A DNA stretch of 64,000 bases. Source: Eledone cirrhosa (Eukaryota). Within the stretch, counting starts at the first letter, position 1; the number at the start of each line of letters is the position of its first letter. Position numbers and translations under genes: made by a program. Positions 1 to 64,000 of this stretch are shown here, in pieces. Below the pieces are notes generated by a model. It did not search any database. It was given only the letters and a program-made list of their open reading frames with translations, and had not been told where the DNA came from. The stretch is taken from contig OZ024745.1 of NCBI GenBank assembly GCA_964016885.1, positions 50,406,001 to 50,470,000 of the forward strand, read 5' to 3'.

Positions 1-584
1 TGCCAATGTGGTTCTATGGCGGGTTAATAAATTAACAAGCCAGAACATATAAAATCAAGGTCTAGCAAATAGAGAAAAAGGTTTAAAATAAATTTAAAAA
101 AATTCGCAGTACTTACTATATGTGCCTTTACCGCGGTTTCATGCTCCAGAATAAACGGAAAATCCAAGCGGATTTCCATTGAGAAGGGAACAATCTTCAG
201 AAGGCTCTTCTCCCTCGGAGAATATAAAATTCACGAGTTCAAATCACAAACTGACGCCATACAAAACCATTCCGAAATGAGAGCGAATGATGAAAGAAAT
301 AATTCTGTCTGGTGCCGTGTGCAAAGACAAAAAGTAGGGTGGACAGGTCAATGTCCTGTCACTAGAAATAGCAGCAGTCCAAACGGCCAAAATCTTATCT
401 CTACCTTAGAACCACATTGGCATTCGGTTGGATAATACTTGTTTCCCTATATGTATTTTTTACACGTAGGAATTCATACTTTATTATTATTGATCTTCCC
501 CTAAGGTAGAGATAAAATTTTGGCCGTTTGGACTGCTGCTATTAAAATTTATTTTAAAACTTTTTCTCTATTTGCTAGACCTTG

Positions 585-637
<53 letters not shown>

Positions 638-720
638 ATAATAATAATAAAATTGAAGACTAAAATCCAAAGAGGGCTCGATAAGGAAAATATATATCAA
701 ATATATAAGAACCGTAGAGC

Positions 721-851
721 AAATATTTATTAAAATAACAGATTAAAGTTTAAGCAAAGAATCGCTGCTTTCACCCTTAACGGGATCTTCTGAAGATCCC
801 GTTAAGGGTGAAAGCAGCGATTCTTTGCTTAAACTTTAATCTGTTATTTTA

Positions 852-860
<9 letters not shown>
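721..860. repeat. Near-perfect palindrome centred at ~790, from a pLTR-like family also at 44250-44392, 56010-56082 and 56760-56905
   Basis: tatttattaaaataacagattaaagtttaagcaaagaatcgctgctttcacccttaacgggatcttc followed by its reverse complement. Confidence 0.85.
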
Positions 861-893
<33 letters not shown>

Positions 894-1165
894 AAATAGA
901 AAAAAGGAAAAAATTCAGAAGAAAATGCTGGAGGGGTTCTTTCAGTATAATATCGAAAACTTTTATTTATAAAGTGGGTATTTCCGCATTTAATAGTGGT
1001 ACCGGTTTCAGCATTTTATGCTTATTCCATGGTGGATGTGCAAAGTGCAGTTAAGCTGCATATTTATACGCAAAATAATAATAAAATGGGAAAGAAAAAT
1101 TATTAGTTTTTACATACATATTTAGAGAGGAGAGTTCATATCTCGGTCCAAGGTTGTCCTTCGTT

Positions 1166-1224
<59 letters not shown>

Positions 1225-1839
1225 TATATATATGTATAGTGACATTAAGAATTGCAGATTTTTGTGAAACTTTGGGAACAATGATTTCACTGTGGTTGAT
1301 GTTATTTAATAAATCAAATCTTTACAATAAGTCGTTATTGATATTAGTTCTGGTAAGTACTTATTAACTTTTTAATCACCAATATCTCTTAGATCATTTC
1401 TATCTGACCCTCTCAACAAAACCCTAATATCATTCTCACTCCATCTTCACTTCCTAATCATAAGAAAAATGACAAAAAATGTCATTTAAAAATTTTATTT
1501 CTATTTTTTTTTTATTTCTCCCTTTCATCTGTACATACTGTCTTACACCGCTCTACTCCTAGACCCCCCCCCCATCTTCTCCCTCTCTCTTTATATAAAT
1601 ATATATGTATGTATACATCTTCAACGTAACACAACAGACCAGTTTGAAAATACCTCTGAATGCAAGAAAGTTTTTAAAAGTTAACAAGTACTTACCAGAA
1701 CTAATATCAATAACGACTTATTGTAAAGATTTGATTTATTAAAGAACATCAACCACCAGTGAAGTCATTCTTCCTCTTTTTTCAAATTTATCTTACTGTC
1801 CTCAGGAATTACCTTCATTTTCTTATACACACACACACA

Positions 1840-2412
<573 letters not shown>

Positions 2413-2422
2413 TATATATATA

Positions 2423-2494
<72 letters not shown>

Positions 2495-2739
2495 TATATA
2501 TATATATGTATGTATATAATACAGGCATGACATTTAGAATGCTATATAAATCTTTAATACCTGGTGGTTGCTTCTAATGAAGGCTTGGATTTTCCAGCAG
2601 GCCAGCTAGTATATAACAACAAAAAGAAATCAAACTGAGAAGCAAAGCAGATATTTATAGATCTAAGACTCGTACATAAAATAACAATACAATGTTTAAC
2701 AAATATATTTCTTGGATTATTATTACTATTATTATTAAT

Positions 2740-2792
<53 letters not shown>

Positions 2793-2913
2793 TACTCAAT
2801 GACTGGTTGTATTGGATCGACCAATTCGTCTTCGTCTTCCACAACTTCATTTTCGCTCTTCGTTTCACTATTCTGTTGAAGAAAAAGGAAAAAAAGGGAA
2901 TATGAATATATAT

Positions 2914-2950
<37 letters not shown>

Positions 2951-3297
2951 GGTTTAGCGTCCGTGTTCCACGCTTGCATGGGTTTGGACGGGGGTTTTCC
3001 CACTTGAGGCAAGAGTGGTTGTCTTGCTCGCATAGGACTGTCTGGCGGGTTTTCTACAGCTGGATGCCCTTCCGAAGACCAACCACATTTACAGTGTGGG
3101 GCTGGGAGGTTTTTACCGTGTTGCCTACACGGCCACATTTACAGCGTGGACTGTGTGTTTTTTGTCGTGACACCTACACGATCTCATTTGTTTCGGCCTG
3201 GATGTTGTGGGACCAACATAACTTTACATTGAAGGGGCGGTGTGGATGGGGTGGAGGTGGTGGGACGGGGGTGTGTTTTGATAGAGATGCCTACTAA

Positions 3298-3370
<73 letters not shown>

Positions 3371-3397
3371 GAAAGTGAACAACACAATATATAATTA

Positions 3398-3465
3398 CTC
3401 CATTGCCAAAGGTTTCAGGACCCTAGACAGTATTAACATATGACTAGTTTGTTCATCAGATAGAG
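3398..3465 (-). ncRNA. Hammerhead-like motif, cleavage site degenerate
   Basis: Minus strand: ctctat-CTGATGA...GAAA-cctttgg-CA-atggag. It lacks the U of the UH site. Confidence 0.4.
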
Positions 3466-3473
3466 GAGTTATC

Positions 3474-3524
<51 letters not shown>

Positions 3525-3548
3525 AGAACAAATATTTAATGCGTATCA

Positions 3549-3633
3549 ACCTGTTACGCACATTTCACAGAGGATTGGCTCAAGGCAACCCATATGGACC
3601 CGAATCCTGTATCGATCTGCTCGTCAGACTGGT
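3549..3633 (-). ncRNA. Hammerhead ribozyme motif (type I, long stem II)
   Basis: Minus strand: accagt-CTGACGA-gcaga...tctgt-GAAA-tgtgcg-TA-acaggt. Confidence 0.65.
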
Positions 3634-3978
3634 GACGCGACAAGATATATTTTTCATATGTAAACGACACTTCCTCGTTTTTTCTATTATATACACTCTG
3701 CCTGTGCATAGAGTGTTTGATTTGGTACCGACACTAGTATTTCACCGTAATACCTACACTATATATATATATAAAATTAGTTCCATAACATATTAACAAA
3801 ACAACTTTGAGGACACGTGTTTCACTCAACGGATTTCAACTCCAGTTGAAAATATGTTGGGTGAAACACGTGTCCTTGAAGAAGTTTTGCTAATATGTTG
3901 TGTAAGCTAGTTAAAAAACAACTGAGCTTAATCCAATCATTAAATTTTCAATCACGGTAGTTTTACAATACTACAGCG

Positions 3979-4049
<71 letters not shown>

Positions 4050-4050
<1 letters not shown>

Positions 4051-4420
4051 GTTTTGCAAGATTTCTTATATGAAATCGTGTGAAATAGATATTGTCATAC
4101 TTTGGGAGGGTCATGCCAAAATGGAACATGGGCGTACACTAGAGAACATAGAGATAAAAATGATATCCACAAAAAGAAAACACGCAATGATCCGACAAAT
4201 TACAGAAGCGAAAAACATAAACGAACTCCAACCAAAATTAAACAGAAAACATGAGTGGAATAGCAACAACATCACAGCTAGTCATGAGGGACAAGATAAA
4301 GACATACAGACACACAAGAACCAAACTAATTAGGGAGAATATAAAGACAAACAGGGGTACATAAGAACAAAACTGATAAAACAAACGAGACACACTCAGA
4401 TAGAACACGCAACTAACTTT
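4050..4420 (+). mobile_element. 5'-truncated Penelope-like copy related to 29082-32783
   Basis: Same start after (TA)n (gttttgc..tatatgaaatcgtgtga..gggagggtcat). ENIEIKMIS...RQITEA...PKLNRKHEWN matches the GIY-YIG C-terminus DNIEIRIIS...RQIREA...PRLNRKNEWN. Confidence 0.8.
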
Positions 4421-4462
4421 TGAGTCCTCTTTTTTACGTTTGTCAGTATTACAGTATTACAC

Positions 4463-4502
<40 letters not shown>

Positions 4503-4510
4503 TATAGTAG

Positions 4511-4596
<86 letters not shown>

Positions 4597-4936
4597 TGTG
4601 GTTATTAGAAGCCAAAGCTACACAGAACTTCGAAATACGGTTTGTAAAAAAGAAAACATTAGATATTACAGTTGGCCGCCAAAATCGATGGGCTGGCCAC
4701 ACCTGGAGCATCTCTGATCATTGGTTAGGTCTAAAGGATCAGGTCTGACCAGGGTATTAAACAACATCAACAATACCGATAACTGTACCCATTTATATTC
4801 TTGCATCTACTCAGCCCCCTCTTACTGGAACACCCTTCACACACACACGTTCATATATATATAGGAGAAAGTATGACCCCGACGGCAGAGCTCAAGCCGT
4901 TTCGACGGCTATTTCTATGTATATATATATATATAA

Positions 4937-4986
<50 letters not shown>

Positions 4987-5189
4987 ATATATATATACAT
5001 AACGAAGGAAATGTGGTAAGGAACCAGATGGACCATAACGCACCAAAGTACTCAATACTTAGGGTAGTAGAGTGGGTGATAGGAACGAGTAGGACCCCGA
5101 CGGCTGAGCTCAAGCCGTTTCGACGGCTAATTCTGGACTAAATGAAAATTATATATATATATATAAAATTAATATATATATATATATAA

Positions 5190-5304
<115 letters not shown>

Positions 5305-5546
5305 AAAAAATGGGGAGAAGAATACTGCAGGTTGCACATGGATAACATGTAATAAAATAAGTCCCTCATCAGTGATTTGCTGACGATCATAGATATTTCG
5401 TATATCTCATATAAAATAATACACCCAATTTTCCACACAATAAAGTTAGTTATCACCCCGAACGTAGGAATATACTCACTTATTTCCTAATGTTTGTTGA
5501 GTGAGTTGGGATTTGGCCGGAGTATCGCTAAAAGCTTCCTCCGATA

Positions 5547-5590
<44 letters not shown>

Positions 5591-5664
5591 AAATATATAT
5601 ACATGCAGTCATATATAATATACATTTACATACAGTCAGACACACGCTTATGTATATATATATA

Positions 5665-5902
5665 TATGTGTGTGAGTGTGTGTGTGTTTTGTTTGTTCAT
5701 TTATCAACTATTATGCATACATACACACACACACACATATTTATATACAGATATGTGTGTGTGTGTGTGTGTGTGTTTTGTTTGTTCATTTATCAACTAT
5801 ATATATATATATATATATATGCATACACACACACACACACACACATATTTATATACAGATATGTGTGTGTGTGTGTGTGTGTTTTGTTTGTTCATTTATC
5901 AA

Positions 5903-5937
<35 letters not shown>

Positions 5938-5985
5938 TACACACACACACACATATTTATATACAGATATGTGTGTGTGTGTGTA
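5665..5985. repeat. Triple tandem duplication of a microsatellite-mosaic unit
   Basis: Three copies of (gt)n-tttgtttgttcatttatcaact-(ta)n-gcatac(ac)n-atatttatatacagatat. Confidence 0.9.
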
Positions 5986-6535
5986 TGTTAGTGGCAGACC
6001 CCCCACCCCCTCTTTTTTTTTTTACCTCACCAAAATGAAGGGACAGGCCCATGAGAACATCACAGCTGATGTTACTCTAAACAGCGCCTTATTGGGACCT
6101 CTGAGGCACTGATAACAACAACAACAAGAGCAACAGCAGCAACAATAACAACAAAGAAAGATATTTAGATGCTAAGGTTGTTGTTATTGTTGTTGTTCTT
6201 ATTAACACGTGGATTTTTTGGCACTGCCAACAACAACAACAACAACAGCAGTAACAACAATAACAATAGCAACAATGAACGATAATTTAGATGCTACGGT
6301 TCATTATTGTTGTTAACACGTGGATTTTCGGCACTGCCGCCGCCGCCAACAACAACAACAACACCAGCAACAGCAACAACAACAACAGCAACAGCAACAA
6401 CAACAACAACAACAACAACAGCAGCAACAGCAACAACATTGACTGACAATAACTGATGTTTGATTTTACTGTTGTTCTTGTTCGTTGCACCTTCTTAACG
6501 TGTAGGTTTTCTACGTAGCTAAATACTGGTCTTGG

Positions 6536-7020
6536 TTGACACCACCACCACCACCACCACCACCACCACCACCACCACCACTTTCGCCACCTCCGAATCT
6601 GCTGCCACCACCACCACCACTACCAATGTCATCACGACTACCTCCACCACCACCAATTTTGCCACCACCACCATCACCACCACCACCACCACTACCAATG
6701 TCATCACGACTGCCGCCACTACCTCCACCACCACGACCACCAATTTTGCCGCCACCACCACCACCACCACCGCTACTACCAACACTATTTTCGCCAATGC
6801 CGAAACTGCCGCTTCCACCACTGCCACCACCACCACCACCACCACCACCACCACCGACACCAATTTCGCCACCGCTACCACCACCGACGAAACGGCCACC
6901 CACCTCCACCAGCACCACTACCATCAGCACTACCACTTTCGCCACTGTCGAAACTGCCGCCATCACTATCATCATCACCACCTCCGTCGTCGCCGCCACC
7001 GCCACCACTACCACCATCAC
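6536..7020. repeat. (CCA)n-rich low-complexity tract with internal duplications
   Basis: Repeated ccaccaccactaccaatgtcatcacgact and ccaattttgcc units. Confidence 0.9.
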
Positions 7021-7084
7021 AATGTACACACACACGTGCACACACGAATGACAGAATAGCGGACAACAAACTTGTGCACACTCA

Positions 7085-7151
<67 letters not shown>

Positions 7152-7310
7152 ATACATACACACACACACACACACACAGTAGATCTAGAGGAAAGGGCAG
7201 TATCACTTCATTTACAGGACACACAGATATACAAAATTACATTGTAAAAATATTCGCAATCTATCCACAAACACGCTGTCGCAGTACTTTAGTTATATTA
7301 TTTTACACAA

Positions 7311-7500
7311 GGGCGGTGGATTGGCAGTATCGGTAGAGGGTCGGACACCATGCTTTCCAACATAGTTAAGTCCCTTTACGATCTGAGTTCAAATCCTGCC
7401 GAGGTTGACTTTGCCTTTCATCCTTACGGGGTCGATAAAATAAAGTACCAGTAATACACTGGGTAATTGTTGGCCTTGTGCCAAAAGTAGAAACAATTAT
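7311..7500 (+). mobile_element. tRNA-derived SINE with Meta-like central domain (other copies at ~14195-14350 +, 39465-39665 -, 40190-40345 -, 45945-46045 -, 49105-49285 -, 60113-60230 +)
   Basis: A box tggcagtatcgg, B box gagttcaaatcc, then gactttgcctttcatcctt..ggggtcgataaaataaagtaccag, recurring across the window. Confidence 0.7.
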
Positions 7501-7553
7501 TTTACACATGCTGCCAACGACGTGCAAATTTGTAAAAATCATCTCCCCGTGGC

Positions 7554-7946
7554 CATAGTATCGAAGCTGTGATCTGTCAATTCGGAGAAATAGCAGCAGC
7601 TCTATCTGGTGTGACTGATAGCTCGGAGATCAGAGAGTCACTCCAGGTAGAGCCGCTACTTCACCGAAATGAGAGATCACAGCTCCGATACTATGGGCAT
7701 GTGGTTAGAATGTCTCAGGAAAGAATCGCTGGGCAGATTTTACGGGCAAAACGAAACGACGGGAGACCCAGGGGTAGACCCCGAACAAGATGGTTGGATA
7801 ACATCGATGAGTTTGGCTGGTCTCGCTTGGGGATCCAGCCGGATCTGTTGCTTCTGAAAGGACCCGCTGGAATGAGTGTTTGAGGACTCTTCCCCCACGA
7901 CCCTCTCAGAAATAAGTGGGCGAAGAAGAAGAAGAAGAAGAAGAAG
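7554..7946 (+). mobile_element. 5'-truncated RTE-clade LINE with (GAA)n tail and imperfect target-site duplication
   Basis: Encodes QLRYYGHVVRM...GRPRGRPRTRWLDNI. The tail is (gaa)n at 7922-7946. Flanking atctccccgtggc (7541-7553) and atctccccaatggc (7947-7960). Confidence 0.8.
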
Positions 7947-8542
7947 ATCTCCCCAATGGCAGGTGTTTATAAGTAGCTCTGGAGTAATGGACCTCCGTCG
8001 ATTTCGACAATGAGTGTTCTAGTTGTTGGATCAACGAAACAGCCTGCTCAGCTGAGCATTCCACAGACACGTGCAAAACTAAACGTAGTCCGATGGACAT
8101 CACCGCCATTCAGTGTGGCAGTTTATGACAGGGCTGGACATTCGAATTACAAGTAGAGTCCATCCGACAGGCTTCTAAGCAGTTTCTGTCTACATAATTT
8201 CTATCACAAGGCATGAATTAACCTGAGCCCAAGATGCGGCACAGTAAGATCAAACCCGGGACCTTATGATTGCGAAGCAAACTTGTTAAACATTAGGATA
8301 TGCAACGTCCACAAACACGAGTAGACGCATTTGATAAAGTAGCATGACTCATTTCGAAACTAGTCGTGTTGATCGTGTTGATCTCGGGTTCGCCTTGCAG
8401 AAAGAGAGAGCGAGGGGTGTATGTATGAGTGTGTGTGCATGTGTGTGTACGAATGTGTGTGCGTGTGTACGAATGTATGTATGCGTGTGCGTGTGCGCGT
8501 TTGTGTACGAATGTGTGTGTGTGTGTGAGCGTTTGTGTACAA

Positions 8543-8587
<45 letters not shown>

Positions 8588-9214
8588 TTTGTGTACGAAT
8601 GTGTGTGTGTGTGTGTGTGTGTCCGCGTTTGTGTACGAATGTGTGTGTGAGCGTTTGTGTACAAATGTGTGTGTGTGTACGAATGTGTGTGTGTGTGTGT
8701 GTGAGAGCGTTTGTGTACAAATGTGTGTGTGTGTCTGTGTGTGTGTGAAAGATCTGTGGTTGTACAGTGAATACATTACATGTTTATTAAATGTACCGTG
8801 TGTGAACTTCTTTCACGGTTTATTAAATTTACAGTGTTGGGACACACAGAGCTGGGAGGAGGCATATGTAAAAATTACAGTGGCTACGGCAGAGACAGAG
8901 GGGCGAGCAGTGAAAGAGGGAGAGGGAGAAATAGACGGAAAAAACATGTACACACAGAGCGGAAGAGGAAGAGAATGAGGTGTATGTATAGCACCCACAC
9001 ACAGGCAGAGAGAGGGGAGGACACAGAGAGAGAGAGAGAGAAAAGAGACAACGAGCGAGTAAGAGGAGAGATTGACAGAGAGAGAGAGAGACATTGAATC
9101 AGAGAGAACGAGAGAGATGAGGGAAGGGGGACAGCAGAAAAGATGAGAAAAAAAAACCAGAGAATCAGAAAGAGGGGAAGAGAAAGAGAGAGGAATATAA
9201 AATCAAAAGAGTGG

Positions 9215-9246
<32 letters not shown>

Positions 9247-9393
9247 AAGCGGATTAGCGAGAGATCAAAATGAGGAGGAGGGACTAGAGAAAGTAGACAA
9301 GAGATAAAGAGCCGATAAATAGGAGAGAAACTAACTGGGTGTAAACTGTCATTTTTAGCTGCTAGTTGATGTGTATGTGTGTATGTGTGTCTA

Positions 9394-9436
<43 letters not shown>

Positions 9437-10283
9437 AAGATAAAAGGGGAGTCTATTTTGGAAGGTTTGGTCTGGGATAGTGACTGGCTGACGTGCATGT
9501 GGCACCCCGACTGCTGGCTCGTGTGCCACACGCACCAGCCCTTACTCACATAAAACACACGCATAAATATATAAATAGATATAATGATGTCGGCGAGGTT
9601 CTCCACTTAACAAATGCTTACTTCTCAAGGTTCTTTTAACAAATGCAACACAAAACGACGACACAACACAAGAGCGACCAAATAAATAACTCCTCATTCT
9701 AGCTCTCTGTCGTTGTTGTTGTTGCTGTTGCTGTTGTTGTTGTTTGTGTTGTTGTTGTTGTTGTTGTTGTTGTTGCTGTTGGAGCTTCGTCGGTTCCGAC
9801 GACGAATGTCCCGGATGTTTGACCAACGGAACAACAGCCTGCTTGCGAAATTAATGTGCAGGCGACTGAGCATTCATCAAACACGTACACCCATAAAGTA
9901 GTTCTCAGGGAGATTCAACGTGACACACTGAGTACTAAGGCTGGTCCTTTGAATTACAGGTAGAACTCATTTATTTCCAGCTGAATGGACTGGAGCAACA
10001 AAAAAATAAAGTGTCTTGCTCAAGGACAAAGTGAAGTGCTAGGATTCGAACTCACCCGACGACTAAGCCATGTACCATCACTCTCGCTTTCTACAACTTT
10101 CTATAGTTCCCTCTAGTTCTGTAGCTCTTTATAGTTCTCTATGGTTCTTAGTCATGTTCCCGTGCTAGTATCAAATACCAGTTTACCATTCTCTCTTCCA
10201 TCTCTCATTCATATATGTATATATCATATATGTATGTATATATATATATTTTTTTTAAATGTTAATGTATGTATGTGTGTGTG

Positions 10284-10320
<37 letters not shown>

Positions 10321-10451
10321 CGGAGGAAATGTGGTAAGGAACCAGGTGGACCATAACGCACCAAAGTACTCAATACTTAGGGTAGTAAAAATTTTAGTCC
10401 AGAATTAGCCGTCGAAACGGCTTGAGCTCAGCCGTCGAGGTCCTACTCGTT

Positions 10452-10495
<44 letters not shown>

Positions 10496-10648
10496 TAAAG
10501 TGGTGCTTCATCAGTGATCTTCCAACCTTCATCGGTATTTCTTCGCTTTAAAGACCATATACCTCCGGTTGGTGCGAGCAACGGCTAAAGAAAGTCGTTG
10601 GGACACGTAAATAAAGGGAACAGCGAGAGTGTATATATATATATATAT

Positions 10649-10920
10649 CAAGAATCAAGAATCCCAAAAGTCAGCTCAAAAGTGACACAGAGGAGACTGA
10701 GGTTAGCTGGACATGCTCACCGACATCCAGAGTTGACATTGCACTCAGTGCTCCTGTGGGAGCCCCTACATGGACACACTGGAAGAGGAAGACCAAGGTA
10801 TGTTGATGCCCTAAGGACAGACACTGGTCTGTTGGAGACGCAGGACATGGCAGCGATAATGAGGGACAGAGACAGCTGGAGAGAAGTCGTCCATGGATCT
10901 CGGGAATTTTACCCGCCCTA
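10649..10920 (+). mobile_element. RTE-like LINE 3' fragment in (TA)n
   Basis: Encodes RRLRLAGHAHRHPEL...LLWEP.HG...RGRP, a C-terminus typical of RTE/RTEX ORF2. The ORF end runs directly into (TA)n. Confidence 0.8.
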
Positions 10921-10978
<58 letters not shown>

Positions 10979-11367
10979 CTCAATATATATTTCTCAATCA
11001 GCCGACACAAACCTACATTTGGCGCAAAATCAATTTTTAACATTCACATGACCTTTACCGACCAATCAAAATTGTTTTGACCACAAGAATTTTTGCAACA
11101 CGAATTGGCGCGGAACTTATTTTAATACATCTGGAGCCACTTTTTTTTTCACATAAAACAGGTAGAATTTCCAAAACTAATCAGATTAGAGCAAACATCA
11201 CGGGCGCTCTATCTCAAAATTATTTTTGAAAAGCATTAGAAATGCGCAACCGGTAAAACTTAAAACCAAAACTGAATACTAACCAATACTATTACTAATT
11301 TTCACTTATTCCTAATTAAACTATTTTTCACTGTGAACAATTTGTCAGCATTTTCTTTTCCGTTTAC

Positions 11368-11419
<52 letters not shown>

Positions 11420-11715
11420 ACACATACATACATTAACATTTATTTTTAAGTCTACCCATGCCATCAGGTTCATCAAGCCGGTGCTTGTCCACGGTTTCAC
11501 TTTTCATCCGCGTTAAGTGACTGGCAATGCAAGACTTACTACAGAACATCAGTGCATCGCAGGGTTAACCCCAGATGCTGCTGGTGCATATTTTCAGTTG
11601 AGTATACTGGAGCCACGGGAAATGAAGTGGTTTGCTCAAGAACACACCGCGTCAGCTAGTCCAGGAATCGATCCGACGACACCTTAACCACGAAGCTACG
11701 TCCCTATACTAAACT

Positions 11716-11762
<47 letters not shown>

Positions 11763-11763
<1 letters not shown>

Positions 11764-12262
11764 ACGAGGTGTGTCAGAACAGAAACGGGAATGGGGGTAG
11801 TAAAAGAATATTTTAGATCCAAACTACAAGTTTTCCCATTCGAAATAATCCCCCTCGCGTCTAACACACATTCCTATACTTCTCCCGGAATTCTCCGCAG
11901 TTCTGTCGTCATGGCCCTCTTGATGGCTTCCACGCCCGGAAAATGGGTCGTACTTGAAGATCCATGACTCATCACCGGTGATGATTCTCACCAACAAGCC
12001 TGGTTCGGTTTCAAGACGGTCGAAGATGCCCTGGTACACCTGCATGTGCCGCTCCTTCTGGTCATCGTTCAACAGCTTCGCCACCATCTTCTCGCAGATC
12101 CTCCGCATGCCCAAATCTTCGGAGATAATCTTCCAAATGCTGTCAAGGTTCACGCCATGCTCACGATCGCCAAGCACCACCTGTCTCACGCGCACAACGT
12201 TGACCTCAGTCTTGCTTGTTGAAGGCCTTCCGCTCCTGAGGTCATCTTCCACTTTTTGTACG
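11763..12262 (-). mobile_element. Mariner transposase fragment
   Basis: EDDLRSGRPSTS...IISEDLGMRRI...RIITGDESWIFKYDP (HTH, degenerate WVPH-like linker and first catalytic D). TA-cgagg terminus at 11763. Confidence 0.85.
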
Positions 12263-12398
12263 ATATATATATATGAATATATACACTAGTCAATGAGAAC
12301 GGCAATAGTGTTGAACGTAATTAATTTTTGGAGTCAGGATCGGTATGCGTATATAACAAGGTTAAATGTATGTGTGTGTGAATATATATATATATATG

Positions 12399-12447
<49 letters not shown>

Positions 12448-12522
12448 ACGCACATAGGAAGACGGAGTGATAGATCTGGGATTTCGAAACAAGAAATAAT
12501 ATATATATATATATATATATAT

Positions 12523-12826
12523 CTAAGGCGGGTAAAATTCCCGAGATCCATGGACGAGTTCTCTCCAGCGGTCTCTGTCCCTCATTATTGCTGCCATATC
12601 CTGCATCTCCAACAGACCAGTGTCTGTCCTTAGGACATCAACATATGTTAACCTTGGTCTTCCTCTTCTAGTGTGTCCATGTAGGGGCTCCCAAAGGAGC
12701 ACTGAGTGCAATGTCAACTCTGGATGTCGGTGAGCATGTCCAGCCAACCTCAGTCTCCTCTGTGTCACTTTAGAGCTGACTTTTGGGATGCTCCCATACA
12801 GCTCTGAGTTTTTCATCCTCAGTGTA

Positions 12827-12830
<4 letters not shown>
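12523..12830 (-). mobile_element. Second copy of the RTE-like 3' fragment in (TA)n, opposite orientation
   Basis: Near-identical peptide to 10649-10920, flanked by (TA)n on both sides. Confidence 0.8.
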
Positions 12831-12867
<37 letters not shown>

Positions 12868-12870
<3 letters not shown>

Positions 12871-13072
12871 CGAAGGAAATGTGGTAAGGAACCAGGTGGA
12901 CCATAACGCACCAAAGTACTCAATACTTAGGGTACTAGAGTGGGTAATAGGAACAAGTAAGACCCCGACGGCTGAGCTCAAGCCGTTTCGACGGCTAATT
13001 CTGGACTCATTTACGTCCAGAATTAGCCGTCGAAACGGCTTGAGCTCAGCCGTCGGGGTCTTACTTGTTCCT
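12868..13072. mobile_element. Short (TA)n-embedded repeat family with terminal inversion (other copies at ~4862-4915, 5000-5145 and 10318-10455)
   Basis: Shared aacgaaggaaatgtggtaaggaaccag..gaccccgacggctgagctcaagccgtttcgacggctaattctggac, present in both orientations. Confidence 0.7.
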
Positions 13073-13253
13073 ATATATATATATATATAATTGGTGTGGG
13101 ATGTTTAAAGCGTCCGGATGCGGTATGCCGTTTGAGCACTCGATGCTCTTACAGAGCAGAGTATAATATCACATAAGAAACGGAGAATCAGTGGTGCGAC
13201 GAATAAAATTTATTCGTCGCACCACTGATTCTCTGTTTCTTATGTGATATATA

Positions 13254-13324
<71 letters not shown>

Positions 13325-13341
13325 CTGCTCAATGTACAGAG

Positions 13342-13379
<38 letters not shown>

Positions 13380-13923
13380 CTCTGTACATTGAGCAGAATA
13401 ATCGCCCGCGTCCCCGCTTATTAAATTTTATTTTAAGTTGTAGCATTCCTGCAACAATTAATTTTCTTTTGACATTAAAAAAACATTATACATGACAGAA
13501 AAAGTACATTACTAAAATTCCCATACGTTATAAAATAAATAGGAGGATTTGGGGGTCTTAATATGTAAACTAAACGAGTAATCCTGGTTTTTAAATAAAA
13601 ATCACGGAGACAACCTAGAAAAATTATTGACCCCTCCCCCCACTTATTCCACCCTCCCCCTATTATTTGGGACCCGTGAGTACTTAAACGAATATACTGT
13701 TATTCAGTGTGCAGATGAATGCTCCACGTTCGTTATTCTCTCACAAACCAAACAGCGTTATAAGAATCGTTTATTCTTTTACTTGTTTCAGTTGCTGGAC
13801 AGAGTCTTGATTAAGTCAATCGCATAGATTCCGGTACTTATCTTTCAATTCTGATATTTGTGGATCTCTTTTTGTCAAAAGGCTAAGTGACGGGACATAA
13901 ATACATACATACTTAAACACACC

Positions 13924-13958
<35 letters not shown>

Positions 13959-14559
13959 GACGAACTTCTGCAGTCTCCGTCAACCAAACTCCAGTCATAA
14001 ATTATTGGTCAACTTGGGGCTATAATAGGCGCCACGCAGCCTGACTGGACCAAGACCTTTGTGGTTGAGTAGCGAACTCCTTAACACCACAGTCATACCT
14101 CGGATTGGTGTTTAGAAAATAGTGATAATTCTTAGTACTAACAACGAAGCTTACACATTATACACCCAAGGTTTACTCTTGTATATTACTCTTGAGGCGT
14201 CGAATTAGCAGAGTTGTTAGTACGTCGGATAGAATGCCTTGCGGTATTCGTTCCGGCTTTCTACGAGTTCAAATCCCGCCGAAGTCAACTTTGCCTTTCA
14301 TCCTTACGAAGTCGATAGTAAGAAGTACCAGTCAAATACTGAGGTCGATTCTAGCTCTATATCTCTTTCTCATTTCCAATCCCTCACTTTCTATTTCTCT
14401 GGAAGAAATCTGCTGTATTCTGACCTAAAGAGGGATGGGCTCCGCCAGGTTTTAAATGCCTGCGACTCCATCAGGAGTGACGGGACGATACGATACGATA
14501 CCGTACCATATTACTGCTATGTATTTTATCGAACTAAGTTTTCGACGATGAGTATTCAG

Positions 14560-15120
14560 TTCGTCCAGTTTTTCGATCAACTCAACATCCAGCTCGTGAT
14601 GAATTATCATCTAAGTGGTTGAGTATTCCACAGTCAAGTGTCTCCTGAAAGTAATTCTCAGCCAGCATCATCAACGTGACATAGTCTGTGACAAATCTGG
14701 ACCTTTGAATTATAACAACAATCTATCATGTATTATAATGTAAGACATCATTATAACAACAATCTATCATGTATTATAAAGTAATTCCCAAGCCGAATTA
14801 GCCTAATACAGTATATAAGAAGGCTGGACCTTTCGATAAAAACTACAATCTATATTGTATTACACTGCAAATTACTGAGTATTCCACAGACACGTGTACT
14901 CTTGGCGTAATTCCAAAGGCGAATCAGCATGACACAATATGTGACAAGGCAGGACCTTTGAATTACAGGTACAATCCTTCCAACAAGTTTCCACTCAAAA
15001 TTCGTCTACCGAGTTTCACCAATGGGGCAACCCAAGGCTACAGTAAAGACATTTACCCAAGATGCTATGCAATGGGATTGAACCACAGGCCTCATAATTG
15101 CGACGCGAACTCCTTGACAA
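14560..15120 (+). repeat. Dispersed repeat with tandemly reiterated ~95-bp unit (also at ~8010-8290, 9790-9960, 17000-17345 -, 18605-18975)
   Basis: Recurring gagtattccacagacacgtgtac.ctt....taattctc....gattcagcgtgacaca...tgtgacaaggctgg.cctttgaatta. Confidence 0.65.
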
Positions 15121-15199
15121 TTCAGCAAGAAGACAGGTCTTTTTTCATTGATGAAGATCTAAGAAGATCTAAGAAGACTAGCAACATCACCAGTGATAA

Positions 15200-16105
15200 A
15201 CACAGCAGCAATAGTCAACAGCAACAAGTCAACAGCAACAAGTCAACAGCAACAAGTCAACAACAACAACAACAACAGTCAACAACAATAAAAACAACAG
15301 CAGCAACAGTCAACAATAACAGTAATAACAACAATCAACAACAACAATAATAACAGCAGCAACAATCAACAAGAGTAACAACAGCAGCAACAGTCAACAA
15401 CAACAACGACAGCAGCAACAATACTCAACAACAGTCAATGACCGTCAACAACAGCAGCAGCAACAGTCAACCACGGCAGCAACATCAGCAGAGACAAGCA
15501 GCAAATAAAGGGACGTATCAATAACAATACAAACACCAACAACAACAACAACATTAACACCAACAAAAACACTAACACCACAACCACCACCACCACCAAC
15601 AACAGTAACACTACCAACAATAACAACACTAATACCACCACAACCACCAACAACAACAACAGTAACACCACCACCACCACCACCACCTCAACCACACCAC
15701 CAACAACAACAACAACAGTAACACCACCAACAACAACAACAGTAACACCACCACCACCACCTCAACCATACCACCAACAATAACACTAACAGTAACACCA
15801 AACTCCACCAACGCCAATAACTCCACCACCAACAAAACCATGAACAACACGACTACGACTACGACGACGACGACCACCACCACCACCAACAACAACAACA
15901 GTAACACCACCAACAACAACAACAGTAACACCACCACCACCACCTCAACCACACCACCAACAATAACACTAACAGTAACACCAAACTCCACCAACTCCCA
16001 ATAACTCCACCACCAACAAAACCATGAACAACACGACGACGACGACGACGACCACCACCACCACCACCACCACCACTACCACCACCACCACCACCACCAT
16101 CAACT
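15200..16105. repeat. (CAA)/(CCA)-rich low-complexity tract with a ~180-bp tandem duplication
   Basis: caacaataacactaacagtaacaccaaactccacc...aacaaaaccatgaacaacacgac occurs twice (~15775 and ~15960). Confidence 0.9.
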
Positions 16106-17447
16106 ACGGAAGTAATTAATGTAAGATGCCATGCTGTAACATTTCACAGGGAAGTCTTTCAGTTGACAAGACAAGCTCCTTAACCTCCCTCTTCCTTCTC
16201 CCCCGTCTCTCAGCTGATGCTTGGCTTACTGTTGACCAACTAACTACATATATTCCGTTTTGCTTAACAAATATGAAAAAGAAAGATAAAAGCAAAACTA
16301 AGTAATGAGAAAATAGGCGGAAGAGGTAAAGAAGGGCAGAGCTGGCTGTATGGTAAAGTAGAGGAAAGGACTATAAATGCCATAAATGAGAGGAAAAGGA
16401 GGGAAAGAGCAAGGACTCTTATGCCGCAGAAGAAAAAGAGGGAGGGGGAGAGGGTGGTGGGTTCTGGGCCTAAAAGAGGAGACACCCTAACTTTCACTAC
16501 CCCCGCCCCCCCTCTCTCTCTCTGTAATGTTTACTAGTTTACTAGTGACTAGATCAGTCAATACATGCTCGTGCACAAGCGCGTGCGTGTGGATACGTGC
16601 TTGTGGTCATATATGTGTGTACATTTGTGTGTGTATGTGTGTGTTTGTGGTCATATGTGTGTGTGTGTGTGTGTATCTGTGCGTGTGTGTGTAGCGTAAA
16701 ATGATCAAGACCATCAAATCAATTGACTACGCATGTTAATCACAACACACGACTGTGCGCGTGTGTGTGTGTGTGTGTTAGTTTGTGTAATTGTATAAGA
16801 GTGTGTGTGTGTGAGTGTTAGTTTGTGTAATTGTATGAGAGAGTGTGTGTGTGTGTGTTCGTAAATGTGTGAGTGTATCTGTGTGTGTTCGTAAATGTGT
16901 GAGTGTATCTGTGTGTGTTCGTAAATGTGTGAGTGTATCTGTGTATGGATATGTGTATGTATGTGCTTGTGTTAGCGATTGTGAATGTATGTATGTTGTT
17001 CTAGTCCACTCAACTGGCTAAAATGAGTTCTACCTGTAAATTGAAAGGGCCAAGCCTTTTTCACACACTATATCATGCTGAATCTCCCTGAGAATTACAT
17101 TAAAGGTACACGTGTCTGTGGAATACTCAGCCACTTACACAACGATACAAGATGCGCTGTACTTGAAATTTAAATGGCCAGCTTTGTCACACACCATGTA
17201 ACGATGGATCTTCCTGAGAATTTCGTTAAATGTAGACGTGTCTATGGGAATGCTCAGCCACTTGCGTGCTAATTTCATAAGCAGGCTTTTCTGTTGGTCA
17301 AACAACTTGTACATTCGTGGTCGGAATCGACTGACGTCCAACAGCAGATTCTACTTCTGATTCGAGATAATTTCCACAGGTCTCCATATCCAGTAACAAG
17401 TTCGTAAATAAATTGGCTAGAGAGAAAGGCTACTATCTTTTTTTCTT

Positions 17448-17534
<87 letters not shown>

Positions 17535-19498
17535 AAAAAACTGCCTATTTTAAAATGTTCACAGTTATATTTAATCCTTCCATCATAAGTTGTTTTCAGA
17601 AATTTTTCTCAAGCAATGTTCCAAACATCAAATTACTAATGAAAAGGTTAGTTAGTTACTTTATTAAATTCCCCCAAATGATTTTTTAAAAATTTATTTT
17701 CAGATTTTTTAAAACAAATAGGTATTGGCTTTTGTTAGAAGAGGTGTAACGAAAGGGGCAAATCTTCAGATCTTTCAAATGTTTTAAGCTTTTCGTTACC
17801 ATATTTCTAATGAACAGGCTCTTGTATATAGTCATCAAATGTCTGTAACTTATGAATTATGGAACTACGTTCTTTCTCAAAGAATCCAAGATCAGAGATA
17901 CTTTGATCCAGGTCGGTTAGTAAATATGCTATTGCTTCAATGATATTTGAACGGAGTCGACCTAAGTCGGTTTCGACGGTAAGTCTTTCAGTTGGATCAA
18001 CGAAAAGGCTTTTTAGTGAAATTAACGTGTAAGAGGCTAAGTATTCCATAGATAGGGTACTCTTAATGAAATTATAAGGGGGATTCGGTTTAAAACACTG
18101 TGTGACAAGCAGGACTGACGTTATCATTGGGCCAACTAGACAGCCATCAATAGCGCAGGCCTCAGAGAAGCACATTACTGATCCCTGATGAATTCCTACA
18201 ATCAATACATGTATTGTTGTACATCTTTGGTCCATAGCAGCGCAATAGAGATATCCAAAACAGTGAAAAGGGTCGCATAGTGTTAGGCCTGTAATAATTT
18301 GGTATAGGTGAATGTGGACTGTATAGGGAAAATGCAGGTTTAATAATTTTCTTGGTCAGAACAAGAAGTATCAAAAACTATGTTTGTCAGCTTACCAAGC
18401 AGTCTGTAAGTTGAAATTATTTTATTTGGGAGAATGCATCACACTAAATACTCAGGCACAAATTGTAGAGCTAGCCTAGGGCACTAAATACATAAAGGCA
18501 CACTTTGTAGAGCTAGTTTAGGGTGTTAAATACCCAGGCGACAGTTCTGGTGACAGAGCTGGACGTTTTAATTACAGCTACAGTCCATCTAATATCATAG
18601 TGTAAGTGGGTAAGTATTTCACAGACACGTGTACCTTTAATGTAATTCTCAGGAGATTCAACGTGACACAGTGTGTACCAAGGATGGTCCTTTGAATTAC
18701 AAGCACAATCCATTGTGTATCATAGTATAAGTGATTGAGTATTCCACAAACACGTTTACTCTTAACATAATTCTCAGGGAGATTCAGCGTGACACAGTAT
18801 GTGGAATAGCTGACCCTTTGAATTATAGGTAAGTCCGTTTGATTGGCTTCCGTTTACCTAATTTCACTGACAAGATATTTGGATCTAGATCGACCCGAGG
18901 GTATGGTAAATGGTTGCCTAAGATGTCACACAATGGGATTGAACCCACGATTGCGAAGTGAAAAACTTAACCATTCAACCAAAATGCGCCAACAAGCAGC
19001 TGAATATCCCACAGACATACATACCAGTCATTGATCCTTTCACACATACTCGATATCGATTAGATTCTATAAAGACGTCTAAGTGTATAGTAGTTGTATC
19101 AGTTCGATATCGCCTCCTTCATTTCCATAGAGATGTCCTTGTTGAGTATTGAACCCTAATTGCTGCAACTAATACTATTGGCAACGTATTCGGCATGAAT
19201 ATCGCTTTGTTGTAGACTCTGCTTCATAGTTTATCATAACTTCCCCGCCTTTACCTACCACCCCCAACCCCAGCACCACCATTACTACCACACACCAGCA
19301 ACAACACCAACAGCAACTCCACCTACAACAACAACAACACCAACAACACCAGTTCTGTTACAGTGTTGACAATGATCAAATTAACCACCCCACCCGCCCG
19401 CCCGTATATATTAACAATAGAGATCGATACCAATTTATTTAGAGTTAATCTGCCACAGGTTTCTTTCACACGTATCTAAGCGATATGTGTGTTTGTGT

Positions 19499-19529
<31 letters not shown>

Positions 19530-19623
19530 GACAGATATACACACACACACACATTTATATTTATATATATTATTAGTGGAAACAATCACACACACTTGGG
19601 GAAATTCACACATAGATATAAGA

Positions 19624-20189
<566 letters not shown>

Positions 20190-20580
20190 ATTTCTTTATT
20201 TTGCCACAAGGCCACAAATAAGATTAGGACAATAAAACTCCATGCAGGGATGGGGTTACATTCGGTCGCAAAAATAAAATAGCAACAGCAAATAATGACA
20301 ACAAAATAAAAGTAATAATAAAAATGTCCTTAGTAGTGGATAGGGGTACAGTTATTTAGGGCAAATGAAGGAAACCCCTCGAAACTTAGTTAACTCTAAC
20401 CACTAAAAGCAAGTACCCTCTCTCAGTTATCGTCTTCCAGCCTACCGGCGCATGTTCAGGGTAGGCCCAGTAACCCGGGCCATGTTTTCCACTTTCACCA
20501 CTTGGAGGTAGGGCAACACTTTCCTCTTCAATTGAAACTTGAAGATATTGATGATAGCTTGGCTGGATAATACAATGAAC
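20190..20580 (-). mobile_element. Diverged 3' fragment of a related Tx1-like family abutting (TAG)n
   Basis: Starts tttctttattttgccaca like the Tx1 3' end. The segment cgggccatgttttccactttcaccac parallels cgggccattctcgccactttcacccac at the ORF2 C-terminus. Confidence 0.6.
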
Positions 20581-20975
20581 CAGCAGATAGAAGAGTATAT
20601 AAATAAATATAATATATCAACTAGATATCAAGCAACACATGGAAACAGAAAGAGTGAGAGAGAGACAGAGAAATTAATTATCTTATATGTGCCTTTATAA
20701 ACAGATAGACATACAGGAAGATAGATAGATAGATATATTTCTTTATTAGCCACAGGGGCACAAAAGAAGGGGACAAATACAAAGGGGGAAGTTTACATAC
20801 AATAAAAACGTGTAAAATGTTATCACAGATGGAATTTAAAAGTTAGTCGATTTTCCCCAATAGAGGGAGACAGTTTATATGGGTAACACATACCCCCGAA
20901 AAAAAATGTGCAACCCTCATCTCCAGGAGTACGAAGAGCTTGTACTCCTTTCCTCTCCTCCTTCTTTTCCTCAAC

Positions 20976-23900
20976 CTACAGGCTGATATAGAGAGAAGGC
21001 CCATTCACTCGGGCCATTCTCGCCACTTTCACCCACCTTTCATAAAACTTGCTGGGGTACAGCACCTCTCTCTCCATCCTGATTCTTCTTCCAAAGTGGT
21101 ATTTGAAAAAAAGAATCAGTTGTTGGCCGGAGAGAAAGGTGTCTGACCTCAGCCCTTTCAACCTTGTCCACCATACAACCTCTTTCGCCATAGCTATCAC
21201 ACAAAGGAAAACCGCCTCTCCTTCGTTTTTGAAGGAGGGTGGCGGTTTGATCATGACAATGGACTCGGTGGTCAACTGGGTTGGTCCCACCCGCGACAAT
21301 AGTCGTTCTACATAGCCCCACAGGTCAGTGACGCCCGGGCAGTGTATGAATGCGTGCGCGACGGTTTCTTCGTCTCGCACGCACCTCGGACAGATCTTTT
21401 TTGCAGGGTCCCTGCCCGGGCGCCCATGTCTGTAGAGCTTGTCTCGAACTGGTAGAGCTCCTCGGTAGCACTGCCAGGCCAGGGACTTTTGGAAGTTGTC
21501 CATGGGTCCCGGGCGGAAGGTCCTACCGAACAGACTGGCCAGTTCATCTTCCTCCACGCCTAGAGTTTCACCGAGCGCGTCGTCGCACTTGCTGCGGACC
21601 AACCCTCTATAGAATGACGAAGTGGAGTCTCCACTGATCTCCGGGTCCGCCTGCCAGAGGGCTGTGAGCGCCTGAGCACATTCGATGTGCCAGTCGCCCA
21701 TTTTCCTCGGTCTCTGCTTGACCCAGGACTGTAGCTCGGTCAGTGAGACGAGTCGTGGGAAGGCTCGCCTCACGAACGGGGCCCACACCGGTTGTCCGGT
21801 GAGGAATACGTAGAGATGCCGCAGCCTGAGCGCGTGTTTGCGCATCGTCAACCACGGCATCCCCAGCCCTCCGTTAGAAGGGTGTTGGCAGCAGATGGAT
21901 CTTCTTACCAAAGGAGCCCGCCTCTTCCAAAGGAATCGGAAGAGGGCGCGCTCCATTTTGGCGAGCGTTTTGGCTGGACAAGGCACGACGGTCAAGCGGT
22001 AGTAGATGGCGGACGCTATAAAAGTGTTCGCCACCTCCGCTCGACCTTTCAAGGATAGTTTGCACTCGGCCCACTTCTGGGTGAGTGCAAACACCTTGGC
22101 CGTCACTTCGTTCCAGTTCTTCTCCACCTGGAGGTCCGGACCAAACCAGACCCCGAGCAGCTTTACCGGTCCTTCCGTCCAGCGTCCGACGACGCCATCG
22201 GAAGGCATCGGTCTGCCTCTCCACGATCCGAGTTGCAAACCGATGGACTTGTCCCGGTTCAGCTTCGCTCCTGTGAGACTTTCGTATTCCTTCAGTAAGG
22301 TGCCGACTTCCTCGATTTGCGAGGCGCTCGACACCATTACTGTCACGTCGTCGGCGTAGGCCGACGCCGCTTTCCGCAGTCCCGGTTCCAGAGGGATGCC
22401 CTGCAATAGCTCCAGCTTCCGCAGTAATGGCTCGAGAGTCAGTACGTACAGAAGGGAGGAGAGAGGGCATCCCTGTCGAATGGATCGCGTAATATCGAAC
22501 GGCTCCGAGAGGTAACCGTTCACCTTGACCCTTGAGCAGATGTTGCTGTTGTGCATTGCAGCAATCCAGCCCCTGAACACGGGTCCGAAGCCTGCCGCCT
22601 CGAGCACCGCATCCAGGTAACGATGGTCAACCCTATCGAAAGCCTTAGACTGATCCAAGTTGATCAGGGCCCCACCAAAGCCGGGTTTACACCCTACCCT
22701 CTCTATGATGTATCGCATGAGGTGGAGGTTGTCGTGTATGGACCTGGTCGGGATTGCACATGTCTGCGCTTCTCCCACCAGGTTCTCGACGACAAGCGCC
22801 AGCCTCTTTGCCAACACCTTGGCCAAAATCTGTAACTCTGTGTTTAGCAGAGTTATGGGCCGGAAGTTGCCTATGTCATCCCCCTTATTCTCGTCCTTCC
22901 TGATTAGTGTGACCACGCCCCCGGTTACAGAACTGGGAATTCTCCCGTTCTGTTGCCAGTTGCAGTAGACCGCTTCCAGGAGACCGGAGAATAAGTCCGG
23001 CATTGCTACGTAAAATTCGTAGGGTAGACCGTCGAGACCTGGAGATTTGCGTTTGCCGCGTTGGCTCAGCGCGTCCCCTATCTCAGTGGCTGAAATCGGC
23101 TTTTCGCAGAACTTCGCCTCGCTGTCCGAGAGTCGCGGTAGGCCGTCGAGGTATGGACCGAAATCCATAGCCTCTCCCGGCGCGCCGCTCCCCCCGAACA
23201 GCCGAGCAAAGTGCCGCTGAAAAGCCGCACACATCTGCTTCGGCTCACGTATCACGCGTCCGTTTTGGTCCTTCAAAGACCGAATCGTGGACTTGTTGCC
23301 ACTTTTTGCCTCCGTCACTCGGGCCCAGCTAAGAGCTTTGGCTCCCTCGTTTCCCAGAGCACGTATTTTGCTTCTGACAACGCAGCCCTCGTGCTTTGCG
23401 TCGAAGAACTGGTCCAAGGCCGTTCTCGTCGCTAGCACGCTGGCTACGTTGCCACTTCTAATAGCCTCTTCTACTTTATCTACCAGTTCCTTCTCGGTTC
23501 TATTTCTATCTAACGCTAATTCTTTACTAAAAACTATCGAGTCTAATCTAACTGCCCTCTTGAGAGAGTACCACCATCTGTTGTTGACAATGGCCCCTGT
23601 CAAGTGCTGTTTAACTAAAGTGCTAATCCGTCTACTGTAGGCTTTGCTTGTCGGTAACGACAAGTTCAGCTTCCAGTAGCCGGGTCCTTGTCTATGGGTT
23701 CTATCAAGGTTGGCCATGCAGGTCACTAGTTTGTGATCTGAATAGGCAACCATGAACATTTGTGGACAGCTTAACATGTCCCTATCCTTATTTCTAACTA
23801 GAACCCTATCTAGGTACGATCTAGATGTTCCGCTACGATTACTCCACGTCCACAGTGGCGCAGTCGGAAAATCTAGTCGATATCTATCGGCCAGGTCAAA

Positions 23901-24413
23901 TCGGTCGATTAACTGTTTGAGGCTGTTACACCCCCCTTTATCGGGACATGCTCCCACATAGTCCCAACGTGCATCTAGGATTCCATTCCAGTCCCCCACT
24001 AGAAGCAAGGAGCGGGACGTTCCCAGAAAAGTCTCTAGACGTTTGAAGAAGTCTGGCCGCGGTGTCCCGGATGGGGCATATGCGGCCACCAGCCTGAACG
24101 CTCCACCTTCACTACCGTCAACGTCTAGGACCACCAGTCGACCCTCCGGGTCCAGATGTACCGTCTGTGTTACGAGGCCCAGGTGTTTCCGCAGCAAAAC
24201 GGCAACTCCGCCCCCACCCCCCGGTTGACAGAGAGATGCGTAGATCTCAAAGTCATCGAAGATGGGGGCCAGCTGTCGCTCGCCGTGGATCCTCGACTCG
24301 CAAATGGCTACCACATCCAAACTGTGCGACCTGAGGTCGTTTAAGAGTTTGCCCTGTTTCCAGGGCATCCCCAGGCCGCGTACGTTCACACATCCAACTC
24401 TTATATTGGCCAT
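20976..24413 (-). CDS. LINE ORF2: APE endonuclease, reverse transcriptase and C-terminal zinc finger (1145 aa)
   Basis: EN motifs NVRGL, GDWN, SYLDRV, SDH and WKLN. RT motifs KSPGLDGLP.EFY, FRPITLLN, LDQSKAFDRVDH, IRQGCPLS and AYADDV. C-terminal CPRC...ETVAHAFIHC. Confidence 0.97.
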   Translation of the reverse strand: MANIRVGCVNVRGLGMPWKQGKLLNDLRSHSLDVVAICESRIHGERQLAPIFDDFEIYASLCQPGGGGGVAVLLRKHLGLVTQTVHLDPEGRLVVLDVDGSEGGAFRLVAAYAPSGTPRPDFFKRLETFLGTSRSLLLVGDWNGILDARWDYVGACPDKGGCNSLKQLIDRFDLADRYRLDFPTAPLWTWSNRSGTSRSYLDRVLVRNKDRDMLSCPQMFMVAYSDHKLVTCMANLDRTHRQGPGYWKLNLSLPTSKAYSRRISTLVKQHLTGAIVNNRWWYSLKRAVRLDSIVFSKELALDRNRTEKELVDKVEEAIRSGNVASVLATRTALDQFFDAKHEGCVVRSKIRALGNEGAKALSWARVTEAKSGNKSTIRSLKDQNGRVIREPKQMCAAFQRHFARLFGGSGAPGEAMDFGPYLDGLPRLSDSEAKFCEKPISATEIGDALSQRGKRKSPGLDGLPYEFYVAMPDLFSGLLEAVYCNWQQNGRIPSSVTGGVVTLIRKDENKGDDIGNFRPITLLNTELQILAKVLAKRLALVVENLVGEAQTCAIPTRSIHDNLHLMRYIIERVGCKPGFGGALINLDQSKAFDRVDHRYLDAVLEAAGFGPVFRGWIAAMHNSNICSRVKVNGYLSEPFDITRSIRQGCPLSSLLYVLTLEPLLRKLELLQGIPLEPGLRKAASAYADDVTVMVSSASQIEEVGTLLKEYESLTGAKLNRDKSIGLQLGSWRGRPMPSDGVVGRWTEGPVKLLGVWFGPDLQVEKNWNEVTAKVFALTQKWAECKLSLKGRAEVANTFIASAIYYRLTVVPCPAKTLAKMERALFRFLWKRRAPLVRRSICCQHPSNGGLGMPWLTMRKHALRLRHLYVFLTGQPVWAPFVRRAFPRLVSLTELQSWVKQRPRKMGDWHIECAQALTALWQADPEISGDSTSSFYRGLVRSKCDDALGETLGVEEDELASLFGRTFRPGPMDNFQKSLAWQCYRGALPVRDKLYRHGRPGRDPAKKICPRCVRDEETVAHAFIHCPGVTDLWGYVERLLSRVGPTQLTTESIVMIKPPPSFKNEGEAVFLCVIAMAKEVVWWTRLKGLRSDTFLSGQQLILFFKYHFGRRIRMEREVLYPSKFYERWVKVARMARVNGPSLYISL

Positions 24414-24446
24414 GTTGGTGCTGAAAAGTTAAAAGAGGAAAAGAGA

Positions 24447-24970
24447 TCACTCACCCTTCGCCTCCTGGGGACCAGGCCGCACGATTTCCATGGGGGTGTT
24501 GGAGGGGTTGTCTGGATGGGTGGTGGTTTCCGGCGGGGTGGGGACGCAGATGTTTGGTGGGGTGGGGTCTGGTGGGATGGGGGTGTCTGGGGTGGGGAGG
24601 CATTTGAGAAGGACGCGGTTGAGTGGTTTCACGCAGGAATTCCCCACATCCTTCTCAAATGTTTCTTTTAGGGACCTATAAGTTTGTATAGGGACCCTAA
24701 TCAGTTTTAGGTTCATTTTTTTGCTATTTTTTATAGAGTGGGCGAAAGTTTTCCCTTCGGTGAAAACCGAAAGGTCGTTCGTAATGGTCTCCATTAGTGT
24801 TTTGTTTTCAGTGTTTATGTAAGTGTAAGTGTAATTTTCTTGTGTTGTGTTTGTTTTTGTCTGTAGTTCTTGTGTGTGCTTTCGTTTTGTTGTAGGTATT
24901 TTGTTTTCAGGAGGTGGGGGTTTTGTTTGTGATATGTTTGTTGTTTGTGTTGGTGGTTGTATGTTTGTGG
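24447..24970 (-). pseudogene. 3' remnant of ORF1 of the Tx1-like element
   Basis: Open frame ending with a Pro-rich tail 33 bp before the ORF2 ATG. Its 5' end is cut off by the (GATA)n tract. Confidence 0.5.
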
Positions 24971-25028
<58 letters not shown>

Positions 25029-25701
25029 TGTTTCTTTATTAGCCACAGGGGCACAAAAGAAGGGGACAAATACAAAGGAGGAAGTTTACATACAATAAAA
25101 ACGTGTAAAATGTTATCACATGCAATTTTAAAAATTAGTCGATTTTCCCCAATAGAGGGAGACAGTTTATATGGGTAACACATACCCCCGAAAAAATGTG
25201 AAACCCTCATCTCCAGGAGTACGAAGAGTTTGTACTCCTTTCCTCTCCTCCTCCTTTTCCTCAACCTACAGGCTGATATAGAGAGAAGGCCCATTCACTC
25301 GGGCCATTCTCGCCACTTTCACCCACCTTTCATAAAACTTGCTGGGATACAGCACCTCTCTCTCCATCCTGATTCTTCTTCCAAAGTGGTATTTGAAAAA
25401 AAGAATCAGTTGTTGGCCGGAGAGAAAGGTATCTGACCTCAGCCCTTTCAACCTTGTCCACCATACAACCTCTTTCGCCATAGCTATCACACAAAGGAAA
25501 ACCGCCTCTCCTTCGTTTTTGAAGGAGGGTGGCGATTTGATCATGACAATGGACTCGGTGGTCAACCTGATTGGTCCCACCCGCGACAATAGTCGTTCTA
25601 CATAGCCCCACAGCTCAGTGACGCCCGGGCAGTGTATGAATGCGTGTGCGACGGTTTCTTCGTTACGCACGCACCTCGGACAGATTTTTTTTTGCAGGGT
25701 C
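25029..25701 (-). mobile_element. Second, 5'-truncated copy of the Tx1-like element
   Basis: Near-identical to 20736-21410 (zinc finger C-terminus and 3' UTR). Bounded by (GATA)n at 24971-25028 and 25702-25718. Confidence 0.93.
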
Positions 25702-25718
25702 AGATAGATAGATAGATA

Positions 25719-25813
25719 TATTTCTTTATTAGCCACAGGAGCACAAAAGAAGGGGACAAATACAAAGGGGGAAGTTTACATACAATAAAAACGTGTAAAA
25801 TGTTATCACAGAT
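25719..25813 (-). mobile_element. Third, ~95-bp 3'-end copy of the Tx1-like element
   Basis: tttctttattagccacag..cacaaaagaaggggacaaatac...tgttatcacagat, again between (GATA)n tracts. Confidence 0.9.
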
Positions 25814-26352
25814 ATAGATAGATAGATAGATAGATAGATAAATATTAATACAGAGATACAACGAAAAACGAACAGATATATTCAGATCTTGTTTTCATTT
25901 AAGTAAATACTTTCTTGCCTGATAGAAAAGCCATTCTCCAAACTACACACCACCTCAACGGACTAACTCACTTTGACTGGTACCTCTCATGCTTCCTTAA
26001 CTTGATATACAAGTTTCTAAAATATCCCCATTATGCACACACTTAAACATTTCCTCACCACAGAGGGGTGGTCATCGTCGTAATAGCCTATATCAAGTCT
26101 AAACCTTTCTTAAGCCCAGAGGTTCGTCAGACCGATGCTTACCTCGGTTTACAATCTCCGCCCCTAGATAGGACGCCAGTCCATCGCAGAGTTAAATCCT
26201 TAATTACTGTTGTTACTCATTTTCATTTGAGTAGAGTGAGGCAACGTTAAATGAACTGTTTTGCTCAAGAACACAACACGCATCCATGACCAGGAATCGA
26301 ACCCACGACATTATGATCATAAGTCCAACCCCCTTACCACTCGGACACTTGT

Positions 26353-26468
<116 letters not shown>

Positions 26469-26690
26469 AGAGGGGAGTGAGAGTGAGAAAGAGATTAAAT
26501 AATGGTTTCTTATATAGGCACAAGGCCAGCAATTTTGGGGGAGGGGAAAGTCGATTAAATCGACTCCAGTGCGTGACTGGTACTTTATTTTATCGATGGT
26601 CCAAGTTATCCCTGACTTTCCAGGGATAACTTGAACCATTAATGTATATTTTATCCTTGGTTATGTCAAATATTTATAAAACATTTTGTA

Positions 26691-26747
26691 TTTTATCTGA
26701 TGATAGCGTACTCAAATGTTGGTACCCTTGAAATATATATAATAGAA
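26691..26747 (+). ncRNA. Minimal hammerhead ribozyme motif
   Basis: ttttat-CTGATGA-tagcgtac...gtaccctt-GAAA-tatata-TA-atagaa. Confidence 0.6.
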
Positions 26748-27178
26748 TAAATATGGTTTTATAAATATAGTTTCCATTTATTTAATATCATTGTAATATA
26801 TATATATATATATGAATGTGTATATAGTGTATTTTGCAATACACTGTATGCTTAATTAAAAGCATTTCGAAGACCTTATGCTATTGTTTTAGAGTAGTGA
26901 CAGTCTCACTTACTTTAATTTTCAGCAAACAGGGGAGATAAAGCTGACAGAGCTCTGTTTCGCATTTTTCGAGGCTTATCAAAGCTAACTACTCCTCCTG
27001 TTTGCTGAAAATCATGAATGTTTGATTCTTCTGAAAATTAAAGTAAGTGAGACTGTCACTACTCTAAAACAATAGCATAAGGTCTTCGAAATGCTTTTAA
27101 TTAACCATACAGTGTATTGCAAAATACACTATATATACATTCATATATATATCGCTATTTCAGAGCACCAATTCTAAT

Positions 27179-27254
<76 letters not shown>

Positions 27255-27454
27255 GAGTGAGGTTTTTTTTACAAAATGAAAAAAAACGAGATGTCCTACA
27301 CGAGTGAAAGTATAAGGAAAAAAAAGATGAAATCGAAAATGCAACTGGAGTCTTTTTTTTTTTAATATATTTATTTGGTTCCTTTACCGGTTTCGCAGTT
27401 CTTGTGCTTTTCAAAAGTAGAATTGTGATGGAGGGTTTGTGGTTTTTCTCTCTA

Positions 27455-27576
<122 letters not shown>

Positions 27577-27702
27577 CAAAATGTTCAGTAAGTCCGAAGA
27601 AAACTGGTGAGAGTACCAATGTCAGCACTCGATTCAGAGCAGAGTGTATATAATAAGAACAACAAAGTGGAAGTGTTACATATGTAACACTTCCTCTTTG
27701 TT

Positions 27703-27938
<236 letters not shown>

Positions 27939-28540
27939 AAAACATGAGAAGAAAGAAGAATACTGCATGGCTGCACATGGGTTACATATGATAAAATTAG
28001 TCCTTCGTCAGTGATTTGCCAACCATCATTGATATTTCATCGCATTAAAAATCATATACCTCAGGTTGGTGCGAGCAATAACTAAAAAAAGTTATTGGGA
28101 CCAGTAAATCGCGTAAAGCGAGGGGGACAAGTAAACAACATAGAAGGATAAAAGCAAACCAAAAGATAGGAAAATAAACAAGCAACATGGTTGTCCGGTC
28201 AGCATAAGCTGGGTGGATTTCATGAACGATCAAGATACAGACCGTCCGACGTGAGTGAGATGTGAGCAAGAAGAGAACCCACTACTAGCCAAACGGGAGG
28301 AAGTGAGAAGGGGAGAAACAGAGAGTGAGTGAGTGGAAGTGCGAGGAAGAGGTCAGTCGAGAGAAAGTGTAACTGACAGAGGGGGCGAAAGAAGGTGAGA
28401 GCAACAGAGAGAACGGGGAAGCAGTAAGAGAGAAACAGACGAACGCAGCCAGGGTAAATATATATAAAAAAACATGAGAAGAAAGAAGAATACTGCGTGG
28501 TTGCACATGGGTTACATATGATAAAATTAGTCCTTCGTCA

Positions 28541-28632
<92 letters not shown>

Positions 28633-28633
<1 letters not shown>

Positions 28634-29032
28634 TAGCAGATTTACCTGGTGTTGCCCGGGGTTTGAAATTATGCTAAGAATATACAGCTAGGAAGTAAAA
28701 GAAGAAAATTATTTGTCCCCAACCTGTCAAAATAAGCAGAAGTCTTCAATAATTAATGCAAACAAATATTTAGTGCAATCTTTGTACACATAAATCTATG
28801 CTGATAATGAAGGAAAACACTGAACATGACACTTTAGAAAAAATAATTTTGCTATCGATTTTTTATTGCTCAACGTGGGTCGACTTGAAAAGTTTTTGTG
28901 ATGTGACCATCTTAGCGACAGGTGCAACCTTCACAAAAAATTTGATCAAATTCGGTTGGGATTTGTAAAAGCCTTAGCTGTCCAAAGTTGTCCACAGACA
29001 TACACAATCCTTGCTTTTATATATATAGAAGA
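28633..29032 (-). mobile_element. Non-autonomous Helitron-like element
   Basis: Minus strand begins A|TCTTCTATATATATAAAAGC and ends with a GC hairpin (cccgggcaacaccagg) about 10 nt before CTAG|T. Confidence 0.6.
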
Positions 29033-29046
29033 TATATATATAGAGA

Positions 29047-29083
<37 letters not shown>

Positions 29084-29192
29084 TTTTGCGAGGTTTTTTA
29101 TATGAAATCGTGTGACGAAACAAATATTGTTATACTTGGGGAGGGTCATATTTGGGTAATATTGCCAGAATTAATAACAGAACACTATCCGT

Positions 29193-32100
29193 ATGACTGA
29201 TGTAAAACTACCGGAAGAATTTACCAATGACCACACAGTAAATATTTATGGGAACACTGTAATTAGTGAACAAGAACAACAAATCCTGCGGCTACCACCA
29301 AAATTTGCCATCTACAAAAAGATTAACCCTATGGAGTGCAAAACGGAGATGGAAAAGTGTTTCACAAAAATACGTTGGAATGCAAAGGTAAACAACAACA
29401 ACAACAACAACAACAATAATAACGGTAGTAGTAATATAAACAATAACTCTGAGTACAGAAATAACAGCCATGACAATAACAATAGCAGGAAAGTGAGAAA
29501 TAGTAATAATGGTAATAATACTAACGATAGACAGAACAACAACAACAACCACAATAATAATAATAATAATAATAGAAACATTAACCACAGACACAGCAGC
29601 AGCGACCACAGTAGTAATAACGGTAACAATACGAACAACAACAACAACAATAACCACAGTGGTAATAATGGAAATAATACATGTAGCAACATCAATGATA
29701 GACACAACAAAAACAAGAAACATAATAAAAGTAACAACCACAATGGTAGAAATAACAGTAACAACAACAACAATAACGGTGAAGTAAACAACAATACATC
29801 TAGCAATCATAACAATAATAATAATGCTAATGATAGAAACAACAACCACCATGATAACAATAATAGCAACACACACAACTATGACGATAGATATAATGAC
29901 AACCCCTTAGAGAAACTATTTTTCAACCCAGCTGACAAAACATATAAGATGGGTAATATCTATCCTACGAGGTTACCCTTTAATAAAAGAGTGTGCATAC
30001 CACAACAAATAGATGACGAGACAGAGGCACAGTTCACCATAGCTAGAAATAAGATTAGAAAAATAGTAGACAGGTATACTAAGAGACAGAGCAGACCAGA
30101 GGCCCAACAACTTGGGAGGAAACCTGTAGAAGGCTTGGTTAGCCTCAAGCAGCGCACAAGGGATGGTGAGGTAGTATGTCTATCCACAGATAAGTCTGGT
30201 AGGATGTCAATAGATAGCATGCCGAACTACATCAAGGCTATGCAACCCCACATCACCAACACGAGCGAAATTGCACAACAAACACACGATGGGAGAGAGA
30301 AAATCCTCAACGCTCACATGATGATGTGGACTGACATCCTAAAGCCGAGCAGACGCACTGCCAACAACTTCCAGGCGTCTAACAATGGCATACCACCCTT
30401 GTATGGGCTCCGCAAAGACCACAAGATAGTCGACGACCCGACAACAGGACCACCAACAAGACCCGTATGCGGAGCTAATATAGCTAGCAACTACAGGATC
30501 TCCTACTTCCTCTCAATGGTTATACGCCCCATAATCAAGATGTCCCCAGATGTATGTGACAGTACAGAGGACCTCCTCGGCAGAATCAGTGAATGCAACA
30601 AAAACAGGAACCTATCCAGCTGCATAATAGGCAGCATGGATGTGGTGTCATTGTACCCATCCATTAACATTGATTTTGCTGGGAAAAGATGTGTGGAGAT
30701 GATCATTGAGAGTGAGGTGGAGTTCTGCGACGTCGACACAGACGAACTGGGCCTACTACTTAGACTTACCTACGACACTGACTACCTAGACAGCCATGAC
30801 CTTAGATGTTTCTGCCCTAGTAGACCTATAAGAGGTAGAACCCCACCATAACCTCTATGGCAAAAAAGACTCCCATGGGAAGGTGGATTGGGTGGACCAA
30901 AGATATACGGACCCCCCAAAACAATGATCAGGTAAGAAAAATGGTCGCACATGCAATAGGGGCTAGTATCAAAACTACCCTAAAGGGCCACATATTTAAG
31001 TTTAACGAGAAGATCTACACCCAAAATGAGGGAGCAACCATCGGCGTCAGCATAGCTGGTGATGTTGCCAACCTTTTCATGGTATGGTGGGAAAGGAGAC
31101 TTAAAGATCTCCTTAATGAGAGCTCCATAGACCTCATCATGTACTCTCGTTATGTAGACGATATCAATATAGTTATAAGAACACCCCCACTAGAGAGCAC
31201 TAACAAGTTTGAATTAGAACGTAGCACGATGGAAAGCATCTAGCAGATAGCTAATTCCATACACCAGACTATAACTGTAACTATCGACTTCCCTTCCAAA
31301 CACCCTAACAGTAGACTACCTGTATTAGACACAGAACTCTGGATTAACACTACAGACGAAAGAGCCCAAATTCTCCACTCACACTATGCTAAACCCATGG
31401 CCTCCAAATACCTGATACTCAAAAACTCAGCAATGTCCAGTAGTGCTAAGTTTAATATTCTGATCGCAGATTTGGTACGGGTGATGAAGAATGTGTCCCG
31501 CATGTGCGACCCAACAGAAATGGAAAGACACATCCAACACTTCATCAATCGCATACAGTTCTCTGGCTACAACCAAAGAGACAGAGTCAGAGTATACGAA
31601 GGAGCCATGGAGAAGTATAAGACCCTCATAGAACTGGATATGAAAGGAATTTGCCCATTATACAGGAGCAAATCATGGAATAGTTTAGATAGGGAAAGCC
31701 ACCTCATGGTACGACAACCAGAGATACCAGAGTGTCATGTTTGTGGACGCTACCCCTGGAGGGAAATTAGCTAACCAGTGTAGAAAGGCCCCGAGAAAGA
31801 CCCACCTAAAAATAAAGGTTGTTAGAAAAGCCAGGAACCACCATAAAATCCCTGATCAGCAAAACCTACCCTTTTAAGAAAACCCACTGTACCAATAGGA
31901 AATGTATCATATGTAAGGTGAACCCCCGGATAAACTGTAAAACTAGAAACGTCGTCTATAGCATAAGATGTACAGAGGGTACCTGCAGAAACATGACAAC
32001 AACATACATAGGTGAGACAGCTCGTAGCATAGGTGAAAGGGTAGACCAACACTGGGGGGAACTAAAAGGACGAAAAAACAGGTCAGTACTATACGAACAT

Positions 32101-32292
32101 GCTAGACAACAACATGACGGTAACATAGACAACATAGAAATTAGAATAATATCTAAACATAGAAATGACCCAGCAGAGAGGCAAATCAGAGAGGCCAGTG
32201 AAATAGAAATTAGAAGACCAAGGCTAAACAGAAAGAATGAATGGAATAACAACAACACCCAAACAAACAACACTGACCTAAGAGAAGTATAA
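29193..32292 (+). pseudogene. Penelope-like RT-GIY-YIG polyprotein, disrupted
   Basis: Motifs TDKSG, LYGLRKDHK, TRPV, SMDVVSLYPSI, YTQNEGATIG and YSRYVDDI, a linker C-x4-C-x2-C, and EN NVVYSIRC...YIGETARSIGERVDQH. Frameshifts at ~30840 and ~31700 and an in-frame TAG at 31241. Confidence 0.9.
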
Positions 32293-32539
32293 ATAAGTAA
32301 ATAAAATAAAATAAATAAATAAATAAATAAATAAATACATACACAAGCACAATAACAACAAGCACATAAACACACACTAGTCACCCATCACACAGCAAAC
32401 AAAACACTATACACACACGCAAACGCATGCGCAAAGAAGACAAAATAAAATAAACAAACAAGCAAATAAATAAATAAATATATAGACAGACTGAATAAAA
32501 ATGGCGTAGACATACAATACAACAGGAGGATAATATAAC

Positions 32540-32581
32540 ACCACTGACGATGTTGCAGATGTGCAACGAAAGATTTATGAT
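32540..32581 (+). ncRNA. Minimal type I hammerhead ribozyme in the Penelope pLTR
   Basis: acca-CTGACGA-t-gttgca-gatg-tgcaac-GAAA-gatt-TA-tgat. Stem II is a perfect 6 bp and stem I is weak. Confidence 0.7.
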
Positions 32582-32777
32582 AAACTATATATATGTGTTT
32601 GTGTCTATATTGTATCTGTATTATTTTTGACCGTCGGTCAGTCAATGGCAACATTGAGGACCGAGTAAGTTATATTACCGATATAAAAGACAGCGAGAAT
32701 CGAAAACCAACCAAACAGTGAGTGTGTTCTGTTATTAATTCTGGCAATATTACACAAATATGACCCTCCCCAAGTAT

Positions 32778-32869
<92 letters not shown>

Positions 32870-33104
32870 GATAAATATTACAAAACAAACACAGAGACGC
32901 AAAAATAGAAAGTCTTATTAGGTTCACGCTTAGAGGACGGTTCTACGTTTCGGACGGAATGTTCGGATAGGGAGAGAACAGGTAGGTACATGAAAATTGT
33001 GTGTGAAAGTTAGGAAAAAAGGTGTTAGGAATGGTGGGCGAGGAGGCTCGAGGTTGGGGTCAGAGGAATACCCTCTAAGGGGAGAAAGAGAGGGAGGGAA
33101 TATA

Positions 33105-34399
33105 CAGGGTGACTAAAAGAACTGGCTTCGCGCATATTTTTCGTGACTGTATATTTATTTTCTAACCAATCAATCTTAAATTTCAGAACATGGCAGATAC
33201 AACGTCCGAGAAGATAAGAAGATCCTAACACTACTATAAATGTGGCTCGTACAAGCAGGTCCAGGAGAAATTTCATGCATCTTTTGAAACAAACTAATCT
33301 CCTTTCAAAGTCAATATACAAAACTGGGTGAAGTAGTTTGAGACCTATGAGACAGTGGGTAGAGAACCTCAATACTATGTCTGAGGGCCGTCCTATCCAC
33401 TTTGGACGACACAGGAAGCGTACATAGGAAGAGCCAAAAATTATCGCTGCACAGAAGCCAATCCTTGGGTTTCTCCACAGAATCTTGCAGAAGAGTAATC
33501 AAATACGATCTTAAGAAGTACTCCTACAGATAACAGACTAAACAAAAGATTACTGTAGCTAAGACCAAGAGAAAGGCTATGGCTGAGAAAATGCTTGAGA
33601 AGATAGAAAACAACCCCAATTTTCTGAATCTGATTCGTACCTCTGACGAAGCCCATTTTCACATTAAAGAGGAAGATCAACTCTAAGGAAAATGTGGGTT
33701 GGGGGGTCAGAGAAGTCCACTGAAATTACTGTGAAGCCTCTCGACTCAGTTAAACGTACCGTCTGGGCTGTCATTTCTGAGAGAGTGTTGATTGGCTCAT
33801 TCTTCTTCGAAGAAAATGGTGTCACTGCTACAGTCACAAAGGAACACTACACTATGTGGAGATCCTGAACTTTCAGAAGGAAATGCAGCCCATGTATCCA
33901 TCTCTAATGAATAAGTTCAGGCTCATGCAAGACGGTGCAAGCTCTCACATCTTCAAAGAGTCGCGAGAATGGCCGAAAAATAACTTTGGAAATCGTATGA
34001 TCAGTTTGAAAACTGATAGTGAGTGGGCCCCACAGCCCTGATTTAACCCCCTCCCCCCACACACCTAAATCCCTTTCTTTGAGGTTATCTGAAGGATAGG
34101 GTATATATCAATAAAGCCAGGACCATCACTTAACTAAAGAAAACACCAGGGAGGATATCAGAGCCATCCCCAAATCTTTTTGTAAAGACGTTATGGTAAA
34201 CTTTGCGTCTCAAACAAAGCATGGATTCAAATTGGGATCACTTGGAACAAGAGCTGTAACTGTGAACAAAAACATCAGAAGATGGTGAATTGATTTTAAT
34301 GGTTTGAACCAAACATATTCGGAGTTTCATCAGTTTTTGTCAAAAATAGATAATATAGACAAAAATAAAAATGGGGCCACTTTTTTTTTAGTAATCCTG
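33105..34399 (+). mobile_element. Decayed full-length Tc1/mariner-superfamily DNA transposon (~1.3 kb; DD37D/DD41D-like)
   Basis: TA-cagggtgactaaaa ... ttttagtaatcctg-TA imperfect TIRs. Transposase remnants SDEAHF, VWAVISE..LIGSFFFEE, MQDGASSH, WAPQ.PDL and GYLKDRVY. Confidence 0.8.
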
Positions 34400-34459
34400 T
34401 ATATAAAAGATATATATTCAGTATATCTATATATCATTATAATCAATTTATGTCAGCTT

Positions 34460-35660
34460 TTCCAGTACAACTTGCCTCCACACGTTGTGTTCCTTTGCCA
34501 TCTCTGTGATGCTCAATGACTTAAGATCAGCTCTCGTCATCTCTAGGTCTTCCTTGATATTTCTCAAATGCAGCTTCCTTCCACTGAGATTTTTTTACAC
34601 TTCTTCACACAACGACCATCATCTATATACATCACGTGTCCATATCAGCACAGTCTACTCTTTTACACACTACATCTGATACCCAGTTTTTCTCTCAACT
34701 TATCCATACTTCGTTGTTCATCCACATTAACATCGCAAATACATCAATACATGCTCGCTACATTTCTTTCCAATCTTTTTACATTCTCAGCCCATGTCCC
34801 ACTAACATGCAGCATTGCACATCATACACACGCCTTATACAGCCAGCCCTTTTGTTGTCAACAGGGGGTAGTAGCTCGCTGAACGTCTTTCCATCAAGAT
34901 GATATTCTAGTTAAATGCTCTCAGAGGAACCTTTCCCACTGCTAATTAATTAGACCACGTAGGTAACAGAAACTATCAACTACTCCTGCATTAGAAAAGA
35001 TTTATTTCGTTGGTACACTTATTACCAACGATCCCAGTACATCTGCTACATATGAAGTCAAACTTTTCTCTTAGTCTGCCTGCTTACCCAATACACCTTT
35101 AGTGTACCTATGATTTACATTGTGTACATTGTATAGAGTTTCTACCTACTCCTTTTCTACATATCAAGCACAGCTACTTCCCTGACGGGATCGTAGTCCT
35201 GTGGTTTTTCCTACTTACTAAAATCTTGGTTTTTGTTGTTAACTCCTTTCGATTCTGAGTTCTGATTCCAGAACAGGAATTTCTTCTCTAAATTTTCCAA
35301 TGCTTGGAAAACTGTAATAAACAGGATTGTGCTGCGAACTGGAGCCCAATGAACACTTACTTGCACACTGAATTCCTCACTAAACTAATTACCCACTCTC
35401 ACTTTACTGATAGCACCTCTGTAGACGGTTTGCACTGCTCTTACAACCCACTTTTCTAGACCTAGTTTCCTTAAGGATCATAGTACACTATTCAGATCAA
35501 CGAAAGCTAGATATAGTAGCTTACACTTAGTTAGGAACTTCTCTTGTAGTTTGTCTTACTAAGAAGATAGTATCTGTGGTACAAAATTAAACAGAATTTC
35601 GTTTAATTTTTCCTTAATTAATTGTGCTAAACCTTTTTTCTGCCACTTTCATTACAATTG
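34460..35660 (-). mobile_element. Degenerate RTE-type LINE RT/C-terminal remnant
   Basis: Minus-strand fragments such as SLRKLGLEKWVVRAVQTVYRGAISKVRVGN.FSEEFSVQVSVH and LYKACV resemble RTE RT. Many stops and frameshifts. Confidence 0.65.
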
Positions 35661-36587
35661 AGGGAAACCAAATATTAAATCCGAAAGTAGGAAATCATCA
35701 TCATCATCATCGTTTAACGTCCATCTTCCACGCTAGCATGGGTTAGACGGTTTAGCGTGAAATATGAAACGAAAATCAAAAGAAGGACTAAATATGTTAG
35801 ATTGCTAAAAGGTCATCTGTAAAAATGTGAAACATACAAACACCAAAACACATTAATATTGGAAACCGTAAAAAAATTATTGAAGTGTTATGTATGGTTC
35901 ACACTGCTATATGGAGCTGAAAGATGGACATTACATAAATGTGTCATGAAATAATTTAGAAATCTGTTAGGACAGAGCGTAAACACGGCAAAGACTTATA
36001 AACGGTTGTTGATGTAAAATATTGTCTGGGTCGGCCAAAGAAGAAAGAAATTATCAAATTGGTTAAAGGTCTTTCAGATGTGGGTGTTTGATACTATCAT
36101 GAACAAAACATACAACCAATGACGAATTATTTAAAATGAAAAAGACATACGAAAATATTATTTTATGACACTATGTGTGACAAGGCTGACAATTTGAATT
36201 AATACTGTTTTCATTTATTCGGTTTGCTTCACAAGAAATGATTTGACGCGAGAATACGGTAAATGACACTTGCCGAAAATGCCGCGCAGAGAGATCAAAC
36301 CCGGAACCGCACACACACACACACATATGTGTGTGTGTGTGTGTGTGTGACAGCTCGCACCTATGCAGGTTCAGCTGGCCTCCTCCAAGGTATATCTCGT
36401 TGGAGGTGTCTCGGGTGATTTAATGATAGGGGCCCCAGTCCTATCATCTCATTTCTACAGCTGAGTAAACTGAAGCAACGTGAAATAAAGTGTCTTGCTC
36501 AAGGAAACAACACATCACCCGGTCCGAGAGTTGAACTCACAACCTTTCGATTGCAAGCCTAATGCTGTAACCACTAAGCCATGCGCC

Positions 36588-36631
<44 letters not shown>

Positions 36632-36882
36632 ACAAATTAAGATGATAGAGTAGATTTTTTTAATCATTTTCCTTACAAATGTTTCAATACAAGTTATTCA
36701 ACTACTGCTTATGTTATAATAATATACCAAAAAACAAGGTGGGGATATATTCAGTATAACAAGGCATTATTTAATAGTGTACATCTTCAGAAGCAATATA
36801 AATGATTATACAATGACCTGGTAATCAGCAAGCCACAAAAGAAAAAGATTGTTGTTCTATCGGAGGAATACATATTTATATA

Positions 36883-36959
<77 letters not shown>

Positions 36960-36978
36960 GTGTGTGTATGTGTGTGTT

Positions 36979-37037
<59 letters not shown>

Positions 37038-37096
37038 TCATATATACATATATATAAACCAACTTCTATTCCAAACCACCAAGGAAGAGAGAGAGA

Positions 37097-37160
<64 letters not shown>

Positions 37161-37391
37161 ATGTGAACTCTTTTATATGTATGTAAACTATGTCCTCTTC
37201 TTAATATACACCCTAACTTTATTATAGACTTTTAATCATAGTTCCTGTAGCATGAAGAAGCCTAAACAACTATTAGCTGAAACCGGTACAATAAATTACT
37301 TTGTTTTTAAAAATAAATGTTTTGTTGTTATTCTATGAGAAAATCGAATTAGCATTTTTTACTGTTTTTCTTATTTTCCGAATATACACAA

Positions 37392-37518
<127 letters not shown>

Positions 37519-37622
37519 CATATATATGTACATATATATATATATAGATGGCGTAGCACAGAACAAAGGAGAGGCACAAAAACAAAGAAAAGAATCCCCC
37601 AAAACAAAGAAAAGAATCCCCA

Positions 37623-37665
37623 GTCACTGAAGAGGGCACAGAATGTGTGACGAAAGAACTTTGAC
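37623..37665 (+). ncRNA. Minimal hammerhead ribozyme motif
   Basis: gtca-CTGAAGA-gggcaca-gaa-tgtgtgac-GAAA-gaac-TT-tgac. Confidence 0.65.
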
Positions 37666-37808
37666 AATATATAAACAATCATCTGGTTGTGGAACCAACC
37701 AACCAACCGGAAATTTATAAATTCCTAAATTTATAAATTTATTATAATAAATTGAAGTGAAAGCAACTGGTGCGTGTGTTTCTTATTGGCAACATGACCC
37801 TCCCAATG

Positions 37809-37861
<53 letters not shown>

Positions 37862-37870
37862 ATGTAGAAA

Positions 37871-37920
37871 AGCTTCTACAGGACTAGACTGTTTCATTCG
37901 TGAGAAATCATCAGGAAGCT
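37871..37920 (-). ncRNA. Canonical type I hammerhead ribozyme motif
   Basis: Minus strand: agcttc-CTGATGA-tttctcacgaat-GAAA-cag-tctagtc-ctg-TA-gaagct. Stem I is a perfect 6 bp and stem III is paired. Confidence 0.75.
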
Positions 37921-38245
37921 GACTGTCCAAGTAAATATGGTGGTATTTATATGTTTTCTGGTAGTAGGAGAGGGTTGGGATTGGGATGGGTGGAGGTCAT
38001 TGGTTGATGGGTTTAAAGAAAAGGGAATTCTTTAAAAGCTAATTCTTTAAAAGCTATATTTAGAGTAACAAAGGCAGAAAGAATTCTATAAACAAGTTCA
38101 AATTGGAGTGCTACTCCTTATTTTTAAGGTTCTCTTAAGCTAACAATGCTTATATTTCAGGTGTCTACAAGCACATTCACACACACATATTTATATAAAA
38201 AGCCCTTACTCCCACACACTCGCAAAAACACACAGTCTATACCCA

Positions 38246-38284
<39 letters not shown>

Positions 38285-38352
38285 ATATTAAATAAATTAT
38301 ATATATACATATATATACACACATACATACACATATACATACATATATATAT

Positions 38353-38519
<167 letters not shown>

Positions 38520-38724
38520 TGTTTATACACATAAATATACATATGTACGTATGTTACAGTCGAGGAAGAGGAAATAGAATATTAGACAAATTTAATCTTT
38601 TAATTCTTTGTTTACGTAAACAAATCTTGTGGTTTTGTTGTATCTGTTGTTTGCCTAAATCTTCTCTAGTTTGTGGACAGAAGCTGCTTACTATACATAC
38701 ATATACATATATATACATATACAC

Positions 38725-38761
<37 letters not shown>

Positions 38762-38986
38762 ATATAGTGAAAAATGGAACGGGAACACAACAGAGAGGCA
38801 GTACGAACAAAGGTTTATTAGTTTTACGCTCTTGAGAGTGGTATATATATGAGTGTATATATGTGTATATACATACATACATACATACATATATATATAT
38901 AACCAACATATACTCAAAATATATATATATATATACACACACACATATATATATATACATGTGTATATATATATACACACACACAC

Positions 38987-39041
<55 letters not shown>

Positions 39042-39284
39042 TGTAGACATCGATAAAGCATCTGACAGTTTACTATGCAACATTAACAGGTGTTTCGAGC
39101 ATTGACCCCCTGTAATGTATGGAGAAAGAGAGGGGGAAGATGAAGGGAAATAGTGAAGGTAAAAGAGACAGGGAGGGTGAGAAAGAGAGTGCGTGCATGT
39201 TTCTCTGTATATGTGTAGGGAAGGATTCCTTGCAACTCATAAGACACCTGCCACATACCAACACACACAAGTTGCGTACGCGCG

Positions 39285-39348
<64 letters not shown>

Positions 39349-39885
39349 TACACATACACACAGGCACTCACAAGTTTACATACACACACACACACATATT
39401 GCAGGTGCAACTATGAGCATCAGTTCTCTTCATCTTACAAATGATGATAGTTTCTGATTTAGCCACAATGCCAACAATTTGCGGGAGAGGAAAATCGATT
39501 AAATCGACCCCCAGTGCGTTACTGGTACTTTATTATATCGACCCCGCAAGGATGAAAAGCAAAGCTAACCTCACCAAGACTTGCACTCAAAACGTAAAGG
39601 AGCGTAACAATATACCGCAAAGCATATTGTCCGCCGCTCTCCCGATACTGCCAATCCACCGCCCTAACATATATTAGTAACCAACAATTTTTTAGTAAGA
39701 AGTAGTCAACTAAATTGGCCCCAGTAGTGGACTGGTAATTTATCAACCCTAGAAGGATGTGAGATAAATTTGACTCAGAAACGTAAAGAGCTGTTAGAAA
39801 TACTTCAAAGCATTCCTTCCGACTCTAGCACTTCTGCCAACTCGCCACCCTCACTAACAATATCCTAATGGTTATCAATTAGGAA

Positions 39886-40150
39886 GTGGAGGCGCGTAGC
39901 CTAGTGGTAAGGGTGTTGGACTTACAATCGTAAAGTTTATGGGTTCGATTCTTGGGCTGGGTTGCGTGTTGTATTCTTGAGCAAAACACTTCATTTCACG
40001 TTGCCCCAGTATAGTCAGCTGAAAATGAGTACCAGCAATAGATGGAGGTTTAACACTGCGATGGACTGGCGTCCTTTCCTGGAGGAAGTATTGTACTCGC
40101 AGTCGCTTCACGCCATGAAACCGGGATTAGCACCAGTCTAACAAGCCTTC
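39886..40150 (+). mobile_element. Second tRNA-derived SINE family (other copies at ~9960-10080, 11560-11705, 26215-26350, 36455-36590, 41640-41780, 47265-47350 -, 48767-49060 +)
   Basis: A box tagcctagtgg, B box gggttcgattc, then ttcttgagcaaaacacttcatttcacgttgc.ccagt. Confidence 0.7.
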
Positions 40151-40705
40151 TGACTTAAGACAGTCTTTAGATCATCAATTAGGAGAAACAGTCGATTAAA
40201 TCGACCCCAGTATTTAACTAGTATTTTATTTATCAAGTCTGGAAAGATGACTTTCGTAGGATTTAAACGTAGAACGTAAAGGGCCATAACCAAATGCTAC
40301 ACAGCACTTTGGCCGACACGAACAATTCCGCTAATCCACCACCCTAATAATTATTTCTTTTTTTTTCTTAGGGAGGGAAAAATCAATTATATCGACTTCA
40401 GCATATGACTGGTACTTATTCGGAAGAATAAAAGGCAAAGCTGACTTCGTTGTTATTTGAACTCTAAATATTATCTCTTCCCCTTGCACACAATTATCTC
40501 CAGGATATTGAAAGGTGAAATGTGACACAAGTACAACAACAAGAAGGGATATAATAAGAATATCAATTATTAGCTTGACGTATTGAAAATGTGAAAAGTG
40601 TTATGGTTGACGTTTCGGGCTGCGTCCTTTTTTCATAATACAGAGTGAGAATGACGAGGGAAATAAAGAGCTTCGCGCGAATAGCCCCTGTGTATGTATG
40701 TATGC

Positions 40706-40810
<105 letters not shown>

Positions 40811-40964
40811 CGTGCGTGTAACCCTGTGAGTATAAACATTCGGTTGATTTATGAAGCAATGGAAAATTTGAAAATACAATAATATTTGATCGCCACAAAT
40901 AATAGTTGAAAAAGGTTGTGTAAAGTACCCTTGGAGATGAAAAATAGGAGACAGAGACGCTTGC

Positions 40965-41386
40965 AATATATATATATATATATATATGTAGGAGGTGAGT
41001 TTTATTGTAGTACAATAAAGCAATGCAGATATCGGATAAGAAGCACTCTACAGTTTGTAGGACTGGAGTATACATAATATATAAGATCAAAAGATCGGTG
41101 AAATGAGTTCCATGTATTTTATTATGCGCATTTCAAAAACAAACATCATCATGCAATAATATTTGTGTTTTCATCAGATAAAACAGGAGAACATGATATG
41201 AAGGCTAAAAAACACTTGTGGATAGTGAATGTTGATTTAAAACTGCACTATCCACAAGTGTTTTTTAGCCTTCATATCATGTTCTCCTGTTTTATCTGAT
41301 GAAAACACAAATATTATTGCATGATGATGTTTGTTTTTGAAATGCGCATAATAAAATACATGGAACTCCGTTAACCATCTTTTGAT

Positions 41387-41390
<4 letters not shown>
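40965..41390. mobile_element. Non-autonomous Penelope-pLTR-like palindromic module in (TA)n
   Basis: Inverted arms at ~41080-41227 and ~41245-41390, each with a hammerhead. A near-identical copy in opposite orientation is at 53955-54372. Confidence 0.7.
41290..41356 (+). ncRNA. Minimal hammerhead ribozyme (inverted partner at 41117-41183 on the minus strand)
   Basis: ttttat-CTGATGA-aaaca...tgttttt-GAAA-tgcgca-TA-ataaaa. The palindromic stem III is typical of dimerising PLE hammerheads. Confidence 0.75.
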
Positions 41391-41445
<55 letters not shown>

Positions 41446-41776
41446 TCATCATCATTTTTACGTCCGATATTCCCTGCTTGCAAGGGTGGGACGCGAACTG
41501 ATTCTGGTTCGATTTCTACAGCTGGATGCCCTTCCTAACACCAACCTCATTTACAGTGAGTGCTGGGTGTTTTTATGCCGTGGCACCTCCACGACCACTC
41601 TACAGTGGAATGATAGGGACCCCAGTCCCTATCATCTCATTTCTACAGCTGAGTAAACTGGAGCAATGTGAAATAAAGTGTCTTGCTCAAGGAAACAACA
41701 CATCACCCGGTCTGAGAATTAAACTCACAACCTTTCGATTGCAAGGCCAATGCTCTAACCACTAAGACATGTGCCT

Positions 41777-41841
<65 letters not shown>

Positions 41842-41930
41842 TACATACATACATATATATATGTATTATAATTATATATTAATTAAAGGTTAATTAGTTT
41901 CTAATACTTAAACATCTGAATGAGAGGAAT

Positions 41931-41990
<60 letters not shown>

Positions 41991-42093
41991 ATTCCTCTCA
42001 TATATAAACTGGTTTTACTAGACATAATACGGAAACTCAATACTGCCTTTTACATCGTCTATTTTATACCTATTTCGCATTCTGTGTTCTCAT

Positions 42094-42190
<97 letters not shown>

Positions 42191-42294
42191 GCGTGTGTGT
42201 GCGTGTGCGTCGTACATTGATCTATCTATCGAGCTATAACAGAGGGAGAGAAAAAGAGATAGGAAGAGAGTGAGAGAATGAGAAATTACAAGGA

Positions 42295-42486
42295 AGGAGA
42301 GAGAGAGAGAGATGAGAATGCAAGGGGAAGAGAGAGAGAGATGACAATGCAAGGGGAAGAGAGAGAGAGAAAGATGACAATGCAAGGGGAAGAGAGAGAG
42401 AGAGAGAGATGAGAATGCAAGGGGAAGAGAGAGAGAGATGACAATGCAAGGGGAAGAGAGAGAGAGAGAGAGATGACAATGCAAGG

Positions 42487-42540
<54 letters not shown>

Positions 42541-42706
42541 TGACAATGCAAGGGGAAGAGAGAGAGAGAGAGAGATGAGAATGCAAGGGGAAGAGAGAGA
42601 GAGATGACAATGCAAGGGGAAGAGAGAGAGAGAGAGATGAGAATGCAAGGGGAAGAGAGAGAGATGAGAATGCAAGGGGAAGAGAGAGAGAGATGACAAT
42701 GCAAGG

Positions 42707-42782
<76 letters not shown>

Positions 42783-42859
42783 AATGCAAGGGGAAGAGAG
42801 AGAGAGAAAGATGACAATGCAAGGGGAAGAGAGAGAGAGAAAAATATGACAATGCAAGG

Positions 42860-42931
<72 letters not shown>

Positions 42932-43005
42932 GACAATGTAAGGGTGAGAGAGAGAGAGAGAGAGAGAAAAATATGACAATGCAAGGGGAAGAGAGAGAGA
43001 GCGGG
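42295..43005. repeat. Compound minisatellite: TGACAATGCAAGGGGAA units separated by variable (GA)n
   Basis: About 17 copies of a 17-bp unit (TGAC/GAATGCAAGGGGAA) with (GA)n spacers of differing length. Confidence 0.95.
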
Positions 43006-43604
43006 AGAGAGAGAGATAAAGTTAAAGCATGATTTATTTCTTTACGTATTTGTTTGTTTACGTATTCATGTACTTCTTAATTGTTAGCACCTTTCGTAAA
43101 GAGTTTTCGTAAGTAAAGGTGAACCTGTGAGTGTCCCTGGGGAAAATGCTGTTTGGTAACAGCCGTAAGAGAGAGCGAACCGTAACTGAACAGTTTCAAT
43201 CTCACAACCAGGCAAGCAGCCAGCAGTCAGCAGCCAGTAGCCACCCAGTAAAGCCACCCAGCTAATACGCCTCACCACCACCACCACCCCACCATTCCAT
43301 TCATTCATTCATTGAGGTTGGGCGTTCGGTCGCTCGTTTATTGAAGTGTTACGGCGGCGGCGATGGCGGCGGCGGTGGTGGCACCAGGCCCGGGCCACCG
43401 TCTACCATATTTTCACTTCCCAAACTTTGTTTCCGGCGTGGTGATGGATGGATGGATGAATGGATGGATGGATGGTGGCTGGGTTTCCTTTTACTCACCC
43501 GCCATCCACCGCCATCAACACCACTACCGCCACCCACCTCCACCAACTATCCACCCTTCGCCGCCACCATCATTGTCACCAATAACACACCATTCATCAC
43601 TATC

Positions 43605-43860
43605 AAACACCACCACCATCTATCACCAACACCACCACCACCATCTATCACCAACACCACCACCACCATCTATCACCAACACCACCACCACCATCTATCA
43701 CCAACACCACCACCGCCATCTATCACCAACACCACCACCACCATCTATCACCAACACCACCACCACCATCTATCACCAACACCACCACCACCATCTATCA
43801 CCAACACCACCACCACCATCTATCACCAACACCACCACCACCATCTATCACCAACCCCAC
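43605..43860. repeat. 24-bp minisatellite (caccaccaccaccatctatcacca-type unit)
   Basis: About 10 tandem copies. Confidence 0.93.
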
Positions 43861-44213
43861 CACCAACAATACCACCCATAAGCATCACCGCCGCTACCGC
43901 CATCATCTACCTCCACCAGCAACACCCCTGCCGTCACCATCACCATCACCTCCTATATATATATTATATTACTAAAATCATATAAATATATGTATGTGTT
44001 TATACATATACATACGCACACCATATCAATTATATTACATATCTAATTGTATATGGACAAAATGTGTGTATATGTATATACATACATATGTGTCTGTGTG
44101 TGTGCGTCTCGTCTGCTCATTTGTAACACTCCCTCCCCCTTCCACTATTTATGTAGCAGCTCAGCTTACCTCTGTATTGTATGTGTTTGTACCGTATATA
44201 TATGTATATATAC

Positions 44214-44248
<35 letters not shown>

Positions 44249-44855
44249 GTAATAATAATAAAATGGATGACTAAAATCGAAAGAGGGCTCGATAAGGATA
44301 AATATATATCAAATATATAAGAACCGTAGAGCAAATATTTATTAAAATAACAGATTAAAGTTTAAGCAAAGAATCGCTGCTTTCACCCTTAACGTATATA
44401 TGTATATATAAATGAAAAGTATAGAAATTATTATGATAATGATAATGATAATGAAATTATTGTGTACAGTGCTCAGGTGCACTACAACTCATCAAAGGTG
44501 CATGTATAGTACATAGAATAATGTACAAATGTCAGGAAAATGAACAGTGTATGAGTCATGATATAATAATAATAACAATAATGAAATATTGTGTACAGTG
44601 CCCAGGAGCACCACAACTCATCAAAAAAGTGCATGTACAGTACATAGGGCAATGCACAAACATATATATGAATATATATATATGTTTACAAACAAACCGA
44701 ACATTATAATAAATGTTCGGTAAACCCATGCGTACATATATATATGTGTGCATGTATGTATATATATATATACATACTACTGTACGTCTGTATACATATA
44801 TGTATGTACGTATACATACTTATATTTATATATGTATATATATATATATATGTGA

Positions 44856-44898
<43 letters not shown>

Positions 44899-44922
44899 TA
44901 AGTATATATTATATGTGTATAG

Positions 44923-44977
<55 letters not shown>

Positions 44978-46139
44978 GCATATATTATATATGTATATGT
45001 GTATATATCTATATATATATATGTTCATGCTTTGATACCACTAACTTCATCTTTCTCTCCCCCTTCTTTTAATTTTCTTTCTCTTTCTCTTTCTTTCTTC
45101 ATGTATATATATATATATATATATATATTTGCGTGTTCTCCCCCTGTCATTAGTACCACCACTAGATCCCCCTCCCACAACATAAACACCTCACCTCTGC
45201 TGGTCTTTGTTCAACATTTACTATTAACAACCTGTAATAAATGTTTACAGCTAACCTATGCTGTGTGTGTGTGTGTGTGTGTTGTGCGTGTGTCTTTGTG
45301 TGTGTGTGTTGTGCATGTGTCTTTGTGTGTGATTATGTGTATGGGGCGATGTTTGTATATTATTCTTTTACTACTTTCACTCATTAGACTGCAGCCCTGC
45401 TGGGGCAGGTATGTATGTATGTATGTATGTATGTATGTATGTATGTATGTATGTCGGGTCACTCTTGAGTGCTACTGGTAACATGTAACCCAGTACAACC
45501 TGTCACATGGTCGGGTCGTTGGCGACTAAACCGGCAACCCCACCAAGTTTACTTGGTGAGGAGGGGGATTTTGGACACCCTGCAGGACAAAAAACAAAAC
45601 CTGACAAAGGGTAGAAGAACTCATAATAGTCAACGGCCATCCAAAAGTGTGTAAATATGTATATATATTCACACGTACCGCACGGTTAAACCACTGGGAG
45701 TGAAGGACCCCTAGCCTGTGTCAGGACATTCTTCTAGGAGAAGGCAACTCAGGAAACTGGGATAACTCTGATATAAAACATGCAGCTCAGTAGTTACCGA
45801 TGATGTTGATCTTTTCTTCTTTCCGGGTTATAGCTAGTCGCTCAGAGAGTGGGATTGGCTCAGTGCACAGTTTTTCCTCACTTTAAAAAATATCTTCACG
45901 CACAGGCATTGCACGATAGAATTAATTAATTGTTTCTACTTTTGGCACAAGTACAGCAATTATGCCAGTGTATTACTGGTACTTTATTTTATCGACCCCG
46001 TAAGGATGAAAGGCAAAATTAACCTCGGCGGGATTTGAACTCAGATCATAGAATTAATTAATAATTAATAATAATGGTATATCGTGCAATGGCCATACTC
46101 GATAACAAGGGGGCAGCCATCATCATGTATGTATGTATG

Positions 46140-46340
46140 TCATGTAGGTGTTATGACAAAAAGCACCCAGCACACACTGTAAATGTGGTTGACATTAGGA
46201 AGGGCATCCAGCCGTAGAAACCAAGCCAAAATTAGTTCTGTGTGAGCAAAACACAGCCCACTGACCTGATCTCTTATGAAGGGACAACCCGTCCTACCCA
46301 TGCCAGCATGGAAAATGGACGTTAAATGATGATGATGATG
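46140..46340 (+). mobile_element. SINE-like dispersed repeat with (GAT)n tail (other copies at ~2940-3130, 41445-41545, 49660-49995, 57350-57740, 62155-62560, 63170-63410)
   Basis: Shared ttaggaagggcatccagccgtagaaacc...cccatgccagcatggaaaatggacgttaaatgatgatgat. Confidence 0.6.
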
Positions 46341-47396
46341 TGTGTTTATGTGTAAATATATGTGTGTATTTGTGTGTGTGTATGTGTGTGTGTGTATGTA
46401 TATGTGTGTATGTGACATGGCTGCCCTTTGAATTATAAGTGCAACACATTTTGCCAGCTGAGTGGACTACATAAAATTGTTGTTGTTGTTATTTAGCCCT
46501 TATTCAGTCCTGATCCAGCACACCTATGATTCTATGATCAAAGATATTCCAGCCATAACCTATCAGTTTATTTCATCTATATCTATCTAGATACATCTAG
46601 TTTGGCAACAAGTTGAGATTAGACAAATACTGTCTATAAAAATGAAAATGAAATTTACAGCTTCACAGGTTTAGCTGGCCTCCTACAAGACTGCACCTTT
46701 TACATGGCCTCCACCCCAATAATCATATTTTTCTCCCCAAACTATCAAAACACACATCTATTTGTATATATGTTACAATTTATGTACATATTATGTTTGT
46801 CACATATAGAAGTTTTTTTATATCTTTATATCTTGGTTGATATTTGATAATAACAACTAAACTAATCACTGCAACTAAAGTGACAAAATTTGCACCCCCT
46901 CCCCCCAATTCAGAAATGCTTGTACCGCTTAGGAGGTTTCTTGGATATTTAATGAAAAGGGCTCCCAGTTTTATTATGTTGTTATTACGTCTCACAACTA
47001 TGCACGTTTAGCTGGCCTCCCACAAGACTATCTCCTAGGAGGTTTCTTATATATTTAATAAGAGGCCCCAGATTTGTCATGCTGTCACAGCTCACAGCTA
47101 TGTAGGTTTAGCTGGTCTCCTATGAGGTACAACATTGTAGGAGGTTTCTTGGATGTTTAATGATAGGGGCCCCAGTTCTAATCATGTTGGACTGCATCTC
47201 AAAGGAGATTTCTTAGTTGTTTTATTAATAGGGGTTTCAGTCTAACCATTAAAAGCAACATGAAATGAAGTATGTTGTTCAAGAGCACAAGTCCAGGAAT
47301 CAAACCTGTGACTTTAATATCATGAGTCCAACTCTTTGACCACTAGACCACTGTCAATAAAATGGGATATTTGAGAAAGAAATTCTTCTGACTTAC

Positions 47397-47629
47397 CTCA
47401 CTTTCTTCACGTTGTTCTTCTTCCACCTCCGTTACTTCAGGTTCTGGTGGTGGAAGTTCTCTCTGTATTCTCTCTTCCCGAAGACGTGCCTCTAACTTTA
47501 GGAATGCTAGCTTCCTTGCCTTGAATACAGATTCCAGTAGTGCATCAGTAATTCTGCACACTAGTCTATTGGTGTTTACTTCCTTCTTCACACTCTCCAT
47601 CAACCATGGAATAAAACCATCTTCAATAT
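47397..47629 (-). CDS. RSPH3: RSPH3 coding exon 6 (probably not the last exon)
   Basis: 233 nt: DIEDGFIPWLMESVKKEVNTNRLVCRITDALLESVFKARK...EESE, matching the RSP3 DIE.GF.PWLM motif. Acceptor ttcag, strong donor GAG|gtaagt at 47396. Confidence 0.93.
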
Positions 47630-47962
47630 CTGAACAATAACAAAAACAGATGAAAACAAAAGCAAAACATTAAATATTATCATCATCATCATCATCATAC
47701 TTTGGTAATATAACTAACTTTCTCATTATTAATTTAGTGATTGGCAAACTTGAAGGTTCTTACATAAAATTATGATGGAAGGTTTTTAGATAAATCTAAA
47801 CAATTTAACAGTCACCACCACCAAATTCGTTAAGTTTAGTTATATTGCTAAATCCCTCCAAATTCTTGCTTATTTTCAGATATATATATTTGAAAATCAT
47901 ATGCAATGTCTTTCATTAGTAATATGGTAATGAAATGGTTAAATCAAAGCAGATGTATTTAC

Positions 47963-48125
47963 CTTTCTCAACTGGATCATAGAAATAGCCATTGTCTGAA
48001 AGCATTGCGAAGACAGTAGGAACGAGATCTCTGAGGTAACTTTGGGCAAATGCCATGGCAGAAATCTTATCTGCTATTTCCTTTTCTTTTTTCATTACTG
48101 CAACCTGTTGCAGCATTCTCATCTC
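47963..48125 (-). CDS. RSPH3: RSPH3 coding exon 5
   Basis: 163 nt: EMRMLQQVAVMKKEKEIADKISAMAFAQSYLRDLVPTVFAMLSDNGYFYDPVEK. Acceptor catcag, donor G|gtaaat (phase 1). Confidence 0.96.
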
Positions 48126-48339
48126 CTGATGAAACCAAAGATAAAGTAGTAGGAAATGGAATGTCAACATAACACTTTTTCAAGAATTAATGTGGTTAAC
48201 CATTTGTTGTTAGTGTTGTAGTTGTTGTTGTTATTGTTGAACCCCCACACATACACACACACAATGATGATGATGATGATAATGATATATATATGCCTGT
48301 GTATGTATGTGTGAATGAGTTTGTGAGTATGCATGTATT

Positions 48340-48398
<59 letters not shown>

Positions 48399-49321
48399 GT
48401 GTGTGTGTGTACTGGAAATATTCTTTTAAAGTTTTAATGTTGCAAAAACATTAACTTATTTCAATGGCCTAGTTACATCATCTGATCATGATCTAAGACT
48501 TTGGCAATGTCATCAGGTATGGATTGCAAAGTTAGTTGATCGATAGCAGGATTATGGTAAGCACAACCAGAGAATAGGAGCGAAAGAATAGATTTGATTC
48601 AGAAATGGCCTGCCAATTTAGTATTATTGTTGTGGCAAAGTATCTCTAAATGGCAAATATTCAGCAATGCTAAGCATTGTAGGTTGGTAGGTATGACCAA
48701 GGTGGTGGGGGTTGTTTAGTAGTAACAGAAATTTTGCTGTCCTCAGTTAATATATATGTGTATGTGTGAAGGCTTAGTGGTTAGTGTTGGGCTTGCGATT
48801 GGGAGATTGTGAATTTGATTCTCAGACTGGGGGATATGTTGTTTTCTTGTTGCTCTAGTTTACTCAGCTATAGAAATGAGTTACAACGTCATTGGTGCCA
48901 AGCTGTATCGGCCATTGCCTTTCCCTTGGACAACATTGGTGGCATGGAGAGAAGTGTCTGCTGGTCTTCCACTAACAATCTTGCCCGAACTTGTGCTTTG
49001 GAAGGGAACTTTCTAGGTGCAAATCCCATTGTCATTCATAACCAAAGGGGGGTCTTTACCCTTACTCTATATAGATATATACATATACATGTCATAAGAA
49101 CAAAAAATTATGGGGAGCAGGGAAGTCGATTATGTCGATACCAATACTAGACGGTACATTATTTTATCTACTTCAGAATGAGGAAAGGCAAAGTTAACTT
49201 TGGGGGAGGATTTGAACTCAGAATGTAGATAACAAAAACAAAACAAATACTGTTAAGTATTTGTCCAAATGTCTGCCAATCCATTGCTCTTATTAGAACA
49301 GAAACAATAGCAAAGCTTTAC

Positions 49322-49525
49322 CTTTTCTTCGACTCTTCTTCTGTTCTGTTCCTCTAGTCTTTGTTGTTCTGCCAATTCAGCATTCCTTAACTCAATATAC
49401 TGACGTTGTTGCATCCTTAAATTTGCCAACTCCTCCTCCTCTAAGACCTCTATCAATGACTGTTCAATGGTTTTACCAACTAGAACTTCCAGGATTGGTT
49501 TCACTTCCATATTGAAGTCAAATAA
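49322..49525 (-). CDS. RSPH3: RSPH3 coding exon 4
   Basis: 204 nt: LFDFNMEVKPILEVLVGKTIEQSLIEVLEEEELANLRMQQRQYIELRNAELAEQQRLEEQNRRRVEEK, the conserved amphipathic-helix region of RSP3. AG/GT boundaries, phase 0/0. Confidence 0.97.
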
Positions 49526-50350
49526 CTTGTACAAGGAGAAATCATAGAAATAGATGTTAAAATACTAAGATATATATCAGCTATATTTTACATCATTCTT
49601 AACATATTGACATATATAATGTTTCTATAGTAAAATACTGCTGTAGACAACAATGCACCTAGTACACTCTGTAAAGTGACTATTGTTAGGAAGGTCATTC
49701 AGCCATAGAAACCATGCTGAATACAGGGTTAGGAGAACTCTTAGTGTCAAAAACATGACAATCTTTCTTGTGTTGATGCCACAATAAAATGCTCCTAGTA
49801 CACTTTGCAATATAATTGGTGATAAGAAAGGCATCCAGCGGTAGAAACCATGCCAAACCCAGAACACATGTAAGCAAGACATGACTCCTGGGAAATCTTG
49901 GAGGACTGTAGCTCCAATAGCGTACTGATTTGGTCTGTGGCAACCTATCCAATCCATGCCAGCATGGAAAAATGGATCTTGAACAATTATGAGGATGATA
50001 TATATCCTAGGGTTAGTTATCTTTCAACGACGAGGTAAAAATCTTCAAAATGCATAAAGATAATCTTGGACGCTTTTCTGTGTACAGAGGAATAGACGAG
50101 AGTATTTACACTTCATATTTTTCATAGCAAAGGCTTTAAAATGTAATTATATCTACATTAAATTTACAGTAAATTTACTATAAATATTTGAATTAACAAG
50201 CCTGTTTTTATATATTTTTTAGTAAATCATTAGAGAATGTTAAAAGTTGATATTGTAAAATGTTTACAACAATCCGTCCACTAATAAAGATACTATAGGC
50301 ATTTGAATTTCTAAATATCCTCTACTAAACAAGTTAAAGATGAGACCTAC

Positions 50351-50638
50351 CTCATTAGGTAATATCTGAGTGCCCACATCAACCCCAGTTTTAGTTGGTA
50401 TATATAAAGGTGTTGGGGGGCGATCTAGGAAATAATCAGTTTGTATCTCCACATCAGCTTCTTCCACGCGGTCAAATATTTCTTCAAGATACAGTTCGGT
50501 TTGTACATCAATGTGTTTACGTCCAGGAACTGGTTCCGGGGTCAGCCTCTCAAATTGCTCTTTAGCACGTCTTCTTGCATTAGCTCTTCTCTTGGTCTCT
50601 TGTAGGCGTTGGGCCTCCAGAGGATCTGGCTGAACTTG
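50351..50638 (-). CDS. RSPH3: RSPH3 coding exon 3
   Basis: 288 nt: QVQPDPLEAQRLQETKRRANARRRAKEQFERLTPEPVPGRKHIDVQTELYLEEIFDRVEEADVEIQTDYFLDRPPTPLYIPTKTGVDVGTQILPNE. Boundaries ttacag / gtaggt. Confidence 0.97.
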
Positions 50639-50714
50639 CTGTAAAATTAAGAAACATAACTAATTAATTAACACAAATTTATATATTCATTACTGCCAAC
50701 TGGCAATTAATTGG

Positions 50715-50987
50715 CAGTCATTAGTATGTCAGATTAATAAATTGGTAGAGTCATTAACATGGCATATTAATAAATTGGTAGTCATTAGCATGTCAGATTA
50801 ATATAGGGACAGTCATTAGCATGTCAGATTAATATATCAGCAGTCATTAGCATGTGAGATTAATATATTAGCAGTCATTAGCATGTGAGGTTAATATATT
50901 AGCAGTCATTAGCATGTGAGATTAATATATTTGCAGTCATTGGCATGTGAGGTTAATATATTAGCAGTCATTAACACATGAGATTAA
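50715..50987. repeat. Intronic ~30-bp minisatellite in RSPH3
   Basis: gcagtcattagcatgtgagattaatatatta, about 8-9 diverged copies. Confidence 0.9.
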
Positions 50988-51084
50988 ATGCCTCAGTATT
51001 TTTTTCTGACACACAAATTCTTAGTTCCAATCTTGCCAAGGTCAACTTTGTCTTTCATTCTGTTGGTGGAATTGTTAATGAGTT

Positions 51085-51648
51085 AGAACCTGATCCAACT
51101 GTGAGTAAATTCTGCCTCCTTCTGCCAGGAGTTGATACTGACAGATAGTATCAGCAATGAAACACTGTTTCCTTGGTCTGACCTGATGATCAGCTCCTTT
51201 CTTCAGCCAAGAGTTGCTACTAAGAGATAGTATCAGCAATGGGAAGACGAATGGAAAACTTGTGTTTATGGTTGGATTTGATGATTTGGCTCCTTCTGCT
51301 GAGGGTTGCAACTGACAGATATCAGCAATGGAAAAACTAATGGAAACTTTGTTTACTTAGTTTGATCTAATGATTGGCCCCTTTTTCAGCCAAGAATTGT
51401 GTCTGACAGATAATATCAGCAATGGAAAGACCAAAGGGAACATAGTTTCTTTGGTCCAATCTGACAATCAGCTCCTTTCTTCTGCCAAGAGTTGCAACAA
51501 ACAGGGTGTATCAGCAATGGAAACATTGTTTCCTTAGTCTGATCTGATGATCAGCTTCTTTCTTTTGCCAGAATGTGTGATATCAGCAATGGGAAGATCA
51601 ATGAAAATATTCTTTTCTTGGCCTGATGTGATGATCGGCTCCTTTCCT
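51085..51648. repeat. Intronic diverged ~80-95-bp tandem repeat in RSPH3
   Basis: About 6 units sharing atcagcaatgg..a...tctgatgatcagctcctttcttc.gccaagagttg. Confidence 0.8.
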
Positions 51649-52471
51649 ATTTCATATATATTTTGACCTTCTCACTTACTTTTGGGATGTTTCCATACAG
51701 GTGTTCTTTTGTCATGTGTTGCTGCCACACACATCAAGGACCACACATAGCATTCTTCTATAGCAACCACTGTGTCTCTTTTCCGGTCATTTCATAAGTG
51801 TCCATGTCTTGCTTCAGTAAGTGGGAAGATCAGAATGTTAACTCTGTCTATCAGGATTTTGTACACAACATCCAGAAGAGAAATGTATTTATGTATGTGT
51901 GCATTTGTGTATGTATATGTGTTTATATATGTATGTGCAGGGACATAGAAATATTCAGATTGGTGTCTGAGTGTGCAGTAAGCTCCCTGCAAGTAAGAGA
52001 TCCTGGAACCTCATATAGATATCTCTTTAGGAGAGGGAAACTCTGATGTAAAACCTGTGACTCAATAGTAACTGATGATATTTATCTGTTCTTCTTTTCA
52101 TATTATTGCTGTTGCTGCTCCACGAGTGGGATTGGTCCAATGCAAAACCTGTCCTCACTATAAAAACTTCACACACAGGCATCACTTGATATCAAGGGAA
52201 CTTTGAATGATGTGAATGGTTGGATTTGTTCGCAACACCCACATCACTCAAGCTGATGTCGTTTGAAAGCCATACTCAATCAAGGGGTGGCTGCCAATAT
52301 ATATGTATGTGTGTATATATAATTATTCTATGGTTTTCAAAATGTGATATAAAATAAAATAAAATAAAATAAAGCCTCAAAAGTATTTTGAAGCAAGACT
52401 ATACAGAATACAGTGTTATAGAGAATTAGTAAACAATAATGATATAAGGAAGATAACTGAGGAATACTCAC

Positions 52472-52553
52472 TGCAGGTATAGTACTAAGAGCATATGTGT
52501 TTCCACGTACCACTCGACGGTCATACATAATATTGCTGTACATAAGTACCTCC
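52472..52553 (-). CDS. RSPH3: RSPH3 coding exon 2
   Basis: Encodes EVLMYSNIMYDRRVVRGNTYALSTIPA, containing the hallmark RSP3 motif NIMYDRRV.RGNTYA. Acceptor ctccaag, donor gtgagt, and phases 2/0 fit the neighbouring exons. Confidence 0.95.
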
Positions 52554-52801
52554 CTTGGAGAAAATAAAAACGGAAAAAAAATATTGACAATATCATTGCA
52601 CCAGTAACAAGTGTTTTAATTACTAGTCAAGTAGCATTAAATAAAAAGCCCACATTATATTAACCACAACTCCAGCATTCCAATCTAATAATAGGTATTT
52701 ACAATGGTAGAATTACTTTTTATGGTTGTTTCTGTGCACATAGAAGTGTGTGGTCAAGCACCAGCCCTATGATCCCATGGTAATTACTAGTATGTACTTA
52801 C

Positions 52802-52920
52802 TCAGGTGGTTGTGCTAACTGTTTGTCCTTGTATTTCTTACGATGAGACACCACCCTAGGTTGACTGGAGAATGTATAAGGTGGACCAGCCTCGGCACCA
52901 CTACGTCTCTGCTGTAACAT
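52802..52920 (-). CDS. RSPH3: Radial spoke head protein 3, coding exon 1 (ATG at 52920)
   Basis: Encodes MLQQRRSGAEAGPPYTFSSQPRVVSHRKKYKDKQLAQPP, resembling the RSPH3 N-terminal YT.S.PR motif. Acceptor tttcag lies just upstream of the ATG and donor GA|gtaagt is at 52801 (phase 2). Confidence 0.85.
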
Positions 52921-52975
52921 TGTCACAACCTGAAATTCTGAAAAGAAAAAAGATAAATTAATAAATATAAACAAA

Positions 52976-53016
<41 letters not shown>

Positions 53017-53603
53017 CATAATCGGAGAAAGCTAAAAGCGATACTCTGGCCAAATTCCAACTCACTCAACAAACATTAGGAAATACCTGAGTATATTCCC
53101 AATTAAAAGTTTGGGGTGCTAACTATATTGTATTGTGTGGATAATTGGCTGTATTATTTCATATAAGATATATCAAATATATCATTTCCCAGATGACTCG
53201 TTTCATTATAAGATTTCTACAAGTTGGGTGAAATTATACCAAGTTATGTAGAAGCTTGTATAAGATCAACAGATACTTATTCAAGTGGGCTCTTATAAAT
53301 CTTTAGTGGGTAGCCAATAACATTAATATTGAGAACTAAATCAACATCAATATTTAGCGATAATCACCATCAGTGCTTGAGGGGATTGCTAGGTTGTTAG
53401 TCCAGCAGTTCTAAAGAAAATCTCACACTGTCCTAAAAATGGGAGGAAGGAGGCTACCACCAAAAAACAATACATGCGCAGGTCGTTGAACTCTGACAAG
53501 AATTCAAGCCACGTGCTAAGAACTCAATTGGATGTGAAAAAATAACTATATGTGCGCATCGCTTTATGAAACATATAGATATTTTCTCGGGCAAGGTTTT
53601 TGA

Positions 53604-53724
<121 letters not shown>

Positions 53725-53811
53725 CACTCTCCTTTCCTAAGTATTGAGAGCTTAGCTGAAAATGGTCTTGCTAGTCTAAATTGCTAACTCCCAATCACTC
53801 TCTCTCTCTCT

Positions 53812-53879
<68 letters not shown>

Positions 53880-53954
53880 AACTACCATTTGTACTGCCTC
53901 TCTGTTTTTTGTTCCTGTCTAATATTTAACTATATATATATATATATATATATA

Positions 53955-54367
53955 TAAGATCAAAAGATGGTTAAATGAGTTCCATGTATTTTATTATGTG
54001 CATTTCAAAAACAAATATCATCATGCAATAATATTTGTGTTTTCATCAGATAAAATAGGAGGACATGATATGAAGGTTAAAAACACTTGAGGATAGTGCA
54101 GTTTTAAATCAACATATGTTGATTTAAAACTGCACTATCCACAAGTGTTTTTAACCTTCATATCATGTCCTCCTATTTTATCTGATGAAAACACAAATAT
54201 TATTGCATGATGATATTTGTTTTTGAAATGCGCATAATAAAATACATGGAACTCCTTTAACCATCTTTTGATCTTATATATTATGTATACTCCAGTCCTA
54301 CAAACTGTAGAGTGCTTCTTATCCGATATCTGCATTGCTTTATTGTACTACAATAAAACTCACCTCC

Positions 54368-54372
<5 letters not shown>
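53955..54372. mobile_element. Second copy of the palindromic hammerhead module
   Basis: Reverse complement of 40965-41390, flanked by (TA)n. Confidence 0.7.
54176..54242 (+). ncRNA. Minimal hammerhead ribozyme (inverted partner at 53989-54055 on the minus strand)
   Basis: Same family as 41290-41356: ttttat-CTGATGA...GAAA-tgcgca-TA-ataaaa. Confidence 0.75.
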
Positions 54373-54429
<57 letters not shown>

Positions 54430-54926
54430 AACATATAGATATATATATATAAAAATCTATATCTATAGTTACATGACTCTCCTACACTCACATATATATG
54501 TGTGTGCATTTATGTGTGTGTGTATATATATATATATACGGGATAACAAGTTATCATTGTAGGTAATCCACTTAGAGGTAGTCCAGTTAGAGTACTCCGT
54601 GTTGTGGATGGTTTTAACGTATGGCTTAGTTTGACTCAACAAGATGCTTCCATAGTGATGCAGTGAGTTCGCGGTGATTTCTATGTAGGTTATACTTGGA
54701 GTAATAATAATTCAAGAAAGAAGAGTAATATGGTTGGTTGTACATCAGAGCGTGTGGATATCCACGTGCTCTGATGTATTGACTGGTTGTAAACAAAGTA
54801 TTGGAGATCGATAAACGCAACATCAAGCGATTAGCGAGCTCTAGACCTACCAGATCAACGAAACAATTGTCAGCACTGTGAATAAAGCCGTTATTGTACA
54901 GCCAACCATGTTACTCTTCTTTCTTG

Positions 54927-54986
<60 letters not shown>

Positions 54987-55029
54987 AATGTGGAGAAGGA
55001 CCACACGAGTTAGGATATATATATATATA

Positions 55030-55823
55030 TATGAAAACAGGGAGAAAAAGACGATTATTAGGAAGAAAAATTTTTTTTTTCCTTTTAATTTTTTTCTTTT
55101 TTCTGGGTTAGAAAATGTTTAAAACAAAATATTTTACTTTGTGTGAAGTGTTAAGGTATTAGTTAATTTATTAATTAACAATGGCATTTATTTATTTGTT
55201 TATATATTTAATCATTGTCTATTACCGGTTTCAGCATTTTTATGCATTATCAAATGATACTAATATGTATTGGTGTAAAATAGTGATGTTGAACATGTTA
55301 AGGAAATGGTGAAGAAAGAATAATGTTATTTACAAACAAGGTTTTTGAAGTGGAAATAAAAAAGAAAAAAAAAAGGGGGGGGGGGGGGTTAATGTGGAAC
55401 ATAAGGCAATAGGAAAGAAAGAATAATATTATTTACAGGCATAGTTCTTGAAGATAAGCAGTTCAAAATGTGTTAATATAGAAAGAGTGTTTTTTTTTTC
55501 TTTTCACTTCAAAAACCTTGTTTGTAAATAACATTATTCTTTCTTCACCATTTCCTTAACATGTTCAACATCACCATTTTACACCAATACATATTATTAT
55601 CATTTGATAATGCATAAAAATGCTGAAACCGGTAATAGACAATTATTAAATATATAAACAAATAAATAAAGGCCATTGTTAATTAATAAATTAACTAATA
55701 CCTTAACACTTCACACAAAGTAAAATATTTTGTTTTAAACATTTTCTAACCCAGAAAAAAGAGAAAAAAATTAAAAGGAAAAAAATATATTTTTCTTCCT
55801 AATATTCGTCTTTTTCTCCCTGT

Positions 55824-55830
<7 letters not shown>
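55030..55830. repeat. Long inverted repeat (~330-bp arms) between (TA)n tracts
   Basis: 55030-55365 is the reverse complement of ~55495-55830. The arms contain TTGATAA-tgcat-aaaa-atgct-GAAACCGGTA. Confidence 0.85.
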
Positions 55831-55890
<60 letters not shown>

Positions 55891-55901
55891 ATATATATAT
55901 A

Positions 55902-55988
<87 letters not shown>

Positions 55989-56245
55989 TGTGTGTGTGTG
56001 TGTGTGTATTTATTAAAAAAAAACAGATTAAAGTTTAAGCAAAGAATCGCTGCTTTCACCCTTAACGGGATCTTCTGAAATTAAAAAAATCAATCTGTGA
56101 ACGCAGAAGTAAATATTTCGAAAAACCTTGCAACCGAAGGAAAGCAGGAAGGCGATACTTTGGTTCGTGAAGACGTTCCCTGGCAATGAACGGAAAAAAG
56201 CGAAGATAATACGTCGTTATGTGGAACAATGAGAATATATGTTTG

Positions 56246-56306
<61 letters not shown>

Positions 56307-56352
56307 TAGTATGTGTCTGTGTTTATCATATAAAAACGAACATTGTATATGC

Positions 56353-56385
<33 letters not shown>

Positions 56386-56388
<3 letters not shown>

Positions 56389-56709
56389 TTTTTTTGTTTA
56401 CAATAGTTGATAACTTTGCCTATTAATCCGTATGGGAGAAATGGGGTCCCACGTGCTGGCCTCCCCACAGCCCCGGCGGACAGGATGGAGAAGGCATTTC
56501 CGTGGAGGATGGTAAGGGAGATGCGCTGGAAGAGCTATTCCAACTCGCGAGGCTCACACCTGCGGCTGGCCAGCTCAGCGCCTATGGAGGTGAATAGGGA
56601 GGTAGCCCTAGGGCTAAGGACACCAGATGTCTCCACTGCCAAGGGCACGACCGCGAACCTGTCAGAGAGCGACCGGTACTTGGAGAATTTGGCCTCCTCA
56701 GTCCATGTA

Positions 56710-56710
<1 letters not shown>
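56386..56710 (-). mobile_element. 3' fragment of a restriction-like-endonuclease non-LTR element (CRE-like) in (TA)n
   Basis: Minus frame not in the ORF track: EEAKFSKYRSLSDRFAVVPLAVETSGVLSPRATSLFTSIGAELASRRCEPRELE*LFQRISLTILHGNAFSIL. Ends in a short A run before (TA)n. Confidence 0.7.
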
Positions 56711-56766
<56 letters not shown>

Positions 56767-59077
56767 TAACAGATTAAAGTTTAAACTAAGATTCGCTGCT
56801 TTCACCCTTAATGAGATCTTCTGAAACTATGGTTCTTATATATTTGATATATATTTATCTTCATCGAGCTCTCTTTGGATTTTCGTCTTCACATTTATTA
56901 TTATTACTATATTATATACATATATATATGTGTGTGTGTGTTTATGATATTAAAAAAAAATTGTATATGCTACTATATATATATAATATAATATATCAAA
57001 GGTATATATTGAGTCAGACACTCAAAATAGTCTCTTACAATAAAATAGCTCTAGGAAAGAGATTTTTCCGAGCCGTATATTATAATTGAATATAAAAGAG
57101 AGATAAACACAGATATATACATATATGTGTTCAAATTGTAAGGGACCAGATTCGCTAAGGTGAAAAAATAATTTGCGAAAAATAATTTGCGAAATAGCAT
57201 AGCCAACCGCTGTCTGGGTGATTGGTAGTTACCACAATTCCGGTTTGTATTTATTTTCTTGATTTATTCTTAAATTGAGTCTGGCAAACCCTATTGTCCG
57301 TTAGTCCCTTACGATTTGAACACATATAAAATAAACATTGTATATGCTATTCATCATCATCATTTTACGTCCGCTTTTCCCTGCTTGCAAGGGTGGGACG
57401 GATCCTATCTCTCCATTCATTTACAGAGACCAAATCACTAACGTCCGAGACAGGTTGAGGAGGTTCGTATCTCGCGTACATACAGTGATTATTGAGTGCA
57501 TAGACGTAGTCGTGTCTTTTGACACAAACTGAAGAGTCCTTCTAACCCCTTATTTGACAATTTTCTATGGCTGCATGCCCTTCCTAACAGCATGTGTGTG
57601 TATATCACCAGCACTAGGGAGGCTGTCATGTCCTTGACACAACTAAAGGGTCCTCCCAACCCTTTTAGGCATGGTTTCTACAGAGATATGCACTTTCTGT
57701 TGCCAACCACTTATACAGAGTGTACCAGGTGCATTTTTGTAGCACCATCACTAGAGAGATTGTTGACCATAGACCCAACTGTGGAGTCCGCTCAGCTCTG
57801 GGGAGTGGGCAATAAGGGAAGGAGATAGGTATGAAGTTATAGGTGTTAGTGGGGATGGGTAGGGGTGGCTGATTAGTGTATGGGGATGTAGTGGTGTGAG
57901 GGATGTGGTCAATATTGTGAGGGTGTGACATGATGGAGAGATAGGAAAGCGGGTAATGAGGGGACAAGGGATAGAGAAAGTAGTTATTAGGGTACATATC
58001 TTTAGAGGGGGTAGTAGTAGTTAAGGAGTGGTTCTGGAGGGGGCATGTATGTATATATATGATATATATGGGTCAGTGCGTGTGTGTGTAGTCAATTGGT
58101 ACTCTTTATTGATGCTGAGGCCACCTTTAACTGCCCCTGGTTCTATGATACAAAGCTATTTATTTTAGGGTGTTCACATTTGTGGAAAAAAAACTTCCTT
58201 CATAATTTTATATAAGAATTTCTATGTTCTAAACACCCGCTTAATACTGAGAATATTAGTTATATTATCAAATTCCTCCAATTCTTGATTATTTTCAAAG
58301 TTATTTGAAAATACTAAGCAGTTTGTTTTATTAGAAATATGGTTACAAAATGGTTAATGAATTTTTACAAGGTTTTTGAGACATTATACAGTAAACAGTT
58401 AAAGGGAGATAATCGCATTCTCGAATAACTTCTAAAAATGTCTTCTAGACACTAAGGCTCGACAGAAATTGATGAATTTGTTTGATGTTCAAGCCGTTTT
58501 TTTTTTAAATATAGTTATTAGCGATACATATGTATAAAACTGGTCATAAACAGTAATTAGAACCATAGCGGGCCCGCGGTCCATCGTTAGCTGACTTTCT
58601 ACTCTTCAAATAACAACATCGTATACATCAAGATATTAGAATTATTTTCAAGAGACAAATTAAAAAATATAATGTAGAAATATATTTAAAGGGAAGAAGT
58701 AATAATTAAAGGGATCCAGTTATTTTACACAATAATATCTATTTTTCTATGTCGCCCTGATGTCAACATTGCATTTCATTCTTCTGAAGGCGATAAAATA
58801 GCGTGCCAGAGATTGATATAATCAATCCACCCTAAACTGCTAGCCCTGTATCTAAAGTAGAAACTATAATTATTGGTGAGGTAGTGAGTACAATATATTT
58901 TTTTGCGACAAAACGGGATGTTAGTGTTTTGTACTTGGCTGTAAGGGGAAGATTTCAATTACTTGAATAGTACCGTCCCTTCCTCGTTATTACATAACAA
59001 AACAGTGTATATTTTAAAGTGAAGTAATATTTTGTTAACAAACTTAACTTTCTTGGCGCCAAAAAATGTTTTCTCAC

Positions 59078-59130
59078 CTTTTAAGAAATGTTAGAAATGT
59101 TCTTATTTTGAAAAACAAAAACAAACTGTC
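59078..59130 (-). other. RSPH3: Putative non-coding first exon of RSPH3 (5' end approximate)
   Basis: Minus-strand donor AAG|GTGAGA at 59077, just downstream of the X-box. RSPH3 coding exon 1 is preceded by a splice acceptor, so an upstream UTR exon is expected. Confidence 0.4.
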
Positions 59131-59136
59131 GTTTCT

Positions 59137-59161
59137 TGTTTACTTAGGTTGCTATGGAGAC
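59137..59161. promoter_or_regulatory. Candidate forkhead (FOXJ1-type) site plus RFX X-box in the divergent RSPH3/TMEM242 promoter
   Basis: TGTTTAC at 59137-59143 and GTTGCTATGGAGAC at 59148-59161 (near match to the X-box consensus GTNRCC/YATRGYAAC). A second TGTTTAC is at 59236-59242. RFX/FOXJ1 control of motile-cilia genes is established. Confidence 0.6.
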
Positions 59162-59396
59162 TTTTCATGTCGCAGTGAATGAAAATTTGACTGTGATTGC
59201 TTCAAAACTTTTACTGTAATTATCGGTTTCTTTTCTGTTTACTAACAGTAAAATGTACGAAATAAAATTGGTGCCGTTAATTGTTTAATTTTTAAACAGA
59301 AATAATCCTTTAAAAATATGATGATATTAAAATACAAATTTTAATATTTAATACAGTTTATTGTCGTAATTTCTTCACCTTGGAAATGTTTTCAAA

Positions 59397-59547
59397 ATGT
59401 CTTCTTCGAAGGCTTTTGATGAAGACGAAGGAACTGAGAAAGGGTTAAATGGCCAAATGGAACCGAAATCTACGTTATTAGTTGCAACAAATGGTGATGA
59501 TAAACAGATTAGTAATTCACGAAGCCAGAGACTATCTAATATGAAAG
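59397..59547 (+). CDS. TMEM242: Transmembrane protein 242, coding exon 1
   Basis: ATG in an aaaATG context, MSSSKAFDEDEG...SNMK. Donor AAG|gtatta is phase 1 and joins exon 2 in frame to give KGAAFF (compare vertebrate KGGIFL). Confidence 0.75.
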
Positions 59548-60650
59548 GTATTATCTATTTTGTATTAATTATAGTTAGACATTAATTAAGCGATCACATG
59601 TAACCCTAGATCAGCCGCGGTCTATGATCTAAGATGTTCCAACCAAAGTGATCTAAGATGTTCTAACCAGAGTTCATTTCCTAGTAAGGTCTATTTTGCC
59701 CTTCATCTCCACCTAGGTGTCAATTATACAGATTTCATTACAAAATAGCATGTTTTCCTTCAACAGTATCATTATACTTGATAAATTATGAATCCGGGAA
59801 AGGAGTCGAATTTTATTGATATACCGTAGAAATGTAATTAAATTGAGGTTACTATTTCATTAACATATTTCTAATAACATACATTGTTTGAATTAATCAA
59901 TGAAGAATTTGGAAGGATTTACTAAAATCATTTCAATTATTAAGATGGTATTTGTAACACGATAAAAACGTTTTAATATAAAATTATTTTTTAAGGTTTT
60001 AATTTAAATAAGAACCTTTTAAATGGGTGGTTTTTGTTTCATAGAACCACAGGCTGTTTGGAGCAGGTTGGTGTTGAAATTTTGTTTCCTATTTCATCCG
60101 TTCACCGAAAAAGTGGCGAATTGGCAGAGATATTAGAGCGTTAGACAAAGTGTATAACGATGTTTGTTCAAATTCAGCTGAGGTCAATTTAGTTATTCCT
60201 CCTTTAGAGGTCGATAAAATAAAGTACCACCTGTCCATGGCGATGGATTGGTGGAATTGTTAGAACATCGGATGAGCTACCTTGTAGTTCTTTGTACCAG
60301 CTCTTGGTCTATGTGTGTGGTAGACTTATTCCGTAACCCGATTTAACACCAAACCATCTCTCCTGGTCCTTGTGTGTCTTTGGCGAAGTTCATTCTGTTG
60401 CAAGCATTCTGACCAGATCCCTGGACACTTTCGTAATCGTATTTCTAATGAAACAAACTCTTTTAATTAATTATTCCATTGCTAAGATTGTAACTTAATA
60501 ACTGGTTTTTATGTAACATAATGTTGGAAGATTTTAATTTAAACAAGAACCCTTTGATCAATTTGTTGCTGTTTTTTCTAATGAATTAAGAAAGAATTTT
60601 GACGGTTTTACTAAAATTATTATTTCACTGCTCATAATTATTTGTTTCAG

Positions 60651-60751
60651 GAGCTGCCTTCTTTACAACTTTAACTACAGCTTCACTTCTGTTTGGGTTT
60701 AGTACAACTGTTCTTATGGCAAAGAAAAAAGACCCTACTATGTTTGCTAAG
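60651..60751 (+). CDS. TMEM242: TMEM242 coding exon 2 (absent from the ORF track)
   Basis: tttcag|GA GCT GCC... encodes GAAFFTTLTTASLLFGFSTTVLMAKKKDPTMFAK then gtaaat. Matches the TMEM242 TM1 and GF.TT...AKKK.P..F.K motif. Confidence 0.92.
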
Positions 60752-62754
60752 GTAAATAGTTTCAAAGTGTTTATATTTATCTAAAAACTTTCGTTCAGAA
60801 TTTTATCCAAGAAACTTTGTAAAATTGTGTTCCAGACACCAACTTAATATTGAGAAAGTGAGTTATATTACTAAATCACTCCAAATCTTGATTATTTTCA
60901 AAATGATTTGAAAATCATAGACAGCAGACTTAAAGTGTTTACACTGTTTAAACAACCAGGGCTGTTTATATCCTGTATAATGTCCTGCATCATAGCAGTT
61001 CGATGGGTGAAGATCAGTGAAATAGGCAAGGATTGGCATTGGGAAGGACATATGGCCATAGAATATTACCTCAAAAAAGTCTCATCTAACTCATGTTAGC
61101 ATAGAAGAGCAGATGTAAAAAATGATATAACAATATTATACTTCAAAATAAACAAGAGTTGGCATCTGGCTGTAAAACACTGTCTCAGAATAATCTTGTC
61201 CAGCCCCTCCCAACCTGGAAAAACAGGCATAAAAATGAAAAATAAAAATAAACAATAATATTAATATAACCTACCAGGTTGTCCTTCCACCATCATTTTT
61301 CTCTCTGTTGTAATTTAAATCTTGACAAACATTATCTTTGTATATTTCATCTTCCTCCTCACCACCACAGTCTCTTCATACCAAATACTTCTTCAACAGA
61401 CCCTCACATCAACTATTATACCCCCAGCATCCACTATATATCTACCAACAACTTGCTTCACTAGGACTGCCTTACCAACCTACCAAACTACATCATAAAA
61501 GCCCTGTTAAATTTGTTTTCCTTCACAATAACAAGCGAAGTAAGATGTATTATACATAAACATCAATAATTTATATCAACGACTCTATCTGTTTTCTTGT
61601 GTGACACTAAACATTCATTGGCAAAGGAAACAGTTTTCTTCTTTATGCAACACCATATAAGACTAAATATCACTGTACAAAACTACACAACCCAGTTCAA
61701 CACTACCCTCCTTTATACAGCCCTATCCACCATTACACCACAATTACACAGAACTATCCAATACACAGCCACTGTCTTTATATAACACTACCCAGTCCAC
61801 TTTCCACCACACCACCAGCATCATCTTTCACCATCAGTAGTAAGGTGATGGTTTGATGTTTAGAAATTGAATCATTTACAGGAGATTGTTGAAGCAGGTG
61901 TTTCCCTATCGGGATGTTATTACTGCCAATCACTCAACTGTGAAATCTAGGACATCAGAGTGAGATTGATAATAAGAGTAATAAGACTTTGGTTTAGAAC
62001 GCTCCATTAACTATGGCTAGAGAGCAGTTTTTTGAGCTGGACATCTCTCCCTACTGCCTCCTCTCATATGTATATACAGTTGCTGATCGTCTTTAAAGTA
62101 CATCCTAATATCCATTACAATATTTTTTAATTAACTTATGTTCTCTTATTCTCAATCATCATTTTACATTCACTTTCCATGTTGGCATTGGTTGGACAGG
62201 TTGTCCAACCAATGCCAACATAACAATAGTCTGAGTTGGTTCTGATCTGGAGTTACAGTATATTCTGTTATGTGATTGGTATTATGAAGGGCATCCAACT
62301 GTGGAAACCATGCCAAAGAAGGGTCAAAAGGACTCTTTAGTCACATCAAGGGGATATGGCGACCTCCCAAGTGCTGGTGCTATGCTATGCTAAACTGTAC
62401 CTAGTACACTATGTAAAGTGGTTGTTGTTAGGAAAGGTATTCAGCTGTAGGATCCTCTCAGCCCTTTTTTTAGCATGGGTTCTACAGCTGGATGCACTAC
62501 CTAACACCAACCACTTTACAGAGTGTAATGAGTACTTTTTATCATGACACCAGCACTAGGTAGGTTTTCTTGTACTTAACAAAACTGAAGAATCTTTTCA
62601 AAGGGGACATTAGCTCCAATTAAGTACTTAGTCTCTGGTTACCCAGCCAACTTATGACTACATGGAAGACCAATTAAATGATGATGATAATACTCATATT
62701 TTTTTTTTAAAGTTCCATTACATTATTGTGACATTTGACTTTTATTTTATGCAG

Positions 62755-62892
62755 ACCCTGATCCCTAGCCGAGAATACCCTGTCACTGGACACGCCTTTG
62801 CTGCTCGGGCACTTGCATGGGGGACGTTATATTCAGTAACTGGTGTTTCTCTTTTAACCTTTGCAGTGTGGAAGATGCTAGGTGTTCATAAC
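62755..62892 (+). CDS. TMEM242: TMEM242 coding exon 3 (gene continues beyond the window)
   Basis: gcag|TLIPSREYPVTGHAFAARALAWGTLYSVTGVSLLTFAVWKMLGVHN|gtaagt. Matches the TMEM242 A.RAL.WG.LY...GV....FAVWK.LGVH motif. Confidence 0.93.
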
Positions 62893-63542
62893 GTAAGTGT
62901 CTATTAGTTCTATAGATATTGTATTACTTAGGTTTTTAGTTGGTTTACATGGTTGTTTTTCATTATTTTATACCCGACTTGGGAGCCATATTGAATTGTT
63001 TAGTTTTAAAAGGCTATATTCTACACTACAGAATATATCTACTAGCAGGGAAATCAGATGTTATATGTTGATGATATCATTATCACTGCTTTCTTTACTG
63101 ATATTGGTTGGCTGGATTGTCACGTTCTAAGTCTAGACAACTCGGGTGACCAAGCCGTGCTCATACATTTTGGCATGGTTTCTATAGTTGGATGCCCTTA
63201 ACACTAATCCCATTACAGTGTTTACTGGGTCAATTTTCTAATTTTCAGAGTGTTCTGAGTGCATTTGATCATATGACCAGCACTACCACTTTACAGAGTA
63301 TGTTGGCTGAATTTTATTGTGGTACCAGTACTAAAGAAGTTGTGTCATACCCTTATTTAGCATGCTTTCTATGGTTGGATGCCCTTCTTAAGGTCAACCA
63401 TTTTACAGTTTTGGCTAAAAATCTAGATATATTTTGTAGTACAGTATAGCATTGAAGAGTTTATATTTATCAAAACATTTACCATCATAATTTTATGTAA
63501 GAATTTTTGTTGTGCCAAAAACCAAATTAATGAGAAAGTTAA

Positions 63543-64000
63543 TCTATATATCTAAAACAGAGAATGTCTCTCTGTCTCCCTAAAACTCGGGAAACGCCCA
63601 ACCGATTTTTTTCAAACTTTACACGTTATACTTATGGTTGTGTGAGTGTTTTGAGCAAAAAATATTTCAAATTTTCAATGGCTTAGGGACCGCATATTTT
63701 AGGCTTTAAAGGCTTTTTTGAGGCATAACGGGACAATAATTCAGGCGATTTCTCCAAAATTTGCATTACTTATGTCGTTTAAAGTATTTTGAGCAAAAAA
63801 GATTTTCTCATTTTTTGCCACAAGGACCGCATTAGGCGAAAAACCGATTTTTTTTAAAAGCATTTTCGTTGCGTTAGGGCCTGTAACTCGAGAAGTACCC
63901 AACCGATTTTTTTTTTTAACTTTGCATATGCATTACTTATGTTTCACAAATTTTCTTGACTGAAAACGATTTCAAATTTTTGCCCGGGGTCTGCATTGTT
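63543..64000 (+). mobile_element. Probable 5' part of a non-autonomous Helitron-like repeat
   Basis: A|TCTATATATCTAAAA start, with internal subrepeats (aactcg..cccaaccgattttttt..aacttt). The 3' end is outside the window. Confidence 0.4.

Follow-up and report, generated by a model that had tools for sequence, protein, structure and literature searches.

A young LINE, probably of Tx1 type, inserted in one orientation in (TATC)n microsatellites of the octopod Eledone cirrhosa

Background

Microsatellites are also targeted by LINEs of other clades than the element described here (those with a restriction-like endonuclease, or the R1 clade): Dong (R4 clade) targets TAA repeats and Waldo/Mino target (AC)n. 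Togen, another of these, has (TG)n as its target (PMC4640811). More closely comparable are Kibi in (TC)n, Koshi in (TTC)n and crocodilian Tx1 families in (TTCC)n or (TTTC)n, described in a study that takes a family as target-specific when one sequence type occurs in more than 20% of its flanks (PMC4494074). Kibi and Koshi are, like the octopod element, APE-type LINEs of the L1 group preferring a short pyrimidine-rich microsatellite, and are set apart by the octopod host and by the target as described, since TATC and ATT are not named in the part of that report drawn on here (PMC4494074). Tx1L of Xenopus laevis, whose endonuclease alone is sequence-specific in vitro, shares the domain order of the octopod element and owes its specificity to its endonuclease; unlike that element, it has its insertion site within the Tx1D transposon, and its loop has an RDGH tip (PMC1950540). 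RDGH is absent from all proteins compared here.

In Octopus vulgaris, repeats annotated as "L1-Tx1" comprise 80 families and 56 Mb; 13 of the families were recently active and account for 421 insertions (2.29 Mb, ~5.4 kb each). Dong-R4 is also abundant (PMC13282606). Their length is close to that of the 5.85-kb element described below, a comparison made by description only; the part of that report drawn on here states no target preference for them, and its main text has 0 matches to "GATA" (PMC13282606). The literature searched, Repbase lying outside the search, yielded no description of a TATC-targeting octopod LINE. The element analysed here is very probably such a one: young, likely of Tx1 type, inserted in a single orientation in (TATC)n/(GATA)n with duplications of 12-21 bp, and likely present in the window as three separate insertions.

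Three copies in one microsatellite tract

The window is a 64,000-nt stretch of the Eledone cirrhosa assembly GCA_964016885.1 (contig OZ024745.1, positions 50,406,001-50,470,000, forward strand). As the sequence-only reading had it, three copies of one LINE lie here in the same orientation, all on the minus strand (4236, 673 and 95 bp), with three different 5' breakpoints and (TATC)n/(GATA)n at all four junctions. Copy A (20736-24971) is 5'-truncated, lacking ~1.6 kb, and is 99.2% identical to the full-length copy L063. Its 3' UTR (20736-20975) ends in AATAAAGAAA-TA without poly(A) and abuts a (TATC)4 tract at 20720-20735 that is likely the duplicated target. ORF2, described as uninterrupted, is indeed open over 1145 aa (20976-24413) and has APE (PF03372), RT (PF00078) and zf-RVT (PF13966) domains; a C-terminal remnant of ORF1 follows at 24447-24970. 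A (TATC)14 tract at 24972-25028, with a 3-nt microhomology at the 5' junction of A, separates A from the 3' end of copy B (25029-25701), an older variant 96.6% identical to L063. The 5' end of B and the 3' end of copy C, the last 95 bp of the element (25719-25813), share a (TATC)4T tract at 25702-25718, whose 17 bp is the typical length of a target duplication, and the 5' junction of C is a (TATC)n tract with one TA interruption (25814-25844). The 64-kb window has no (GATA)≥3 tracts other than these four, compared with 102 of (TA)≥6 and 54 of (CA)≥6. Of the aligned bases, copy A shares 670 of 688 with B and 111 of 112 with C. The 3' ends had been called identical; this does not hold for B, which ends in ..GAAA-CA, while A and C end in ..GAAA-TA.

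A fourth fragment, absent from the earlier description, lies nearby on the same strand: the 3' part of a diverged relative (20190 to ~20570), with a degenerate ORF2 C-terminus and the end ..GTGGCAAAATAAAGAAA, which adjoins a 566-bp (TAC)n/(TAG)n tract at 19624-20189.

Coding capacity and classification

The full-length element is 5.85 kb long and encodes ORF1 and ORF2. ORF1 of full-length copies has 638 aa and one CCHC knuckle (CX2CX4HX4C at 344-360; Pfam zf-CCHC is below the cut-off, E 0.24); the Pfam search found no Transposase_22 in it, and its Atlas neighbours (0.90-0.92) are of CCHC/RRM type. In ORF2 the catalytic motifs are in place, and the closest solved relative is human L1 ORF2 (E 4e-51), ahead of R2. 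Comparison of the window ORF2 with a sister ORF2 gives a dN/dS of 0.17. Both reading frames are open in 16 of 31 sampled full-length copies, which are 0.45% apart; the sample was picked by similarity to copy A, so that its youth is overstated. Several haplotypes occur among the intact, near-identical copies, and the family may be presently active.

The architecture is that of the L1 group, with ORF1 and ORF2, an N-terminal APE, RT and a C-terminal cysteine domain, and so is the combination of fixed 3' end, 5' truncation and target-site duplication. The Tx1 clade has a Type I ORF1 (RRM-like plus CCHC) and not Transposase_22 (PMC5203782). The ORF1 described here agrees, although a Type I ORF1 is common to plant L1 and thus not exclusive to Tx1. 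The nearest named rows in the trees, which hold no named Tx1 references, are proteins of Argonauta hians (63%), then of fish and frog. The element is likely of Tx1 type. A metagenome scan aimed at DNA around a sister clade of proteins (~40% identity) yielded relatives of only 24-42% identity, and a (TATC)≥3 tract occurs at 0 of its 80 loci.

Junctions across the genome

The proposal of a (GATA)n-targeting family is supported by tabulation of both flanks. Genome-wide, TATC or TCTC follows within 0-2 nt after 5784 of 6335 exact 3' ends (91%) and is lacking at 551; the reverse repeat, GATAGA, follows none of the 6335. (TA)n follows 122 of them, although (TA)n tracts are far commoner than TATC tracts (222 versus 6 in a round-coordinate sample of 200 kb). 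Six sister 3'-end motifs likewise adjoin TATC/TCTC (40 of 43). Few copies adjoin (TC)n (CATCTCT at 3 of 121 3' ends), and neither (TC)n nor (TTC)n, (TTCC)n or (TTTC)n is the main target, which is TATC.

At the 5' junction, a script counted TATC repeats in 67 of 75 young copies against a background of 0.17%, and the pattern held to speak against targeting, TATC at the 3' end only with random 5' flanks, is not the one found. One sequence type thus occupies 91% of 3' flanks and 89% of young 5' flanks, far beyond the 20% threshold of Kojima 2015 (PMC4494074). Among 54 consecutive copies on one contig (C1), a 5' TATC is present in 21 of 21 that are at least 98% identical and, scored by eye, in only 20 of 33 older ones (<98%), many of which are internally deleted, so that their true 5' end was perhaps not reached. 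The 5' repeat is missing from two young, near-full-length copies (L094, L095). An apparent excess of 5' truncation points lying 360-390 bp from the 3' end (12 of 30 loci) is taken as a search bias, since only 3 or 4 of the 54 copies sampled by position fall there.

It is likely that full-length copies themselves contribute 2-3 repeat-like units at their 5' ends. TCTC marker units upstream of them follow the element haplotype, 22 of 26 identical-haplotype pairs agreeing where permutation gives a mean of 10.1 (p=0.0007), and the RNA therefore likely starts inside the repeat.

Target, tail or local duplication

Nine duplications that end in unique DNA have a median length of 17 bp (range 12-21 bp); they begin at TATC and have no extra 3' units beyond the duplication, which argues that the repeat is mainly a target and not a tail. 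At one site (L026) the target is TATCT alone. That the element itself makes the repeat as a tail, with stacks arising as new copies land in older tails, is very unlikely. It would suit the full-length copies lying within 200 bp behind another 3' end (20 of 34 by a loose motif, at least one of which looks false), the 5' repeat-like units of full-length copies and the 11 of 23 consecutive long TATC tracts that touch the family. It is opposed by the copies at unique sites (L022, L026, L159, L168), which have no 3' repeat past the duplication, by solitary 5'-truncated copies with differing breakpoints, which have 5' tracts, and by the 12 of 23 tracts with no family member within 1.5 kb. For the stack in the window, it is scarcely credible that tracts recombined by unequal crossing-over to give a local duplication, or that the assembly is in error. 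Duplication does happen in the family, as one breakpoint recurs within each of the stacks L017, L019 and L023, and some stacks outside the window look like products of it. The window stack, however, has three breakpoints and a copy B that is 2.6% diverged from A and carries the older CA end; stacks elsewhere combine families 74-86% identical. A contig of run X1, possibly from the assembled individual, covers 20200-20746 without difference, with the inner junctions unbridged, and no empty allele appears among the 15 of 733 read joints listed at the stack. The earlier proposal of three independent insertions into one GATA tract is supported, and three separate insertions are the likely history.

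Proposed mechanism of insertion

In the mechanism proposed here, the APE domain would nick the GATA strand, and the RT would prime at the nick, starting at a fixed RNA position, ..GAAA(U/C)A, normally without copying poly(A). A second cut would fall ~17 nt downstream, where no repeat is needed, and the duplication would leave about four repeat units on either side, so that each insertion would renew the site. The transcript would likely begin in the repeat upstream of its source copy, and full-length cDNA would gain a target-like end for 5' joining.

It is somewhat more likely than not that the endonuclease leads this choice of target, aided by pairing of RNA and primer. Possible, though doubtful, is that the pairing mainly sets the target: since each source copy lies within a tract, its RNA would run into (UAUC)n and could pair with any GATA strand nicked by a loose endonuclease, and a target switch would need no change of protein. 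Upstream repeat variants that travel with the haplotype, and poly(A) at one locus only (L019, 2 of 75 rows), are in keeping with this. So are hairpin loops that are nearly the same in the TATC family and in its (ATT)n relatives (WTWSNRSGTSRSYLDR versus WTWTNRIGSSRSYLDR), a similarity that weakens a purely loop-led model. Against it, variable pairing registers should sometimes add TATC units, which the nine resolved duplications lack; other endonuclease positions differ consistently between the two groups; and in Tx1L the endonuclease alone suffices for specificity in vitro (PMC1950540). Choice by RNA pairing, too, would make the repeat a target and not a tail.

(ATT)n relatives and implications

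Relatives with an ORF2 68% identical to that of the TATC family stack in (ATT)n in the same genome (8812 matches), where they are still young; unlike Dong, they have an APE domain. Cross-overs between the two targets number two each way, among thousands. A 5' repeat is present in 8 of 15 ATT copies (4 rows dropped), a first count of 3 of 14 having been distorted by internal deletions. In the tree the TATC rows group as a single clade (support 98/99), and the root of the switch is a polytomy. Comparison of the sequences suggests a target switch between the two groups, and the TATC group likely derives from (ATT)n-associated relatives. A broader scenario is speculative and rather improbable: a lineage split into (TATC)n and (ATT)n groups, both active, that inherit targets largely via RNA and together sit in roughly every second long GATA tract. 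Were it true, transcripts would start and end in host repeat, the flanking microsatellite would be a heritable guide, and a switch would need little change of protein.

TATC is a further target, and octopods a further host group, among the few APE LINEs with microsatellite targets. The two groups offer a ready-made comparison of intact ORF2 proteins with 68% identity, near-identical hairpin loops and almost exclusive targets, so that the roles of endonuclease and RNA pairing can be tested by swaps of domains or RNA, a question that bears on tools for site-specific gene insertion. At a more practical level, GATA microsatellite markers of octopuses often adjoin multicopy LINE ends.

Three stacked LINE copies

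The element described here lies beside (TATC)n microsatellites, read on its own strand; the other strand reads (GATA)n. That it is real and target-specific we hold to be highly probable. In the window, which spans C5:50406001-50470000 of a 3.0-Gb assembly, it forms a stack of three copies on the minus strand, A (20736-24971), B (25029-25701) and C (25719-25813), which have a common 3' end and each its own 5' breakpoint; A is identical to B at 670 of 688 bases and to C at 111 of 112. The sequence-only reading had recognized the single orientation and the different truncation points correctly, and its identical 3' end stands apart from one detail, namely that B ends in CA and so differs from A and C. 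It had also placed (GATA)n at every junction, which agrees with (TATC)n on the element strand at 4/4 stack junctions. These four are the only tracts of at least three TATC units in the 64-kb window; tracts of (TA)n with n of at least 6 number 102.

The differing breakpoints, together with the CA end of B and its 3.4% divergence from the full-length reference copy (L063), argue for three insertion events in one tract, as had been proposed, and B was likely the first. The 16-bp tract behind A and the 17-bp tract behind C each fit one target duplication. Local duplication within the family does occur at other loci (L017, L019, L023), and the left junction of the stack, and only that junction, is supported by a contig from one sequencing run (X1).

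Pre-existing target or self-made tail

Had the element made the repeat as a tail, TATC would be expected at 3' ends only, with random 5' flanks. Flanks were tabulated on both sides. TATC or TCTC lies within 0-2 nt after 5784 of the 6335 exact 3' ends (a 22-nt motif) in the genome, and (TA)n follows 122; the opposite repeat orientation follows none of the 6335. For the 5' junction, the copies at 54 consecutive 3' ends, counted from the start of contig C1, were examined: TATC repeats are present in 21/21 copies at least 98% identical to L063 and, by eye, in 20/33 older ones, many of the misses having internal deletions. A script count over own-genome loci, limited to copies of at least 98% whose flank was visible and that had no internal deletion, found the repeat in 67 of 75 young copies versus a background of 0.17% (20 stretches of 10 kb at round coordinates), so that the 5' flanks are not random. 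Of the eight misses two are true; the others are two degenerate tracts, a direct nest, a script artefact and two minimal targets.

Twelve target duplications include at least two non-repeat bases; three were excluded, L017 and L019 as tandem duplicates and L075 since it overlaps the repeat-like sequence with which the element itself begins. The nine retained are 12-21 bp long (median 17, counting 0-4 nt common with the element 5' end), and all begin with TATC and run into unique DNA at the far end, with no extra 3' units in any. The junction repeat thus comes from the insertion site. Where exactly the nick falls is ambiguous because RNA and target may have TATC letters in common.

Poly(A) occurs at one locus only, L019, where four of five tandem copies have one breakpoint and poly(A) directly follows GAAATAT in two; the array looks like local amplification of a single polyadenylated insertion. 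The first 30 long-tract matches represent 23 distinct loci; the TATC family or a sister adjoins the tract at 11 of them, and at the other 12 neither does. One truncated copy has a 5'-inverted segment resembling twin priming (L008:1879-1949), the inverted end of which carries GATA repeats. An unrelated non-coding repeat (L182:1242-1574 and L191:1258-1590), 97% alike over 333 bp and ending TATTTATC(TATC)n at both places, may be another GATA-associated element.

Start of full-length copies

Full-length copies begin (TATC)n-(TCTC)0-2-TATC-AG, with the four-base phase always kept. The number of TCTC units tracks the haplotype of the element body: one haplotype has two units in all six copies at six places, and identical-haplotype pairs agree in 22/26 cases where 10.1 would be expected (label permutation over 31 copies, p=0.0007). 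Most simply read, this would mean that transcription starts at least 8-12 nt within the repeat upstream of the element and that several source copies have been active. Several sister families of the TATC group, full-length and with unrelated 5' UTRs (L002, L024, L025, L105, L180; L064, L065, L070, L074, L088; L066, L073; L019, L086) also start immediately after a TATC tract, and some of these UTRs contain the splice-donor-like word GTAAGT.

Coding capacity, age and relatives

The window ORF2 is uninterrupted over 1145 aa, as the sequence-only reading had stated, and has APE, RT and zf-RVT domains; the APE catalytic motifs line up with human L1. Among named proteins the closest comes from Argonauta hians (63%), and on this ground an octopod host is assumed. 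ORF1 has one CCHC knuckle, and Transposase_22 was not found in it. The best matches to the 5' part of copy A gave 39 stretches, a sample biased to young copies, and 31 of them hold a complete element of ~5846 bp; ORF2 is open in 22 of these and both ORFs in 16 (ORF1 638 or 634 aa, ORF2 1145 aa). Pairwise distances among the complete copies of this biased sample average 0.45% (minimum 0.017%), which, if the calibration in the part of PMC13282606 consulted applies (0.09 = 25 My), would put their age near 0.6 My. The youngest 5'-end motif occurs 150 times. Comparison of the window ORF2 with a sister ORF2 (910/1145 residues identical) gives a dN/dS of 0.17. Five of 20 stretches at round coordinates (L286-L305) contain pieces of the lineage, ~4% of 200 kb. 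Sequencing runs of seven other organisms have a word share of at least 0.2, and the two that were aligned gave close matches in pieces.

Membership in Tx1 is likely, judged by architecture rather than by a tree with named members. Tx1 targets in the portions of Kojima 2015 consulted (PMC4494074) are (TC)n, (TTC)n, (TTCC)n, (TTTC)n, U2 and transposons. Excerpts of Kojima and Jurka 2015 (PMC4640811), Kojima 2022 (PMC8869645), PMC5203782, PMC8967140 and PMC13282606 were also consulted; the two cephalopod papers among them, one being PMC13282606, record L1-Tx1 and give no target in those excerpts. No TATC/GATA-targeting Tx1 element was found in literature searches that covered mainly open papers and neither Repbase nor Dfam, so priority is uncertain. 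The element adds to a known kind, the microsatellite-targeting APE LINEs.

The ATT group and a probable switch of target

Beside the stack lies the 3' fragment of a diverged relative (20190-~20570, minus strand), which abuts a (TAC)n tract of 566 bp (19624-20189). This tract may represent either a third target or an ATT tract that has decayed. No close copy of the fragment was found elsewhere, the best matches being 69-89% over short pieces. Traced from this fragment were families whose 3' ends have the same style and continue into (ATT)n; a pattern that itself includes the ATT repeat gave 8812 matches. Their members include intact ORF2s with 68% identity to the TATC family, as well as copies that are 99% alike and form head-to-tail stacks joined through (ATT)n. 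The 16 stretches sampled were picked mostly for ~6-kb spacing and are thus biased; a 5' repeat is present in 8/15, weaker evidence than in the TATC group. Cross-overs are rare, with two ATT-family ends followed by TATCT and two TATC-family ends by ATTATT. Head-to-tail stacks of the (ATT)n group along L386-L401 (G000:C1; ~6-kb spacing) are built from at least five 5' UTR types in alternation.

A tree built on residues 651-1145 of ORF2 unites all seven TATC rows (that of L181 labelled from its 5' tract alone) in one clade (98/99), around which P0001, the protein from Argonauta and the rows of the ATT group lie as a polytomy; from this arrangement ATT is likely the older target state. The row labelled winA in the trees and in the loop alignment is the L063 ORF2, 98.4% identical to that of the window. 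A loop of the L1 and Tx1L endonucleases reads the target, according to the part of PMC1950540 consulted, and this loop is nearly the same in the TATC and ATT groups. The octopod families have as their sister a clade of 37 unnamed proteins (P0003-P0039; ~40% identity), whose hairpin loops are longer and more varied.

Other elements in the window

Pieces of three further elements are suggested by eye: two broken frames resembling the RT end and GIY-YIG endonuclease of a Penelope-like element (31244-32289, plus strand), a mariner transposase-like fragment (11827-12285, minus strand) and a fragment like the C-terminus of an RTE-type LINE (10589-11077, plus strand).
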